Shown: one piece after another, positions 1-41,739 of the stretch | Numbering within the stretch: the first letter of the stretch is position 1 | How the letters are laid out: each line of letters opens with the position of its first letter | Assembly (NCBI GenBank): GCA_964580765.1 | Contig: CAZOKW010000004.1 | Span: forward strand, 1-41,739 | Direction of reading: 5' to 3' | DNA length: 41,739 bases | DNA from: an uncultured Candidatus Saccharibacteria bacterium | GTDB lineage: Bacteria; Patescibacteriota; Minisyncoccia; 2-02-FULL-40-12; IGHO2-12-FULL-4 | Position numbers and translations under genes: made by a program | Notes under the pieces: model-generated | Seen by the model: the letters and a program-made list of their open reading frames with translations, nothing else | What the model was told of the DNA's origin: nothing | The model's database searches: none

Positions 1-75
1 ATTTCGCCACGAAAGGGGTTTTGAAACCATCTCTTAGGTAAAGAGTACCTTAAAGTATAGAGAAAATAAATATGC

Positions 76-104
76 TTGACATCTGCTCCATTTTCGATTA
101 TAAA
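76..104 (+). promoter_or_regulatory. Putative sigma70 promoter of aminotransferase 1
   Basis: TTGACA (76-81), 17-bp spacer, TATAAA (99-104); AAGGAG SD upstream of ATG 142. Confidence 0.5.
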
Positions 105-141
105 TATAGCCATTGTTGTTTTAAAAAAAAGGAGCGGAATT

Positions 142-1509
142 ATGGAGAAGTACGGCCTAGAACCAGTGGAAGTACCTTTGGTAAAAACGAAATATAGAAC
201 CATTAGGACCAAGCTTCCTGTGCCAGAGTCATTGCCGATATTCAAGATGCTGATGGAATCAGAACCGCAGTCCATGCGGGGACAGCCGCCAGTGGTCTGG
301 CATACAGCGGATGGTTTTCAGGTTTATGACCGTTGGGGTAATAAATGGTTAGATTTTTCATCCGGTGTTTTGGTAGCCAATGTTGGTCATGGCCGGCCGG
401 AGATCAAGAAGGCCATCAGAGAAATGTTGGACCAGGGCCTGCTGACCACCTTTGCTTTTGTGCATGAAAAGAGGGCGGAGTTATGCGAAGTTTTGAGGAA
501 TTTATCGCCTGACCCGGCCAACTATTTGGCCGCTCTTTTCAGTGGAGGGAGCGAAGCCGTGGAATACGCCATCAAACTGGCCAGAACATACGCTCTGGAA
601 AAGTATGGGCCAAGAAGAAAATATCTGGTGTCTTTTAATAATGCCTTTCACGGCGGGACGCTTGGTTCAGTCCTGGCCGGAGGCAAGGCCGGTTTAAAAA
701 AGTGGATAGTCGGTGAAGGCAATACCTTTGTCCAAGTGCCATTCCCTGACGGATATAAGAATGAAGACACTTCTTTCGACCTTTTTCTAAGGAGCTTGGA
801 GGCACTGAAAGTAAAATGGGAAGAAGTGGCGGGTGTTCTGGTGGAGTCGTATCAGGGAGGAGGACCTGACTTTATGTCGTATGACTATGCCTTCCAACTG
901 GAAACTTTCTGTAGGAATAATGACATCGTTATGATTTGCGACGAGATGCAATCCGGTTTTGGGAGGACAGGCAAATTCTGGGCCTACGAACATTACGACA
1001 TAAAGCCAGATATAGTTACCTGTGGGAAAGGCCTTTCCTCCTCCTTGCCTATTTCTGCCGTTATTGGCCGGAAAGACCTTATGAATTTTTATGGTCCTGG
1101 TGCGACTATTACCACTCATTCCGGAAATCCGGTTTGTGTGTCCGCCGCTTTGGCCAGTTTAAGGATTATGCAAAGAGAAAATCTCGTTGAAAACGCGGGA
1201 AAGCTCGGAAGAATGCTAGCCTTTGGACTGTCTGGAATAAAAAACAAATACCCCAATGTGCTTGGTTGTGTACAGAGTTTAGGGCTGGTGGCGGGGATCC
1301 AAGTTGTCAAGAAGGGAACAAAAGAGCCGGATGGACCAACCGCCTTGCGGATTAACGAAAGATGTTTTCAGAAAGGTCTGCTGATGTTTGCCCCGACCGG
1401 TGTGGCCGGCGAGTGCGTGAAAATTGCCCCCCCGCTTATGATCAACGAAGAGGCCTTGGGAGAAGGGATAGATGTTCTTGAAGAAGCTTGCGATGAAATT
1501 CTTGGGTAA
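142..1509 (+). CDS. Class-III PLP-dependent aminotransferase (GabT/ArgD-like fold)
   Basis: Motifs DFSSG, SGGSEAVE, FHG, DEMQSGFGRTG, PDIVTCGKGLS (PLP Lys), THSGNP; start moved to ATG 142 behind AAGGAG. Confidence 0.9.
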   Translation: MEKYGLEPVEVPLVKTKYRTIRTKLPVPESLPIFKMLMESEPQSMRGQPPVVWHTADGFQVYDRWGNKWLDFSSGVLVANVGHGRPEIKKAIREMLDQGLLTTFAFVHEKRAELCEVLRNLSPDPANYLAALFSGGSEAVEYAIKLARTYALEKYGPRRKYLVSFNNAFHGGTLGSVLAGGKAGLKKWIVGEGNTFVQVPFPDGYKNEDTSFDLFLRSLEALKVKWEEVAGVLVESYQGGGPDFMSYDYAFQLETFCRNNDIVMICDEMQSGFGRTGKFWAYEHYDIKPDIVTCGKGLSSSLPISAVIGRKDLMNFYGPGATITTHSGNPVCVSAALASLRIMQRENLVENAGKLGRMLAFGLSGIKNKYPNVLGCVQSLGLVAGIQVVKKGTKEPDGPTALRINERCFQKGLLMFAPTGVAGECVKIAPPLMINEEALGEGIDVLEEACDEILG

Positions 1510-1514
1510 ATCGT

Positions 1515-1544
1515 AAAGCCGCCAATTTGGCGGTTTTTATTTTA
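1515..1544 (+). terminator. Intrinsic terminator
   Basis: AAAGCCGCCA-att-TGGCGGTTTT followed by T-rich tract, just after the stop codon. Confidence 0.75.
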
Positions 1545-1604
1545 TTAATTTTATTCAGATTACGGAGCTTGTAATAGCGGTTATCTTATGAAATAATTAG
1601 CGCT

Positions 1605-2456
1605 ATGATTGATTTCAAAAATCTCAAAAAGCCGTATTTAATAGCCGAAATCGGCATTAACCATAATGGCGATTTGGAGATTGCCAAAAAACTGATAGAT
1701 GCGGCTCATGCTTGTTCTTGGGACTGTGTTAAATTCCAAAAAAGGAATCCCGATGTTTGTGTACCTGAAGATCAGAAAAATATTCCAAAGGATACTCCTT
1801 GGGGCAAAATGACTTACTTGGAATACAAAAAAGTTTTAGAATTTGGAAAGAAAGAATACGACTACATAGCCAAATACTGTCATCAAAAGCCAATTGACTG
1901 GACGGCATCGGTTTGGGATCTTGATAGTTTGGATTTTATCAAGAAATACGACGTTCCGTTTATTAAAATTCCTTCCGCTCATCTTACCAATCATAAACTG
2001 CTTAAAGCGTCAGCCCAGACCGGAATTCCGATCGTGGCCTCTACCGGCATGAGCACCCTTAAAGAAATTGATGAAGCCGTCGCTATTCTCAAAAAACATG
2101 CTTCCCAGTTTGTTTTAATGCATTGTAATTCGGCCTATCCGGCTAAGATTGACGAGTTAAACTTAAAGGTTATTCCCGCGCTTCAAAAAAGATACAAATG
2201 CCTAGTTGGTTATAGCGGCCATGAATTTGGTTTGACCACTACTACCGCCGCTATGGTTTTGGGAGCTAAAATAGTGGAAAGACACATTACCCTTGACCAC
2301 ACTATGTGGGGAACAGATCAGTCGGCTAGTATTGAACCTAGTGGTATGGATAAGTTTCATAAACAGGTGAGCGAGATGACCCGTTCTCTTGGTGACGGCA
2401 AAAAAAGGGTTTACGAGACCGAAATGGCTGTCAGAAAAAAATTAAGGGGCGCTTAA
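1605..2456 (+). CDS. neuB: N-acetylneuraminate synthase (NeuB) family protein, no C-terminal SAF/AFL domain
   Basis: IAEIGINHNGD, CVKFQKR, KIPSA, STGMS, LMHCNSAYP, GYSGHE, VERHITLD, GTDQSAS; 283 aa. Confidence 0.9.
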   Translation: MIDFKNLKKPYLIAEIGINHNGDLEIAKKLIDAAHACSWDCVKFQKRNPDVCVPEDQKNIPKDTPWGKMTYLEYKKVLEFGKKEYDYIAKYCHQKPIDWTASVWDLDSLDFIKKYDVPFIKIPSAHLTNHKLLKASAQTGIPIVASTGMSTLKEIDEAVAILKKHASQFVLMHCNSAYPAKIDELNLKVIPALQKRYKCLVGYSGHEFGLTTTTAAMVLGAKIVERHITLDHTMWGTDQSASIEPSGMDKFHKQVSEMTRSLGDGKKRVYETEMAVRKKLRGA

Positions 2457-2468
2457 ATACTATGGGAA

Positions 2469-2780
2469 GCGAGCTTGGTGAATATTGCTTTTTCCGGACG
2501 CAAGTTTGCTTCCAGCGAGCAAACTCGCTCATTGCGGTCTGTGGATTCGGAAAGAATTAAAGTAAAAGTCTTTACTTTAATGAACCTTGATTAATTCTTT
2601 CCGTCCAGCTCGTCACTTTTTCATCTTATTCGAAAACGAATGGGCTGAAAAAGTGACTCGCGAGCAATCTACCATCAGAATACCCCAAAGGGGTAAAATA
2701 GTAGATGAGATGCAGACAAGTTTTACTTGTCTGTCCCCACAGCCCACAGAGCCTTCAAAAGCAATATTCACCAAGCTCGC
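2469..2780. repeat. Branched structured element, family I copy A (putative ncRNA or ssDNA mobile element)
   Basis: Perfect 24-bp terminal inverted repeat GCGAGCTTGGTGAATATTGCTTTT (2469-2492/2757-2780) enclosing several hairpins; shares CCAGCGAG, CTGTGGATTCGGAAAGA and CATCTTAT..ATGGGCTG with copy B. Confidence 0.8.
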
Positions 2781-2790
2781 GGCCATACTT

Positions 2791-2819
2791 TTGACAAATC
2801 ATGTTTTTTTCTTTATCGT
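2791..2819 (+). promoter_or_regulatory. Putative sigma70 promoter of SDR-epimerase pair
   Basis: TTGACA-17 bp-TATCGT; AGGAG SD before ATG 2858. Confidence 0.5.
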
Positions 2820-2857
2820 ATTAGACAATCAGTTGTTCCTTAAAATAAGGAGAAGAA

Positions 2858-3691
2858 ATGAGTGTTTTAGACAAGTTCCGACTGGATGGAAAAGTTTGCG
2901 TCATTACCGGCGGGGCCGGATTATTGGGTATTCAGCATGCCGAGGCGATTCTCGATGCCGGCGGTAGGGTGGTCCTGATTGATATCAATGAAGCAAAATT
3001 GGCTTCGGCGGTGTTAAGTCTGTCCGCCAAATTGACAGGCCGGGCTAATAGAATTTGCGGATATCCTTTTGATATCACTGATGAGGAAGCGGTTCTTTCT
3101 GGTGTGGCTCGAATATCGAGAAACTTCGGTTCAATAGATATCCTTATTAATAATGCCGCCAACGACCCAAAACTGGAAGACGGTGGTAAAAATCTGACCC
3201 GTTTGGAAAATTTTCCAATGCAAGTTTGGCAGGACGACTTTAATGTGGGTGTAACCGGTGCATTTTTAATGAGCCGGGAAATCGGCCAAAGAATGGCTAA
3301 AAACGGCAGAGGAGTAATTCTGAATATCGCTTCTGATTTGGCAGTGGTTGCTCCGGACCAGAGAATCTATCGACAAGAAGGACTTGCCGAAAATGAACAG
3401 CCGGTCAAACCGGTGAGTTATTCCGTGACCAAGCATGCTTTGATCGGGCTGACCAGATATTTGGCTACTTACTGGGCCAACAAAGGAGTGCGGGTTAACT
3501 CTATTTCTCCTGGCGGGGTTTCTAACCATCAGCCGGAGGAATTTGTAGCCAAGCTGACGAATTTAATTCCCATGGGGCGGATGGCCGAAGTTGATGAATA
3601 TAAGGCGGCCGTTTTATTTCTTTGTTCAGACGCCTCGTCTTATATGACCGGCGAGAATTTGATTATTAATGGAGGGCGGACATGTTGGTAG
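2858..3691 (+). CDS. SDR-family oxidoreductase (resembles PtmA-type SDRs of nonulosonate loci)
   Basis: TGGAGLLG, NNAA, YSVTK catalytic motif, VRVNSISPGG. Confidence 0.85.
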   Translation: MSVLDKFRLDGKVCVITGGAGLLGIQHAEAILDAGGRVVLIDINEAKLASAVLSLSAKLTGRANRICGYPFDITDEEAVLSGVARISRNFGSIDILINNAANDPKLEDGGKNLTRLENFPMQVWQDDFNVGVTGAFLMSREIGQRMAKNGRGVILNIASDLAVVAPDQRIYRQEGLAENEQPVKPVSYSVTKHALIGLTRYLATYWANKGVRVNSISPGGVSNHQPEEFVAKLTNLIPMGRMAEVDEYKAAVLFLCSDASSYMTGENLIINGGRTCW

Positions 3692-4536
3692 AAAACAAAA
3701 AACATTCCATTGGGGTGATGCAGGGCCGGCTGACTCCTCCCAAAGGCAGGGGAATCCAGTTTTTTCCTTTTGGGGAATGGGAGGAGGAGTTTGAAAAAGC
3801 GGCGGAACTTGGTTTGGACGAGATTGAATTTATTTTTGACCTGGAGCGCTACGAAGAAAATCCCTTGTGGACTGACAATGGTGTTTTCAAGATTAACGAC
3901 CTTAAAAATTGTTTTGAGGTACGCATAGACCATGTCTGCGCGGATTTTTTTATGAGGCGGCCATTTTTTAGGGTCAAAGAAAAAATCAGGCAGGAAAATG
4001 TTGAAATTTTAAAAAAGATTTTATTTCATGCCCACGCCATCGGCGCTAAAGATATTGAGATACCACTTTTAGACCATTCTTCTGTAAATAACGCCGAAGA
4101 AATGGATTTGTTGTGTAGATCCATTTGCGAATGCTTGCCGGTTGCTCAATATCTTGGTTTGTCTATTTCTTTGGAAACTGACTTGCCACCGAGAAGATTC
4201 CGGCAGTTACTGCAAAGATTTCCTAAACATTTGATTGGAGCGGTCTATGATAGCGGGAATAGTTCAGGACTGGGCTATGATCCTTTCCAAGAGGTTACTG
4301 TTTTGAACAAGTTTATTAAGAATATCCACATCAAAGACAGAGTTTTAGACGGGGATACCGTTCCTCTGGGAACCGGTTCAGCCGACTTTGGTCAGTTGTT
4401 TAGAGGATTACAAAAAATTGGTTATCAAGGAGGTTTTACCCTTCAGGCGGCCAGAGGGGAAGAGGGGAAAGAATCCAAAAACATCCAAGAACAACTAGTT
4501 TTTTTGAAAAGATTAATATCGGGCTACTTGACCTAG
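3682..4536 (+). CDS. Sugar-phosphate isomerase/epimerase (xylose isomerase-like TIM barrel; hexulose/ribulose-phosphate 3-epimerase-like)
   Basis: IGVMQGRL N-terminus, SLETD, YDSGN, HIKD, VPLGTG metal-binding motifs. Confidence 0.8.
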   Translation: MLVENKKHSIGVMQGRLTPPKGRGIQFFPFGEWEEEFEKAAELGLDEIEFIFDLERYEENPLWTDNGVFKINDLKNCFEVRIDHVCADFFMRRPFFRVKEKIRQENVEILKKILFHAHAIGAKDIEIPLLDHSSVNNAEEMDLLCRSICECLPVAQYLGLSISLETDLPPRRFRQLLQRFPKHLIGAVYDSGNSSGLGYDPFQEVTVLNKFIKNIHIKDRVLDGDTVPLGTGSADFGQLFRGLQKIGYQGGFTLQAARGEEGKESKNIQEQLVFLKRLISGYLT

Positions 4537-4561
4537 CCAGCGACATAACGCTGGTTTTTTT
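4537..4561 (+). terminator. Intrinsic terminator
   Basis: CCAGCG-acataa-CGCTGG + T7. Confidence 0.75.
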
Positions 4562-4658
4562 ATTTAAAAATATAAGTGGAAACAAGTCAATATTGATTTT
4601 ATCTTGTCTTTTGCTTTGATTAGGCAGACGATCTTTTAAATTCCAAAGGAGTTTTGCG

Positions 4659-5540
4659 ATGGTGAAAATAGGTGATAAAACCGTTGGTCATGACCAGCCG
4701 GTTTTTGTTACGGCGGAAATAGGCATTAACCATAACGGAGACATGGCCGTAGCAAAAAAACTCATTGATCTGGCGGTTTTGGCCGGCTGTGACGCCGTCA
4801 AATTCCAAAAAAGAACAGTCGAGGTGGTTTATACGCCTGAAGAGTTGGCTAAGCCAAGGGAAAATCCCTTTGGTCCGACTAATGGGGATTTAAAGCGGGG
4901 ACTAGAATTTGGTCGAGAGCAGTACGAGGAAATATCCTACTATTGTTGTCAAAAGGAGATACTTTGGTTTGCTTCTCCATGGGACGAAGAAAGTGTTGAT
5001 TTTCTGGAGGAGTATAATCCGCCTTGCTATAAAATTGCCTCGGCTTCCCTGACTGATGATGGACTCTTGCGCCACATCCGGAGCAAGGGCCGGCCGATTA
5101 TTCTTTCTACTGGGATGAGTGACATGGCGATGATCCGGCATGCGGTGGCGGTGCTGGGACATGTTGATCTTGTTTTACTTCATTGCACCAGCGTTTATCC
5201 AAAAGTCGGCTTGGACTCAACCAATAACCTAAGTTTTGTTAATTTAAAAGTAATAGATGAATTGGGCCACCGTTTTCCTTCCGTGCCGATTGGTTTTTCC
5301 TCTCATTTTAGCGGAATTATGCCGGTCTATGCGGCGGTGGCCAGAGGTGCTTGCATGGTGGAATTTCATATCACTCTGGAACGGTCCATGTGGGGCAGTG
5401 ACCAGGCCAGTTCTCTGGAGTTTCAGGAGTTCAATGATTTATGCCGGATGATCCGCGAACTGAAAATCGCCGAAGGCGACGGGATCAAAAGAATTTATCC
5501 CGAAGAAGAAGCGGTCATGAAAAAGTTACGCAGGAAGTAG
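4659..5540 (+). CDS. neuB: Second NeuB-family synthase, no SAF/AFL domain
   Basis: AEIGINHNGD, AVKFQKR, YKIASAS, LSTGMS, LHCTSVYP, GSDQASS; AAGGAG SD. Confidence 0.9.
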   Translation: MVKIGDKTVGHDQPVFVTAEIGINHNGDMAVAKKLIDLAVLAGCDAVKFQKRTVEVVYTPEELAKPRENPFGPTNGDLKRGLEFGREQYEEISYYCCQKEILWFASPWDEESVDFLEEYNPPCYKIASASLTDDGLLRHIRSKGRPIILSTGMSDMAMIRHAVAVLGHVDLVLLHCTSVYPKVGLDSTNNLSFVNLKVIDELGHRFPSVPIGFSSHFSGIMPVYAAVARGACMVEFHITLERSMWGSDQASSLEFQEFNDLCRMIRELKIAEGDGIKRIYPEEEAVMKKLRRK

Positions 5541-5549
5541 TCAGATTAC

Positions 5550-5575
5550 CAGGGTTTACAAACCCTGTTTTTTTT
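5550..5575 (+). terminator. Intrinsic terminator
   Basis: CAGGGTTT-ac-AAACCCTG + T8. Confidence 0.8.
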
Positions 5576-5603
5576 GGTATTTTATATCAAATTATATCTG
5601 TTC

Positions 5604-5824
5604 GGCTTGATGCATAAGCGTTCCTTCAGGTCGTTCCGCCGCTTTCCAGCGAGCGGCTCCACTCGCGATGAAGCTGTGGATTCGGAAAGAGTCAAAGAAA
5701 TATTATACTCTTTCCGACCCAGGAACTGCCTTTTCCATCTTATGCTTAGCATGGGCTGGAAAAGGCAGTTCCTAAGCAATCCACAACTTCAGAGCGTCCT
5801 TCAGGGATGCATATGCATCAAGCC
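5604..5824. repeat. Branched structured element, family I copy B
   Basis: Closing arms GGCTTGATGCATA/TATGCATCAAGCC; GCCGCT-ttccagcg-AGCGGC hairpin; TCGGAAAGAGT/ACTCTTTCCGA; perfect 17-bp AGGAACTGCCTTTTCCA/TGGAAAAGGCAGTTCCT. Confidence 0.8.
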
Positions 5825-5843
5825 CCCATGATTAAATTTGCAA

Positions 5844-6007
5844 GCAGACTAAAGATATTGTTGCCTCAGAGGCGCTGTGGACTGTGTGATTGCATGGTTT
5901 GGACGAAGTATAATTTTTTCACTTCGGACAAAATCCACAGGCCACGGCGAGCGTAGCGAATCGCTGGTGAGCAAGCGTCCGAAGAGGCAATAGTATCTTT
6001 GGTCTGC
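5844..6007. repeat. Branched structured element, family I copy C (inverted relative to A/B)
   Basis: 24-bp closing stem (5844-5867/5984-6007, three G-T wobbles); reverse complement reads TCGGACGC..CCAGCGA..CTCGC..CTGTGGATT..CCACAG like A. Confidence 0.7.
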
Positions 6008-6056
6008 CGTAGAAAGGTTTTAAATAAAATGCCAACATACTTAACTAAATAAGTCT

Positions 6057-6803
6057 ATGAAAATCTATGTCATCATTCCCGCCCGGAGCAACTCCAAGGC
6101 GGTGGTCTCCAAGAACATAAAAATGCTCAAAGGTTTTCCTTTGCTGGCTTATTCTATCGCCGTTTCCAAACTGATTAAAAAGGTCTCCCGGGTGATTGTC
6201 TCTACTAACTCTCCGGAGATTGCCGAGCTGGCCAAAAGATACGGGGCGGAGGCGCCATTTTTGAGACCGGCCCAATTTTGTAAGGACTCCTCAAATGATT
6301 TGGACGCCATCGGGCATGCCTTAAGATGGCTGGAAGAAAATGAAGGCCAAGTTCCCGATTTGGCCGTTTATTTAAGACCATCTACTCCTTTAAGAGATTC
6401 TCGCCTGATAGACAAAGCCATTGCCAGTTTAGTTAAAAATCCCAAAGCCACCTCTTTACGCTCGGCCCACATTTTAGCGGAACCGCCTCATAAAATGTTC
6501 CAACTCAACAAAGCCGGTTTTTTTACGGGATTTTTTCCTAATTACCCAAAGCCGGAGTATCATGGTATCCCCCGTCAGCTTTTTCCCCAGGCCTACCACC
6601 CCAATGGCTATGTTGATATTGTCAGAAGCGATTTTATAAAAGCCAGCCAATATAAACTTTGCTTTGGGGAGAAGATACTGCCTCTGATTACTCCTATTGT
6701 GACGGAGATAGATTTGCCGGAGGATTTTGAGTATCTGGAGTATCAGATCAACAAGTTTGGCAGTCCGCTTCTTGATTTTTTAAAGGCCAATTTTAAAACA
6801 TAA
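6057..6803 (+). CDS. neuA: CMP-nonulosonate synthetase / acylneuraminate cytidylyltransferase
   Basis: IPARSNSK..KNI, VSTNS, PFLRP, LRPSTPLR, PRQ, PNGYVD, EID. Confidence 0.9.
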   Translation: MKIYVIIPARSNSKAVVSKNIKMLKGFPLLAYSIAVSKLIKKVSRVIVSTNSPEIAELAKRYGAEAPFLRPAQFCKDSSNDLDAIGHALRWLEENEGQVPDLAVYLRPSTPLRDSRLIDKAIASLVKNPKATSLRSAHILAEPPHKMFQLNKAGFFTGFFPNYPKPEYHGIPRQLFPQAYHPNGYVDIVRSDFIKASQYKLCFGEKILPLITPIVTEIDLPEDFEYLEYQINKFGSPLLDFLKANFKT

Positions 6804-6804
6804 A

Positions 6805-8196
6805 ATGTCTAACTATCAATTTTTCTTAAAACCAAAAAAAGTTTCGCCAGTGCAAACAAGATTCAGGAAGATAGGAACAAAAATTCCATCGCCGGAGACC
6901 GTAAAAATAATTCACGAAGCCGAAAAATATGGTTTGGATTTGATGTCCGGCCAGTTGCCGGTGGCTTGGGATAAGGCGATTGATTTTAATGTTTTCGATA
7001 AATCGGGCAATAAGTGGATTGACTTTACCTCCGGTATTTTTCTGGCCAATGCCGGGCATGCTAATCCCCAAATTAAAAAAGCTATCGATAGTCAGTTAAA
7101 AGCCGATCTTCTTCACGCCTATAACTATCCGACAGAAATAAAAACCCGCTTCCTGAAGAAACTTATTTCCCTGTCTCCAAAGTCGTGCCACAAAGCGCTT
7201 TTATTCGCTACTGGGGCTGAAACCACAGAGGCCTCTATTTTGATGATGCGAACGCATGGTCAATTAAAAAACAAAAACAAGATTGGCATCATTTCTTTTC
7301 GGGGTAGCATGCATGGCGCGACCATGGGAGCGCGGATGCTTCAGGGCAACCAAAAAATCTTGGATATTTATGGTTTCTCTGATCCAAACATTTTTCATCT
7401 GCCTTTCCCTTATCCTTGGGAAGCAAAGAGCAAAAATTTTGACTGGACGGCCAGATTTAAAAATGATCTGAAAGAGTTAGAAAAAAGGGGAATGAAGGTC
7501 AAGAATCTTTGCGGTTTTATGGTTGAGTCCTTCCAGGGATGGGGGGCGTTGTTTTATCCCCAGACCTATATTAAAGAGCTGGCGAAGTTTGCGGAAAAAA
7601 ACAAAATACTGCTGGCTTTTGATGAGATCCAAAGCGGCTGTGGCCGGACGGGCAAAATGTTTGCTTTTGAGCATTATGGAGTTACTCCCGATCTGATTTG
7701 TCTGGGCAAGGGTTTAAGCAGTAGTTTGCCCCTTTCAGCCGTGGTTAGCCGGGGGGAGATTATTGATTTGGCCGAGGTGGCTGATTGTGCACACAGTACT
7801 CATTCCGGTAATCCGTTGTCTTGCGCCGCTGGTTTGGCCAACCTGGAGGAGTTGCAGTCGAAAAACTTAATCAAAGAATCGGAAAGAAAGGGTAAGATTC
7901 TTTTGGCTGGATTAAATGAGCTGAAAAATAAATTTCCAGATAGAATTTCTTACGTTTTTGGAAAAGGCCTGCTGGCGGCTGTTTTATTTAAAGACCCAAA
8001 AACCGGAGAACCGGAGGGTGAATTTCCCAGCCGGGTTTGCGAACGGGCTATGCAGAAAGGATTGCTTCTGGTTCATACCGGCCGCGAATCAATCAAAATC
8101 GCTCCACCGCTGACTATACCTAATGATGCTCTTAAAGAAGGAGTTAAAGTTTTGGAAGAGTCAATTTTTGAAATTGAACAAGAAACCGGCAAATAA
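6805..8196 (+). CDS. Class-III PLP aminotransferase (paralog of 142-1509)
   Basis: DFTSG, DEIQSGCGRTG, PDLICLGKGLS, THSGNP; same N-terminal extension (V.T..R.I.TK.P.PE) as first copy. Confidence 0.9.
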   Translation: MSNYQFFLKPKKVSPVQTRFRKIGTKIPSPETVKIIHEAEKYGLDLMSGQLPVAWDKAIDFNVFDKSGNKWIDFTSGIFLANAGHANPQIKKAIDSQLKADLLHAYNYPTEIKTRFLKKLISLSPKSCHKALLFATGAETTEASILMMRTHGQLKNKNKIGIISFRGSMHGATMGARMLQGNQKILDIYGFSDPNIFHLPFPYPWEAKSKNFDWTARFKNDLKELEKRGMKVKNLCGFMVESFQGWGALFYPQTYIKELAKFAEKNKILLAFDEIQSGCGRTGKMFAFEHYGVTPDLICLGKGLSSSLPLSAVVSRGEIIDLAEVADCAHSTHSGNPLSCAAGLANLEELQSKNLIKESERKGKILLAGLNELKNKFPDRISYVFGKGLLAAVLFKDPKTGEPEGEFPSRVCERAMQKGLLLVHTGRESIKIAPPLTIPNDALKEGVKVLEESIFEIEQETGK

Positions 8197-8198
8197 TA

Positions 8199-9296
8199 AT
8201 GAAAAAATCTCTTTACCTGTTGATGTTATTATGGTTGGCTGGACTTATTGTTTGGCTGGCTGTAGTGCGGACCGGATTGACGACCGAAACGGCTATCACT
8301 AAAAATATTTGGTGGACCGGACTTCTCCTTTTTGGGGCGGCCATCACTGGTTTCCTCTTTCAGCCAATGTTAAAAACACACTTCCCTTCTCTGAAAGATT
8401 CGCGTGTGGCCGTTGATCCAAGGTTTCTTCTTAAAGACCACGAAATACTGATGGGCTACTATCCGGTGGTGGCGCTGGTATTGTTTTTAGGCGGGCTGGC
8501 TATTTCGCGCCCTCTTTATGGGGCAAATATCCTTTTTGAAATAAAAAGCTGGCATTTTTGGTGGGCTACCGTGGCCACGGGCATACTAAATGTTTTCATT
8601 TTTTATTTTCTTACCAAAGGATTTCGATACGGCGATTTGTCTTTGGTATCAGTAACGCAGGCCATGAGTCCGCTTTTTGTTTTGCCGATCTCCTTAGCGG
8701 TGTTTGCGTGGCTTGGCGGTAAAATCCCGATGGCGAACCCAGCAGTTAGCCCGGCAGGATTTTTTGGGATTTTAATCACCATAGCGGCATTGGCGCTCAA
8801 TATTTCTATCGGTAAAAAAATACCCGTCACCACCTCTTCGCCAGAAGGAGATTGGTTTGCCAGTCGTCCGGTCATTTCCGGACTTTTGGGTACATTTATC
8901 GGAAGCGTGGCCGTGAATTTTGATAAAGTCGCCATTGACTCGGCCAACCCGTTTCTGATGGGTATATTCATGGCGTTAATAGTGAGTGTTATTACAGCCG
9001 TTTGGACATATGCTAAGGGCGGATGGGGAAGGATTATTTTTATTGCCAAAAAATACGTCAGATCATTTTTGCTGGTGGGTCTTGTCTACGGTCTAGTGGT
9101 TCTGATAATGAACGTCACTTTATATGGTGCCAATGTGAATTATTACGCAACCGTTAAAAGAACTTCAGCCATTTTTGGTATTTTTTACGGCATCTATGTG
9201 TTGAAGGAAGGAGTGAATAAAAAAGACCGTCTAGTGCGTGTGGCGGTGGGAGTACTCGTTATTTTTGGCATTCTGTTGATCACGCTAAAGGGTTAA
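8199..9296 (+). CDS. EamA/DMT-superfamily transporter
   Basis: Many hydrophobic helices; GDLSLV...SPLF, FDK.AI, VKRTS.IFG....LKE are DMT repeat-type motifs. Confidence 0.7.
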   Translation: MKKSLYLLMLLWLAGLIVWLAVVRTGLTTETAITKNIWWTGLLLFGAAITGFLFQPMLKTHFPSLKDSRVAVDPRFLLKDHEILMGYYPVVALVLFLGGLAISRPLYGANILFEIKSWHFWWATVATGILNVFIFYFLTKGFRYGDLSLVSVTQAMSPLFVLPISLAVFAWLGGKIPMANPAVSPAGFFGILITIAALALNISIGKKIPVTTSSPEGDWFASRPVISGLLGTFIGSVAVNFDKVAIDSANPFLMGIFMALIVSVITAVWTYAKGGWGRIIFIAKKYVRSFLLVGLVYGLVVLIMNVTLYGANVNYYATVKRTSAIFGIFYGIYVLKEGVNKKDRLVRVAVGVLVIFGILLITLKG

Positions 9297-9376
9297 ACCC
9301 GCTTTTTCTTTACAACTTATTACTTTTGTGTTAGTGTCATTCTAAAGTAAATTAGATAGACGAGGAGGTCTTTGAA

Positions 9377-10333
9377 ATGATTTATAAAACATTGGGGCGA
9401 ACGGGCCTAAAGGTGTCCAGAGTGGGTCTGGGCACGGCTGAAATCGGCTTTGCCTATGGGATTGGCAAGCGGTTCTTACCTTCAGAAGAAGAGGCCATTC
9501 GGCTTTTAAAGATGGCTGTTGATTTGGAAATTACCTACTTTGACACCGCCTATTTTTATGGTTTGGCGGAAGAACGGATCGGCAAATCCGGCATTATGAA
9601 AAGTTCGGATGTAGTAGTCGCCACCAAATGCGGCAAGTTTTTGGAAGAAGGGGAAGATCCTCGCGGAGCTGAACTGGAAAAGCGTCTTCGAGAACATGTG
9701 GAAGCCAGTTTGGAAAGATTGGGCGTAGATTGCTTGCCGCTTCTGATGCTCCATGGCGGTTCAAAAGAACAACTGGAAAGAGGCGAACTGGTAGAAATAT
9801 TTAAAAAGTTTCAACGGGAAGGCAAAGCAAGATTCATCGGAATTTCTACCAGAGGCGAAGAGAACACTTTGGCGGCGATTCAAAGCGGGGCTTTTGATGT
9901 CATCCAGGTCGCTTACAGTATTTTGGACCAAAGAATGGCCAAGCATGTTCTGCCTTTGGCCATGGAAAAAAATATCGGCGTGATTAATCGGTCTGTTTTT
10001 CTTAAAGGAGCTCTGACGCCTTTAGGTGAGAAATTGCCCGATAAATTATTGCCACTTAAGTTACATTCTAAAATGGCCGATGGCGTGGCTCAATATTTGA
10101 AAGTGGACCTGCCGGCTTTGGCTCTAAGGTTTTCGTTATCCAACGAAGCGATTTCCATATCGCTGGTTGGGACCAATAGTTGGTGGAATCTTTCAAAGTC
10201 AGTCATGGCGGTTGAAGCCGGACTACTTTCCAATGGACTACTTCCCAATGAGATTATTTCTGAATTAAAAGAATTGGCCATTGACGACCCCTCTCAAGTA
10301 GATCCGATTAGGTGGCCACCGATTCCCAGTTAA
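9377..10333 (+). CDS. Aldo/keto reductase
   Basis: LGRTGLKVS.VGLG, FDTAYFYG, ATK, SLERLG, MLH, IGIS; GAGGAGG SD. Confidence 0.9.
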   Translation: MIYKTLGRTGLKVSRVGLGTAEIGFAYGIGKRFLPSEEEAIRLLKMAVDLEITYFDTAYFYGLAEERIGKSGIMKSSDVVVATKCGKFLEEGEDPRGAELEKRLREHVEASLERLGVDCLPLLMLHGGSKEQLERGELVEIFKKFQREGKARFIGISTRGEENTLAAIQSGAFDVIQVAYSILDQRMAKHVLPLAMEKNIGVINRSVFLKGALTPLGEKLPDKLLPLKLHSKMADGVAQYLKVDLPALALRFSLSNEAISISLVGTNSWWNLSKSVMAVEAGLLSNGLLPNEIISELKELAIDDPSQVDPIRWPPIPS

Positions 10334-11079
10334 ACTATTTCAAGGTTCGATGTCGAACCTTTTTTTCTGGCCGAAATGAGAACGGATTGAGAAAGCATAT
10401 TCAGCAGGGGAATTTTTTCCATAAAATTACCAGTCGCAATTAAAGTATTGACTAGTGGAGCGGGTGTGTTTGGAAGAAGAAAATCCCGGTAAGATATTTG
10501 GCGATCATCAAAACTGGCCTTTTTCAGTTTTTGGTCTATAAATCTTTTTCCAAAAGCCATTTCTTGGGGTTCAAGATGGGCCAGTTTTCTTAACACAGGC
10601 ACTTTAAATATCAGCCGGCAGTACGGATTCCAAATGTTTGGTTCCCAAAAGACGATTCTCCCTCCTTTTTTTAATAACAAATTTAAATTAGCCAAGGCCA
10701 GATCGAGTTTATCATATAAGTGATGCAAAATCCCATCGCCGATGATGTAATCAAACGGCCCCTGTTCTTGAAGCCATTTCAAGTCATCTTCCTTGTTAAA
10801 ATCCTTTACCTCATAAATCACCCCGGAATGGGAAAAGTTATGACGAGCTTTTTCAATAAATGGCCGACAAAGGTCGGTGGCAATAACTTGTCCCTGAATT
10901 TTTTTAGCGAGTCGGTCAGCCAGTTCTCCGGTCCCGCAACCGATTTCCAGCACTTTAATATTTTCCAGGGTTTTAAACTCTTTCAAAATAGCTTCGCCCC
11001 TTCTCCCTGTTCTGATGTGGAGAGCCAAAGAATCCTTAAACCCCTGATTGTATCCTCGGTCATCTTGAATGCTTGTCAT
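10330..11079 (-). CDS. Class I SAM-dependent methyltransferase
   Basis: VLEIGCGTG motif I, FDYI...ILHH, GG..VF.EPN; start at 11079 or 11094. Confidence 0.85.
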   Translation of the reverse strand: MTSIQDDRGYNQGFKDSLALHIRTGRRGEAILKEFKTLENIKVLEIGCGTGELADRLAKKIQGQVIATDLCRPFIEKARHNFSHSGVIYEVKDFNKEDDLKWLQEQGPFDYIIGDGILHHLYDKLDLALANLNLLLKKGGRIVFWEPNIWNPYCRLIFKVPVLRKLAHLEPQEMAFGKRFIDQKLKKASFDDRQISYRDFLLPNTPAPLVNTLIATGNFMEKIPLLNMLSQSVLISARKKGSTSNLEIV

Positions 11080-12034
11080 GTGCACGGTGATCATTTAGTA
11101 TCTCTTTGGTCACATATCTTGGCCGCTGTTTAGTTTCTTCAAAAACCCGGGCCAGGTATTCCCCAATGATGGCCAAAGCCAATAACTGGATCGCCCCTAA
11201 GAATAAAACTACCATCAGCAAGGTGGTAAAACCCGCCGGCGCGCCCTTGGTGAGATAGGAGATTACATAGATAACTATAGCGGCGAAGGCCAGAAACATA
11301 ACCAGAAAAGAGATCCGCGAGACCAACTCCATGGGAGCATAAGAAAAAGAAAAAATGGCTTTACGGGCCCACTTGGTACTGGCCACTAAGCTGTTGGTTG
11401 ATTTGCCCCAGAATCTTTCCGGCCGTTCGTATTTTACTCCGATTTGTTTAAACCCTACCCAAGCGCGCAGGCCCCGGAGCAAGCGGTCCCGTTCCGGCAT
11501 CGCGTTGATAGTTTCCACTACCCGGCGGTCCATCAGGGAAAATTCTCCGGCGTCTTCGGGTACTTGCATGTAAGAAATTTTATTGAAGACGACATAAAAC
11601 ATGTGATAGATCCAGCTTTTGAGTTCTCCCATGCTTTTTTCTCTTTTTCTTCTAATGCCATAAACCACTTCGTATCCTTTGCGCCATTTTTTGATAAACT
11701 CCGGGATAAGCTCCGGAGGATCCTGTAGGTCGCCATCCATGATGACCACAGTTTGCCCTAAGGCCTGCTCCATGCCGGCGGTAAAGGCATTTTGAGCGCC
11801 GAAATTTCTAGCTTGCAGAATAACGGTTACTTTCTGATTGCGAGAGGCGATTTCTCGCAAAACCGCTTCGGAGTTATCGGGACTACCATCATTGACGAAA
11901 ATAATTTCGTAATCAATATTGGCGCTTGTTAGCACCTTGGTTAATCGGCGATGCATTTCCGCTATATTGCCCTCGTCCTGGTAGCAAGTTACCACCACGG
12001 AAACAAACGGATTCTGTTGTTTTTTATTTTCCAT
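11060..12034 (-). CDS. GT2 polyprenol-phosphate glycosyltransferase (GtrB/ArnC-like)
   Basis: VNDGSPD, RNFG, MDGDLQDPPE, two C-terminal TM helices, IGEYLAR...RP.Y. Confidence 0.9.
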   Translation of the reverse strand: MENKKQQNPFVSVVVTCYQDEGNIAEMHRRLTKVLTSANIDYEIIFVNDGSPDNSEAVLREIASRNQKVTVILQARNFGAQNAFTAGMEQALGQTVVIMDGDLQDPPELIPEFIKKWRKGYEVVYGIRRKREKSMGELKSWIYHMFYVVFNKISYMQVPEDAGEFSLMDRRVVETINAMPERDRLLRGLRAWVGFKQIGVKYERPERFWGKSTNSLVASTKWARKAIFSFSYAPMELVSRISFLVMFLAFAAIVIYVISYLTKGAPAGFTTLLMVVLFLGAIQLLALAIIGEYLARVFEETKQRPRYVTKEILNDHRAHDKHSR

Positions 12035-12036
12035 TT

Positions 12037-12789
12037 TTATTTTTTAAGTAGTGAGCTGATAAAATTAAAAAGTTTATCAGGTAAAAATTTTGTGATTCTT
12101 AGCATGGAAGTGGAAAGAAAAGGGAAAAAATAAGAGGAAGGGGTTTTGTGAAAGGTGGAAATAATAAATTGAGCGGCTTGGTTGGCAGATGGTACCAGAA
12201 AGTTTACTTTTCCTTGCCACATCTTGGTGGCGATGGGCCCGAAGTGAATGGTGGAGAACCCTACTCCGCTTTTTTTAAAATTAAGCCGCAGTCCCCGAAA
12301 GGCCATGCTTAAAGCGGCTTTGCTGGAGGGGTAGGCAATGAAATTTTTGGAGGGGCGATGGGCGGAGGTGGAAGAAATGGCAATAAATAGTCCTTGGCGC
12401 TTTTTCAAAAAATCAGGCAGGAATTCAGAAATCCAAAATAAAGAACCCTCCAGGTTAGTTCTAAATGCTTGCCTAGCGTTATCAAAGTGAAAACTATCTT
12501 GGACATCTTGGGGCTGGACGGCGGCGTTAAGCACGACCACATCAGGCCAGAAGTTTCTTTGTCTCATTTCGGTAGCCAGTTTTTCCATTTCTCCCGAATT
12601 AGTGATATCGCAGATAGAAATTGTCAATTTATCGCCTAAGTTTTTCTGTAGTTCTTCCAAAGCATTTTTCCGGCGCGCCAATCCCCAGACCTCAAGGCCG
12701 GCGTCGACCAGCTTGGTTGCCAAAGCTCGTCCAATACCGGAAGATATGCCGGTAATAAAAACTTTTTTGCCAAGGGTTTTATGTTCCAT
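12037..12789 (-). CDS. SDR-family oxidoreductase
   Basis: TGISSGIG, LNAA, YPSSK. Confidence 0.85.
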   Translation of the reverse strand: MEHKTLGKKVFITGISSGIGRALATKLVDAGLEVWGLARRKNALEELQKNLGDKLTISICDITNSGEMEKLATEMRQRNFWPDVVVLNAAVQPQDVQDSFHFDNARQAFRTNLEGSLFWISEFLPDFLKKRQGLFIAISSTSAHRPSKNFIAYPSSKAALSMAFRGLRLNFKKSGVGFSTIHFGPIATKMWQGKVNFLVPSANQAAQFIISTFHKTPSSYFFPFLSTSMLRITKFLPDKLFNFISSLLKK

Positions 12790-13693
12790 GGGTAATTTTT
12801 TTAATCGTTTTGATTATAGATTCCGAATCAAGTTTATTTATTTTTTGGTGGTATCCTTGGCTGCCATAAAGGCCATTAGGGTAGCCCTGGGCGCATAAAC
12901 TGATTAATCGGCAAGAAATTCCTTGTTTCATCAAAAGGAGAGAGAGGTTTTCCGCCAGCCCGCCGCGACTGACATGTTCTTCCAGAACAATCAGTCGTTT
13001 GGTTTTTTTGAGGCTGTTTTGCAGAGCGGTAGTTATTGTTGGCAATGGCATTTCGGAAACGACAAACAAATCAACCAGGTCTTTCTCCGGCATGACTTCT
13101 ATGGCCTTTAGCGCGTTTAAAATTATGGGGCCGATGCTGACTATGGTCACCGACCGGCCATCGGCTAACTTTCTGGTGTGAGTGTATTTTGGCAATTTGA
13201 GCCAGGTTGGCTTAGGGCCCAGCCCCAATCTTAGATAAGACGGTCCAATCCATTCCATCATTACCTTGACCACTTCTTCAGCATCTTCATTGCAAAACGG
13301 CACATAGCATTTCATATTTTGAAATGAGGAAAGAACAGCCAGGTCTTCGAGGGCATGGTGGGTGCTGCCCATGATCCCGTAGCCGTAACCGCCTCCGTTG
13401 CCGACAATTTTTACGTTCATATTATGTAGGCAGATATCCACGCGAATTTGTTCGGCCGGCCGGAAGACCGCAAAAGGAGCAATACTGTAACAAATTGGAA
13501 TCAATCCTTGGGAAGCCAGTCCGGCGGCCATGGAAATCATATTTTGTTCGCTGACCCCGGCATTGATAAAACGGTCTTTAATGGCGGCTCTGACATTTTC
13601 CAGAGCCATGAAACCCAAATCCCCGGTCAGAAAAATGACCTTTTTGTTTTCCGCAGCGATTATTTCCATTGTTTTAGAAAATTCTTTACGCAT
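12779..13693 (-). CDS. Transketolase-like protein, C-terminal (pyrimidine-binding) subunit
   Basis: DRFINAGVSEQNM, R..EQIR.D, G.THHA.ED, EEH...GG. Confidence 0.88.
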   Translation of the reverse strand: MRKEFSKTMEIIAAENKKVIFLTGDLGFMALENVRAAIKDRFINAGVSEQNMISMAAGLASQGLIPICYSIAPFAVFRPAEQIRVDICLHNMNVKIVGNGGGYGYGIMGSTHHALEDLAVLSSFQNMKCYVPFCNEDAEEVVKVMMEWIGPSYLRLGLGPKPTWLKLPKYTHTRKLADGRSVTIVSIGPIILNALKAIEVMPEKDLVDLFVVSEMPLPTITTALQNSLKKTKRLIVLEEHVSRGGLAENLSLLLMKQGISCRLISLCAQGYPNGLYGSQGYHQKINKLDSESIIKTIKKITHGT

Positions 13694-13698
13694 GGGTT

Positions 13699-14532
13699 TT
13701 AAACATTTTTAATCTCCAGTTTAGCTTTTTGGTATTGCTCATCGTTCATCGGCAGGTAGTGCCACTCCAAGCGGTCTTCCATGAAAGATACACCATGACC
13801 GAGTTTGGTTTTAGCGATGAGGCACTTCGGTTGATTTGAATTACTTTTATCCAAGTCGCCAAAGGCGTTGTGTAAATCATCAAAATTATTGCCATCTCTA
13901 GTCACGGCTACGGTAAAATTAAAAGAAGCCCATTTTTGTTTAAGCGGTTCCAGGTTGAGCACTTCTTTTGTTTTTCCCAAGGCCTGCATCTCGTTATTAT
14001 CGATAATGACAGTTAGATTGCCAAGGCCATGATGTCCGGCAAAAAGGGCGGCTTCCCAAGTGGAACCCTCATTGCAGTCGCCGTCAGAGAGAACGCAGTA
14101 AACCTGGAATTTTTTACGGCTGAATCTGGCCGACAGAGCAATGCCCGCCGCCAAGGATAAACCGTGGCCTAAACTGCCGGTCCCAAAAGTTATCCCGTTT
14201 AATTTTCCGGCTGGCGGGTGGGCGGCCAGTAGAGTGCCATCTCTGTAATATGTTTCCAGATATTGTTCGGGAAACAGACCCTTTTTGGCTAAGATGGTGT
14301 AAAGAGCCGAGGCGGCGTGCCCCTTGGATAAAATAAAATGGTCCGCCGATTTCATTTTAAAAAAATGCGAGTAAATCAAAATATCCAGACAGGAAAGAGA
14401 AGAGCCGATATGTCCGGCCTTGGCTTTTTTATGCAAATCCAAAATTTTACCGGCGCAGACGCGCTTAAGTTCGTAAAATTTTTTATTTTTTCCGGCGATA
14501 GATGGTGACTCTTTTAAATTCATCTTGTTCAA
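13699..14532 (-). CDS. Transketolase-like protein, N-terminal (ThDP-binding) subunit
   Basis: GHIGSSLS, FILSKGH, TGSLGHGL, SDGDCNEG..WEA, D.N..Q, WHY. Confidence 0.9.
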   Translation of the reverse strand: MNKMNLKESPSIAGKNKKFYELKRVCAGKILDLHKKAKAGHIGSSLSCLDILIYSHFFKMKSADHFILSKGHAASALYTILAKKGLFPEQYLETYYRDGTLLAAHPPAGKLNGITFGTGSLGHGLSLAAGIALSARFSRKKFQVYCVLSDGDCNEGSTWEAALFAGHHGLGNLTVIIDNNEMQALGKTKEVLNLEPLKQKWASFNFTVAVTRDGNNFDDLHNAFGDLDKSNSNQPKCLIAKTKLGHGVSFMEDRLEWHYLPMNDEQYQKAKLEIKNV

Positions 14533-16126
14533 TTATGGCGGCTACTTCAAATTTAGACTGCAAATTGTTTTCAATATAAAGATAAATTTCGTTTGTTTTG
14601 TCTTCTCTTAAACCGCTTAAGGCGTTTAGGTTTGGGTAGTCAATGAGCTGATAGGCCGTATTAACTTTGGCCAGATTGGCCAGCAAATTTTCCTGGTACT
14701 TTTCGCCAAAGAGTTTTTGGCCGGAATACAAAAATATGTCATTATTTTGGCCCATGAACGGTTTATAGTCGACCAGTCGCGCTATGGTGGGATAGGCCCC
14801 CAAAACAAGGACCGGATCCTTGGTTTTTATCAAGGTTTTTAATTTATCCGCCACCCTTTCCGGGAAGGAGACCACTTCTTGACTTCCCCGGTCAATTATG
14901 TGGATTTTAATCTCTTTTTTAGCAAAGTCAATCGCCTGGGGGAGGAGGAATATGGCTATAAAAAGACCTGCCCACCAATTTCTTAAGTATTTCTGGAGTC
15001 CGATATTGTTCAGGACAAGAATTAATATAAAAAAGTATAAAGTAAAAAAGGGCGCCTCATGGCTTTTTGCTCCCGAACCAGTGGTGAGGACCGTGGCTAC
15101 GGCCATGAATCCAACCAGCCAGACAAAAAGAACTATTTTTTTGTTTTGCTGGTAAAAAAATCGGAGCTTTGAACCGATGGCTTGGGCCGAATCCGAAAAA
15201 AAGAAAACAGCCATGCTGGCGGCGGATAGGAGGTAGGTTGTCCAATATAGCGGCAAAAATATATTTCTAATGGCGGGCAGTCCCCAGTATAAGGTGGTAA
15301 TGAATTTTTTAGTTATTCTTAACGGCTCGGCTTTATAAATGATGGGGGGTATTTCTATCAGCCATTTTTTTAACAATGAGAGATAGCCAACACCGGGTAC
15401 ATAAAAAATCCACAGAGCCAAAACAGCGAACAGGCCAAACCCGGCCAGCCAAGCCACTACCACTTGGAAACGGGGTTTCCAAGTGGTAGTGGCTAAAGTG
15501 GCGGCCTGCCCTAGCCGTTTTTTATAAAGCCAATAAATAACGAATCCCCCGATGATTAGGGGAACGGCTATGTGGACTTGCCGTCCAATAAAAGCCGTTG
15601 CCCATAAAATTCCCGAGAAGACGGAATAGAGTATGATTTTTTTGGAAGAAAGCCGGATTCGATCGGCGATGATTACGGAAAATAAAAGAAATAAGCTGAT
15701 CAGTTCAAGCGTGTGATAAAAAAGCGGAACGGCAATATCCCGGCCTGGGTCAAATTGTCTGGAAGAAATGGAAACAAAAACTAAAAGCACTGCCAGCCAA
15801 GATTTTGGTAGTGAGCGGGTTAGGGAAAAGGAGATAAAATAAAGAGCTAAGCAGTAAAAGGAGTAAACAGAAAAAAGCATAAAAAACCGATTGGTAAAAT
15901 CGCTGAACCCCATTTTATAAATGGGCGAAAATAGTAAGGGGAATAAAGGTGTGCGATAATCAAAAAAGTCGATCAAAAACTTTCCTCCTCTGGAGATGAG
16001 AGCAGAGAGGTCCATATAAAAAGAATTATCAGTGCCGATAGGCAAGGTTTTGTCAAAATAAAAAACCACGCCAATAATAAACAAAATCAGACCGGGCCAG
16101 ATAACATGGGAATACCATTTCTTCAT
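14483..16126 (-). CDS. Multi-pass membrane protein, probable GT-C fold (ArnT/PMT-like) glycosyltransferase
   Basis: First TM followed by D..FY...G....DFFD..TP loop typical of GT-C; many TM helices and a C-terminal soluble domain; co-transcribed with GtrB-like GT2. Confidence 0.6.
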   Translation of the reverse strand: MKKWYSHVIWPGLILFIIGVVFYFDKTLPIGTDNSFYMDLSALISRGGKFLIDFFDYRTPLFPLLFSPIYKMGFSDFTNRFFMLFSVYSFYCLALYFISFSLTRSLPKSWLAVLLVFVSISSRQFDPGRDIAVPLFYHTLELISLFLLFSVIIADRIRLSSKKIILYSVFSGILWATAFIGRQVHIAVPLIIGGFVIYWLYKKRLGQAATLATTTWKPRFQVVVAWLAGFGLFAVLALWIFYVPGVGYLSLLKKWLIEIPPIIYKAEPLRITKKFITTLYWGLPAIRNIFLPLYWTTYLLSAASMAVFFFSDSAQAIGSKLRFFYQQNKKIVLFVWLVGFMAVATVLTTGSGAKSHEAPFFTLYFFILILVLNNIGLQKYLRNWWAGLFIAIFLLPQAIDFAKKEIKIHIIDRGSQEVVSFPERVADKLKTLIKTKDPVLVLGAYPTIARLVDYKPFMGQNNDIFLYSGQKLFGEKYQENLLANLAKVNTAYQLIDYPNLNALSGLREDKTNEIYLYIENNLQSKFEVAAIIEQDEFKRVTIYRRKK

Positions 16127-16166
16127 TTTGTCTATTATCTAACAAAATTTGAGTTTAGTCACCTTG

Positions 16167-16229
16167 ACCCCACACATAACTAGTGGTATTTTAAAAGTCC
16201 GAAGTGTTTTCTCTAGTTATGTGTGGGGT
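16167..16229. repeat. 17-bp perfect inverted repeat in a divergent promoter region
   Basis: ACCCCACACATAACTAG (16167-16183) / CTAGTTATGTGTGGGGT (16213-16229), 29-bp spacer. Confidence 0.85.
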
Positions 16230-16263
16230 TGACACTTCTAAAGTCTTATATAAAAGTATTTTT

Positions 16264-17448
16264 ATGAGTAATGATTTTCCACCGGTGCTAAATGAGGCCA
16301 AAAAAAATATTTTCAGCATAGTCCCACCTTTTTATTTATTGAATGAACTGGCGCAAAAATCATCAGCCAATGGAGAAAAATGGGTTGTCTTTTGGGGTAC
16401 CCAATTCGATAACCTTCCCCAGATTAACGAAAAGGAATTTTGCAAACAAACTAATCTTTGCCTGGATTATATCCGCCGGAATTTTTCTGACTATAGACTG
16501 GTGTATAAACCTCATCCGGCGGAACCCGTCATTTACCCCTTGCTTAACTTAACCGGTTTTGATGTTTTAAACGAAAGAACAGCGGCCGAATTTTTTGTTT
16601 TTAAGAATATGGCAAAGATTAAATATGTTTTTTCGGCTTGTTCCATGGCTTCTATGACTTCTTGGCATTTGGGCTTGAACTCGCATTCTTTTTGGCCCTT
16701 GTTCAAATATACTACTATAGCGGAGACAAAGGACGGTTATGATGATGCTTTTAAAAAAATGCCCCCGGAATTTTTTGTTTCGGACTTAAGCCAGCCGGTT
16801 CAAGAAAATAAAAAAGTTTTAATACGCGACCAGGCTCTTTGGGATAATTTTTCCGAGATACTGGATAAAAAAAGAGGGGTGGCTTGGTTTATTTTGGGCG
16901 ATCCGGGATTACTGGCCTTGACTATTTCCATGGCTTCGTTGATCCGTCAAATATCTCCTGGCCGGAAAATTGGTCTGATTATTGAGAAACATCATCGTTG
17001 GGTAGTGATGGATATGAATGAAGTTAAAAAACATTTTGACGCTATTCAGATTTTCCCTCGGTTATTTTATTCTTTACGGCCGGGTAAAATATGGAAACAG
17101 CTCCTGACTGCTCGGACAATCAAAAATTCAAAAATTTCTTCAGAAGATATTTTGATTGGCGGCGGGGCCATTTCTTTAGTGGAGAATTGTTTTATGTCTT
17201 ATTTTCCAAAGAATTATAAAATAGCCCTTCTCTCCGATGAAGCTTTCCGTGTTTGTTTTGGTTTGAAAGACCCTTCTTTCTTCCGCACGCATTTTTCCCG
17301 CCGCGCGTTCACCTTCTCTAATTTAATTCTGGAGCCCCTCCTTGGTTTGCACCGGACTATCTACCGAGAAGATATCGGCCGGGTGGCCAATTTTGGCCGC
17401 TACCAGGAGCCGGTTAACGATATTTATGACCAAATGCTGGTTTTTTGA
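16264..17448 (+). CDS. Putative GT-B glycosyltransferase, sialyltransferase-like (HP motif)
   Basis: YKPHP, AE, FSACSMAS motifs; paralog of next gene; start set at ATG 16264 since the upstream in-frame region is the palindrome. Confidence 0.55.
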   Translation: MSNDFPPVLNEAKKNIFSIVPPFYLLNELAQKSSANGEKWVVFWGTQFDNLPQINEKEFCKQTNLCLDYIRRNFSDYRLVYKPHPAEPVIYPLLNLTGFDVLNERTAAEFFVFKNMAKIKYVFSACSMASMTSWHLGLNSHSFWPLFKYTTIAETKDGYDDAFKKMPPEFFVSDLSQPVQENKKVLIRDQALWDNFSEILDKKRGVAWFILGDPGLLALTISMASLIRQISPGRKIGLIIEKHHRWVVMDMNEVKKHFDAIQIFPRLFYSLRPGKIWKQLLTARTIKNSKISSEDILIGGGAISLVENCFMSYFPKNYKIALLSDEAFRVCFGLKDPSFFRTHFSRRAFTFSNLILEPLLGLHRTIYREDIGRVANFGRYQEPVNDIYDQMLVF

Positions 17449-17515
17449 CTTTTTTACTGTTTAGGGTTATTATCTGGATTATCGTTAAAAAAATATAGTT
17501 CGTAGAAAATATATA

Positions 17516-18682
17516 ATGGGCCTCAATTTTACACACTGGCCATACTATTGGCTGAATTCACTAAACCCAACAGGATCGGACAATTGGGCGGTTTTTTTTG
17601 GTGCTGATCTTAGAGATATATCGGAAGTCAACCGGAAATTTTTTATTGAAAAAACTAATCAGTGTTTAGATTATATCAGGAAAAATTGTGCTGGTTATCG
17701 GCTTATTTACCGTCCCCATCCCGATGAAACAAACGAAAGCCAGCTTTTGGATTTAACTTCTTTTTCCGTTCAAAAAAATGATCAGATCGCGGAAATATTT
17801 CTTTGGAAAAACAAGGAAAAAATAAAATATGTTTTCTCGGTCTGCTCTACTTCTTCCGTGGCCGGTTTTAATATGGGTTTTAATGCTTATAGTTTTTATC
17901 GTTATATTAAAGAACTCTTTAAGGGCGCGATCCGGATATACAATGATAATTATTTAGGTGATTTGCCAGACGATTTTTTTATTGAGAATTTAGCCGCTCC
18001 TCTTTTGGAAAATAAACGGGAATTAAGGGAAGACCAGAAACTCTCGGAAAGTTTCAAAAGTATTTTAGCCGAGAATTCTGGTCCGGTTTATTTTACTGTG
18101 GTAGAAAATAGATTCATCTTGGCCATTATCGGTTTAGCTAAAATGATCAGAAGAATTGCCCCGGAGCGGAAAATAAGTTTAATTGTCTCTAATCATAGTC
18201 GCTGGTCGGCCAGTTACTTACAGGAATTGGAAAAAGAGTTTGATGAAGTAGTAATTTTCCCCAGGCATTTTTATTCTTTACAGCCCAAAAAGCTTTGGTC
18301 CGCCTTTTTAACTTCCCGAAAAATAAAAAACAATCCGCTTCCTGCGGGGTCTATTCTGGTTGGTTTTGCCCATCATGATTTTGTGGAGAATTGCTTCATG
18401 TCGTATAACCGGAAGAATTTCAAAATCGCTTTTCTTCCGGAAGTAATTTGGGATTTAAATTTCCGGGCCGAAAGCGTCGGTTTTGATCCCAAGAATTTTA
18501 CCACAAATAAAGCCGGCTTTTTTTATAACCATTTTTTCGAGCCCCTACTTCGGCTTAACCGGACTGTCTTTAAGCACCATGGTAAGACCACCGATAAAAG
18601 GTTTTACTTTATAAAGCTTCAAAAACTGATTGAAGAAGTTTGCGAGGAGGTTTTTTTGCTTAAAAATTCTCCGACTGAATAA
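17516..18682 (+). CDS. Putative GT-B glycosyltransferase, sialyltransferase-like (paralog)
   Basis: YRPHP, IAE, FSVCSTSS; shares TN.CLDYIR, VENCFMSY, EPLL with previous gene. Confidence 0.55.
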   Translation: MGLNFTHWPYYWLNSLNPTGSDNWAVFFGADLRDISEVNRKFFIEKTNQCLDYIRKNCAGYRLIYRPHPDETNESQLLDLTSFSVQKNDQIAEIFLWKNKEKIKYVFSVCSTSSVAGFNMGFNAYSFYRYIKELFKGAIRIYNDNYLGDLPDDFFIENLAAPLLENKRELREDQKLSESFKSILAENSGPVYFTVVENRFILAIIGLAKMIRRIAPERKISLIVSNHSRWSASYLQELEKEFDEVVIFPRHFYSLQPKKLWSAFLTSRKIKNNPLPAGSILVGFAHHDFVENCFMSYNRKNFKIAFLPEVIWDLNFRAESVGFDPKNFTTNKAGFFYNHFFEPLLRLNRTVFKHHGKTTDKRFYFIKLQKLIEEVCEEVFLLKNSPTE

Positions 18683-18687
18683 GTTTT

Positions 18688-19785
18688 ATGAAAAGCATAC
18701 TTAATAAGTTCTATAATTTTGGTCTCTTGGTGTTGTGCTTGTTTTACATGCCATTTCGTGGGTTGGCCAAGAAAGTTTCCAAGGAGCCAAAAAAAATAAT
18801 AATTCTTCGCTGGACACCCCATATGGGGGATGTGGTTTATACAACTCCGATGTTTTCGGCCATCAAGAAAAAATATCCAGATTGCCAGATTTGCGTAGTG
18901 GGCCGGGGAAGGGTGGAAGAGGTAATCAGGTACAACCCCGAGGTGGATAAATTCATAGAATATAAAGATAACTTTTGGGAAACAGTTAGAAAGATAAGAC
19001 AAGAAAAGTTTGATTTTGGTTGTGTGGCCAAACCGGGGGCATCGGAGGGATTCGCTTTGTTGTATCTTGGCGGAGTTAAAGCCATTTCCATTTTTGATGT
19101 TTTGAATGAACCAAAAGTAAGATCAGCTACCTATCCATTTATGTTAAAATTAGGAGTATCTGTCCCTTTTTATAACCACCAGTATATTCCGCCCCAATTT
19201 TTGAAGCTTCTTGAACCATTGGATATTAAAAATCCTGATGTTCATTTCCATCTTTATTTTTCTCCAGAAGCCGAGAGTAAAATAAATTCTATTTTTAAAG
19301 AAAACAATATTGAACATGGACGGGATTTTATAGTGGCGTTAGCTCCTGGAGGTTCAACTGAAGAGAGGTGGTGGCCAGCGGATAGGTTTGCCGAACTGGC
19401 AAAATATTTGGTAGTTAATCACCATGCCAAGATTTTATTTCTTGGAGCCGGGATTGATAAAAAAGCGATTGATGGCGTTATCCAAAATTTAAGCGATACC
19501 CCCCATATTAATTTACTAAACCAAAATCTAGATGATTTTAAGGCCACCGTATCAAAATGTTCGTTGGTTATTGGCAACGACTCTGGCCCTATGGTTACGG
19601 CCGATGCTTTTAATATTCCTCAAATGATTTTTGTCGGTCCGACTGACCCAAGAGAATACCACACTCTTTCCGGACCAACTTATAAAATACTGCAATCTTC
19701 AGACAGAAAATTGACTTCCATCAGCACAGACACCGCTTTTAAAGAATTATATAATTTGCTTTATAACTTGAGCAGAGTAGCATGA
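18688..19785 (+). CDS. Glycosyltransferase family 9 (heptosyltransferase-like)
   Basis: HMGDVV..TP, NP.VD, APGGS..RWWP..F, IGNDSGP, GPT. Confidence 0.85.
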   Translation: MKSILNKFYNFGLLVLCLFYMPFRGLAKKVSKEPKKIIILRWTPHMGDVVYTTPMFSAIKKKYPDCQICVVGRGRVEEVIRYNPEVDKFIEYKDNFWETVRKIRQEKFDFGCVAKPGASEGFALLYLGGVKAISIFDVLNEPKVRSATYPFMLKLGVSVPFYNHQYIPPQFLKLLEPLDIKNPDVHFHLYFSPEAESKINSIFKENNIEHGRDFIVALAPGGSTEERWWPADRFAELAKYLVVNHHAKILFLGAGIDKKAIDGVIQNLSDTPHINLLNQNLDDFKATVSKCSLVIGNDSGPMVTADAFNIPQMIFVGPTDPREYHTLSGPTYKILQSSDRKLTSISTDTAFKELYNLLYNLSRVA

Positions 19786-20174
19786 AAAAGAGAATTTTAT
19801 TGCCAATTTCACCGGCGGAACTAATGGACAAAATTGCCATTCTTGAACTTAAAGCAAGGAAGATTTCTGATTCAGAAAAATTAAAGAATGTTAAGCATGA
19901 ACTGGAGGTATTAATGGAAGTATTCAAGAAAAATATTAAACGGTCCAAAGAATCGGATAAACTTTTTGATGAACTTCGCCAGCTAAGCGCCCGGGGTTGG
20001 AAAATAGAGGATATAAAAAGAGATTGTGAGAGGAAAGGTGATTTTGGACCTAAATTTATAAATGCCGCGCGAGGGGCCTTCAAAAATAATGACGCCAGAG
20101 CGGCGATATGGAAAGAGATTAACACTCACCTTAAATCCGACATTGTCCAAGAAAAATCATACAAAAAGTACTAA
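19782..20174 (+). CDS. DUF6165-like small helical protein
   Basis: ISPAEL.DKI.ILELK...KL.NV..EL, W.IED.R, N..RA..K..IN, EK.Y. Confidence 0.65.
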   Translation: MKKRILLPISPAELMDKIAILELKARKISDSEKLKNVKHELEVLMEVFKKNIKRSKESDKLFDELRQLSARGWKIEDIKRDCERKGDFGPKFINAARGAFKNNDARAAIWKEINTHLKSDIVQEKSYKKY

Positions 20175-21177
20175 GGCCTCAACGGCTTTTATAACCGGCC
20201 TGGCCGGTCAGGACGGTTCTTATCTGGCCGAATTGCTCTTGAAAAAAGGCTATAAGGTTTTCGGGCTAGTTAAAAAGGGGGATAGGTATCTCAAAAATAT
20301 ACCAAAAGGTGTTGAAGTTTTTTATGGTAATCTTGGCAATCCCAGTGCCATAAGATTAATAGTTTCTAAATCCAGACCCGATGAGGTTTACAATCTGGCC
20401 GGAATTTCTGATTTAAAAACTGCCTTTAAATTTCCGGAGAAGACGATGGACGTTAATTTTAAAGCAGTTTGTTGGCTTCTTGGCGAGTGTCTAAAAGTAA
20501 ATCCCAATGTTAAATTTCTCCAGGCCTCCTCAAGTGAAATATTCAAGCAGTCCCGCCAGCCGCTAAGTGAAAAGTCGGCCAGAAATTGGCAGACCGACAA
20601 CCCCTATGCGAGAGCTAAAATGGAAGCCGATAGATATTTAGAAAACATTAGAAAAAATAAAAATACTTTTGCTTGCTCGGCCATATTATTCAATCACGAG
20701 TCGCCTCGCCGACCGGATAAATTTGTAACTAGAAAAATAACTTCAACTTTATCTAAAATAAAACTTGGATTAGCCGAGTGTCTAGAATTAGGCAATTTAG
20801 ACGCCAGACGCGATTGGGGATTTGCCGGCGATTATGTTGAGGCCATGTGGAGAATACTTCAGACAGATCTACCCGATGATTTTATAATTGCAACGGGAGA
20901 AGCGCATTCTATAAAAGAATTTATTGAAACTGCCTGTAATGCCCTGTCCATGAAAATATCTTGGCGCGACGAAGGGATTAAAATTGAAGGGGTGGATCAA
21001 AATGGCCAGATAATTGTGAAAATTAATCCTGATTTTTATCGTCCAACTGAAAAATATCCTAAAGTAGGTGATATAACCAAAGCCAAAACAATCCTTCAGT
21101 GGGCTCCCAAGACAAGTTTTGAACAACTAGTGGAAATGATGGCTAGAGAAGATTTAAAAAGTATTAGTAAGAAATAA
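20143..21177 (+). CDS. gmd: GDP-mannose 4,6-dehydratase-like protein (divergent second copy)
   Basis: ITGLAGQDGSYLAE, QASSSE, YARAK, FNHESPRR, FVTRKI, LGNLDARRDWG; start uncertain (TTG 20143 or ATG 20062/20089). Confidence 0.8.
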   Translation: MSKKNHTKSTKASTAFITGLAGQDGSYLAELLLKKGYKVFGLVKKGDRYLKNIPKGVEVFYGNLGNPSAIRLIVSKSRPDEVYNLAGISDLKTAFKFPEKTMDVNFKAVCWLLGECLKVNPNVKFLQASSSEIFKQSRQPLSEKSARNWQTDNPYARAKMEADRYLENIRKNKNTFACSAILFNHESPRRPDKFVTRKITSTLSKIKLGLAECLELGNLDARRDWGFAGDYVEAMWRILQTDLPDDFIIATGEAHSIKEFIETACNALSMKISWRDEGIKIEGVDQNGQIIVKINPDFYRPTEKYPKVGDITKAKTILQWAPKTSFEQLVEMMAREDLKSISKK

Positions 21178-22438
21178 CTTCAAATTTTGGGCAGGGGACA
21201 ATAAATTTACCGCCTTTCTTGAGATACTCTGCCTCTCTTTGTTTGAACTCTTTTATAAAGTGCCAGGGAAGAATGAGAAGGTAGTCCGGCTGGGCTTTTC
21301 TCATTTCTTCTTCTGACCGAATTGGGATATTTGTTCCAACTGTCTTTAATCCAAACTTAGCGGGTGAACGTTCCGCAACCGCATCTATTAAAGTGTGGTC
21401 TAAACCAAACCATTGCAGAAGGGTATTGCCTTTGGTTGAGGCTCCATAACCCCAGATTTTTTTGCCTCTAGACTTCTCTTTTTTTATAAAGTTAACCGTT
21501 TTTGTTTTTAGATCAAGCGAGCTTTTGTAGAAGTCAAGATACGTTTTTTTGTTTGTTAGATTAAGAGATTTTTCGTGACTTAAGGTGGTTTGGACTCGAT
21601 AATTAGCCACCGATCGGTAGGGAGCAGTGGCAAATCTTGATTCGTCAGCGTTATTTTTGCGGATATAAACTCTAAAGCTCCCGCCATTAACATCGTTGAA
21701 TTGGCAGTCTACTATTTTTAAACCGTGTTTTTCAAGGAGGTATTTTAATGCTCCCAGGCTGTAGTATTCTAAATGTTCGTGGCAAATATTGTCAAAGGCT
21801 ATTTGTTCCAACATCAGAGGTAAGTAGCTCATTTGTAAAACCCAAAGACCGTCTTGGTGCAGGGTTTGTTTAATATCGCTGACAAACTGGTGGGGACTTT
21901 CAAGATCGTAAAACATGGCAATGGAAGTAATGGCCATGGCTTTTTTGTTTCCAAATTTACTCTTCCGGAATGTTTGATGATTAAAATAATCATCAATAAT
22001 TAAATTGGCGTGTTTGCTGGACAGTTCTTTGAAGCCATTTTTAGCCGGATCAAATCCAATACGGGTAAGATTCTTATCCAAAAAACTTAAAAGTGTCCCA
22101 TCATTACAACCGATATCAATAAAAACATCGCCGGGGCTTGCCTTGATAAGGTCTTGGGTGGAGCGGGCGATTTGCTCCAGCTCTCTGGTCATTGAAATGT
22201 TGGTGCCGGAGCGATACCAATATTCTCTATACATTTTATCCAAAGGCGCGGTGTGGGCAAGCTGGACTAGGCCTGATTTGGGAGCCAGACAGAGCTTAAG
22301 TTCTAATAGTTCAATTTTTGGTTTTTCTTTTGGGCCGATAAAATCAGAAACATAGGTAGCGCCCAAGGAAAACAAACCAACCAATTTTTCGTTGGATATG
22401 CGGCAGACCTTTCGTTCAATTATCGCTGGTTTGACCAT
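21164..22438 (-). CDS. NDP-sugar C-methyltransferase (TcaB9/NovU-like family)
   Basis: Y.YRSG, DIGCNDG.LL, HEH..YYS, NGGS.R, GYGASTKGNTLL, LILPWHF. Confidence 0.85.
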   Translation of the reverse strand: MVKPAIIERKVCRISNEKLVGLFSLGATYVSDFIGPKEKPKIELLELKLCLAPKSGLVQLAHTAPLDKMYREYWYRSGTNISMTRELEQIARSTQDLIKASPGDVFIDIGCNDGTLLSFLDKNLTRIGFDPAKNGFKELSSKHANLIIDDYFNHQTFRKSKFGNKKAMAITSIAMFYDLESPHQFVSDIKQTLHQDGLWVLQMSYLPLMLEQIAFDNICHEHLEYYSLGALKYLLEKHGLKIVDCQFNDVNGGSFRVYIRKNNADESRFATAPYRSVANYRVQTTLSHEKSLNLTNKKTYLDFYKSSLDLKTKTVNFIKKEKSRGKKIWGYGASTKGNTLLQWFGLDHTLIDAVAERSPAKFGLKTVGTNIPIRSEEEMRKAQPDYLLILPWHFIKEFKQREAEYLKKGGKFIVPCPKFEVISY

Positions 22439-22497
22439 ATGTATATTAAAAATAAATACCCCTTCGGGCCCGTTTGTTACTGTAACTGAATTATATT

Positions 22498-23553
22498 TTA
22501 AGTCAAATGAAACTCCATGGCCCTTAGTAGTTTCTCTGCTAAAATTTTAGGAGTCAATTCCTGAAGATATAATTGGTAAGCATTCTCGGCTATTTTTTCC
22601 CGGAGTTCGGGTTTACTTTTTATGGCCAGAATTTTTTTGGCTAGGTCTTGGGCGTCGGCCGGGTTACAACAAAAACAGGTTTCATTTTCTTTGAATAATT
22701 CTAGCACGGCTTTATTTCTGGCTGTTAAATAAGGAATTTTCATGACAGCGCTTTCAAAGGATTTGTGGGGAATCGTTCGGTTCAGGCGATCGTGGTTGGA
22801 AAGCTGGCCTAAACTTAAATGGCATTCTTGCGTCTTTTTTCTCAGCTCGGCTATCCCCAATTTGTCTCTTATCCATTCTATATTTTTGGAGTCAAAACTG
22901 GCCAAGATATTTTCTATTTTTTGATTCATCATTCCCGTGCCAATTATTCTGAATTTTATATTTTCGTTTTGCAATATTTTAGCCGTTTCAATCGCGTATT
23001 CGATGCCGGACTCGGGAAGAAATCCGCCTCGGAATAATACAGTAAAATCTTTTGCCTTGGAAATAGATGGATTGTGGAAAAAATCTTGATCGTTGGCGCC
23101 GGTCCAGCTTCGCAGTAATTTTTTTCGGGAAACAAAAAATTTAGCGGAGGCATATTCTACTTGTTTTTGACTTTCCAGAAGAGATAGATGGGCCAGGTGA
23201 AAAGCAAAAAAATCAACCAGCCAGCAATAGAGACCCTTGAAAGAAAAAGGGGTGCTTTGTTCGCGTGCGACGATAATACCCTCATATAGGGAACTTAAAG
23301 CGTTAAAAACAATTTTTTTTCTTGAAATCAGGCGGGCCAAAGGCACCAGGATATGGGCAGAATAGCCGACCAGAAGAACATCATAATCATTCTTGATTAG
23401 TTTGTGCTTTTTATAGAGCATCAAAAATTTTCTCCAGGTTGGGGAGTTGTTTTTGCACTCAATAATTTCCACTCCATTCTGTCTTAGGCCGTCAAGATAA
23501 ACCATATCTCTGGCGGGGGGACGATTAGTGAGGGTGAAATAGCAAATTCTCAT
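22498..23553 (-). CDS. Glycosyltransferase family 4
   Basis: GT-B C-terminal pattern F.G...G, IPHK.FE.....P, L..KI, A..LY. Confidence 0.8.
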   Translation of the reverse strand: MRICYFTLTNRPPARDMVYLDGLRQNGVEIIECKNNSPTWRKFLMLYKKHKLIKNDYDVLLVGYSAHILVPLARLISRKKIVFNALSSLYEGIIVAREQSTPFSFKGLYCWLVDFFAFHLAHLSLLESQKQVEYASAKFFVSRKKLLRSWTGANDQDFFHNPSISKAKDFTVLFRGGFLPESGIEYAIETAKILQNENIKFRIIGTGMMNQKIENILASFDSKNIEWIRDKLGIAELRKKTQECHLSLGQLSNHDRLNRTIPHKSFESAVMKIPYLTARNKAVLELFKENETCFCCNPADAQDLAKKILAIKSKPELREKIAENAYQLYLQELTPKILAEKLLRAMEFHLT

Positions 23554-23559
23554 TTCTAG

Positions 23560-23588
23560 AATTTACAACAATTTTAGCATCTTGGCAA
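23560..23588 (-). promoter_or_regulatory. Putative leaderless promoter of GT4 gene
   Basis: Minus strand TTGCCA-17 bp-TAAATT, 6 nt before ATG 23553. Confidence 0.55.
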
Positions 23589-23595
23589 ATAAAAA

Positions 23596-23621
23596 CCCTC
23601 CTTCGCTAAAGCTTCGGAGGG
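23596..23621. repeat. Short REP-like palindrome
   Basis: CCCTCC-TTC-GCTAAAGC-TTC-GGAGGG, hairpin with symmetric 3x3 internal loop; may also terminate the radical SAM gene. Confidence 0.7.
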
Positions 23622-23631
23622 CGTTGCCGAT

Positions 23632-25344
23632 TTACATTTCCAGGATTTTCAAGGTTTGGCCAGAATCAATATACTCTCTGGCTTGCAAGAAAGTATCCGT
23701 TGGCATATCGCCGAAGTTAAGCGGCTCGTTATCCGGGCCGTAAAGAACTTTGGTGGCGTCATCTAACTCCAGCATGTATTTTTCAAATGCCTCGTCAAAG
23801 ACCGGCTCGTATTCTACTCCGCCCGGTTTGGTCAAAGATTGGACAAAAGAAAGCCCGAAGACCCGGCTTAGCTCATCTCTCACCCGCTGATAATTTATAA
23901 TGGTTGTGCCGGGATACCAAGTCAAAGTAAACATTCTGGTGTTAACGGAACTGGCCGGGAGGCCTTGGCTGGCATAATATTCCAATTGCCATTGCAGAAA
24001 CCGCACTGTTTCTTGCAGATCTTCTAATGTTTCCGTCGGACAGGCCAGAATCCAGGTGCAGTTGGAGTGGATGCCGTTCTCCAGAGCATTTTTGATACCC
24101 ACAATCATAGAGCGAGGGAACAAGTGCTTTTTTCCTCCCACCATTACCTCCATCATGCCATTAGAAAGAGTGTGTCCGCCCTTGCCGATGGCTTCCAAAA
24201 CTTTTGGACTGGCGCTTTCCGGACCAAATCCGATGTATTTGCAACCGGCTTTGGCCATCGTCTCGGCAGTGCCAAGAGTGGTTTCGTTCAGGCCGGCTAC
24301 TTCATCCAGTCGGGTATGCGTTCCCCAAGAGACCAGGTTGTTGAGGTCTTTGATGCGACCAAGTGTTACGGCGAAGTTATCATCGGGGAATCCATGGAAG
24401 GTAATGCCATATCTATCAATGTGTTCATGCAGTTCGCGCATGATGTGCTCGGCGGAGCGTACCCCCCATTTGCGTTCGCCTTGCGAGCCGCGGAAACAAT
24501 ATTTGCACCCAAATGGACAGCCGCGGCTGGAAACGGAAGTGGTTTTGGGGATGACATCTTCATCCTCCATAGCAATGGCCGAGCTGTTGTTAGCCTGACG
24601 GCTCCAGGTGGGAGCTTGAAGATATCTTTCCAGCAGAGAAACTCCATAGACGTCTGCGCGGAGGAGTTCCAAATCGGCGAAGGGCAGGATATCTAGGTTT
24701 AAGGGTCTATCACCGGCATATAAGAACCTATGTCGGCCATTTATATTACCCATATAATAGGGTTTGAGCTGGCCGGTGTTGAGAGCATTTTCAAAACCGA
24801 CTTTTCTAATGACTACCGCATCATGCACTATTTTTACAATGACGTCATCGCCTTCCGAGTGAGCTACCCCATCAAGCTCCGGGATGTATTGGAAGAGGTG
24901 GAGTTTGGCTTCAGTGGCCAGTCCGTTTCCGGAAACAAGAAAAACATCCGGCAGAATGGAACGAACAATTTTGGCCATTTCTTTTTGCCACCGATAGGTA
25001 GTAATCTTGCCGGAGAATCCTATCATGACCGGTTCTCCATAAACTCGGAGGTGTTCACGCAGTTGCTGTTCCGCTTCTTGGAAGATTTTGTGCCGGCCCC
25101 AAGGGAGGTTTTCCCCCGCCACTGTCCGTTTGTTCCAGAGCTCGTCTTTTATCCGATAGCCGTTCAGGTCAATGATGGAAACATTGACTCCGAAATGATC
25201 TCTTAGCCGGGTGGCTAAAAGAAGCGGGCCTTCGGGGGTCACATTTGGTCTGGCCGATTCCCGCAGAGGCATGTTTATAAAAAGCACATTGGCTCCCTCA
25301 ATTATTTTTACCGGTAATTCCCTTATCAATTCGGCAGGATGCAT
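23632..25344 (-). CDS. B12-binding-domain radical SAM protein
   Basis: SRGCPFGCKYC (CxxxCxxC), DDNF, G.ES.S..L..K, N-terminal P.G..LA/IDLN/GFS cobalamin-domain-like region; AAGGGAG SD before ATG 25344. Confidence 0.85.
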   Translation of the reverse strand: MHPAELIRELPVKIIEGANVLFINMPLRESARPNVTPEGPLLLATRLRDHFGVNVSIIDLNGYRIKDELWNKRTVAGENLPWGRHKIFQEAEQQLREHLRVYGEPVMIGFSGKITTYRWQKEMAKIVRSILPDVFLVSGNGLATEAKLHLFQYIPELDGVAHSEGDDVIVKIVHDAVVIRKVGFENALNTGQLKPYYMGNINGRHRFLYAGDRPLNLDILPFADLELLRADVYGVSLLERYLQAPTWSRQANNSSAIAMEDEDVIPKTTSVSSRGCPFGCKYCFRGSQGERKWGVRSAEHIMRELHEHIDRYGITFHGFPDDNFAVTLGRIKDLNNLVSWGTHTRLDEVAGLNETTLGTAETMAKAGCKYIGFGPESASPKVLEAIGKGGHTLSNGMMEVMVGGKKHLFPRSMIVGIKNALENGIHSNCTWILACPTETLEDLQETVRFLQWQLEYYASQGLPASSVNTRMFTLTWYPGTTIINYQRVRDELSRVFGLSFVQSLTKPGGVEYEPVFDEAFEKYMLELDDATKVLYGPDNEPLNFGDMPTDTFLQAREYIDSGQTLKILEM

Positions 25345-25417
25345 ACTATTCTCCCTTTTATTTTTAAAAAAGCTTACTATTATTAAAACAAAAACCTTGA
25401 TAAAAATCAAGGTTGGA

Positions 25418-27428
<2,011 letters not shown>

Positions 27429-27435
27429 GGTTATT

Positions 27436-27460
27436 GTAGAGATGGTTTTAAAGCCATCTC
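27436..27460. repeat. GTAG-type REP-like palindrome
   Basis: GTAG followed by hairpin GAGATGGTTT-ta-AAGCCATCTC. Confidence 0.5.
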
Positions 27461-27519
27461 ATCTTAATCGATTACTTTAATTTTTACAACGGGGGTTTTT
27501 GTTGTATGATCATGTGGTC

Positions 27520-28857
27520 ATGATGCAGTTTTTGAGAAACAAAATTACCTATTTTCGTCAGCATTGGTTTGTGCGGCGGGCCGTTACTTTACAGGCCGGC
27601 AGTTTTGCGGGAAGTGTGCTTCAAGCCGGCATTGGCATCATTATTGCCCGGTTTCTGCAGCCGGAGCTTTTTGGTATTTATGCTTTGGCTTTGGGTATGG
27701 CCAGCTTGACCACTTTAATTATTGGCATGGGTATTCAAGAAGCGGTTTCCAGTTTATTGGGCCGGGCTTATGCTAAAAATGATAAAAATGAAATCGCCAA
27801 TGTTTTGGGTTTTATGCTCAAACTTACTTTTTTGGCCGCTTTGGTAGTACTGGCCGTATCGGCATTTTTACCAACTATTGCTAACCGGTTGTATGGCGAT
27901 TCTCTGGTCGGTGTTTATGCGGCGATTGTGGTCGTGGCGGTTATTTTTTCTTCTCTTTTTTACACTATTGCCTATTCCTCTTTTCAAGTTGTTGGTCGTA
28001 TAAAATCGTTATCTATTTTAATGATTTCGGATCAAGTTCTAAGGTATGGTTTGTCTTTGATTTTAGTGGTAGGCGGATTAGGAGTAGCTGGAGCGGTCAA
28101 CGGCCAGTTGGCCGGAGCGGTGATTGTTTTTATAATTTCCTCTTGGTTGTATAAAAAAGTAAGTAGTCAGGAACCGCTTTTTCCCGGCTTGCGCCAATTA
28201 ATGGTGGCCGCCAGAAAGGCGAGTTTAAAAAAATATTTCCGTTTTACTTTTTGGGTGGCCTTAGACCGCAATATGGGCAATGTCTATATGGCTTTGCCGG
28301 TTATTCTGGCCGGTATTTATGTGACCTCTTCGGAGATTGCTTTTTTTAAATTATCCTTTGGTTTTATTAATCTGGTTTTAAGTTTGCTGGGCCCTATTTC
28401 TGTGCTTTTGAATGTGGAATTTCCCAAAATCCAAATGGAGGATAAAAAAAGATTATATCTTAACTTCCGCCGGGTTTCTTTTTACTCCCTGGGGCTTTCG
28501 GCTTTATTGACAACGGGAGCGATTATTATTTCTCCGCTGGTTTTTAAGATTCTTTATGGGGAAAGTTTTTTACCGAGTGTAAAGTATGTTTCCGGACTTT
28601 TAATTTACGGGTCTTTTATGGGTATTGGAGTGGGGCTTGGTCCGATGTGGCGCGCCACCGATAAAGTAAAAGTTTCCATTCTGATTAATTCTTTGATTTT
28701 AGTGGTTGGTATCCCGCTGGGGCTTTGGTTAATCAAAAATTATGGTCTCTGGGGAGCGGTAATCATGGTGACGGTTTGGTTTACCGTCTCGCATTTTATT
28801 TCCTTTTTTTATTTAATGAAAAGTTTGGGAAATAAAACTCCCGCTGACGGGAGTTAA
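27520..28857 (+). CDS. wzx: Wzx-type oligosaccharide flippase (MOP superfamily)
   Basis: About 12 hydrophobic helices, AR.L.PE.FG.Y motif, polysaccharide locus context. Confidence 0.8.
   Translation: MMQFLRNKITYFRQHWFVRRAVTLQAGSFAGSVLQAGIGIIIARFLQPELFGIYALALGMASLTTLIIGMGIQEAVSSLLGRAYAKNDKNEIANVLGFMLKLTFLAALVVLAVSAFLPTIANRLYGDSLVGVYAAIVVVAVIFSSLFYTIAYSSFQVVGRIKSLSILMISDQVLRYGLSLILVVGGLGVAGAVNGQLAGAVIVFIISSWLYKKVSSQEPLFPGLRQLMVAARKASLKKYFRFTFWVALDRNMGNVYMALPVILAGIYVTSSEIAFFKLSFGFINLVLSLLGPISVLLNVEFPKIQMEDKKRLYLNFRRVSFYSLGLSALLTTGAIIISPLVFKILYGESFLPSVKYVSGLLIYGSFMGIGVGLGPMWRATDKVKVSILINSLILVVGIPLGLWLIKNYGLWGAVIMVTVWFTVSHFISFFYLMKSLGNKTPADGS
28836..28855 (-). terminator. Terminator hairpin between convergent genes
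   Basis: AACTCCCG-ctga-CGGGAGTT; T-tract on minus strand. Confidence 0.6.
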
Positions 28858-30224
28858 GGTTTGAAAACTATCTCGTTTTTTTCCAAAACAACAGTAATTT
28901 TTTTATGGCCGGTTAATTGGCCGGTGGTGAGCAGGTTTCCTATTGGATCGACCAGATATTTTTTAAAACAATCTTGGAGTGATTTAACCTGCTCTTCTGG
29001 TTTTTTGGCTGTTTCTTCTAAAATAAAATCTTTCACCGGCTGGCTTATCTCCAGTGCCAGAGGGACTTTGGCTAGAAATAAAGTCAATTCTTCTATTTGA
29101 ATTTCCAGGATATCTTTAAAATTCTGTGGAGAAAGAATGTTAAATGTAACAATTCCATCCAAGCGATTAAGGAATTCTTGGCTGAAAAGTTTTTTCAATT
29201 CTTTTTTGACCAATTTCTCTAAACTGATTTTGTTGGAGGCAAAACCGATTCCGGCCACGCCCTTGGTAGCTTTGCTGATCAGTTTACTGCCGATGTTGGA
29301 GGTCAGAATAATGTAGGAATGGCTTAAGTCCACCTCGTCTCCGTTTCCCAAGACGGCTTGACCTTCTTCCATCAAATGCAATAGGAACTGCCGGACTGTT
29401 TCATGGGCTTTTTCAATTTCATCAAAAATTATAATGAGGATTGGCTCTTCTTTGGGGTTCACTTCAGCCGACCGGCGTATTTCTGCTTTTTTTGAGGCCG
29501 GTTTGGTTGGTGGAGTGGGGTTAGCTATTTCGGAGTTTTTCAGCAGTTGTAAAGCGGTTTCGGTAAAAGAGACAGTCAGCAGATTGCGAAGCGTTTGAAG
29601 AATTACCCTTTGTTCTTTTAAGTTTTCTTTTTTTTCAAATAACTCCATGCCGCTTATTTTTGAGTTTTTTAAGTTGGAAAAATGCCGGTCAATGTTTTTC
29701 AGTGCCTGTTCGATCAAAGCCAGTTTATCGAGGTCGGTGGAAAAAAGATCAACTTTTTCCACCAACTCCCCCTCTCTTTTTTCCATTTTGTTACTTTCGG
29801 AACTCTCGATTGACGGCTTGGTCTGGTAGCCTGGGATTTTGGCATAGAGTTTTTCTTTGGAAAGAATCGGCTTTTCGCCATAACCGATATAACCCGGAGG
29901 AGCGCCGATTAATTTGGCGATTTCATGCCTCTCTTGGTAGCTGACGCAATCAATTAGAGTAACGGCTTTTTTGGTACCGTGGAATTTTTTAGCTAAAATA
30001 CGGCCAGCCTCGGTTTTACCGGTCCGGGAAGGACCTAAAAAAAGGAATACCCCGATTGGTCTCTTTTTGTCCTCATCGTTAAGTTTTTTTACGCCGCTTT
30101 GGAAAGAAGCATAGGCCTGGGCTAAAACTTTAATGGCCTGCGGTTGGCCTTTAATATATCTGCCTAAAAATTCCTCCAGTTCCTGCATGGCTGGAGGTTT
30201 GAGGTTTGGATTTAAAGATGTCAT
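28854..30224 (-). CDS. Stand-alone Clp/Hsp100 D2-type AAA+ ATPase with large internal insertion
   Basis: IKGQ..A, RPIG.FLFLGPSRTGKTE (Walker A), KLIGAPPGYIGY pore loop, FDEIEKAH (Walker B), ILTSN, EFLNRLD. Confidence 0.8.
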   Translation of the reverse strand: MTSLNPNLKPPAMQELEEFLGRYIKGQPQAIKVLAQAYASFQSGVKKLNDEDKKRPIGVFLFLGPSRTGKTEAGRILAKKFHGTKKAVTLIDCVSYQERHEIAKLIGAPPGYIGYGEKPILSKEKLYAKIPGYQTKPSIESSESNKMEKREGELVEKVDLFSTDLDKLALIEQALKNIDRHFSNLKNSKISGMELFEKKENLKEQRVILQTLRNLLTVSFTETALQLLKNSEIANPTPPTKPASKKAEIRRSAEVNPKEEPILIIIFDEIEKAHETVRQFLLHLMEEGQAVLGNGDEVDLSHSYIILTSNIGSKLISKATKGVAGIGFASNKISLEKLVKKELKKLFSQEFLNRLDGIVTFNILSPQNFKDILEIQIEELTLFLAKVPLALEISQPVKDFILEETAKKPEEQVKSLQDCFKKYLVDPIGNLLTTGQLTGHKKITVVLEKNEIVFKP

Positions 30225-30355
30225 CGTTTCCCCCAGTTTTTTAAGGTTCCAATTTAATTTTATCCTAGCAACTAACGTCCGTTTTGTCTACAAACAGAAA
30301 GCCCCAATGGGGCGAAATAAAGGAGATGAGATGCCGTTAGCAAACGGCGCTATCA

Positions 30356-31684
30356 CTATCTGCCGGATTGTTTCAAGACAATATTGATGGTCTTAAGGAT
30401 GACGGAAAAATCAAGAATTAAAGAGCGGTGTTTGATATAAAACAAATCATATTGTAATTTTTCAGCGGCGTCTTTGATGGTACTGCCATAGCGGTATTGC
30501 ACTTGGGCCCAGCCGGTTAATCCCGGCTTGATTAAATACCGCTCCTCATAAAAGGGTATTTCATTTTTAAGCTGGTCATGGAATTCCGGCCGTTCCGCTC
30601 GCGGTCCGACAAAAGCCATGTCATCTTTGAGAATATTCCAGAGTTGAGGAATTTCATCCAGTCGGGTTTTTCTTAAAAACCTGCCTATTTTGGTGATGCG
30701 CGGGTCGTTTTCTTGGGCCCAGACCGCCCCGCTGGCACCCTCGGCGCTGCCATCGGGAGCATTGGCAATCATGGTGCGGAATTTAATGATGTTGAATTTC
30801 CGGCCCAATTGTCCGACTCTGGTCTGGCGGAAAAAAACCGGACCGCGCGAGGATAGTTTGATGGCCAGAGCAATAAAGGGGATGAGGAACAAAGCGATGA
30901 CACCAAAAATGACAGAAAAAATGATATCAAATATTCTTTTGAAAACTTCGTAAAAATTTTTGCCTCCTTCAGAAAGGTTTTCCAAAAACCAGGCCTGATC
31001 AATGTGGCTCAAAATTACCTTTTGACTGATTTGTTCGTAAAAACTGGAGAGGTGGTAAAAGTTTATTTTTTTGGGGATAAGCTGGTAAAACGCTTCAATC
31101 ATTCCCGGAGTTTGGTAGGTTTCCGGACTAATGATGATGGTGCTGATCTTCTTTTCTTCTACTGTTTTTTTGAGCTGATCCAAGTCAGAGATGGCAAAAA
31201 TTGATTCTAAGTGGTAACCAAGCTGTGGATTATTTCTAAGGAGTTTGGCCATTTCTTCGGATTGCTCATTTAGCCCCACAATCAAAGTAGGTCGGCTGAA
31301 CTTGCTGGCGGCGATAATATTATTAAAAATACTTCTGGCCAAAAAATCTAGTCCGGCGAAGAAAACCAAAAAAATGAAAAAGTTTCTGCGTGGAGCGATG
31401 CCGAACAAGGGGATCAGGTAAAAGAAGACCATGCCGATAACGGCGTTAATAATCAAAACGCGGAAAAAATTAGCATAAAAGACCGGGCCATTCTTTAAGA
31501 CATGAATTTCATAAAAATTAGCAATGTAAAAAACAAACAACCAAACTATAAAAAGAATGGTAAACGGGGCTAAGTGTAAACCGAGTGAAGTCCACCAGCC
31601 ATATTGGTAGCGTGCCAAAAGAGTCAGCCAGAGAGCGGCGTAGAGGATCGCTATATCTACCAGCACTAAAACAAACTTCTTCAT
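30356..31684 (-). CDS. Polyprenyl glycosylphosphotransferase (priming sugar transferase, WbaP/WcaJ-like)
   Basis: KRIFD, GPVFF.Q.RVG, KFRTM, DPRIT..G.FLR..RLDE.PQ, VGPR.ER, KPGLTGWAQV. Confidence 0.92.
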   Translation of the reverse strand: MKKFVLVLVDIAILYAALWLTLLARYQYGWWTSLGLHLAPFTILFIVWLFVFYIANFYEIHVLKNGPVFYANFFRVLIINAVIGMVFFYLIPLFGIAPRRNFFIFLVFFAGLDFLARSIFNNIIAASKFSRPTLIVGLNEQSEEMAKLLRNNPQLGYHLESIFAISDLDQLKKTVEEKKISTIIISPETYQTPGMIEAFYQLIPKKINFYHLSSFYEQISQKVILSHIDQAWFLENLSEGGKNFYEVFKRIFDIIFSVIFGVIALFLIPFIALAIKLSSRGPVFFRQTRVGQLGRKFNIIKFRTMIANAPDGSAEGASGAVWAQENDPRITKIGRFLRKTRLDEIPQLWNILKDDMAFVGPRAERPEFHDQLKNEIPFYEERYLIKPGLTGWAQVQYRYGSTIKDAAEKLQYDLFYIKHRSLILDFSVILKTINIVLKQSGR

Positions 31685-31728
31685 ATTAATGACGGTTATT
31701 GCCTTTATAATACGCTATTTTACGGCTA

Positions 31729-31757
31729 TTGTCCACTAATTTATTTTGTGATATGCT
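31729..31757 (+). promoter_or_regulatory. Putative sigma70 promoter
   Basis: TTGTCC-17 bp-TATGCT with extended TG. Confidence 0.5.
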
Positions 31758-31797
31758 CCGAGCTATTAATTAGGGCTCTTTAAAAACGGAGAAATAA

Positions 31798-32751
31798 ATG
31801 TCGGAAAAGATAAAAATAGGCATTATTGGCCTTGGAATGGTGGGTACGCCCATTAAGCGGTGGTTTGAAGAAGTTCGCGGATACAAGAGAGGTCAAGACC
31901 TTTTTTGTTATGACACGGATCCAAAGATGGGCTATTTTGACGATGTAAATAACGCTGATGTTATTTTTGTAGCCGTGCCGACTCCGCCCAACCCTGATGG
32001 AAGTTGCAATATCTCCATTGTTGATAATGCCCTTTCCAGATTAGCGGGGCACAAAATAGTGGTGATTAAATCAACTATTCCGCCGGGCACGACAGAAATG
32101 TTTCAACAGAAGTATCCCCGCTGGAGGATTCTTTTTAATCCGGAATTCTTGACTGAATCCCGGGCCTGGGAAGATTTTTTGCATCCCACCCGCCAACTGA
32201 TTGGCTATACCGAGAAAAGCAAGGGCGACTCTGCGATAGTTTTAAATCTTTTACCGCAAGGAAACTTTTCCAGTCCTTGGGCGGCGGATTACTCGCGATT
32301 TGAGTTAACGGCCACTGAAGCGGAGTTTGTGAAATACTTTTCCAATGTCTTTGGGGCGGTCAAGGTTACTTTAGCCAATATCTTTTATGATGTGTGTGAG
32401 GCGATGTCCAAGCAATCCGAGTTGGATGTGGACTACGAAAATATTCGAACGGCAGTTGGGGCCGATCCGAGGATTGGCCCGTCTTGGCTGGATGTGCATC
32501 ACGGCGTTTGCCGGGGATATACCGGATTTTGTTTTCCCAAGGACATGAACGGGTTTATCGCTTTCGGTGAGCAGTTAGTTCGAGGAAGCCGGGATGGTGC
32601 GATTCAAACTGCTCTTTTGTCTTGCGGTGTAGACGGGGTTTTGAGTGCAGTTAGAAGATATAACACGGCATTATTGATGTCCCAAAATCGGACGGAAGAG
32701 GATGTCTCCAAGCATGACAAAGACATTACTTTGAAAAAGGAGGAATTATGA
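31798..32751 (+). CDS. UDP-glucose/GDP-mannose dehydrogenase family protein (short form)
   Basis: GLGMVG, VPTP, KST..PG, NPEFL, AE..K...N, G..G.CFPKD; lacks C-terminal nucleotide-binding domain. Confidence 0.8.
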   Translation: MSEKIKIGIIGLGMVGTPIKRWFEEVRGYKRGQDLFCYDTDPKMGYFDDVNNADVIFVAVPTPPNPDGSCNISIVDNALSRLAGHKIVVIKSTIPPGTTEMFQQKYPRWRILFNPEFLTESRAWEDFLHPTRQLIGYTEKSKGDSAIVLNLLPQGNFSSPWAADYSRFELTATEAEFVKYFSNVFGAVKVTLANIFYDVCEAMSKQSELDVDYENIRTAVGADPRIGPSWLDVHHGVCRGYTGFCFPKDMNGFIAFGEQLVRGSRDGAIQTALLSCGVDGVLSAVRRYNTALLMSQNRTEEDVSKHDKDITLKKEEL

Positions 32752-33671
32752 ATAGCACGCGCGTGGTCGTAACCGGGGGAGCCGGATTTATCGGTTCACA
32801 TTTGACCGACAAACTAGTGGCTAGAGGATATGATGTGCTAGTGATTGACAACATGTCTTTAGGAAAAAAGTGCAATCTTAATTCAAAAGCCAATTTTTAC
32901 CAGGAAGACATCAGGAATCTCAAAGAGCTGAGATGGATTTTCTGGGGAGTGGATTATGTTTTTCATTGTGCGGCCATGCCGCGCATTCAGCCGTCCATTA
33001 AAAATCCGGACGAATCCTTCACCAATAACTTACTGGGAACACATAATGTGCTAATGGCGGCCAAAGAGGCGGGAGTGAAAAGAGTGATTTACTCCGGTTC
33101 TTCTTCGGTTTATGGCGATCAGCCGGAATTACCTTTGTGTGAAAACATGACTCCCAGACCGAAAAACCCTTATGCCTATGACAAGTGGCAAGCAGAAGAA
33201 CGATGTTTAATGTTTTGGAAGTTATTTCAGATGCCAGTGGTGTGTTTGCGTTACTTCAATGTTTTTGGAGAGCGGCAGTCAACAGAGGGGGCTTATGCCA
33301 CGGTGGTGGGAATTTTCCTTCGTCAAAAAGAAAGAGGCGAACCGTTGACCATTGTCGGAGATGGCAAACAACGGCGCGACTTTACTTATGTGGCGGATGT
33401 GGTGGAAGCTAACATTAGTGCCATGGAATCTGCCGAGGCTGTAGGGCAGGTCATTAATATCGGCACCGGCGCGAATTACTCCGTCAATGAATTGGCTGAC
33501 TTAGTTGATTATTTAGGGGGTAAGATGGTAGGTAAGAAACATTTGCCGTCCCGTCCTGGTGAGGCCCAAGAAACTTTGGCCGATATTTCCAAAGCGCAGA
33601 GATTGCTTAATTTCAAACCGACCATCTCTTTGAAGGATTGGATTAAATTGGGCGGGAAAACGGCCGGCTAG
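32748..33671 (+). CDS. NAD-dependent nucleotide-sugar epimerase/dehydratase
   Basis: TGGAGFIGSH, SSSVYG, YAYDK, LRYFNVFG, GDG.Q.RDF. Confidence 0.9.
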   Translation: MNSTRVVVTGGAGFIGSHLTDKLVARGYDVLVIDNMSLGKKCNLNSKANFYQEDIRNLKELRWIFWGVDYVFHCAAMPRIQPSIKNPDESFTNNLLGTHNVLMAAKEAGVKRVIYSGSSSVYGDQPELPLCENMTPRPKNPYAYDKWQAEERCLMFWKLFQMPVVCLRYFNVFGERQSTEGAYATVVGIFLRQKERGEPLTIVGDGKQRRDFTYVADVVEANISAMESAEAVGQVINIGTGANYSVNELADLVDYLGGKMVGKKHLPSRPGEAQETLADISKAQRLLNFKPTISLKDWIKLGGKTAG

Positions 33672-33689
33672 TATGTTATAATCATCTCA

Positions 33690-35621
33690 ATGACAATGCT
33701 CCAGAAAAAACTTCTAGGTTCAGTCGCAGCGGTATTATTCACGATACCGCTTTTTGTTTACCCCGAGTTATATCGAGGGGTTTTCATCCAATCTGCTAAA
33801 GCGGCCACCACGGTAGACGGTTACAGTCCGCAGTCCTTTTTCATCAGCAGTGATTATGAATTCAGCGGCCGCACCCAACTCCAAGCTACTTTACGGGTGG
33901 AAGGGGAAAAGGCCAAGTTTTTTATTGATGACGATTACTGGTTTGCTCGCGATTCTTCGGTTCAACAAGTGATTAGACAGCAAGTGCTCAAACTGGCTGA
34001 AGAATTTGATACGCGAATTTATCCGTTAGAAACCGCTTTCTGGGGACAAGAAAATATTCCCGGTGTAGACAATGATCCAAAAGTGGTAGTGCTATTGGCC
34101 AATCTGATTGATACGGCGGGAGGATATTTTGATACCGCCCATCAATTTTCCAAAACAAAATTTCCGGATTCCAATGAAAAAGATATGGTCTATTTAAATA
34201 TCCGGTCTTTGCGTAATGAGAAAAGAGGGTTTGCTTTTTTAGCCCATGAATTTCAACATCTCATCGCTTTAAATCAAAAAAATCTTCTGCGCCGCGCCGA
34301 TGACGACATCTGGTTAAACGAATTGCGTTCGGAATACTCTATCTCCCTGCTTGGTTATAATGATCTCTATGCCGATTCCAATCTCAAAAGAAGGATGATA
34401 TCTTTTTTGGGCGAACCATCGGATAGTTTAACTGAGTGGGGCAATCAAGCGGCCGATTACGCCCAAGTGGTTTTTTTTGGCGAATATTTGACGGAGCATT
34501 TTGGCTCTAATCTTTTGAAACAGTCCTTGCATTCCGGTTTGGATGGTATTGCTTCTTTGGAACAAGTTTTGCGGGATAACGGTTACCAACTTAATTTCGG
34601 AGATGTTTTTTTGCGCTGGTCTGCGGCTAATGTTTTAGGCGATCTTTTGTTGGGCAGCGACTACGGTTATTTCCGGGAAGGATTACGGCAGGAACTGCGC
34701 GTTCCCGCCACCCGTACCATTGCCGGTCTTAGCGAGAATGCCGGTTTTTCCCTGACCGAGGCCTTCAAAGATTGGCAGACCAAATGGATTTGGATTACGG
34801 ATATTTCCAGAGGAACTAAAAATACGCTGAAAATAAATTTTAGCGGAGAGAAGGAGGATTTTTTCCGCGGAACCGTTATTAGTTTTTATCAAGATGGCCG
34901 GCGGGAAGTGAAATTTTTTGATTTAAGCCAGCCGGGACCGGGTGATTTATTTTTCGATTTTAATCTCGGTACGCCCGGACAAGGATTGGAGAAAATAATT
35001 CTTCTTCCGGTGAAAATGGAAAAGAAAAATAACTTTACAGATAAAGAACCTTTGTCTGATTTGACGATTAAACTGGAGAGAGTTTTGTCGGTTTCTTTTC
35101 CTCTGCCAACTCCCACTCCAAATTTGACTCCCATCACTACTCCCAGTCCCGCTATCCAACTAAACATACTTGCAGTTCGGCCGGCTGATTTTGGTTTGCG
35201 GGAGGGCGATTTTATCAGAGCGGAAGGGGATATTGATGTCTATATTATTAATGACTTTGGATTTAAGCGCTTAGTTTTAAATCCGCAGATCTGTCTTTTA
35301 TACGGCCATTTAAGCACCCGCACTGCTCTGCGAAGTACTTCGCTACGCAGCACGAGTGGTTGTTTTGGGGCGGTCAAGGTCGTTTCACCCCAAGTACGGG
35401 ATGCTTTTAAGACCTCTTTGTTTTTTACCGACGGAGAAAATAAAGATGGACGCATTTATTTTTTAGAATTAACCGGAGAGGATAGCGCTGTCTTGCGTTT
35501 TATAAATATGTCCGGAGACGATTTTATTCGGCAAGGCGGAAATTTTTCCTCCGTGTTTCTTTTTAACACTCGCGAAAAAAATACTTACCCCTTAGGAGAG
35601 AACATCAGAAAGCTAAACTAA
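33690..35621 (+). CDS. Secreted/surface zinc metallopeptidase (M30/M6-like HExxH) with Pro/Thr linker
   Basis: N-terminal signal/TM, GYF, AHEFQH zinc motif, WLNE third ligand, PTPTP linker, C-terminal domain. Confidence 0.7.
   Translation: MTMLQKKLLGSVAAVLFTIPLFVYPELYRGVFIQSAKAATTVDGYSPQSFFISSDYEFSGRTQLQATLRVEGEKAKFFIDDDYWFARDSSVQQVIRQQVLKLAEEFDTRIYPLETAFWGQENIPGVDNDPKVVVLLANLIDTAGGYFDTAHQFSKTKFPDSNEKDMVYLNIRSLRNEKRGFAFLAHEFQHLIALNQKNLLRRADDDIWLNELRSEYSISLLGYNDLYADSNLKRRMISFLGEPSDSLTEWGNQAADYAQVVFFGEYLTEHFGSNLLKQSLHSGLDGIASLEQVLRDNGYQLNFGDVFLRWSAANVLGDLLLGSDYGYFREGLRQELRVPATRTIAGLSENAGFSLTEAFKDWQTKWIWITDISRGTKNTLKINFSGEKEDFFRGTVISFYQDGRREVKFFDLSQPGPGDLFFDFNLGTPGQGLEKIILLPVKMEKKNNFTDKEPLSDLTIKLERVLSVSFPLPTPTPNLTPITTPSPAIQLNILAVRPADFGLREGDFIRAEGDIDVYIINDFGFKRLVLNPQICLLYGHLSTRTALRSTSLRSTSGCFGAVKVVSPQVRDAFKTSLFFTDGENKDGRIYFLELTGEDSAVLRFINMSGDDFIRQGGNFSSVFLFNTREKNTYPLGENIRKLN
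35315..35358. repeat. Palindromic insertion inside peptidase CDS
   Basis: CACCCG-ca-CTGC-tct-GCGAAGTACTTCGC-tac-GCAG-ca-CGAGTG. Confidence 0.65.
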
Positions 35622-35722
35622 AACTTTAAAAATAGATTGGAGGCGGAGGGGAACACTTTTTTTGAGCACCGTCGAATAAAAAAGTATGTTCACCGGAGCA
35701 TCCCAAATCTATTTTTAAAGTT
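35622..35722. repeat. Hairpin element family II, copy 1
   Basis: 66-bp core 35638-35703 identical to 36358-36423; outer arms AACTTTAAAAATAGATT/AATCTATTTTTAAAGTT. Confidence 0.9.
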
Positions 35723-35755
35723 ATCAACAAATTTTCTATTGTAATAAAACTTTTG

Positions 35756-35764
35756 TGCTATAAT
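35756..35764 (+). promoter_or_regulatory. Extended -10 promoter
   Basis: TGcTATAAT. Confidence 0.5.
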
Positions 35765-35894
35765 TAAATCAGTTAATTTATTTATTGTAGAAAATAATTG
35801 CAACAGTTTGGTCGGCTGTTGCAAAATTAAGGAGGGATAGCATTTAATTTTTTCTCTGCGAAGATAAAAAATTGAAGGCCTTACCTAATACACG

Positions 35895-35942
35895 ATGGCA
35901 GCCAAGAAAAAAAAAGGTGGAAAGAAGAAAAAGAGAATCTAA
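35895..35942 (+). CDS. Tiny Lys-rich peptide MAAKKKKGGKKKKRI
   Basis: 15-codon ORF between an extended -10 promoter and a strong terminator; not in ORF track. Confidence 0.45.
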   Translation: MAAKKKKGGKKKKRI

Positions 35943-35951
35943 CTTTTTCAC

Positions 35952-35982
35952 AACCCCCCGCAATTGCGGGGGGTTTGATTTT
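35952..35982 (+). terminator. Intrinsic terminator
   Basis: AACCCCCCGC-aatt-GCGGGGGGTT + TGATTTT. Confidence 0.75.
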
Positions 35983-36003
35983 GGGAGTATCTTGGGCTAT
36001 AAT
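35975..36003 (+). promoter_or_regulatory. Leaderless promoter of raiA/hpf
   Basis: TTGATT-17 bp-TATAAT, 7 nt before ATG 36011. Confidence 0.65.
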
Positions 36004-36010
36004 TTTCACT

Positions 36011-36349
36011 ATGAAATATATTCTACAGTCCACGAATACAACCATTTCCGACAGTATCCAGGCTCTGATTGACAGTAAAATTAAAGCCCTGGAACATTTT
36101 ATTTCCCGTTTTGATCCGGAAACGGTTGAAGCCAGAATTGAAGTCGGTAAGCCCTCCCGGCATCACCAGACGGGTCTGGTTTTCTATGCCGAGATCAACT
36201 TAAAAATACCCGGTAAACTTTTACGGGCAGAAGCCACTCATTTGGATTTGTTGTCGGCGGTCAACGAGGCCTTCAAAGAAGTTGAGAGGCAGGTTAAAGA
36301 TTATAAGGAGAAGATGATTACAAAAAATAAACCTCGGAAACAAATATAA
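36011..36349 (+). CDS. raiA: Ribosome hibernation promoting factor / ribosome-associated inhibitor A
   Basis: K...L..F, AEINL.IPG..LRAE, D...A.......ERQ...YK; adjacent to secA. Confidence 0.85.
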   Translation: MKYILQSTNTTISDSIQALIDSKIKALEHFISRFDPETVEARIEVGKPSRHHQTGLVFYAEINLKIPGKLLRAEATHLDLLSAVNEAFKEVERQVKDYKEKMITKNKPRKQI

Positions 36350-36352
36350 AAC

Positions 36353-36429
36353 TGGACTGGAGGCGGAGGGGAACACTTTTTTTGAGCACCGTCGAATAAA
36401 AAAGTATGTTCACCGGAGCATCCAGTCCA
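36353..36429. repeat. Hairpin element family II, copy 2
   Basis: Identical 66-bp core; outer arms TGGACTGGA/TCCAGTCCA. Confidence 0.9.
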
Positions 36430-36435
36430 ATCCTA

Positions 36436-39084
36436 ATGTCATTTCTTACAAAAATTTTTGGTGATGCCAACGAGCGCTATCTGAAGAGCGCTCGTTTACT
36501 AGTGGAGGAGATAAATAAATTTGAATCGCTATTCGAAAAGTTTTCCGGTGAGGAAATTAAAAACAAGACCGCTGATTTTAAAAAAAGAATTGTTGAAGGC
36601 GAGCATCTTGATCAAATTCTTCCCGAGGCTTTCGCTTTGGCGCGTGAAGCGGCTAAACGTACTGTCCGACAGCGTCATTATGATGTTCAGATCATCGGAG
36701 GAATTATTTTACATCGTGGTAATATCGCCGAGATGAAAACAGGAGAAGGAAAAACTCTTACCGCTACTTTGCCGGTTTATCTTAATGCTTTAACCGGCCA
36801 AGGCGTGCATGTGGTGACCGTTAATGACTACCTCTCCCGGCGCGATACGGCCTGGATGGGACAAGTTTACGATCTATTGGGGTTGTCCGTAGCCTGTCTA
36901 AACCATGATTCCAGTTATATTTACGACTCCGCGCATATCAACAAAGAGAAAGAAGAAGAGTTGGATAAAATACGGGACGAGCTTGGTAGTTTCAAAATAG
37001 CGCATGAGTTTTTGCGCCCAATTAGCCGACGGGAAGCGTATTCGGCGGATATTACTTATGGAACGAATAACGAATTCGGTTTTGATTATTTGCGGGATAA
37101 CATGGTTTTCAGTCAGGAGCAAAAAGTGCAGGCCAAAGGACACAACTTTTCCATTGTTGATGAAGTGGACTCAATTTTAATTGATGAAGCCCGTACGCCA
37201 TTGATTATTTCCAGTCCGGACAGCGACTCTACCAAATTATACGAGACATTTTCCAAAATAGTTCCACACCTTAAAGAAAACGAGGACTACAATGTAGATG
37301 AAAAACTCAAAGCGGTGACTCTGACGGAGAAAGGGATTGAAAGAGTGGAAAAGCAATTGGGGGTGGGTAATATTTATGAAGAAGGCGGAGTGCGCTATGT
37401 GCACCATCTGGAGCAGGCCTTGCGGGCGCAGGTTCTTTTTAAACTGGACCGGGATTATATAGTAAAGAATGGCGAGGTAATAATTGTGGACGAATTTACC
37501 GGCCGTTTAATGCCGGGCCGGCGCTGGTCCGATGGGTTGCACCAGGCGGTGGAAGCCAAAGAAGCCGTTTCAGTGCAGAAAGAGTCGCGCACCATGGCTA
37601 CCATTACTTTTCAAAATTATTTCCGTCTTTATAAAAAACTTTCCGGCATGACCGGCACGGCCGCTACTTCGGCGGAAGAATTTCACAAGGTCTACAATCT
37701 TGACGCGTTTATTGTGCCTCCGAATAAGTCATTTCAGAGAAAGGACCTATCGGATAGTATTTACAAAACAGAGGCAGGGAAATTCCGCTCTATTGTCAAG
37801 GAGATCAAACAGCGTCATGAACAAGGGCAACCTGTATTGGTTGGTACGGTTTCCATCGAAAAAAATGAGTTGTTGGCTAAAATGCTGGAGAGAGAAGGAG
37901 TCAAGCATCATATTTTAAATGCTAAAAATCATGAACGAGAAGCGGAAATTATCGCCCAAGCGGGAAAATTCGGCGCGGTGACGGTGGCGACCAACATGGC
38001 TGGAAGAGGGGTGGACATAATTTTGGGAGGGGCGCCGACTGATGCCCAAGAAGCAGAAAGAGTGTGTCAGGTAGGCGGGTTGCATGTTGTTGGTACAGAG
38101 CGGCACGAAGCGCGGCGGATTGATAACCAGCTTCGCGGACGGGCCGGCCGTCAGGGCGACCCTGGCTCTTCGCAATTTTTTGTTTCCACGGAAGATGAGC
38201 TGGCCAGAGTGTTTGGCGGCGATCGTTTGAAAAATCTGATGGATCGTCTGGGGGTGGGTGAAGATGATGCCATTGAGAACCGTTTCGTTTCCAAGGCCAT
38301 CGAGCAGGCGCAGGCCAAAATAGAAGGATTCCATTTTGATTCGCGCAAATATGTTTTGGAATATGACGATGTGATGAACCGCCACCGGACGGCCATTTAC
38401 GGTTTGCGTAACAAAATTTTATCCATGTCGGATAATCGGGAACTTTTTTCGGAGTATTTTGACTGGATAACTGGCAAATTAATTGAAGCCCACACTCAAA
38501 GTGTAACCGGCGAGTGGGGTACAGAAGAAATTGCTGAAACAATCAAAACTCTGACGGTCAGTGAAGAGAGTTTGTATCCCAAACTTATGGAGATTTCAAA
38601 ATCAGGCGACCGCACAATTTTAAAAACTTTTTTGCTTGATTTTATTTCCAAAGAACTGGAGAAAAAAGAGAAAGAACTGGGGGCAGAGCAGATGCGCCGT
38701 TTGGAGAATCTGGTTTTACTGCGGGTAATTGATGAACTGTGGGTTGACCATTTGGAAGCGATGGAATATTTGCGGGAATCAGTCCGTTTGAGGGCTTACG
38801 GCCAGCGCGATCCCTTAGTAGAATACAAAATCGAAGGCCAAAGAATGTTTGAGGAACTTTTGCAGAATGTCAAAATGCAAGCCGTCAATTTAATTTTCAA
38901 AGTCAGTTTTATTCAACAGCCTAAAGCGGTTAATATCCAAGAAGGCCGGGATAATTCTTTGACTGAAAGTTCCGAATCAGAGGAAAAATATCCCGCAGCG
39001 GATTTGTCAGAACCGAAAATTGGCCGAAATAACCCCTGTCCCTGCGGTTCCGGAAAAAAGTATAAAAAATGCCATGGGAAGTAG
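36436..39084 (+). CDS. secA: Preprotein translocase subunit SecA
   Basis: [60 protein letters not shown]-terminal [17 protein letters not shown]. Confidence 0.98.
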
Positions 39085-39502
39085 CATCTCAAGATATAAA
39101 AATGGGGTTAATTTTATTTTATTGCGAGACGATGGGAGAATTTTAATGCAGTTAAGGGATGGGGGAGGTGGAAGGGGAATTTCATATCCTCATACCTGGG
39201 CCATACCGGGAGCTCATATAGAGACCGGCGAAAGTCCTCTTGATACTGTTGTTCGGGAGATAAAAGAAGAATTTGATTTAAAGATGAAATCAGAACAGTG
39301 TCGATTTATTGTTGACTATGACCATGACAAGGTATGGCGGAGTAGCGTTTTTATTTGTAGGATTAATTCAGAAATAATTCCTAAAAAATACGAGGGGGCT
39401 GTGATTAAGTGGATGACTATAGAAGAAATTAAAAAATTAACTCTTGCTTGGGAGCAAGGAAAAATACTTTCTGAAGTCGAAGAAGCCATAAAAGTCCTAT
39501 GA
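39074..39502 (+). CDS. NUDIX hydrolase
   Basis: [22 protein letters not shown] Nudix box. Confidence 0.85.
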
Positions 39503-39729
39503 GAAATAAAATTATTGTCAGACCTCTTCTTTGGGGATTAATTGTATCCATAATCGGCTTGGCGGGGTGGTTTTTGTTTGTAATATTATCTGTGATTACA
39601 GGCGGAGCGTTTAGGGTGCTGGCCAACATTTTCGGCCGGATTATGCTTTTCGGTTTGCCGGCCGGAATAATCTGGGAAATCGTTCGGAGGATTAAGAGAT
39701 CCATAAAACATCATGGAGGAAAATATTAG
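39499..39729 (+). CDS. Small membrane protein, hypothetical
   Basis: Two hydrophobic segments; ATGA overlap with upstream gene. Confidence 0.6.
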   Translation: MRNKIIVRPLLWGLIVSIIGLAGWFLFVILSVITGGAFRVLANIFGRIMLFGLPAGIIWEIVRRIKRSIKHHGGKY

Positions 39730-40153
39730 AGAATTCATCAAAGAAGTTTTGGACAAAGGATACTTGATGAGTTTGGCTACTATTGATGATGGCGGAGTTT
39801 GGGTGGCGGATGTAATTTATGTTTTTGACGATCAGTTTAATATTTACTGGATATCCGATCCGGAAGTTAGGCATTCAGAGGCTATGCTTAAAAATAATAA
39901 AGTGGCCGGAACAATAACTATTAGCGGACCAGGAGAGAATAATTTAGGAATCCAGTTTGAGGGATTGGTAGAAAAAATAGAAGAGCCAAGGTATGATTTG
40001 GCCAAGAAGCACTATACTAAAAGACAAAAACCGGAACCGGAAGAAACTGATGATGTGTTGCAAGGGGACTTCTGGTATGTTTTGAGACCAAGCAAGATTG
40101 AGTTGATTAATGAAAAGTTGTTTGGTTTTGAAAAAGAAAAGCTGGAATTTTAA
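39713..40153 (+). CDS. Pyridoxamine 5'-phosphate oxidase-like FMN-binding split-barrel protein
   Basis: MSLAT, W...V.Y, Y..S....RH, N..VA.TI, GIQ..G. Confidence 0.75.
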   Translation: MEENIREFIKEVLDKGYLMSLATIDDGGVWVADVIYVFDDQFNIYWISDPEVRHSEAMLKNNKVAGTITISGPGENNLGIQFEGLVEKIEEPRYDLAKKHYTKRQKPEPEETDDVLQGDFWYVLRPSKIELINEKLFGFEKEKLEF

Positions 40154-40201
40154 GAAATAAAAAAGGCCTTTTGGGGCCTCAAGCGGTAGATATTTATGGA
40201 C

Positions 40202-40510
40202 CTATAAATCTGGTCCTGGGGGGTGATTATATCGTACGCGTGCCTCTCCGGCGCGTATCTCAATCTTTGATATCTTGTTCGTGTTAAAAGCAAAGCTAAT
40301 CCTTATAACTTCTATGTCTGTGAATCTTACAGAAACTTGTGGGTCGTTATATGATTTTCCAACAAAAGTAATATGGTCATGGAAAAGCTTAATATTGGTT
40401 ACGCCCCGAAAGATATCTCGTTGTACCCTTCCACCAGAATTTGGAAGTTGAAAAATTAAAACTGTTTTATGGTGTTTTAACAAATTATAGATCATCCCAA
40501 TATTTCCCAT
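40202..40510 (-). CDS. Hypothetical protein
   Basis: 102-aa ORF with GGGA SD and downstream hairpin at 40164-40179; no recognisable family. Confidence 0.45.
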   Translation of the reverse strand: MGNIGMIYNLLKHHKTVLIFQLPNSGGRVQRDIFRGVTNIKLFHDHITFVGKSYNDPQVSVRFTDIEVIRISFAFNTNKISKIEIRAGEARVRYNHPPGPDL

Positions 40511-40594
40511 GTTTGGTTCCCTGCTTCCATTTTCAAAAAACTAGTTTTTTTATATTATTTAAAATAGTGACAAAAGTCAACAAATAAATTCAAT

Positions 40595-41077
40595 ATGGAT
40601 CACGTGGCTATAATGAAAAAATCCTGGGGACTGACAGAAAAGATTTTGAGCGGAGAAAAAAAGATCGAGTCGCGCTGGTACATGGCCAGATCTGCTCCTT
40701 GGAATAGAATCAAAGCCGGAGAAACGGTTTATTTCAAAAACTCCGGAGAGCCAGTGACTATAAAAGCGACAGTGGCAAAGGTTCTTCAATTTTCCGATTT
40801 GAATCAGGACAAGGTTTTGGAGATTTTAAAAAAATATGGAAAAGATATCGGCATCTCGAGAGCCCTCGGGGGACATAGTTTTTGTCTGCAAGTTTTCGCA
40901 AAAACTGTCCCCACTCGGTCTCTGGATGCTTTACATCTTTTTAAAAACAAGAAATACTGCCTTTTGATATTTTTAAAAAATCCCGTTAAGATTAAACCAT
41001 TCCAGATTGATAAAAAAGGTTTTGGAATGATGTCGGCTTGGATTTCGGTTGATTCAATAAATAAAATAAAAAAATAA
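40595..41077 (+). CDS. ASCH/PUA-like domain protein containing an in-frame hairpin insertion
   Basis: H.AI....I.SG.K.IESR......P...I..G..V.FK motif. Confidence 0.75.
   Translation: MDHVAIMKKSWGLTEKILSGEKKIESRWYMARSAPWNRIKAGETVYFKNSGEPVTIKATVAKVLQFSDLNQDKVLEILKKYGKDIGISRALGGHSFCLQVFAKTVPTRSLDALHLFKNKKYCLLIFLKNPVKIKPFQIDKKGFGMMSAWISVDSINKIKK
40851..40929. repeat. Hairpin element family II, diverged inverted copy inside ASCH CDS
   Basis: GCATC/GATGC, GGGGACA/TGTCCCC, AGTTTTTG/CAAAAACT stems; reverse complement parallels the 66-bp repeat. Confidence 0.65.
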
Positions 41078-41142
41078 CTTGAATTATTTCTTCTTTTATA
41101 TAAACTAATTGAATAGTACTTTTAATAGGAAAACAAAAACAC

Positions 41143-41634
41143 ATGGCAAACGAATATCATCTTTACGAAATTGTTATTACGGCGATTGTGGTTAAAAAGG
41201 GTAAATATTTAATTACCCGGCGGTCAATGACCAAGAAAAGATTTCCCGGAATGTGGACCGTGCCGGGAGGGCATTTGGATCCGGCGGACTACGAGAATAC
41301 TCCCAAAGAATCCAAGGATTATTGGTACAATGTTTTAGAAAAGGCGCTGGCGCGGGAATTGCAGGAAGAGGTGGGGATTAAGGTTAAAAATGTGGAATAC
41401 ATTACCAGTTTGGCCACAGTGCATGGCGACGGTCCAAATTCCTTAGTAATTTCCTGTATTGCCGATTATGTTTCCGGAAAAGTTATTTTGCATGACGGGG
41501 AAAATGACCAGTACGCGTGGGTTTCTCTGAAAGAATCCAAGAAATATCCCTTGATTGGAGGCATTTTTGAAGAATTGTATGTGGCGGAACAGAATAGAAA
41601 AGGGAGGAAGGTAAAGTGGAAACAGTTATCATAG
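41143..41634 (+). CDS. NUDIX hydrolase
   Basis: FPGMWTVPGG, ALARELQEEVG. Confidence 0.85.
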   Translation: MANEYHLYEIVITAIVVKKGKYLITRRSMTKKRFPGMWTVPGGHLDPADYENTPKESKDYWYNVLEKALARELQEEVGIKVKNVEYITSLATVHGDGPNSLVISCIADYVSGKVILHDGENDQYAWVSLKESKKYPLIGGIFEELYVAEQNRKGRKVKWKQLS

Positions 41635-41739
41635 CTTGTTGTAATACCCCTTCGGTCGTCAGAAATCCCAGCGAGATTTCTGACTCGCGCAAAGTTGCTC
41701 GCGTTGTCAAGAGCCCTGTCAGAACAGGGTCGTTGACAA
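41635..41739. repeat. Branched structured element, family I copy D (truncated by window end)
   Basis: TTCGGTC, GTCAGAAATC-CCAGCGA-GATTTCTGAC, TCGC, then TTGTCAA..CCCTG/CAGGG..TTGACAA hairpin. Confidence 0.65.

Follow-up and report, generated by a model that had tools for sequence, protein, structure and literature searches.

CPR bacteria have genomes that are among the smallest and most tightly packed known, and mobile DNA is usually said to be scarce in them. Repeats that are translated inside proteins are a behaviour made famous by Rickettsia. The Rickettsia palindromic elements (RPEs), as characterized in passages of PMC10969869, are short palindromic repeats of a small reduced genome that fall into several sub-families, lie between genes but also in frame within unrelated genes, where they are translated and seem to leave the protein intact, and have no known transposase. 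REPINs and the REP-RAYT system are non-autonomous hairpin repeats that persist vertically in a lineage; passages of PMC3116915 describe frequent compensatory changes in their hairpins, the lack of classical terminal inverted repeats (TIRs) and target-site duplications (TSDs), and a handling that is thought to take place on single strands. Bacterial MITEs (Correia/NEMIS, ERIC, BOX/RUP/SPRITE) are small, abundant and intergenic, fold when transcribed, are often clustered or inserted side by side, are in some cases modular (BOX), and can change the expression of neighboring genes (according to parts of PMC10969869). Integron attC sites keep their structure while their sequence varies, are located, always with the same polarity, at the 3' ends of ORFs, and fold better on the complement of the coding strand.

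The window (the whole stretch of DNA that was analyzed, 41,739 nt) contains an element, copy A, from a family of mobile repeats that had not been described before; these repeats are small, form branched hairpins and number about 50 in the genome. We read copy A as probably belonging to a family of mobile DNA elements that are small, non-autonomous, branched-palindromic and specific to one lineage, and whose closest known kind are the RPE/REPIN elements; no description of the family was found in the literature searches. The family shares with the systems above the features just listed, and differs from each of them. Only 2 of the about 50 copies are inside genes, as compared to nearly half of RPEs in three RPE families (in the part of PMC10969869 that treats them), the host belongs to another phylum, no relation in sequence to RPEs is expected, no peptide frame is conserved, and the element is a three-way junction with optional modules instead of a simple hairpin. 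In REPINs the inverted terminal REPs are conserved and the spacer is variable, whereas here the ends (the termini of the closing stem P1) vary and the interior is conserved; Y1 genes are present as in REP-RAYT, but flanked by REPs of their own, and 7 of the 21 genomes with the element have no Y1 match. Compared to bacterial MITEs, with which the family has tandem pairs and modularity in common, there are no conserved TIRs, no TSD and no promoter-like hexamer pair inside the elements, and the core is branched with sequence-conserved loops.

Copies in the window and extent of the family

The features of copy A and the other copies in the window are as follows (coordinates, strand, description).

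1605..2456, +, NeuB-family gene upstream of copy A (PF03102, E = 2.7e-75), its stop 12 nt before P1
2469..2780, +, copy A, long form of 312 nt made up of the core and three additional hairpin modules, in the orientation of the earlier note (F), co-directional with the flanking genes
2469..2492, +, P1 5' arm of copy A, pairs with 2757-2780 (24/24 bp); P1 subfamily GAGCTTGGTGAATATTGC
2503..2525, +, P2 hairpin of copy A, AGTTTGCT-tccagcg-AGCAAACT, with conserved loop tCCAGCGa (other strand: CGCTGG)
2538..2548, +, 5' side of the conserved helix cTGTGGATT of copy A
2548..2604, +, inner hairpin of copy A, CGGAAAGAATTAA...TTAATTCTTTCCG, with an extra small hairpin within the loop
2612..2657, +, optional module of copy A, variable stem and conserved loop ATCTTATTCG...GGGCT
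2668..2737, +, optional two-hairpin module of copy A, inserted between GCAATC and CACAG
2757..2780, +, P1 3' arm of copy A, partner of 2469-2492
~5596..5832, +, copy B, long form, fold z = -12.9
5843..6008 (folded as 5840-6012), -, copy C, short core form, covariance-model score 161.1 bits, E = 1.3e-39
41635..41739, +, copy D, member of a sister subfamily, cut off by the contig end

Copy A folds at -138.6 kcal/mol, as compared to -71.2 +/- 4.8 kcal/mol for its shuffles (z = -14.0; 0/100 shuffles are as stable). Every stem that the earlier note had drawn for it is present where it was placed, including the perfect closing stem, and the start 12 nt after the stop of a gene called neuB1 there was also correct. 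TCTGTGG (2538-2544) pairs with CCACAGA (2744-2750), which is the helix partner in this copy because an extra module interrupts the usual GCAATCCACAG; GTCACTTTTTCA pairs with TGAAAAAGTGAC in the 2612-2657 module, and ATCTAC/GTAGAT, TACCCC/GGGGTA and CAGACAAGT/ACTTGTCTG are further hairpins. The motif CATCTTAT[GT]C occurs 9 times genome-wide, and an insert related to the 2668-2737 module is found in the copy at C22:2664-2994. Copy A scores weakly against the short-core covariance model (11.2 bits, E = 0.43, filters off) because of its three extra hairpin modules, so its membership is based on the nhmmer matches of the 5' module (2479-2548, E = 3.7e-16) and the 3' module (2737-2766), together with direct alignment.

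Recurrences of the motif order had been noticed at 5604-5824 and, inverted, at 5844-6007, and these were confirmed as copies B and C, which form a convergent tandem pair. Copy B begins beyond a terminator-like hairpin (5550-5567 plus a T-run). Copy C is the top-scoring covariance-model match, and both of its strands fold (z = -5.2 on the minus strand). A further recurrence, from 41635 to the end, is also real (copy D); it has the 5' junction and P2 modules of the main family and a different central arm (TTGTCAAGAG...TCGTTGACAA), and belongs to a sister subfamily with full-length relatives at C5:~19540-19693, C6:~33570-33740 and C16:~7760-7900.

The expectation that there would be many copies genome-wide was borne out. 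Using nhmmer with the 5' module, we found 49 matches in the genome, and the covariance model gave 55, of which 9 were counted as reverse-strand partial echoes of full matches and 46 were kept; merging these 46 with the nhmmer matches resulted in 48 loci, two being tandem pairs. The elements range from ~140 to 340 bp, and the family (about 50 copies) makes up 1.4% of the 687-kb genome. About 1.4% of a minimal genome of 0.69 Mb is a single branched palindromic repeat family, and one that is persistent across an order. The scan of relatives with the covariance model, a check that the earlier note had proposed, also found further copies, in 21 of the 41 genomes of the order (8/8 in its own family), with copy numbers that are lower bounds because the short-core model detects long forms poorly. 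Outside the order there is a single match, on a 1.5-kb contig; at class level, the element is found in 5 of 151 sampled genomes. A core-pattern scan of public contigs gave at least 112 stretches, and 80 loci among these were searched with the covariance model. At least 48 matches in public records are confirmed by the model among the matches listed, and those listed are all from Parcubacteria/Yanofskybacteria-type MAGs, as the records are labelled. The family is dispersed and nearly confined to one order. We note that the core pattern alone also matches unrelated bacteria by chance (among the matches listed, only Parcubacteria-type records pass the model). It also matched nine viral contigs, and 0/9 pass the covariance model.

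Copy A had not been recognized as any known riboswitch or ribozyme, and Rfam agrees with this: at gathering thresholds the whole window has 0 matches, and E-value mode applied to 2300-6200 gave 5 that stay far short of the gathering score; three of them are models of miRNA precursors that fall on the perfect hairpin 5712-5784, and the other two are a CRISPR repeat and a Streptococcus sRNA. A promoter was rejected, as the GTATAAT loop has no -35 partner that is conserved and the elements in 2300-6200 contain no predicted sigma-70-like site. A terminator was rejected as well, since P1 is not followed by a T-run and a separate terminator-like hairpin precedes copy B.

Architecture, covariation and probable templating

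The core of the element is a three-way junction, with conserved loops and junctions and variable, strongly covarying stems. Read on the better-folding strand, it consists of the closing stem P1 (15-32 bp, hypervariable), a purine-rich internal loop and the junction, whose arm 1 contains P3, the helix GTGGATT/AATCCAC and an inner hairpin with loop GTATAAT (in short forms the loop reads ATTATAC on the opposite strand), and whose arm 2 is P2 with loop CGCTGG. Optional hairpin modules are found at three fixed positions of the element and are mosaic among copies.

Among 15 aligned paralogs, double changes occur at 20 of the 40 pairs. In the alignment from relatives (19 distinct rows; 20 matches taken from loci of relatives), 95.7% of cells are paired, as compared to 36.5-40.8% with slid partners, and double changes occur at 29/40 pairs; 0/500 shuffles attain the observed values. 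When the closest paralogs are compared (14 pairs of copies), base pairing is retained in 103 double changes and lost in 22. The stems stay almost perfectly paired while their sequence changes, and the loops are constant. With such compensated stem changes, covariation beyond shuffles and copies across the genome, the earlier description of a dispersed family that conserves structure and varies in sequence holds. The closest paralogs are 90-94% identical, with no near-identical full-length pair, and this divergence with intact stems and no sign of a recent burst fits in-situ function as well as mobility.

Covariation of pairs beyond relatedness is generally expected of structured RNAs, and is seen here; DNA-level templating from arm to arm would produce the same signal. 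Template switching that perfects imperfect inverted repeats is an established process (as presented in part of PMC7202029). In the L085 element, the start of the P1 5' arm lies in host codons that are conserved (CCGCCAGT), and ACTGGCGG stands at the end of the distal arm. In the G000 copy at C5:24450-24713, the outermost 8 bp of P1 coincide with the stop region of GyrA, TGGTGTAG, which G001, G004 and G007 conserve and which is paired with the distal CTACACCA. Only in these two cases is the evidence robust that P1 has grown into the host sequence (elsewhere the stop codon belongs to the element itself). Because the closing stem has twice been extended into conserved host sequence by inverted copying, part of the covariation is probably due to template switching. 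Strong compensatory covariation can come from DNA-level template switching at palindromes, so that covariation tests alone could wrongly certify repeats as functional RNAs.

Two ortholog comparisons suggest that the core is also under selection, as it changes more slowly there than the flanking genes. An element shared by G004 and G007 has 2 differences in ~143 nt (hand count) versus 83% identity over the surrounding 1.9 kb, a near-identity that could alternatively reflect recent re-insertion at a hot spot. Between G000 and L085, the core is ~92% identical (hand count, 9 differences in 107 nt) versus 78-80% for the gene flanks.

The reverse-complement strand, opposite to the one drawn in the earlier note, folds better in 36 of 42 copies, and its unpaired positions have an RNA-like composition (38% A, 22% G, 15% C). 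Counts of G.U versus A.C on this strand are 57:26 and 24:9 in alignments fitted to a model built on the same strand, and MFE-based counts differ little (208 vs 178); the choice of strand from G.U versus A.C is no more than suggestive. The evidence on the strand conflicts, since the better-folding, RNA-like strand is antisense to the adjacent gene in most copies.

Insertion sites and turnover

The elements insert as DNA, mostly directly at the 3' ends of genes and with polarity. Among 42 copies, 21 are at a stop codon or no more than 20 nt from one, and the element is co-oriented with the adjacent upstream gene in 17/20 instances in G000 (one row dropped) and in 27 versus 10 in other genomes; about a third of the copies are in the other orientation. 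The copies are scattered beside housekeeping genes (e.g. gyrA and rpoC).

Rarely, elements sit in frame within genes and are translated through. The copy at C3:13776-13939 adds ~55 codons at the inter-domain linker of a GT4 glycosyltransferase of 417 aa, for which most listed homologs have ~360-390 aa; where the insert sits, the alignment shows a short linker in 7 of 16 homologs. The copy at C12:9194-9371 is in a nucleotidyltransferase-like ORF of 369 aa (homologs mostly have 315-345 aa); the first ~23 inserted residues are absent from 8/8 aligned homologs, several of which are gapped through most of the segment. According to the alignments, both inserts fall in variable linkers. Residence in frame within protein genes, here in two genes, is also seen for RPEs, and we take it as a likeness in behaviour, not homology; it makes a second, independent case of protein-internal translated repeats, in a distant lineage whose genome is reduced too. 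Stop-free frames are found in 11/126 forward and 9/126 reverse frames of the elements, and no peptide frame is conserved.

Element sites turn over between species. A comparison of filled and empty sites in relatives, which had been proposed from the window, showed that sister species are not occupied alike: G004 and G007 have elements of different subfamilies, in opposite orientation, at a site with the same genes on either side, and at three sites occupied in G001, G000 has no element, no element, and two elements of another type. At the sites examined we did not find a clean empty site, the relatives' intergenic DNA being unrelated or carrying another element.

Conserved TIRs and TSDs are both absent from the family. 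No direct repeat was seen at the P1 ends of 42 copies, a check in which growth of P1 into the flanks could blur the ends and in which 12/42 copies had poorly placed ends (P1 left at 5 nt or less). No conserved flank motif was seen around these 42 copies. P1 is shared in its inner part only, and only within subfamilies; its outer 10-15 nt vary from copy to copy and also from one ortholog to the other. A classical MITE was rejected on the variable outer P1 and the missing TSD, and an IS200/IS605-derived PATE, which would be inserted 3' of a conserved tetra- or pentanucleotide and would have sub-terminal hairpins matching those of an IS in the genome, on the lack of a conserved flank motif and of TnpB, with Y1 ORFs that are without such ends.

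The in-frame copies in two genes, the different elements at one orthologous site and the mosaic modules argue for mobile DNA and not a fixed RNA gene. The earlier note had left the choice between a functional RNA and an element handled as ssDNA, and it is the mobile-element branch that the in-frame insertions and the site differences between sister species favor. In a mobile family of this kind, the conserved loops and junctions would be what a trans-acting, structure-specific enzyme recognizes on the folded single strand, and the stems would need only to pair. Much of the stem perfection may arise in the DNA itself, through intramolecular template switching at quasi-palindromes, which would copy one arm from the other and could lengthen P1 into the host flank; selection on the core would add to such templating. 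A secondary effect of the elements on mRNA 3' ends, by analogy with REP, is likely.

Candidate enzymes and alternative readings

The genome encodes four Y1_Tnp (RAYT-like) ORFs of 217-235 aa, which provides candidates for the HUH/RAYT-like handling that the earlier note had suggested; against it, the Y1 genes have short REP palindromes of their own at their flanks (four different ones, none being the branched element), and 7 of the 21 element genomes have no Y1 match. None of the four Y1 genes is thus flanked by the repeat itself, as a REP-RAYT pair would be, and the nearest branched copy is ~1.3 kb from a Y1 gene. The REP of the C14 Y1 gene was rejected as a link to the element, with only ~10 nt in common (GGCGCTGT-type). 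Among the 41 genomes of the order, 14 have both element and Y1, 7 the element only, 5 Y1 only, and 15 neither, counts from related MAGs with Y1 sub-types pooled that overstate the association because related genomes are not independent. The element-bearing genomes without a Y1 match include G026 (16 element matches), G023 (12) and G005 (11), which are 95-98% complete. As best candidate for the mobilizing enzyme we tentatively name a Y1 (HUH) RAYT-like transposase acting on ssDNA, an assignment that we still hold to be doubtful. No TnpB (PF07282) and no IS110 (PF01548) matches were found in the genome. The four REP/RAYT-like units in the same genome make it a compact setting in which to ask which hairpin is moved by which enzyme.

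It is unlikely that the elements are mainly a functional structured RNA, i.e. a cis-acting 3' UTR or intercistronic element of many operons (which might block exonucleases, be a site of processing or bind proteins, for example) under purifying selection, with spread as a side effect. Conservation of loops and junctions across families of the order while stems covary, the slowly changing core, the polarity and the nearness to stop codons, and the RNA-like unpaired positions of one strand would all suit such an RNA, as would stems that are intact with no copy pair younger than ~6% divergence; REP and ERIC are reported, in passages of PMC10969869, to affect mRNA stability. The RNA-like strand, however, is mostly the antisense one, no sigma-70-like promoter is predicted inside the elements, the oppositely oriented third of the copies and the two copies translated within genes do not suit a 3' UTR element, nor does site occupancy that differs between sister species, copy B is beyond a terminator-like hairpin, and the growth of stems into host codons is a sign of templating at the DNA level.

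A more ambitious interpretation, which we regard as quite improbable, is that the three-way-junction core represents a new class of structured nucleic-acid module, read as a folded single strand by a putative partner, with stems that are free to vary and are actively restored to perfect pairing. It would be a CPR-specific mobile functional RNA/ssDNA domain that the host has put to use at the 3' ends of numerous operons and that is kept by in-situ selection, not a mere selfish repeat.

Spread through RNA, in which a transcribed element is copied back to DNA by the reverse transcriptase of the genome, is very unlikely. There is one RVT_1 gene (C13:885-1904, 339 aa, E = 3.5e-22), and the element is strongly structured as a single strand, but this only RT is of unassigned type and near no element, and the copies keep both ends, with no poly-A or 3' tail signatures, TSDs or 5'-truncated copies seen.

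An integron-attC-like site, i.e. a bottom strand folded after stop codons and recombined by a tyrosine recombinase, is extremely improbable: structure conserved over variable sequence, a fixed polarity directly after or over stop codons, and better folding of the complement of the coding strand are all shared, but the genome has no integron integrase (best TIGR02249 score 82.2 bits versus a 265-bit cut-off), its single tyrosine recombinase behaves like Xer (as in 14/14 control genomes), the copies are scattered and form no cassette arrays, and, judged by the attC consensus core sites, the base of P1 has no conserved core sites, the conserved part being the interior and not the ends.

The elements could serve as lineage markers. 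Several contigs end within elements, which are thus assembly breaks, and elements also create spurious ORFs.

Element copies and architecture

The motifs and stems reported in the earlier note at 2469-2780 (copy A) were all found there on inspection of the sequence, including the 24-bp closing stem (P1), a perfect inverted repeat pairing 2469-2492 with 2757-2780. Copy A begins 12 nt past the stop of the upstream ORF (1605-2456), which does encode a NeuB-family protein, and its predicted branched fold (-138.6 kcal/mol) is far more stable than those of shuffled sequences (-71.2 ± 4.8 kcal/mol; z = -14; none of 100 shuffles as stable). The copies in the window are:

2469-2780, copy A, with extra hairpins at all three of the places used by long forms
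~5596-5832, + strand, copy B, motif order as in copy A, fold z = -12.9; a separate terminator-like hairpin precedes it
5843-6008, - strand (inverted), copy C, motif order as in copy A
41635-41739, copy D, a real copy as proposed, but a truncated member of a sister subfamily

On the strand first read (F), the order is P1 5' arm, CTTTTTCCGGACGCT, P2 hairpin (loop CCAGCGA), CGCTC, P3, TGTGGATT, inner hairpin (loop ATTATAC), ACC, optional modules, GCAATCCACA, P3', CGCCTCCAAAAG and P1 3' arm. The short form folds as a three-way junction of ~145-165 nt. Long forms have additional hairpins, for which there are three set positions: the inner-hairpin loop, the GCATGG bulge, and the point between GCAATC and CACAG. 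In one nested hairpin module (~56 nt), the 27-nt core shows 100% identity across 11 copies with backbones of different subtypes (e.g. G000:C1:36909, C6:33474, C8:17612 and C26:1153, G000 being the genome of the window); no variants of this core with one or two mismatches exist in G000, which implies that the module spread recently or that gene conversion took place between elements. Segments of 98-99% identity are also shared between copies diverged elsewhere, so the family is mosaic. The closest paralogs share 90-94% identity over the full length including P1, and no pair reaches 97%.

The ORFs at 1605-2456 and 4659-5540 are NeuB-family paralogs; together with an aminotransferase, a short-chain dehydrogenase and a cytidylyltransferase also encoded in the window, they look like a nonulosonic-acid sugar cluster, which has no DNA-level counterpart in a same-genus genome. 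The window contains three more perfect hairpins with arms of 17-20 bp (15452-15494, 16167-16229, 35622-35722), which do not belong to the element family (two have no other copy in the genome, and the arm of the third has only two 2-mismatch matches).

Copy number and range

The G000 genome (687 kb, 30 contigs, 43% G+C; the window is all of contig C4) contains the 9-mer CTGTGGATT 67 times, mostly as inverted pairs, as compared to ~5 expected by chance. An nhmmer profile of the 5' module gave 49 matches, and a covariance model of the short core (R1), trained on 15 short copies, gave 55, of which we count nine as reverse-strand partial echoes. Merging the two lists leaves 48 loci (including two tandem pairs), and with a few additional sister-subfamily copies the total is about 50, bearing out the expectation of many copies genome-wide. 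Out of these, 42 elements have both end modules and can be delimited; they sum to 9,632 nt, or 1.4% of the genome. R1 is a poor detector of long forms (copy A scores 11.2 bits), so copy counts in other genomes are lower bounds.

Of 41 genomes belonging to the same order, 21 have R1 matches, up to 28 in a single genome. By family, R1-positive genomes are 8/8 in the family of G000, 8/12 in f4, 3/12 in f3 and 1/8 in f2. In a class-level sample, 5 of 151 genomes are positive, and just one of these lies outside the order (a single match on a 1.5-kb contig). A pattern scan across the genomes of 185,579 species gave at least 48 matches passing R1 among the loci listed. By their titles, these listed records are MAGs of Candidatus Yanofskybacteria, Paceibacteria/Paceibacterota, Parcubacteria group or Patescibacteria group, unclassified "bacterium" records, and third-party assemblies labelled "uncultured Candidatus Saccharibacteria"; among the matches listed, none of the chance hits to unrelated bacteria passes R1. 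Nor do any of the nine pattern matches in viral contigs. The element has no match in Rfam, and our full-text literature search, which covered its sources in part, returned no account of such repeats in this phylum. We conclude that these branched palindromic, non-autonomous elements form a real and abundant family restricted to one lineage.

Several contigs begin or end inside copies (window 41635-41739; in relatives, G001:C11:1-150, G001:C12:1-150 and G006:C40:1-132), so the family is probably behind assembly breaks in these MAGs.

Covariation, probable stem remaking and mobility

The reading of the family as conserved in structure and variable in sequence holds: its stems covary, and the loop and junction motifs GTGGATTGCATGG, GTATAA, GAGCG and TCGCTGG are constant across genera. 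An alignment of 15 paralogs has double compensated changes at 20 of its 40 predicted pairs. Among 19 distinct rows from relatives' loci (20 matches), 95.7% of cells are paired, as compared to 36.5-40.8% with the partners slid, and 29 of 40 pairs show double changes (0/500 shuffles reach the observed values). In the 14 closest paralog pairs, two-sided changes left 103 pair positions still pairing and 22 broken, and one-sided changes left 47 pairing and 82 broken (815 unchanged). Judged from these alignments, compensated doubles are far above the expectation for independent change at ~10% divergence.

Two loci show P1 extending into host sequence. L085, a locus of a close relative, is the ortholog of an in-gene copy (gene flanks 78-80% identical; inner core ~92% identical, with 9 differences in 107 nt by our count from the alignment). 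The P1 arms of the two orthologs are unrelated in sequence, each perfectly paired; in L085 the 5' arm starts within the conserved host codons CCGCCAGT (invariant Y-P-P-V), and the far arm ends in ACTGGCGG, their exact reverse complement. In G000 (C5:24450-24713), the outer 8 bp of P1, TGGTGTAG, are the last codons and stop of GyrA, with the far-side partner CTACACCA. The GyrA C-terminus and stop of G000 are conserved in relatives G001, G004 and G007, with a similar form in G002 and G003, and inspection of G001 and G004 by eye showed no family motifs beyond the stop. The host codons and stop paired in the far arms indicate that the palindrome grew outward, copying host sequence inverted. These are the robust cases; in other copies the adjoining stop codon is the element's own (C14), or the overlap is just 3-4 nt. 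The GyrA ORF itself (G000:C5:20565-24470) encodes 1302 aa, as compared to 1306 aa in G001, 1296 aa in G004 and 821-839 aa in G002, G003 and G007, which suggests an intein-sized insertion polymorphic within the family.

Intramolecular template switching at quasi-palindromes is described as perfecting imperfect inverted repeats, fully or in part (PMC7202029). By such switching, one mutation would become a "compensated" pair in a single step, and we therefore infer that part of the stem covariation is mechanistic rather than selective. Selection appears to act on the element too, beside this DNA-level remaking. In three species of one genus, an element lies between the same genes. By our count from the alignment, the G004 and G007 elements differ at 2 of ~143 positions (surrounding 1.9 kb 83% identical); in the more distant copy of G006, P1, P3, P2 and the inner hairpin have undergone many paired changes that preserve the fold. 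An alternative is that the near-identity of G004 and G007 reflects recent re-insertion at a hot spot. Selection on the core is also indicated by the L085 comparison, where the core is more conserved than the coding flanks.

The family appears, from comparisons of occupied sites, to behave as mobile DNA. One copy (C3:13776-13939) lies inside a 417-aa GT4-type glycosyltransferase ORF (G000:C3:13192-14445) and is read through in frame; at this spot a short inter-domain linker is present in 7 of 16 aligned homologs. The core in translated form (...DFVRSEEIILRPNHAIHSRQ...) occurs in three proteins, and other lineages have in-frame inserts of a different kind in this linker, making it an insertion hot spot. 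Another copy (C12:9194-9371) is in frame in a 369-aa nucleotidyltransferase-like ORF (G000:C12:8362-9471, - strand), its core read in the same frame as that of the C3 copy. Homologs of this protein are mostly 315-345 aa; the first ~23 residues of the insert are missing from all eight that were aligned, several of which show gaps over most of the segment. Both copies sit within variable linkers. Elsewhere, one pair of flanking genes encloses elements of different subfamilies, oppositely oriented, in G004 and G007. Of three sites occupied in G001, G000 has unrelated DNA at one, two elements of other types at another and ~450 nt of other sequence at the third. The DNA-level matches between a same-genus genome and the first 8 kb of the window are repeats only (71-93% identity).

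Polarity, candidate enzymes and known systems

Elements tend to adjoin stop codons: in 15 of the 42 delimited copies the stop of the adjacent ORF (≥120 aa) lies within the terminal 35 nt, and in 6 more it lies at most 20 nt outside. The F strand is co-directional with the stop-adjoining gene in 17 of 20 G000 rows (our reading of 21; the row left out concerns ORF C12:8644-9192, which overlaps a real gene on the other strand). In other genomes, 37 of 59 R1 hits adjoin a stop, with 27 in the orientation of the gene and 10 in the reverse one; the 27 include three or more duplicate records, which brings the ratio to about 24:10. Tandem pairs are always convergent on the F strand (6/6 seen; five in G000, one in G001):

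window 5588-6008, convergent
G000:C1:29012-29449, convergent
G000:C10:15654-16190, convergent
G000:C13:8020-8479, convergent
G000:C6:33357-33740, convergent
locus L036:1500-1862, convergent

By their inner hairpins, the pairs in C4, C1, C10 and C13 each join a CGGAAAGAG-type member with a TTGTCCGAAG-type one, and the C6 pair joins a TTGTCCGAAG-type copy with a sister-subfamily copy.

The reverse complement (R) folds better than F in 36 of 42 copies (summed MFE -4507 vs -4173 kcal/mol). Its unpaired positions are 60% purine (38% A, 22% G; 15% C), as compared to 40% purine on F. In alignments fitted to the model, G.U is more frequent than A.C on R (57:26 and 24:9); counts based on MFE folds differ little (208 vs 178). 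R is, however, antisense to the neighbouring gene in most copies, in conflict with its better folding, and no sigma-70-like promoter was predicted inside the elements at 2300-6200. If the substrate were single-stranded DNA of one specific strand, this would be consistent with the polarity as well as with the strand asymmetry.

G000 has candidates for the proposed HUH enzyme encoded elsewhere, four paralogous Y1 transposase-like ORFs (Y1_Tnp, PF01797) of 217-235 aa:

C22:9749-10456, + strand
C19:11401-12087, - strand (L150)
C23:11599-12252, - strand (L151)
C14:16687-17352, - strand

Each of these genes, however, has its own short palindrome on both sides, distinct from the element family; that of the C22 gene, TTGAGGCTAAGCCTCAA, has 10 exact sites in the genome, three at the gene itself. 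The best NCBIfam match of one Y1 protein is the REP-associated tyrosine transposase (RAYT), below the cut-off (52 vs 80 bits), and a second has no match to that family. The Y1 genes and their palindromes look like REP/RAYT-type units in a CPR genome, distinct from the element family. Among the 41 genomes, 14 have both element and Y1, 7 the element alone, 5 Y1 alone and 15 neither.

From the parts of the accounts consulted, the family works most like Rickettsia palindromic elements (PMC10969869) and REPINs (PMC3116915), and no earlier account of it turned up in the part of the literature searched. It does not pass the tests that define a REPIN, an IS200/IS605 derivative or an attC site (G000 has no integron integrase). 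P1 is 15-32 bp long and its outer end differs between copies; no direct repeat or conserved motif adjoining P1 was seen in the 42 copies listed, although for 12 of them the delimitation left a P1 of at most 5 nt, so that their ends were poorly placed. With variable outer ends and no flanking direct repeat seen, the family is not a classical MITE.

Neither TnpB nor IS110 was found in G000. Its single reverse transcriptase (C13:885-1904, L152; 339 aa, RVT_1) has ~800 nt of non-coding DNA upstream. The only tyrosine recombinase is Xer-like (C22:10892-11419, in a 314-aa open frame) and lies directly downstream of the C22 Y1 gene, with the REP copies of that gene in between.

Follow-up and report, generated by a model that had tools for sequence, protein, structure and literature searches.

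Several classes of repeated or structured noncoding sequence in bacteria are the closest described counterparts of the elements reported here. ERIC (IRU) and Correia (NEMIS) sequences are long, imperfect intergenic palindromes of enterobacteria and Neisseria that span 100-160 bp, adopt near-simple structures, and carry conserved termini and target duplications. REP sequences are single hairpins of 20-40 nt with a conserved 5′ tetranucleotide, and the BIME and REPIN forms are mobilised by RAYT transposases. The attC sites of integrons (~55-140 nt) follow cassette ORFs in arrays beside intI and carry conserved R and L boxes at the base of the stem. Among large RNAs whose functions have been found recently or not yet, OLE, ROOL, GOLLD, raiA and HEARO are all Rfam families, most of which are either single-copy or associated with particular genes. 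Finally, Y RNAs, including YrlA, place a variable ‘effector’ module on top of a closing stem with a conserved protein-binding module, and can occur as several paralogues in a genome.

The stretch of DNA that was analysed (41,739 nucleotides; hereafter, the window) carries four elements that can be compared with each of these classes. Like ERIC and Correia sequences, they are multi-copy, intergenic, found in either orientation and co-transcribable, and they form long hairpins with complementary arms that are possible RNase III targets. However, they are 160-310 nt in length and multi-branched, their junctions and loops are invariant, their termini vary, target duplications are absent, and their distal domains are modular. 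With REP, BIME and REPIN sequences they share inverted pairing of copies and a hairpin that would be recognised as a structure plus a short conserved sequence, but here a large junction, in a unit of 160-310 nt, includes this hairpin as one of its arms, and no RAYT-like gene was seen in the window or in the related loci described below. Their resemblance to attC lies in a folded single strand that conserves its structure and a few unpaired bases while leaving the stem sequence free and the terminal structure variable. We nevertheless rejected an attC assignment on the basis of the 160-310 nt size, the housekeeping and polysaccharide genes that serve as neighbours, the lack of a nearby integrase, and a base stem (P1) that is the variable part. 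The elements match OLE, ROOL, GOLLD, raiA and HEARO RNAs in size class, strong covariation, invariant junctions and lineage restriction, but yield no match to these families, are multi-copy in both orientations, and include variants that share only a base module. Y RNAs have the same modular design and several paralogues per genome, and differ in their conserved sequences; no Rfam Y RNA match and no nearby Ro or Rsr gene was observed.

No match to any of the 4227 models of Rfam 15 was obtained for the entire window at the gathering threshold. These models cover riboswitches, ribozymes, OLE, ROOL, GOLLD, raiA, HEARO, Y RNA, IS605-orfB, and group I and group II introns. Permissive searches at E<=10 (positions 2400-6100) and at E<=1 (positions 35500-41739 and 10 related loci) returned only chance-level matches, and the only ones that fall on the elements are weak miRNA-model matches to a hairpin (P6) of the second element. 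A blastn search of plasmid and phage records with this same element was likewise without a match. In the literature on noncoding RNAs and repeats of Patescibacteria and the candidate phyla radiation we found no description of such an element. Two candidate reports were set aside, since the available text of one, on TIGR-Tas (PMC12045711), concerns short guide arrays, and that of the other (PMC11270868) concerns only insertions inside rRNA genes. The elements thus appear to represent an undescribed family of large, structure-constrained intergenic elements in Patescibacteria, with several members per genome.

The family came to our attention through four short sites, which the first-pass annotation of the window had described as an invariant CCAGCGA loop on a freely covarying stem, followed by an alternative pairing partner. 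All four strings read out of the sequence exactly as described. Site A (positions 2503-2530) reads AGTTTGCT-TCCAGCG-AGCAAACT-CGC, in which an 8-bp stem and its TCCAGCG loop occupy positions 2503-2525 of the forward strand and the CGC follows at 2526-2528. Site B (5638-5666) reads GCCGCT-TTCCAGCG-AGCGGC..CTCGC, with the 6-bp hairpin at 5638-5657 of the forward strand and the CTCGC at 5662-5666. Site D (41658-41688) reads GTCAGAAATC-CCAGCGA-GATTTCTGAC-TCGC, and its 10-bp stem and CCAGCGA loop span positions 41658-41684, also on the forward strand. At site C, CCAGCGA..CTCGC is the reverse complement of positions 5947-5967 and lacks a proper stem. The 8-mer CCAGCGAG is present three times in the window compared to 0.61 expected, and three occurrences were reached in 1 of 100 shuffles. 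The expectation that the motif should exceed a shuffled background was borne out in an RNAMotif-like scan of the window only when the downstream partner was included. Hairpins of at least 6 bp around a CC.GCG loop occur three times versus 0.93 expected, a number reached in 72 of 1000 dinucleotide shuffles and therefore not a significant enrichment, whereas the same hairpins with CGC within 10 nt downstream occur three times versus 0.08 expected, which none of 1000 shuffles attained. The four sites are real, and they are the most widely shared piece of a larger family of elements.

None of the four is a free-standing hairpin. Each is located near the 5′ end of a folded intergenic element of 160-310 nt that nearly fills its intergenic gap. 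Element A (positions 2469-2780, forward strand, 312 nt), which is of type 1, has a fully paired outer stem of 24 bp, as evident by the 100% complementarity of the 24-nt inverted repeat formed by positions 2469-2492 and 2757-2780. It has a predicted minimum free energy (MFE) of -145.8 kcal/mol (z = -13.2 relative to shuffles), matches a hidden Markov model (HMM) of the family with E = 1.2e-45, and differs from its relatives by additional hairpins inserted into both P5 and the P4 3′ strand. Element B (5588-5840, forward strand), of type 2, has a well-paired core at 5604-5824 and imperfect outer pairing that extends to 5588 and 5840 (MFE -128.7 kcal/mol; z = -11.1; family HMM E = 2.8e-49). A and B have long invariant blocks in common beyond the hairpin. 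A site resembling an intrinsic terminator is present at 5550-5577, just before the start of B.

The other two elements are shorter relatives. Element C (5844-6007, reverse strand, 164 nt) is arranged tail-to-tail with B across a gap of 3-19 nt. It retains the module CCAGCG...CGCTCGCC (the reverse complement of 5947-5967), but the stem is absent except for 1 bp next to the core, and the AGCG can pair only with the CGCT directly after it. C matches the family HMM with E = 3.3e-06 and a module HMM with E = 9.8e-06, and folds on the reverse strand with z = -4.6 relative to shuffles. Element D (41636-41739, forward strand) ends at the window end and has an approximate 5′ boundary. It matches the module HMM with E = 6.6e-08, and positions 41642-41691 share 96% identity over 50 nt with a complete D-type copy at another locus (L009, 1729-1778).

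Relatives were sought in 596 Gb of genome contigs by using an exact 17-mer from the core of A and B as the query. This 17-mer is located outside the hairpin, and therefore the hairpin could be judged in the recovered sequences without circularity. Matches were found at 90 loci, compared to ~70 expected by chance. Ten of these loci carry full elements as judged by blastn and the family HMM (E values of 1e-52 to 1e-65), and the remaining 80, which match the 17-mer only, provided a negative control of 285,423 bases. All ten derive from metagenome-assembled genomes (MAGs) that are labelled Patescibacteria or are unclassified, namely JAUYPS01 (four loci), the Yanofskybacteria MAG JACOZX01 (two), JACPNK01 (one), CAYZNJ01, which is labelled Saccharibacteria (two), and the Paceibacterota MAG DATDTF01 (one). 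The window very probably belongs to a Patescibacteria genome as well, since for one of its proteins, which lacks a Pfam family, the closest Atlas clusters are in Yanofskyibacteriota and Minisyncoccota.

Similarity searches within the related loci revealed additional shorter relatives, of C-type at L009 (3330-3475) and L022 (2165-2328), and of D-type at L009 (1726-1853) and L029 (193-376). Counting those in the full-element loci and in the window alike, there are six such relatives, three of each type. The complete collection comprises 18 copies, of which 12 are T-type (nine T1 and three T2), three are C-type and three are D-type. This is a small and biased sample from six genomes, in which all 12 T-type copies were selected to carry one exact 17-mer and the six C- and D-type copies were found through a similarity to which the motif itself contributed. 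A base-module profile recovers the 18 copies at E<=1.1e-4, with the next match at E = 0.18. It identifies exactly four copies in the window and has no match in the 285,423 bases of the 80 control loci.

An anatomy of the element was derived from the alignment, an RNAalifold consensus, individual folds and inspection. At the foot of the element is a three-way junction, in which the conserved hairpin forms helix P3. P1 is a long closing stem of ~19-33 bp. It is followed by P2, a short helix that is mostly GG/CC. Two T2 copies have AGG/CCU at this helix and the third has AGU/ACU, amounting to one compensated change among the T2 copies. P2 and P3 are joined by J2/3 (ACGCUCG in T1; UCGUUCC in T2), and P3 is joined by J3/4 (CU(U)CGCU in T1; (U/C)(C/U)CACU in T2) to P4, which ends in CUGUGGAUU/AAUCCACAG and leads to the distal domain. 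In T1 and T2 this domain is a second three-way junction with invariant blocks, formed with P5 (CGGAAAGA/UCUUUCCG) and P6, and the latter carries one invariant mismatch and two invariant tandem U.G pairs. The C-type copies retain P1, the module and a short P4-P5, while D-type copies retain P1, P2 and P3 and have different distal hairpins. Variable helices lengthen through insertions at their tips, as in A. Common to T1, T2, C and D is a base module of the form ..CUUC(N)GG(N)CG.., P3 with a CC-N-GCG loop, and ..CGC... The lengths of P5 vary between copies in steps that, by eye, are not consistently multiples of three. A small ORF or type I toxin reading was rejected, as there is neither a conserved start nor a length periodicity.

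Covariation supports this architecture. Across the 12 T-type copies, 94.4% of alignment cells in the structure are paired compared to 85.1% after shuffling, and none of 500 shuffles reached the observed value. Pairs in which both nucleotides have changed number 22 versus 12.3 for the shuffled alignments (0 of 500), and 4-11 for slid controls. In the five of 12 T-type copies that have complete, alignable ends (all T1), the P1 arms are paired at 88 of 100 positions within a copy, but at only 67% when arms are compared across copies.

The P3 stem is likewise under structural constraint. It comprises at least 6 bp (6-10 bp) in 15 of the 18 copies and 1 bp in the three C-type copies. Among the 15 copies with a stem there are 10 distinct 6-bp stems, with two to five pair types at each of the six positions. 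All 60 positions of these stems are paired, as opposed to 53.5% when arms are swapped between copies, and only 3 of 90 swapped combinations are fully paired. In the 12 T-type copies, double changes have occurred in six of eight pairs. Hence the stem is indeed paired and covarying as originally proposed, but to call this covariation free is somewhat too strong, because the 5′ arms are mostly pyrimidine-rich.

The loop was similarly overstated as an invariant CCAGCGA. All 18 copies have a CC-N-GCG core, but the base at N, the fourth of the loop, is A in nine, U in two and G in one of the 12 copies whose recovery did not depend on the hairpin. The base after GCG opens the stem in some copies and belongs to the loop in others, and is A except for two copies with G or T. 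The loops observed are TCCAGCG (eight copies), CCAGCGA (two), TCCTGCG (two), and TTCCAGCG, CCAGCGT and CCGGCG (one each). The position of the hexamer shifts within this loop of 6-8 nt, which suggests that the sequence is read, rather than a fixed loop geometry. When the variable loop base was compared with every column of the alignment to locate a cis partner, one candidate emerged, column 160, the unpaired U of P6. This candidate pairs in 11 of 12 copies, with a single informative change, and was rejected as too weak. The P3 module is the sole part common to all architectural variants, being present in T1, T2 and D and as only a remnant in C, and thus the earlier descriptions of the hairpin as a ‘functional core’ or ‘recognition site’ are reasonable readings.

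The reading that we tentatively favor, to which we assign somewhat less than an even chance, is that the element acts as a folded single strand, most likely in the form of RNA, with a P3 loop that serves as a putative sequence-specific docking site for a trans-acting partner. Such an RNA would most likely be co-transcribed with or next to its neighbors. The P3 stem would be a mere spacer that presents the hexamer in a loop of 6-8 nt, and this loop would be read sequence-specifically by the partner, most likely one protein for all variants. The downstream CGC would be part of a junction or the base of P4.

The genomic distribution of the copies bears on this reading and on its strongest competitor. 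Elements are flanked by unrelated housekeeping and polysaccharide genes and are oriented sense or antisense to them, or are located between divergent genes. The neighbors, whose names were assigned partly by eye, include RseP, ProRS, MetRS-like, TatD-like, RuvA, UvrB, adk, SecY, NeuB, SDR and NUDIX genes. The window itself carries a chromosomal polysaccharide/nonulosonic-acid cluster along with hpf, secA and NUDIX genes. Its 38 ORFs include no transposase, integrase or reverse transcriptase, no tRNA was found in it, and its proteins have no homologue in the related loci. Inspection of the 10 related loci similarly revealed no transposase and no reverse-transcriptase-like ORF near the copies.

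In a maximum likelihood tree of the copies, the grouping follows subtype (support 88/99 and 92/94) rather than genome, as evident by the fact that the genome labels require eight changes on the tree, where the minimum is five and the shuffled mean is 7.6. Element B is closest to the copy at L019 (85% over 184 nt), and the nearest relatives of B and of the D fragment both reside in JAUYPS01, at unrelated loci. The terminal 10-15 nt of P1 differ between copies, the conserved module lies ~25-35 nt inside the ends, and the 5′ arms of five T1 copies share a mean identity of only 56% over 20 nt even when the shared inner 8 nt are included. Unrelated loci, the lack of grouping by genome, and P1 arms that diverge while covarying together suggest that the copies are old paralogous or mobile lineages, or the products of transfer, rather than recent local duplicates. 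Six T-type copies are solitary. Four adjacent pairs, with gaps of ~3-20 nt, account for eight of the 18 copies. Each pair consists of a T-type copy and a C- or D-type copy, and all four are tail-to-tail, for which the chance with random orientations is ~(1/4)^4.

These observations are also compatible with the possibility, which we consider less likely than the favored reading, that the family consists of non-autonomous mobile elements acting at the DNA level in the manner of MITEs or REPINs. Their hairpins would form in single-stranded DNA (ssDNA), with the P3 loop serving as the site that an enzyme encoded at another place in the genome recognises or cuts. This transposase or recombinase might be a tyrosine recombinase that acts on folded sites, or an HUH/Y1 enzyme of the IS200/IS605-RAYT type. 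Multiple intergenic copies (four in 41.7 kb), in either orientation to genes and at non-syntenic sites, are as expected for such elements, as are closest relatives in another genome for both B and D. The tail-to-tail pairs place a P3 module at both outer ends, much like terminal inverted repeats. On the other hand, no direct repeat that would signify a target-site duplication is visible by eye next to the P1 ends in any of the 13 copies inspected, the terminal bases are not conserved, the module resides well inside the ends, copies of one genome are not near-identical, and six T-type copies are solitary. Defining features of a MITE are likewise absent, as the copies have no terminal inverted repeats in common, show no visible target-site duplication and, where they come from one genome, fall in different subtype clades. 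Moreover, the window and the 10 related loci lack a transposase, and a multi-branched build of 220 nt with invariant junctions, bulges and tandem U.G pairs far exceeds what known hairpin-binding transposases need.

The indicators of RNA or ssDNA, and of the strand that folds, disagree. In 11 of 13 copies a lower MFE is predicted for the reverse complement than for the motif strand, with a mean difference of 8.0 kcal/mol and differences of 18-22 kcal/mol for C-type copies. For element C, the MFE is -58.8 kcal/mol on the reverse strand that carries the motif and -80.5 kcal/mol on the complementary forward strand, which folds far better. Across all stems, P1 mismatches on the motif strand number 21 A.C, 15 G.U and 77 others in an alignment that is over-extended, and those of C-type copies are all A.C. 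G.U is not more common than A.C at variable positions, and this lack of strand bias is in keeping with a DNA-level element. The invariant tandem U.G pairs of P6 are the only strand-specific feature, and they lie on the motif strand. Because these criteria gave contradictory results, the assignment of a strand from MFE values and from G.U versus A.C counts was abandoned. All three C-type copies are antisense to neighboring ORFs and, together with the folding data, this suggests that the folded strand of C may be the one without CCAGCG. A further point against an RNA reading is that perfect stems of 24-33 bp would be substrates for RNase III. We nonetheless consider RNA more probable than ssDNA. 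Like the trans-acting partner and the mobility of the copies, this is a proposal, while the structure, covariation, loop conservation, distribution and absence from Rfam are direct results.

A third proposal, made in the first-pass annotation, was that GCGAG of the loop and stem pairs alternatively with the downstream CTCGC to form a pseudoknot or a two-state switch. In such a two-state RNA, which could for example have a regulatory role, the loop and 3′ arm would contribute GCG(AG) either to P3 or to a helix with (CU)CGC. A CGC complementary to the GCG of the loop is indeed present within 20 nt downstream in 16 of the 18 copies, but the 3-4 bp at the core of the alternative helix are invariant and thus uninformative. 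Covariation must be sought at the flanking pairs, where compensatory change is absent and several pairs are broken. The first stem base and its partner are AT in 12 copies and GT, TT, TC and AC in one each, so that the inner A-T pair is retained in 12 of 16. The second stem base and its partner (a2/p2) are GC in seven copies and GT, AC and TT in three each, and in the three cases where this stem base has changed from G to A, the partner remains C. At the variable loop base the combinations are AT (10), AG (4), TG (1) and TT (1). Two of the 18 copies fall short of a proper partner, which is absent from the D-type copy at L029 and weakened by G.U pairing in the T-type copy at L060.

The position of CGC is also difficult to reconcile with this proposal. 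By inspection, the CGC of T2 copies forms the base of P4 through pairing with a GCG of its 3′ strand, and is needed there. In T1 copies, it resides in the J3/4 junction of 6-7 nt between P3 and P4, only 1-2 nt past a 7-bp stem, and judging from these sequences the spacer is too short for an H-type pseudoknot to form with P3 intact. The claims of an alternative pairing and of a pseudoknot are therefore not supported, and the downstream CGC seems instead to belong to the P3/P4 junction or to the base of P4. Only the three C-type copies speak for a second state. They lack the 5′ arm of P3, and their AGCG pairs with the next CGCT across a loop of 3-4 nt, making the ‘alternative’ hairpin the only one available to them. 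The elements also have no fixed position or orientation relative to genes, unlike a cis-regulator; a riboswitch or other cis-regulatory leader was rejected for this reason and because the neighbors are unrelated. We regard a two-state switch as possible but unsupported, and on balance as improbable.

A somewhat more improbable explanation is that the elements are decaying palindromic repeats, in which covariation is a product not of selection but of intrastrand template switching, by which quasi-palindromes undergo templated correction. The frequently perfect stems (24 of 24 pairs in A), the mismatches without strand bias, and the ability of both strands to fold are all accommodated by such a process. 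Templated correction could keep stems paired but could not fix loops and junctions, and therefore this explanation is countered by the fact that the unpaired parts are the most conserved, including CC_GCG (18 of 18), the junction blocks, and the P6 mismatch with its tandem U.G pairs. Moreover, the family is common to MAGs with different lineage labels. Least probable of all is a catalytic RNA, self-cleaving or of another kind, in which the P3 loop and junction strands make up the active or cleavage site, because despite invariant single-stranded junctions around covarying helices, a compact three-way junction, and a multi-copy distribution like that of ribozyme-bearing repeats, no Rfam ribozyme matches at permissive thresholds, and the completely different distal domains of T, C and D leave only the small base module as a candidate for catalysis.

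Several other candidates were considered and rejected. A retron noncoding RNA would account for the bounding inverted repeats, but no reverse-transcriptase domain was found in the 38 ORFs of the window, and inspection revealed no ORF of this kind adjoining the copies in the related loci. A TATAAT on the complementary strand of the P5 loop, present in most T-type and all C-type copies, lacks an associated -35 element, and by inspection its direction suits the neighboring gene in about half of the cases; a promoter was rejected as the explanation. An invertible promoter (‘inverton’) was dismissed for element A on the grounds that its flanking repeats vary from copy to copy and that there is structure in the interior as well.

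Patescibacteria genomes are very small and gene-dense, and thus the presence of four such elements, each of 160-310 nt, within 41.7 kb constitutes a notable investment. The covariation, invariant junctions and modular build mark the family as a candidate new functional RNA or a candidate novel form of DNA or RNA transfer between these genomes. The shared P3 loop offers a concrete handle for finding the partner, and a covariance model of the family could be used to annotate unexplained intergenic DNA in many MAGs. A more speculative extension of the favored docking-site reading, which we consider rather doubtful, is that these form a new class of modular, multi-copy structured RNAs in which a P1-P2-P3 handle recruits one common protein or machinery. 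The interchangeable T1/T2, C and D domains would then do different jobs, or else the handle would make the RNA mobile in a non-autonomous manner via its folded single strand. If true, this modular design would represent an RNP or mobile-RNA system not described for the bacteria with the smallest genomes.

Members of this element family also occur as adjacent pairs, and four such pairs were found: elements B and C in the window (5588-6007), and one pair at each of three loci from other genomes, L009 (1726-2086), L022 (1932-2328) and L029 (1-376). Each pair combines one copy of the T-type architecture with one of the C- or D-type, and the two copies are arranged tail-to-tail in 4/4 cases. This arrangement places the P3 module, which carries the CC-N-GCG loop, at both outer ends of the pair.

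The loop of the distal helix P5 contains a conserved AUUAUAC, as exemplified by window positions 5690-5712 and 5905-5925. As judged by eye, all three C-type copies and the majority of the T-type copies carry this sequence, whose complementary strand reads TATAAT. No -35 box accompanies the TATAAT in the T- and C-type copies, and only about half of the time does its direction match that of the adjoining gene. The invariant sequence TGTGGATT/AATCCACA belongs to P4, the helix that leads to the distal domain, and is represented by window positions 2541-2548 and 5676-5683 together with the P4 strands that pair with them. It appears to agree with the DnaA-box consensus at 7/9 positions, and no dnaA or dnaN gene is located near this sequence.

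The hexamer pattern that forms the core of the P3 loop (CC_GCG) occurs 73 times in the window when both strands are counted. One of these sites lies in a terminator-like hairpin at 4535-4556, where CCAGCG is part of the stem rather than of the loop, and is unrelated to the P3 module.

Two paralogous gene pairs are present in the window, one encoding NeuB-family proteins (1605-2456 and 4659-5540) and the other class-III aminotransferases (76-1509 and 6805-8196). One NeuB copy lies directly upstream of element A (2469-2780) and the other directly upstream of element B (5588-5840), and these two elements differ in subtype. At locus L019, from another genome, inspection by eye revealed an open-ended ORF on the minus strand (3587-4015) with a LAGLIDADG-like motif, adjoined by an aminoacyl-tRNA synthetase-like gene.

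Elsewhere in the window, the hpf gene is bracketed by two copies of an 82-nt direct repeat (35622-35703 and 36342-36423; 94% identity), the second of which overlaps the secA start codon (36406). Just upstream of hpf, a lysine-rich ORF of only 15 codons (35895-35942; translated by eye) is followed by a hairpin rich in G+C and a run of T; this ORF is no more than a possible gene for a small basic protein. The 82-nt repeat yielded no Rfam match at E<=1. Each copy is predicted by folding to form a hairpin of ~85-95 nt (z = -4.6 and -5.0), whose core is conserved and whose closing stem differs in sequence between the copies while remaining paired in both. These features therefore identify the repeat as a second small element with a conserved core and a covarying stem.

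Follow-up and report, generated by a model that had tools for sequence, protein, structure and literature searches.

A lineage-restricted family of structured, probably mobile repeats with a conserved folded centre and copy-specific outer stems in the spacers of a small bacterial genome

The Correia elements (CREE/NEMIS) of Neisseria are small gene-spacer repeats that are co-transcribed and whose paired ends are cut by RNase III; these ends are conserved 26-bp inverted repeats, and the elements have a TA target duplication. The BOX, RUP and SPRITE repeats are those of Streptococcus pneumoniae, where BOX elements are modular (with optional or repeated sub-units), strongly folding and intergenic, have neither a copy-specific closing stem nor a three-way junction core, and have, to our knowledge, no known enzyme. 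In streamlined CPR genomes of about 0.7 Mb, structured repeats amounting to about 1% of the DNA are unexpected, least of all in ribosomal-protein operons. A REPIN is a pair of REP units in inverted orientation whose arm sequence is conserved, and it flanks its RAYT gene (PMC3337134, PMC3116915).

The family examined here shares the foldback, multi-copy, intergenic and non-autonomous character of REP/REPIN, Correia/NEMIS and BOX elements, and differs from them in the features that define them: its arms and termini vary, RAYT-like genes neither lie beside it nor track it across genomes, and no target duplication was visible. It resembles REP, BIME and REPIN repeats in being multi-copy, non-coding, intergenic, hairpin-forming, non-autonomous and persistent in one lineage, and its genome resembles those of REP-RAYT hosts in carrying RAYT-like genes with REP-like hairpins of their own. 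Unlike REPINs, the family has variable arms around a conserved centre in a multi-helix junction of 200–310 nt, its copies are not found flanking RAYT-like genes, and element and gene do not go together across genomes. Like a Correia element it is a small spacer repeat with paired ends, whereas its ends differ in every copy and no duplication was seen; like BOX it is modular, strongly folding and intergenic, whereas its sequence modules are different and it has a copy-specific closing stem and a three-way junction core. The accessible part of the literature on repeats of CPR, Patescibacteria and Parcubacteria yielded no description of such elements. The family looks like kin of the REP/REPIN/MITE kind and like mobile DNA of an undescribed type, and we consider it probable that it is a selfish, non-autonomous, lineage-restricted family of mobile structured repeats.

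The window is a whole contig of 41.7 kb from a 687-kb genome (G000; 30 contigs, 97.7% complete). A preliminary description of the window had joined two spacer segments, A and B, as copies of one family with compensatory changes between them. Their parts, and those of a neighbouring relative, are as follows.

2469–2780, plus strand: copy A, whole element, subtype 1, long form
2469–2492 with 2757–2780: perfect 24-bp outer stem of A
2539–2555, plus strand: core 17-mer of A, CTGTGGATTCGGAAAGA
2612–2657, plus strand: P4 of A, apex CATCTTAT-TCG-aaaa-CGA-ATGGGCTG
2667–2706 and 2713–2733, plus strand: two extra hairpins of A, ahead of the P2 3' strand; B has neither
5550–5575, plus strand: terminator-like hairpin and T-run outside the element (hairpin with T8 at 5550–5567), after ORF 4659–5540
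5604–5824, plus strand: copy B, whole element, subtype 2 (nhmmer, 158 bits)
5604–5615, plus strand: P1 5' arm of B, GGCTTGATGCAT, partner strand 5813–5824
5638–5657, plus strand: hairpin Pa of B, a variable 6-bp stem that covaries among copies, with the conserved loop T-TCCAGCG
5665–5795, plus strand: central domain of B, match to covariance model R1 (135.6 bits)
5665–5682 with 5778–5795, 5683–5716 and 5721–5773: closing helix, P3 and P4 of the central domain of B
5674–5690, plus strand: core 17-mer of B, CTGTGGATTCGGAAAGA, forming the P2 5' strand and the start of P3
5721–5773, plus strand: P4 of B, a copy-specific lower stem with the conserved apex CATCTTAT-GC-tta-GC-ATGGGCTG and tandem T.G pairs
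5813–5824, plus strand: P1 3' arm of B, ATGCATCAAGCC
5844–6007, minus strand: reduced relative of the family, inverted, 20 nt past B and without P4
5844–5867 with 5984–6007: 24-nt outer stem of the reduced relative

The 17-mer proved to be exact in both copies, as had been described; with up to 2 mismatches allowed it matched the window only at these 2 places, against a chance expectation of 0.01, and none of 100 shuffles reached 2 matches. BLAST aligned A with B over 27 bases only. The arm that follows the 17-mer differs between the copies and is self-complementary in each, with AGGAACTGCCTTTTCCA/TGGAAAAGGCAGTTCCT in B (5721–5746/5748–5773) and GTCACTTTTTCA/TGAAAAAGTGAC in A (2612–2632/2637–2657). 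The apex motif CATCTTAT...ATGGGCTG is kept in both (2622–2647 and 5736–5758, its sole occurrences in the window; chance expectation 0) under different caps, ATTCG-aaaa-CGAAT in A and ATGC-tta-GCAT in B. The outer stem of B pairs 5604–5615 with 5813–5824, in full agreement with the coordinates first proposed for it, and the strength of the fold against dinucleotide shuffles was z = -13.4 for B and z = -15.5 for A.

The architecture of the family was drawn from an alignment of 20 copies of this genome and from the folding of 49 copies of several genomes. Each element is non-coding, 200–310 bp in size, and makes one self-contained fold, which in B comprises the outer stem P1, the hairpin Pa, and a three-way junction that is closed by the helix P2 and bears P3 and P4. 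P1 is copy-specific, 10–32 bp long, and closes the element. Inside it lies a sub-terminal conserved segment, CTTTTTCCGGACGC...GCCTYCAAAAG in subtype 1 (as in A) and CCTTCAGGTCGTTC...GCGTCCTTCAGG in subtype 2 (as in B), followed by Pa with a variable stem and the conserved loop TCCWGCG. P2 pairs CTGTGGATT with AATCCACAG, with a covarying extension, and leads into the three-way junction; P3 is formed by CGGAAAGAGT...ACTCTTTCCG or by shorter variants that also pair, and may have a further hairpin inserted in it; P4 has a copy-specific lower stem below a conserved apex. Loops, junction strands and the P4 apex are thus near-invariant, and the stems of P1, Pa and lower P4 are variable yet paired. 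This reverses the usual layout of small mobile DNA, the centre being conserved and the ends free to vary, and we know of no transposition mechanism that predicts such an arrangement.

We examined the pairing with covariance model R1, which describes the central three-way junction (133 positions, 47 pairs) and was built from 19 copies. The model found both copies, A with 87.5 bits and B with 135.6 bits, and the structural alignment supported the conclusion that the arms of A and B occupy homologous positions of one architecture and are not independent palindromes. The compensatory change claimed between A and B was borne out: among the 47 pairs of the structure-guided alignment, 27 were identical, 1 was changed on one side, 13 were changed on both sides with pairing kept, and 5 were unpaired in A and 1 in B. 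The misses of A and 3 of the 13 double changes fall in the closing helix, where the extra hairpins displace its true 3' strand, so that about ten of the double changes (those in P4, plus one in P3) are robust. Across the family, 96.2% of the cells of the model-guided alignment (48 matches, 41 distinct) were paired compared to 81.2% in shuffles, 29 of the 47 pairs showed double changes among the 41 distinct copies, and the covariation score was 0.375 compared to 0.130 for shuffled alignments (0 of 500 reached 0.375) and 0.03–0.08 when the partners were slid by 1–3 columns, all in an alignment that was fitted to the model and is thus biased toward structure. RNAalifold run on a plain MAFFT alignment found 24 of 41 pairs with double changes, and the outer stems of 49 copies held 958 Watson-Crick pairs against 78 mismatches. 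What follows from this compensatory change is that a folded single strand matters, or else the copying of arm to arm in DNA; it is no proof of an RNA gene.

The ORFs flanking the two copies (1605–2456 and 4659–5540) are both of the NeuB family, and B begins 64 nt past the stop codon of the second, within an 85-aa ORF (5574–5831) that spans the whole element. It is nonetheless extremely improbable that B is a cis-acting terminator or attenuator of that NeuB-family gene, or a small protein gene. B lies downstream of a separate terminator-like site at 5550–5567, just as the preliminary description had it, and there is none at the end of B; the 3' flanks of the copies have no T-run, and one copy occupies the rplB–rpsS spacer, where termination would be harmful. 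The overlapping ORF has no Pfam family, and the changes between copies are dominated by those that preserve pairing rather than reading frame. Searches of the whole window against Rfam gave no match at gathering thresholds, and permissive E-values over 2400–6100 gave chance-level microRNA and snoRNA matches only (best microRNA 20–22 bits against thresholds of at least 48); ARAGORN found no tRNA or tmRNA in 2300–6200, and a consensus scan found no promoter in A or B.

The last two hairpins of A (2667–2706 and 2713–2733) are missing from B, and the modularity that had been read from this extends to the family, in which optional hairpins are gained and lost and the P4 arm is swapped for unrelated modules in some copies. 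A hairpin pair resembling the extra two of A is present in the copy at G000:C22:2799. The copies at G000:C8:17542-17748 and C26:1081-1296 have a double-hairpin module in the place of P4, and the same module lies inside reduced inverted members (e.g., C13 ~8100 and C10 ~16000), which indicates that hairpin modules are exchanged between subfamilies. Arm subfamilies (e.g., GTCCCCAYTGC) recur across loci and genomes. A 24-nt stretch of the first extra hairpin of A (2690–2713) has 75–79% matches at 30311–30334 and 33517–33540 of the window, which could be further modules or could be chance.

The reduced relative beyond B is the other family of the preliminary description; it was matched by nhmmer at 5995–5898 (minus strand) and by R1 at 5873–5949 (minus strand, E 6.2e-5). 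The same arrangement, in which an inverted reduced copy comes after a full one, also occurs at G000:C1 (~29040-29430), C13 (~8030-8460) and C10 (~15660-16180).

Within the 687-kb genome the 17-mer was found 13 times exactly and 9 times with 1–3 mismatches, and a reversed control pattern 0 times. The nhmmer search gave 49 merged loci with a total length of 8,161 bases (1.19% of the genome), and 20 of the loci scored at least 100 bits; the R1 search gave 42 distinct loci from 50 rows, the short ones without P4. The family thus comprises 20 strong and about 20 reduced copies in this genome. Among 105 genomes of the order the element was present in 8: in 6 of the other 8 genomes of the window's own family, in 1 of 26 genomes of a second family, and in 0 of 8 and 0 of 62 genomes of two more. 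Positive genomes of the window's family had 12–23 matches each, and the single positive outside it had 4. The exact 17-mer occurred at 94 loci of public genome and viral contigs, 10 of which carry the element; those with visible titles were labelled as Candidatus Yanofskybacteria, as an unclassified bacterium and, in one case, as a 'Saccharibacteria' MAG. The other 80 of 90 genome-contig matches had no similarity beyond the 17-mer region and are chance matches. A viral origin was rejected, the 4 viral-contig matches likewise being chance, with no similarity beyond the 17-mer region. In three DNA runs of one study, public contigs ended inside the repeats and depth rose there, and no empty-site form was seen in those runs; a practical consequence is that the repeats break assemblies, public contigs ending inside them.

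Presence and absence at orthologous sites, as in a classical MITE, were seen as two exact empty junctions and four shortened spacers when G000 was compared to a congener, G001 (75.8% identical over 243 kb of long alignments; 74% complete). The 250-bp copy at G000:C10:5637-5886 lies between the genes identified by Pfam as rplB and rpsS and is co-oriented with both; in G001 this site is empty, the flanks meeting at one point. Of 80 metagenome rpsS loci none had a family match, and in seven of the closest, which were inspected, there was no element-sized insert upstream of rpsS. The second exact empty site is G000:C12:2286-2533 compared to G001 C29:2013, and at four further G000 element sites the G001 spacer is only 30–132 nt long. 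At any single site a precise deletion in G001, instead of an insertion in G000, is possible. One spacer holds different family members in different orientations in the two genomes, and truncated 5' halves remain at C14:8288-8360 and C19:7721-7783.

At syntenic sites the unit occurs either complete with its outer stem or not at all. Neither arm is found at the empty sites, and unrelated loci share arm subfamilies, so the outer stem travels with the element; these same observations ruled out that the arms are copied from the target. Neither a target-site duplication nor a conserved target motif was visible at any of the 20 copies; the boundaries of the empty sites are uncertain by about 3 nt, the comparison genome being at 76% identity. 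Terminal inverted repeats are not conserved, the arms being copy-specific, and only the sub-terminal CTTTT/AAAAG of subtype 1 is shared. The elements settle in short spacers, 3–21 nt past the upstream stop codon and often 5–55 nt before the next start, even in a ribosomal-protein operon. No pair among the 20 copies exceeded 85% identity (median 63%), and thus nothing shows recent movement in G000.

Modules are swapped and copies decay, and the core changes less than the adjoining genes. In the syntenic pair G000 C2:19955-20176 / G001 C10:7991-8179, the conserved blocks are ~95% identical and the adjacent coding DNA ~76–80% identical, both outer arms have diverged, and unrelated sequence stands in the place of P4. 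At another orthologous site the arms are kept with a double change from T-A to C-G, and the interior is lost in G000. In the closest pair within G000 (C10:5709 and C10:15735), the conserved blocks match exactly over ~80 nt, the stems of Pa and P4 show several differences, and the P1 arms are wholly different. Plain drift with compensation fits this contrast of identical centre and unrelated arms poorly; it suggests strong constraint on the centre, or its homogenisation. The stems would then stay paired either because a folded single strand is under selection or because the arms of a quasi-palindrome correct one another through template switching. If the family is mobile, a putative enzyme may recognise the conserved folded centre and not the ends, and in copies that are co-transcribed, as most would be, the fold could serve as a compact insert that spares the flanking cistrons.

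We examined if an enzyme encoded in the genome could account for such movement. Four Y1_Tnp matches above the Pfam cut-off were found in G000, in open frames of 218–236 aa that are RAYT-like, one of them reaching 52 bits with the NCBIfam REP-associated tyrosine transposase model, under its cut-off of 80. These four genes, elements that are hairpins placed after gene ends, and the orientation bias that single-strand transposition predicts would all suit a REPIN-type element moved by one of these RAYT-like (Y1 HUH) transposases acting on folded single-stranded DNA. We nevertheless regard that explanation as quite improbable, in that each RAYT-like gene has its own, different small hairpin, and no family sequence was found within 500 nt of any of the four genes by nhmmer with relaxed thresholds or by blastn-short. 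Nor do gene and element co-occur: Y1_Tnp is found in 53 of the 105 genomes of the order, compared to the 8 with the element; the element-bearing G002 (97% complete) and G001 (74% complete) had no Y1_Tnp match at E <= 1e-5; and, conversely, the element-free G003 had 4 Y1_Tnp matches. The flanks of the Y1_Tnp genes are unrelated to the family, as examined for IS200/IS605-derived PATEs or TnpB guide RNAs, and TnpB (PF07282) had no match in G000. No transposase linked to the family was found.

The RAYT-like genes themselves (L238, L239, L240 and G000:C14:16687-17352) are each flanked on both sides by their own short hairpin. That of the C22 gene has 16 copies in the genome (at up to 2 mismatches), which makes it a classical REP-like family separate from the element.

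Two further candidates were rejected. An autonomous copy, with an ORF between the halves, was absent from G000, isolated halves being truncated remnants; and the only RVT_1 match is part of a diversity-generating retroelement, unrelated to the elements, so that a link to reverse transcriptase was dropped. That retroelement, on G000:C13 (L241:1-1904), has its variable repeat at the contig start, a template repeat ~500 nt downstream, with most of the differences between the two at A positions, and, at 885–1904, a gene for a reverse transcriptase of 339 aa.

The remaining explanation is an RNA that the host uses, in which the element would be transcribed with its operon and released at P1 by RNase III in the manner of rRNA processing stems, giving a stable product of ~170 nt with a three-way junction that would be protein-binding or would act as a processing or stability module between cistrons. 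Core conservation, orientation bias and the near-invariant tandem U.G/U.G, which count against mobile repeats, would also fit a host-selected RNA. The variable stems with fixed loops and junctions are the usual signature of a functional RNA, the motif strand seems by eye to be rich in A where it is unpaired, and the tandem U.G/U.G that it forms in the P4 apex occurs in 39 and 36 of 41 copies. In the orthologous pair the core outdoes the adjoining genes in conservation, old syntenic copies keep their pairing, and a copy is tolerated in the rplB–rpsS spacer. The genome encodes an RNase III, for which the P1 duplex of 12–32 bp may be a substrate, and cleavage of P1 in transcripts would be feasible. 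Most copies lie in the direction of the flanking genes (by our own ORF calls, 17 co-oriented and 5 anti in G000, and 8 and 4, with 2 unclear, in G001, i.e., ~3:1), a bias that by our arithmetic has a two-sided p of ~0.01 with copies that are not independent.

Set against this, roughly one copy in four runs antisense to its genes, and congeners differ by the gain, loss, truncation and exchange of copies, with many sites empty in relatives. The opposite strand also has its claims. Folded as RNA and as DNA, both strands of B gave similar folds (z between -11 and -13), and in 38 of 49 copies the opposite strand was the more stable. Isolated transition mismatches on the motif strand favour wobble on the opposite strand, with 60 A.C compared to 17 G.T, and fourfold-site skews do not account for this asymmetry; two recurrent closing-helix sites contribute 14 of the 60 A.C, and the majority of the others lie close to the inner end of P1, in a hot spot that is common to orthologues. 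The A.C excess and the opposite-strand stability thus point to one strand, and the tandem U.G and the orientation bias to the other. We consider it unlikely that the family is used by the host as an operon-borne RNA. The fuller form of this proposal, a multi-copy structured RNA of a CPR lineage that comes from operon spacers, is released at P1, binds a factor by its core and spreads via its folded centre, seems to us similarly doubtful; the factor, host- or element-encoded, would be bound by the core with its tandem G.U pairs and fixed loops. The mobile structured repeat remains the reading that we favour, and either outcome would be informative, the one giving a mobilisation system that reads structure and the other a new class of RNA.

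An A.C mismatch occurs at the same place of P1 in both members of the pair C2:19955 / C10:7991, ~5 nt outside CTTTT, where the opposite strand has G.U, and it recurs there in many copies with otherwise different arms. The opposite strand of the P3 loop reads TATAAT, with no conserved -35 box seen. The window also holds two direct repeats of 82 nt (35622–35703 and 36342–36423; 94% identical); the spacer after a methionine aminopeptidase-like gene is filled in G001 by sequence similar to these repeats, and the corresponding G000 spacer has a copy of the family in its place.

Follow-up and report, generated by a model that had tools for sequence, protein, structure and literature searches.

How can two identical copies of a short repeat each be closed by perfectly complementary arms of its own? 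The question is raised by the surroundings of the hpf (raiA) gene in a Patescibacteria chromosome, where the order of genes is secreted protein, repeat, small unit, hpf/raiA, repeat, secA (Table 1). We analysed this locus within the window, i.e. the whole stretch of 41,739 nucleotides of DNA under study. Our answer is tentative and held with less than even confidence: the 66-bp unit inserts in the middle of inverted repeats that were there before it. Growth of the stem by template switching is a close rival. The identity, the borders, the arms and the folding of the copies, as well as a third copy that most homologues lack, are established observations, from which the different explanations start.

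Table 1. Features of the locus around raiA and of the gene hosting the third copy (window coordinates)
Feature	Coordinates	Strand	Basis or remark
643-aa ORF, upstream of copy 1	33690..35621	+	without Pfam family
Copy 1, 5' arm, 17 nt	35622..35638	+	last T also opens the shared 66 bp
Copy 1, 66-bp imperfect-palindrome core	35638..35703	+	identity; covariance model 101.5 bits
Copy 1, 3' arm, 17 nt, 100% complementary	35706..35722	+	preceded by unpaired CA 35704-35705
Lys-rich 15-codon ORF	35895..35942	+	within promoter-to-terminator unit
Canonical terminator-like hairpin	35952..35975	+	10 pairs, 8 of them G-C, then T-rich tail
raiA/hpf	36011..36349	+	Ribosomal_S30AE, E 1.1e-15
Copy 2, 5' arm beyond the shared core, TGGAC	36353..36357	+	pairing runs on through T36358 and core GGA
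Copy 2, 66-bp core identical to copy 1	36358..36423	+	identity; covariance model
Copy 2, 3' arm, AGTCCA	36424..36429	+	ends 6 nt upstream of the secA start codon
secA, 882 aa, true start	36436..39084	+	N-terminal alignment of homologues
ASCH-like gene hosting the third copy, 160 aa	40595..41077	+	homologues mostly 141-147 aa
Third copy, left outer pairing partners	40839..40856	+	GAAAAGAT 40839-40846 and GGCATCT 40850-40856
Third, diverged copy, like architecture including the TA bulge	40860..40923	-	covariance model 26.8 bits, E 2.6e-5 over the window
Third copy, right outer pairing partners	40924..40942	+	GGATGCT 40924-40930 and ATCTTTTT 40935-40942

A preliminary description of this DNA, made from the letters alone, had reported identical 66-bp cores at a spacing of 720 bp, each just after a stop codon and each folding with an extrahelical TA, and all of this is borne out. 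The cores agree at 66 of 66 positions and start at a distance of 720 bp, and the window has no further identical copy. Searched at up to 3 mismatches, a 42-nt part of the core matches twice in the window, a number that none of 100 shuffles reached. Copy 1 is preceded by the stop codon of the 643-aa ORF (TAA, 35619-35621) and copy 2 by that of raiA (TAA, 36347-36349). Taken with its arms, either copy folds as a single long imperfect hairpin with a TA bulge, the z-scores of the two whole units being -6.3 and -4.5 for RNA folding and -7.2 and -5.1 for DNA folding. The ends of the core are imperfectly complementary (12/18 by eye, 21 pairs in the computed fold), and no sharp terminal inverted repeat was distinguished from the rest of the core hairpin. 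Outside the core, local alignment detects no significant likeness between the flanks (p ~0.2-0.4, 2000 shuffles). Neither copy shows a direct target duplication, as the flanks read ...AGAT / CAAAT... at copy 1 and ...TGGAC / AGTCC... at copy 2, inverted and without direct repeat. In its sharp borders, in its unrelated flanks and in having a diverged in-frame relative, the 66-bp unit has the character of a repeat that was inserted. We also considered a duplication longer than 66 bp and rejected it: 439-769 of the 2000 shuffles reach the observed flank-alignment score. A MAFFT alignment had looked suggestive of such a longer duplication, with an apparent remnant resembling the secA start 3' of copy 1.

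The arms differ from one copy to the other. At copy 1 all 17 nucleotides of 35622-35638 form Watson-Crick pairs with 35706-35722, a 2-nt bulge (CA, 35704-35705) lies on the 3' side, and the 5' arm begins one base past the TAA of the 643-aa ORF. At copy 2 the pairing of 36353-36361 with 36421-36429 extends over 9 bp, with 6 pairs outside GGAGG...CATCC. When every position of the window is examined for flank pairing at a 64-nt spacing, with an offset of 0-2 nt permitted, at least 6 bp are found at 64 of 41,615 positions (0.15%) and at least 12 bp at none. The arms of copies 1 and 2 far exceed chance expectation, and the earlier claim of perfect, copy-specific arms stands, with 17 bp at copy 1 and 6 bp beyond the core at copy 2. 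All 17 + 6 pairs are Watson-Crick and none is G-T, which points to an origin at the DNA level and not to selection at the RNA level. The inner 6 bp (TAGATT/AATCTA vs TGGACT/AGTCCA) differ at two symmetric positions; covariation or a palindromic target consensus was entertained for them and dropped, 4/6 matches in two copies being too little. The arms of copy 1 together make a 34-bp A+T-rich palindrome that is not a canonical terminator.

A covariance model built from the core detected a third, diverged copy, on the opposite strand and inside an ASCH-like gene. In a sequence-only scan this copy is also the best non-self match, with a score of 39 against at most 32 elsewhere, the reverse strands of copies 1 and 2 scoring 38 and 36. 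Its kinship to the core rests on 58% identity (38/66) and on the common architecture; six compensatory pairs between the two come from a structure-fitted alignment and show only that the hairpins have the same shape. The third copy keeps the ASCH reading frame and coincides within 4 nt with a stretch of 22 extra-looking residues, encoded by 40856-40921, in a protein that is 17 residues above the modal length. The site could be anchored in 110 of the 120 best homologues, 105 of which are without the additional 17 residues. The homologues lacking them have 9-14 residues at the insert site (exactly 14 in 95 cases, and P0142 is an example of an empty site), the five others have 29-42, and the protein of the window has 31. 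A low-confidence AlphaFold model computed for the ASCH protein, with a mean pLDDT of 50.5, shows the insert as coil between two helices, which is a weak hint.

The flanks of this third copy bear directly on the origin of the arms. Its outer stem pairs 40839-40846 with 40935-40942 and 40850-40856 with 40924-40930. The left partners are the codons G-K-D and G-I-(S), which are conserved in empty homologues, and the right partners are (L)-D-A and (H)-L-F, of which D and L-F recur there. Since the residues G-K-D, G-I, D and L-F encoded by the outer stem also occur in empty homologues, the complementary flanks would largely predate the insert. Much of both arms is thus represented at empty sites, an outcome named in the preliminary description as refuting its idea of an inverted target duplication, though it is seen at the protein level only and for a diverged copy. 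This argument assumes that the ancestral codons are unchanged, and A+T-rich Lys and Phe codons pair easily by chance.

We tentatively read the 66-bp unit as a small non-autonomous hairpin repeat, of the same kind as REP sequences, palindromic MITEs and the Rickettsia palindromic elements. It would be moved by an enzyme encoded elsewhere, probably as a folded single strand, and it would land at the centre of existing short inverted repeats, i.e. at the tips of hairpins or cruciforms. Each copy would then be the top of a longer hairpin, the lower stem of which comes from local DNA; landing at the centre of inverted repeats would give copy-specific arms without direct target duplication. The unit would have been copied recently into both spacers around the native hpf (raiA), upstream of secA, and the copy in frame within the ASCH gene would be an older relative. 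By analogy with REP sequences, the transcribed hairpins might act as stem-loops at a 3' end, after the 643-aa gene, or between cistrons, i.e. between raiA and secA. There is a precedent for the targeting of palindromes, as REP sequences are specific insertion sites of several IS elements (PMC1525189), and such an insertion would leave the insert between the halves of a local palindrome, as we propose here. Unlike in that case, the inserted DNA would be a tiny palindrome and not an IS. The window also holds a perfect palindrome without core (15452-15494, 20-bp arms and a 3-nt loop) that resembles the expected empty site of copy 1. Against insertion into pre-existing inverted repeats one may put that the window, to which this count refers, holds only two identical copies and a diverged one, that it encodes no transposase or recombinase, and that a perfect 34-bp A+T-rich palindrome right after a stop codon is an odd feature to pre-exist.

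Alternatively, the arms might be secondary, which we regard as possible if rather doubtful. Replication template switching at the hairpin would copy one flank, as its reverse complement, to the other side, so that the stem grows outward and stays perfect; the arms would then be a general mutational by-product of hairpins and not a signature of insertion. Quasipalindrome mutation of this type lengthens stems by making perfect reverse-complement arms in one event: it produces perfect stems in a single event and repairs existing ones (PMC8794818), and it can homogenise and expand the arms of inverted repeats (PMC13100816). It is a general mutational process, and not a family of elements, and it fits the perfect arms of unequal length seen here, in which 23/23 pairs are Watson-Crick and 17 bp run without mismatch. 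The arm of copy 1 halts exactly at the stop codon, as if coding overwrites were selected against. At the right flank of the third copy 2 stem pairs are gained through an Ala codon (GCT), at a residue that in empty homologues is usually aromatic and mostly Phe, and this extension of the pairing fits remodelling of the flank better than simple insertion. Perfect inverted repeats (arms of at least 11, loop of at most 120) number 13 in the window, about 6 times the mean of 2.0 for 30 shuffles, the highest count in any shuffle being 5. This enrichment is yet equally compatible with pre-existing targets, and the unpaired CA in copy 1 and a G-T at the third copy would require extra assumptions under template switching. 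One may go further and speculate that, in the Patescibacteria lineage studied here, a tiny palindromic repeat (or any strong hairpin that it makes) triggers fold-back or template-switch copying of one flank, in inverted form, onto the other, and that it extends outward at every new site, even in coding sequence such as the ASCH gene. We think this unlikely, but if true the hairpin element would grow by itself and would feed directly into the unusually large number of perfect palindromes of the genome.

The preliminary description had suggested that the act of inserting may duplicate the target DNA in inverted form, one arm being old and the other new. We consider this improbable. It would account for arms that abut the core without direct target duplication at copies 1 and 2, and the unequal length of the arms (17 vs 6) is what variable fold-back synthesis would give. 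Yet both sides of the third copy's outer stem are conserved coding sequence, with arm codons present in empty homologues, and perfect palindromes without core occur in the window. Further support had been sought in the unique closing arms of the so-called Family I hairpins. These lie in two paralogous RNA-like blocks of ~230 nt and their arms differ by covariation, not by insertion, which leans against the idea. We know of no bacterial precedent for an inverted target duplication coupled to insertion, and the model calls for a novel reaction although processes already known are enough.

The pair might also be a functional hairpin that does not move, i.e. a protein-binding site, a signal for RNA 3' ends or processing, or an attenuator kept around raiA. 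The core would be held by function and the closing stem would be free to vary, like the P1 of a structured RNA. Both copies indeed have the same orientation, lie directly past stop codons, bracket a single unit and fold strongly, and there is no other terminator from the 643-aa gene to the next promoter-like site, nor from raiA to secA. We nevertheless give this explanation little probability, for complete identity of the cores beside unrelated flanks indicates recent copying and not long conservation, and a related copy sits in a coding region on the opposite strand. Neither hairpin combines a G+C-rich stem with a T-run as an intrinsic (Rho-independent) terminator does: no T-run follows 35722 or 36429, and neither copy is among the 8 terminator-like sites of the window, although canonical terminators exist nearby (35952-35975). 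Nor did we find a relevant match in Rfam or a relative in the scan of genome contigs described below.

The preliminary description also noted that recombination between the cores would excise a 720-bp circle carrying raiA, which is only a formal possibility. That the raiA unit is a mobile cassette, composite or like those of integrons, seems very improbable. The likeness to attC sites is superficial: imperfect palindromes with extrahelical bases stand at the 3' end of ORFs, just past the stop codons, and as 66-bp direct repeats they could excise a circle. Unlike in integrons, the 41.7-kb window (38 + 8 ORFs scanned) holds no integrase, transposase or other recombinase, and the flanked genes are housekeeping genes in conserved order, secA being no member of a cassette array. 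Gene cassettes are defined by an adjacent integrase, by arrays and by core sites conserved at either end; here the attC core-site consensus is absent by eye at the ends of copy 2. In Bacillus subtilis, hpf also adjoins secA (yvyD-secA, PMC3426417), which gives the raiA unit the look of native DNA and not of cargo. Upstream of raiA, a promoter-like site (35975-36003) ends 8 nt before the ATG. No tRNA or tmRNA genes were found in the window. An assembly artefact, with the repeat or the join made by the assembler, is hardly credible, since the flanks of the two copies are well formed and differ from each other, the order of the genes makes sense and an identical SecA sequence (P0001) is recorded on 2 contigs.

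Searches for relatives of the repeat outside the window gave little. A scan of genome contigs with the pattern of the central stem returned 73 loci in unrelated taxa, whose relation to the element ends with the pattern (no blast match exceeds 16 nt, and the best model score is 25.4 bits); they are chance terminator-like hairpins. The region 35600-36450 has no blastn match in plasmids or in phages. Rfam 15 gave no match at the gathering score, and at E<=1 two weak, unrelated ones elsewhere in the window. A 34-aa ORF over copy 1, compared with 1.84 billion representatives, had 4 matches at E<=0.001, all of them unrelated stretches of long proteins, and a 50-aa ORF over copy 2 had no candidate with common words. 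Such ORFs are rarely called as genes, and searches based on them are weak negatives.

Among known systems, the Rickettsia palindromic elements and intragenic palindromic MITE-like repeats such as the Coxiella QMITEs are the nearest in kind, being short, hairpin-forming and non-coding. PMC10969869 describes Rickettsia elements both between genes and as in-frame palindromic inserts within genes, with no obvious target duplication. The distribution is similar here, with 2 copies between genes and the third an in-frame palindromic insert in the ASCH gene, absent from most homologues. The differences are that the unit is of 64-66 nt against ~150 bp for the Rickettsia elements (same source), that the host belongs to a free-standing Patescibacteria lineage, that only three copies are seen and that the sequences are presumably unrelated. 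By size and host, the likeness is one of kind and not of family. Perfect closing arms specific to each copy are, to our knowledge, not a feature of the Rickettsia elements. REP, BIME and REPIN sequences are extragenic imperfect palindromes downstream of genes, which here holds for 2/3 copies. REPs carry a conserved 5' tetranucleotide. Unlike REP/RAYT systems, the window has no RAYT or IS gene. As for MITEs, their borders should show a direct target-site duplication, in place of which the flanks are inverted, and the window contains two identical copies and a diverged one with no transposase that could be a parent.

Genomes of Patescibacteria are small and streamlined, and in the literature that we searched we came across no account of families of palindromic repeats in Patescibacteria or in the Candidate Phyla Radiation. 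A hairpin repeat found both between genes and in frame within them would extend the phenomenon known from Rickettsia to the Patescibacteria radiation. If the arms pre-exist, they point to an enzyme that targets the tips of hairpins. If they are made by template switching at the base of a hairpin, the locus would illustrate cleanly, in a natural setting, the way in which perfect stems originate. In addition, the 66-bp direct repeats could delete hpf through recombination, and the hairpin directly upstream of secA may set the ratio of raiA to secA expression.

The start of secA had to be placed with respect to copy 2. A start at 36406, within the core, was rejected because full-length homologues begin at the residue matching 36436. 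Among the 60 best-ranked SecA entries, the 59 full-length ones (P0001, which is the window's own protein, and 58 homologues) all start at the equivalent of 36436, and none has an N-terminal extension derived from the core; the 60th entry, P0024, is missing its N terminus and was left out of this comparison. Among the homologues, P0003-P0010 are 83-86% identical to the SecA of the window, and the closest match, P0002, is 87% identical to it.

The two hairpin cores of the preliminary description, copy 1 at 35638-35703 and copy 2 at 36358-36423, do match each other at all 66 positions, at a distance of 720 bp. With up to three mismatches allowed, a 42-nt stretch of the core is found twice in the window, a count that none of 100 shuffles attains. 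The core is an imperfect palindrome, with outer pairs GGA/TCC, GC/GC and GG/CC and an inner stem in which GAACAC and a T-run face an A-run, G and TGTTC. The TA left unpaired before TGTTC, described earlier as extrahelical, is bulged out in the computed fold as well. The whole units have RNA fold z-scores of -6.3 (copy 1) and -4.5 (copy 2) relative to shuffles, and DNA fold z-scores of -7.2 and -5.1. A gapped pattern made from the central stem, searched against genome contigs, hit 73 loci in unrelated taxa that share only the pattern itself. Plasmid and phage collections held no match to the region, Rfam nothing for the repeat, and protein searches with the ORFs crossing the copies gave no real match. 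Palindromic repeats of this kind (REP, MITE or RPE-like) are already known; as far as the searches went, both the family and its host are new.

In our reading, a small palindromic repeat of 66 bp, non-autonomous, was recently copied into the spacers that flank a native hpf unit. By Pfam annotation, a chromosomal polysaccharide-synthesis region precedes a 643-aa ORF, which is followed by copy 1, a short unit, raiA/hpf, copy 2 and secA, and no transposase, integrase or recombinase is found among the window ORFs. In Bacillus subtilis, hpf is reported to adjoin secA too (yvyD-secA, PMC3426417). Homologues of the window's SecA go by the names Paceibacterota, Yanofskybacteria or Patescibacteria, the closest being 87% identical. 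An ATG at 36406, within the copy 2 core, was considered as the start of secA and rejected, since no full-length SecA of the best 60 begins there and the 59 full-length entries all have the residue encoded at 36436 as their first (the window's own SecA ranks first in this set; the remaining entry, P0024, is incomplete at the N terminus). No Shine-Dalgarno sequence is visible before secA.

Features of the window discussed in the text, in order of position
Feature	Position	Properties	Setting
Palindrome	15452-15494	20-bp arms, 3-nt loop, perfect	In 547-aa ORF 14483-16126, minus strand, no Pfam family
Hairpin	16167-16229	17-bp perfect arms, 29-nt loop	Divergent intergenic region, directly before TTGACA…TATAAA promoter-like stretch
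643-aa ORF	33690-35621	No Pfam family	Upstream of copy 1
Short unit		Promoter-like TGcTATAAT, hairpin, 15-codon Lys-rich ORF, terminator	Between copy 1 and raiA
Canonical terminator	35952-35975		Ends short unit before raiA
raiA/hpf	36011-36349	Ribosomal_S30AE (Pfam)	Followed by copy 2, then secA
ASCH-like gene	40595-41077	ASCH E 0.042 (Pfam); homologues named ASCH	Hosts third copy in frame

Each core is closed by perfect inverted arms. In copy 1 these form 17 bp (35622-35638 with 35706-35722), leaving CA unpaired on the 3' side; in copy 2, TGGACT pairs with AGTCCA, which makes 6 perfect pairs beyond the core, or 9 including the core GGA/TCC. All arm pairs are Watson-Crick. Among 41,615 window positions with flanks spaced 64 nt, pairing of at least 6 bp occurs at 0.15% and of at least 12 bp at none, and arms like these are rare among window flanks. 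A MAFFT alignment hinted at likeness on both sides of the core. A duplication wider than the core was nevertheless rejected: local alignments of the flanks score no better than dinucleotide shuffles (in four tests, 439, 528, 550 and 769 out of 2000 shuffles did as well or better). What was copied is thus the 66 bp, to within about a base, and the arms are truly copy-specific, as had been proposed; they are a real and unusual detail. No direct repeat borders copy 1 or copy 2 in these flanks.

The two cores were turned into a covariance model, which, run unfiltered over the window, found one further match, at 40860-40923 on the minus strand (26.8 bits, E 2.6e-5). This third copy has the layout of the cores, TA bulge included, with 38 of 66 positions identical. 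It is also the best non-self match in a sequence-only scan (score 39; at most 32 outside the copies; copies 1 and 2 score 38 and 36 on their reverse strands). Aligned to the core it pairs at 100%, with 6 double changes, but the alignment was fitted to the model and the paired changes thus show only hairpins of the same shape. It lies in frame within the ASCH-like gene. Of the 120 best ASCH homologues, 110 offered anchors on either side of the site and 10 did not; 105 of the 110 have 9-14 residues there, exactly 14 in 95 cases; the window protein has 31. Its 22 extra-looking residues correspond to 40856-40921, at most 4 nt from the model's match, and homologue P0142 is an example of an empty site. 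Since the site is short in 105 of 110 homologues and the extra residues coincide with the match, the third-copy hairpin is an insertion of the kind reported for Rickettsia palindromic elements (PMC10969869). The predicted structure, which is poor (mean pLDDT 50.5) and counts for little here, places it in coil between two helices. Four further anchored homologues have 29-42 residues at the site, three sharing K-T-V-P-T-R…S-L-D with the window. The inserts at the same loop in relatives P0122, P0123, P0125 and P0131 differ in length and partly in sequence, that of P0131 being unrelated and the other three having this motif; the loop seems to be an insertion hot spot or to hold an old, fast-evolving insert.

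The third hairpin extends past the core: GAAAAGAT (40839-40846) pairs with ATCTTTTT (40935-40942), and GGCATCT (40850-40856) with GGATGCT (40924-40930). The left partners are codons for G-K-D and G-I, residues that empty homologues keep (YGKDDGI and similar being the left anchors most often seen in ASCH homologues), and the right partners include codons for D and L-F, which recur in them (e.g. …VDFFNLFKK in P0124; commonest endings F-E-[LM]-F-K-N). Hence, if codon use is similar, much of the complementary sequence on both sides would predate the insertion. At a position where Phe prevails in the empty homologues, an Ala codon, GCT, adds two pairs to this stem, as if the flank had been rewritten to become complementary.

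Perfect inverted repeats (arms of at least 11, loop up to 120) are abundant: there are 13 in the window, where 30 dinucleotide shuffles give 2.0 on average and 5 at most. The palindrome within the 547-aa ORF (DNA fold z-score -9.3) could be a further in-frame palindromic insert or an empty target, and the 17-bp-armed hairpin may serve as an operator or represent one more palindromic unit. The core of the 66-bp family is absent from both. Long perfect palindromes thus exist independently of the unit; they may serve as its targets, or may come from the process that also makes its stems.

How did the arms arise? The likeliest origin, which we propose tentatively, is that the unit would land in the middle of short inverted repeats already present. 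Three things favour it: the third copy, palindromes that lack the core, and the reported precedent of IS elements inserting specifically into REP palindromes (PMC1525189). That the stem grew outward through template switching during replication is possible too, and a close second: the process is known, reportedly makes perfect stems in a single event (PMC8794818) and expands inverted repeats (PMC13100816). That the hairpin extended itself into its own flanks in this way we consider rather unlikely. The mechanism first suggested, in which insertion itself makes an inverted duplication of the target, is improbable and the least economical. At the third copy, if codon use was similar, much of both arms would have been there before the insertion, an outcome that the preliminary description itself named as refuting it; this evidence is at the protein level and from one site in a diverged copy. 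Its proposed parallel, 'Family I' hairpins with unique closing arms, does not help either. These are probably 2612-2657 and 5721-5773, which have a conserved internal loop in common and their own perfect closing arms, and which lie in homologous blocks, some 230 nt long and non-coding, after each of two NeuB paralogues (2470-2700 and 5600-5830). The blocks contain conserved boxes, both partners differ in 7 of the 40 predicted pairs, and Rfam has no match for either; they are a candidate structured RNA. The different arms are covariation between paralogues and so lend no support to an insertion mechanism.

A conserved functional hairpin is equally improbable as an explanation. A cassette with recombination sites is very unlikely, and an assembly artefact even more so.

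REP sequences have been reported as 3'-end or intercistronic stem-loops, and by analogy such an RNA-level role is plausible for this repeat; the hairpins of copies 1 and 2 lack the T-run that canonical terminators of the same organism have.

Some further elements were observed. A long imperfect hairpin at 5820-6000 (by eye, about 5846-5870 with 5985-6010) lies in a 500-nt non-coding gap before a cytidylyltransferase gene. The promoter-to-terminator unit between copy 1 and raiA (35770-35985, fold z-score -3.7) includes a strong hairpin at 35798-35824 and the Lys-rich ORF at 35895-35942, which has no Shine-Dalgarno sequence nearby; the product would be a small RNA or else a basic mini-protein, beside a ribosome-hibernation gene. 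The region's best promoter-like site, TTGATT, 17 nt, TATAAT (10/12 match), lies within 35975-36013 and ends only 8 nt before the raiA ATG, which suggests a leaderless or nearly leaderless transcript.
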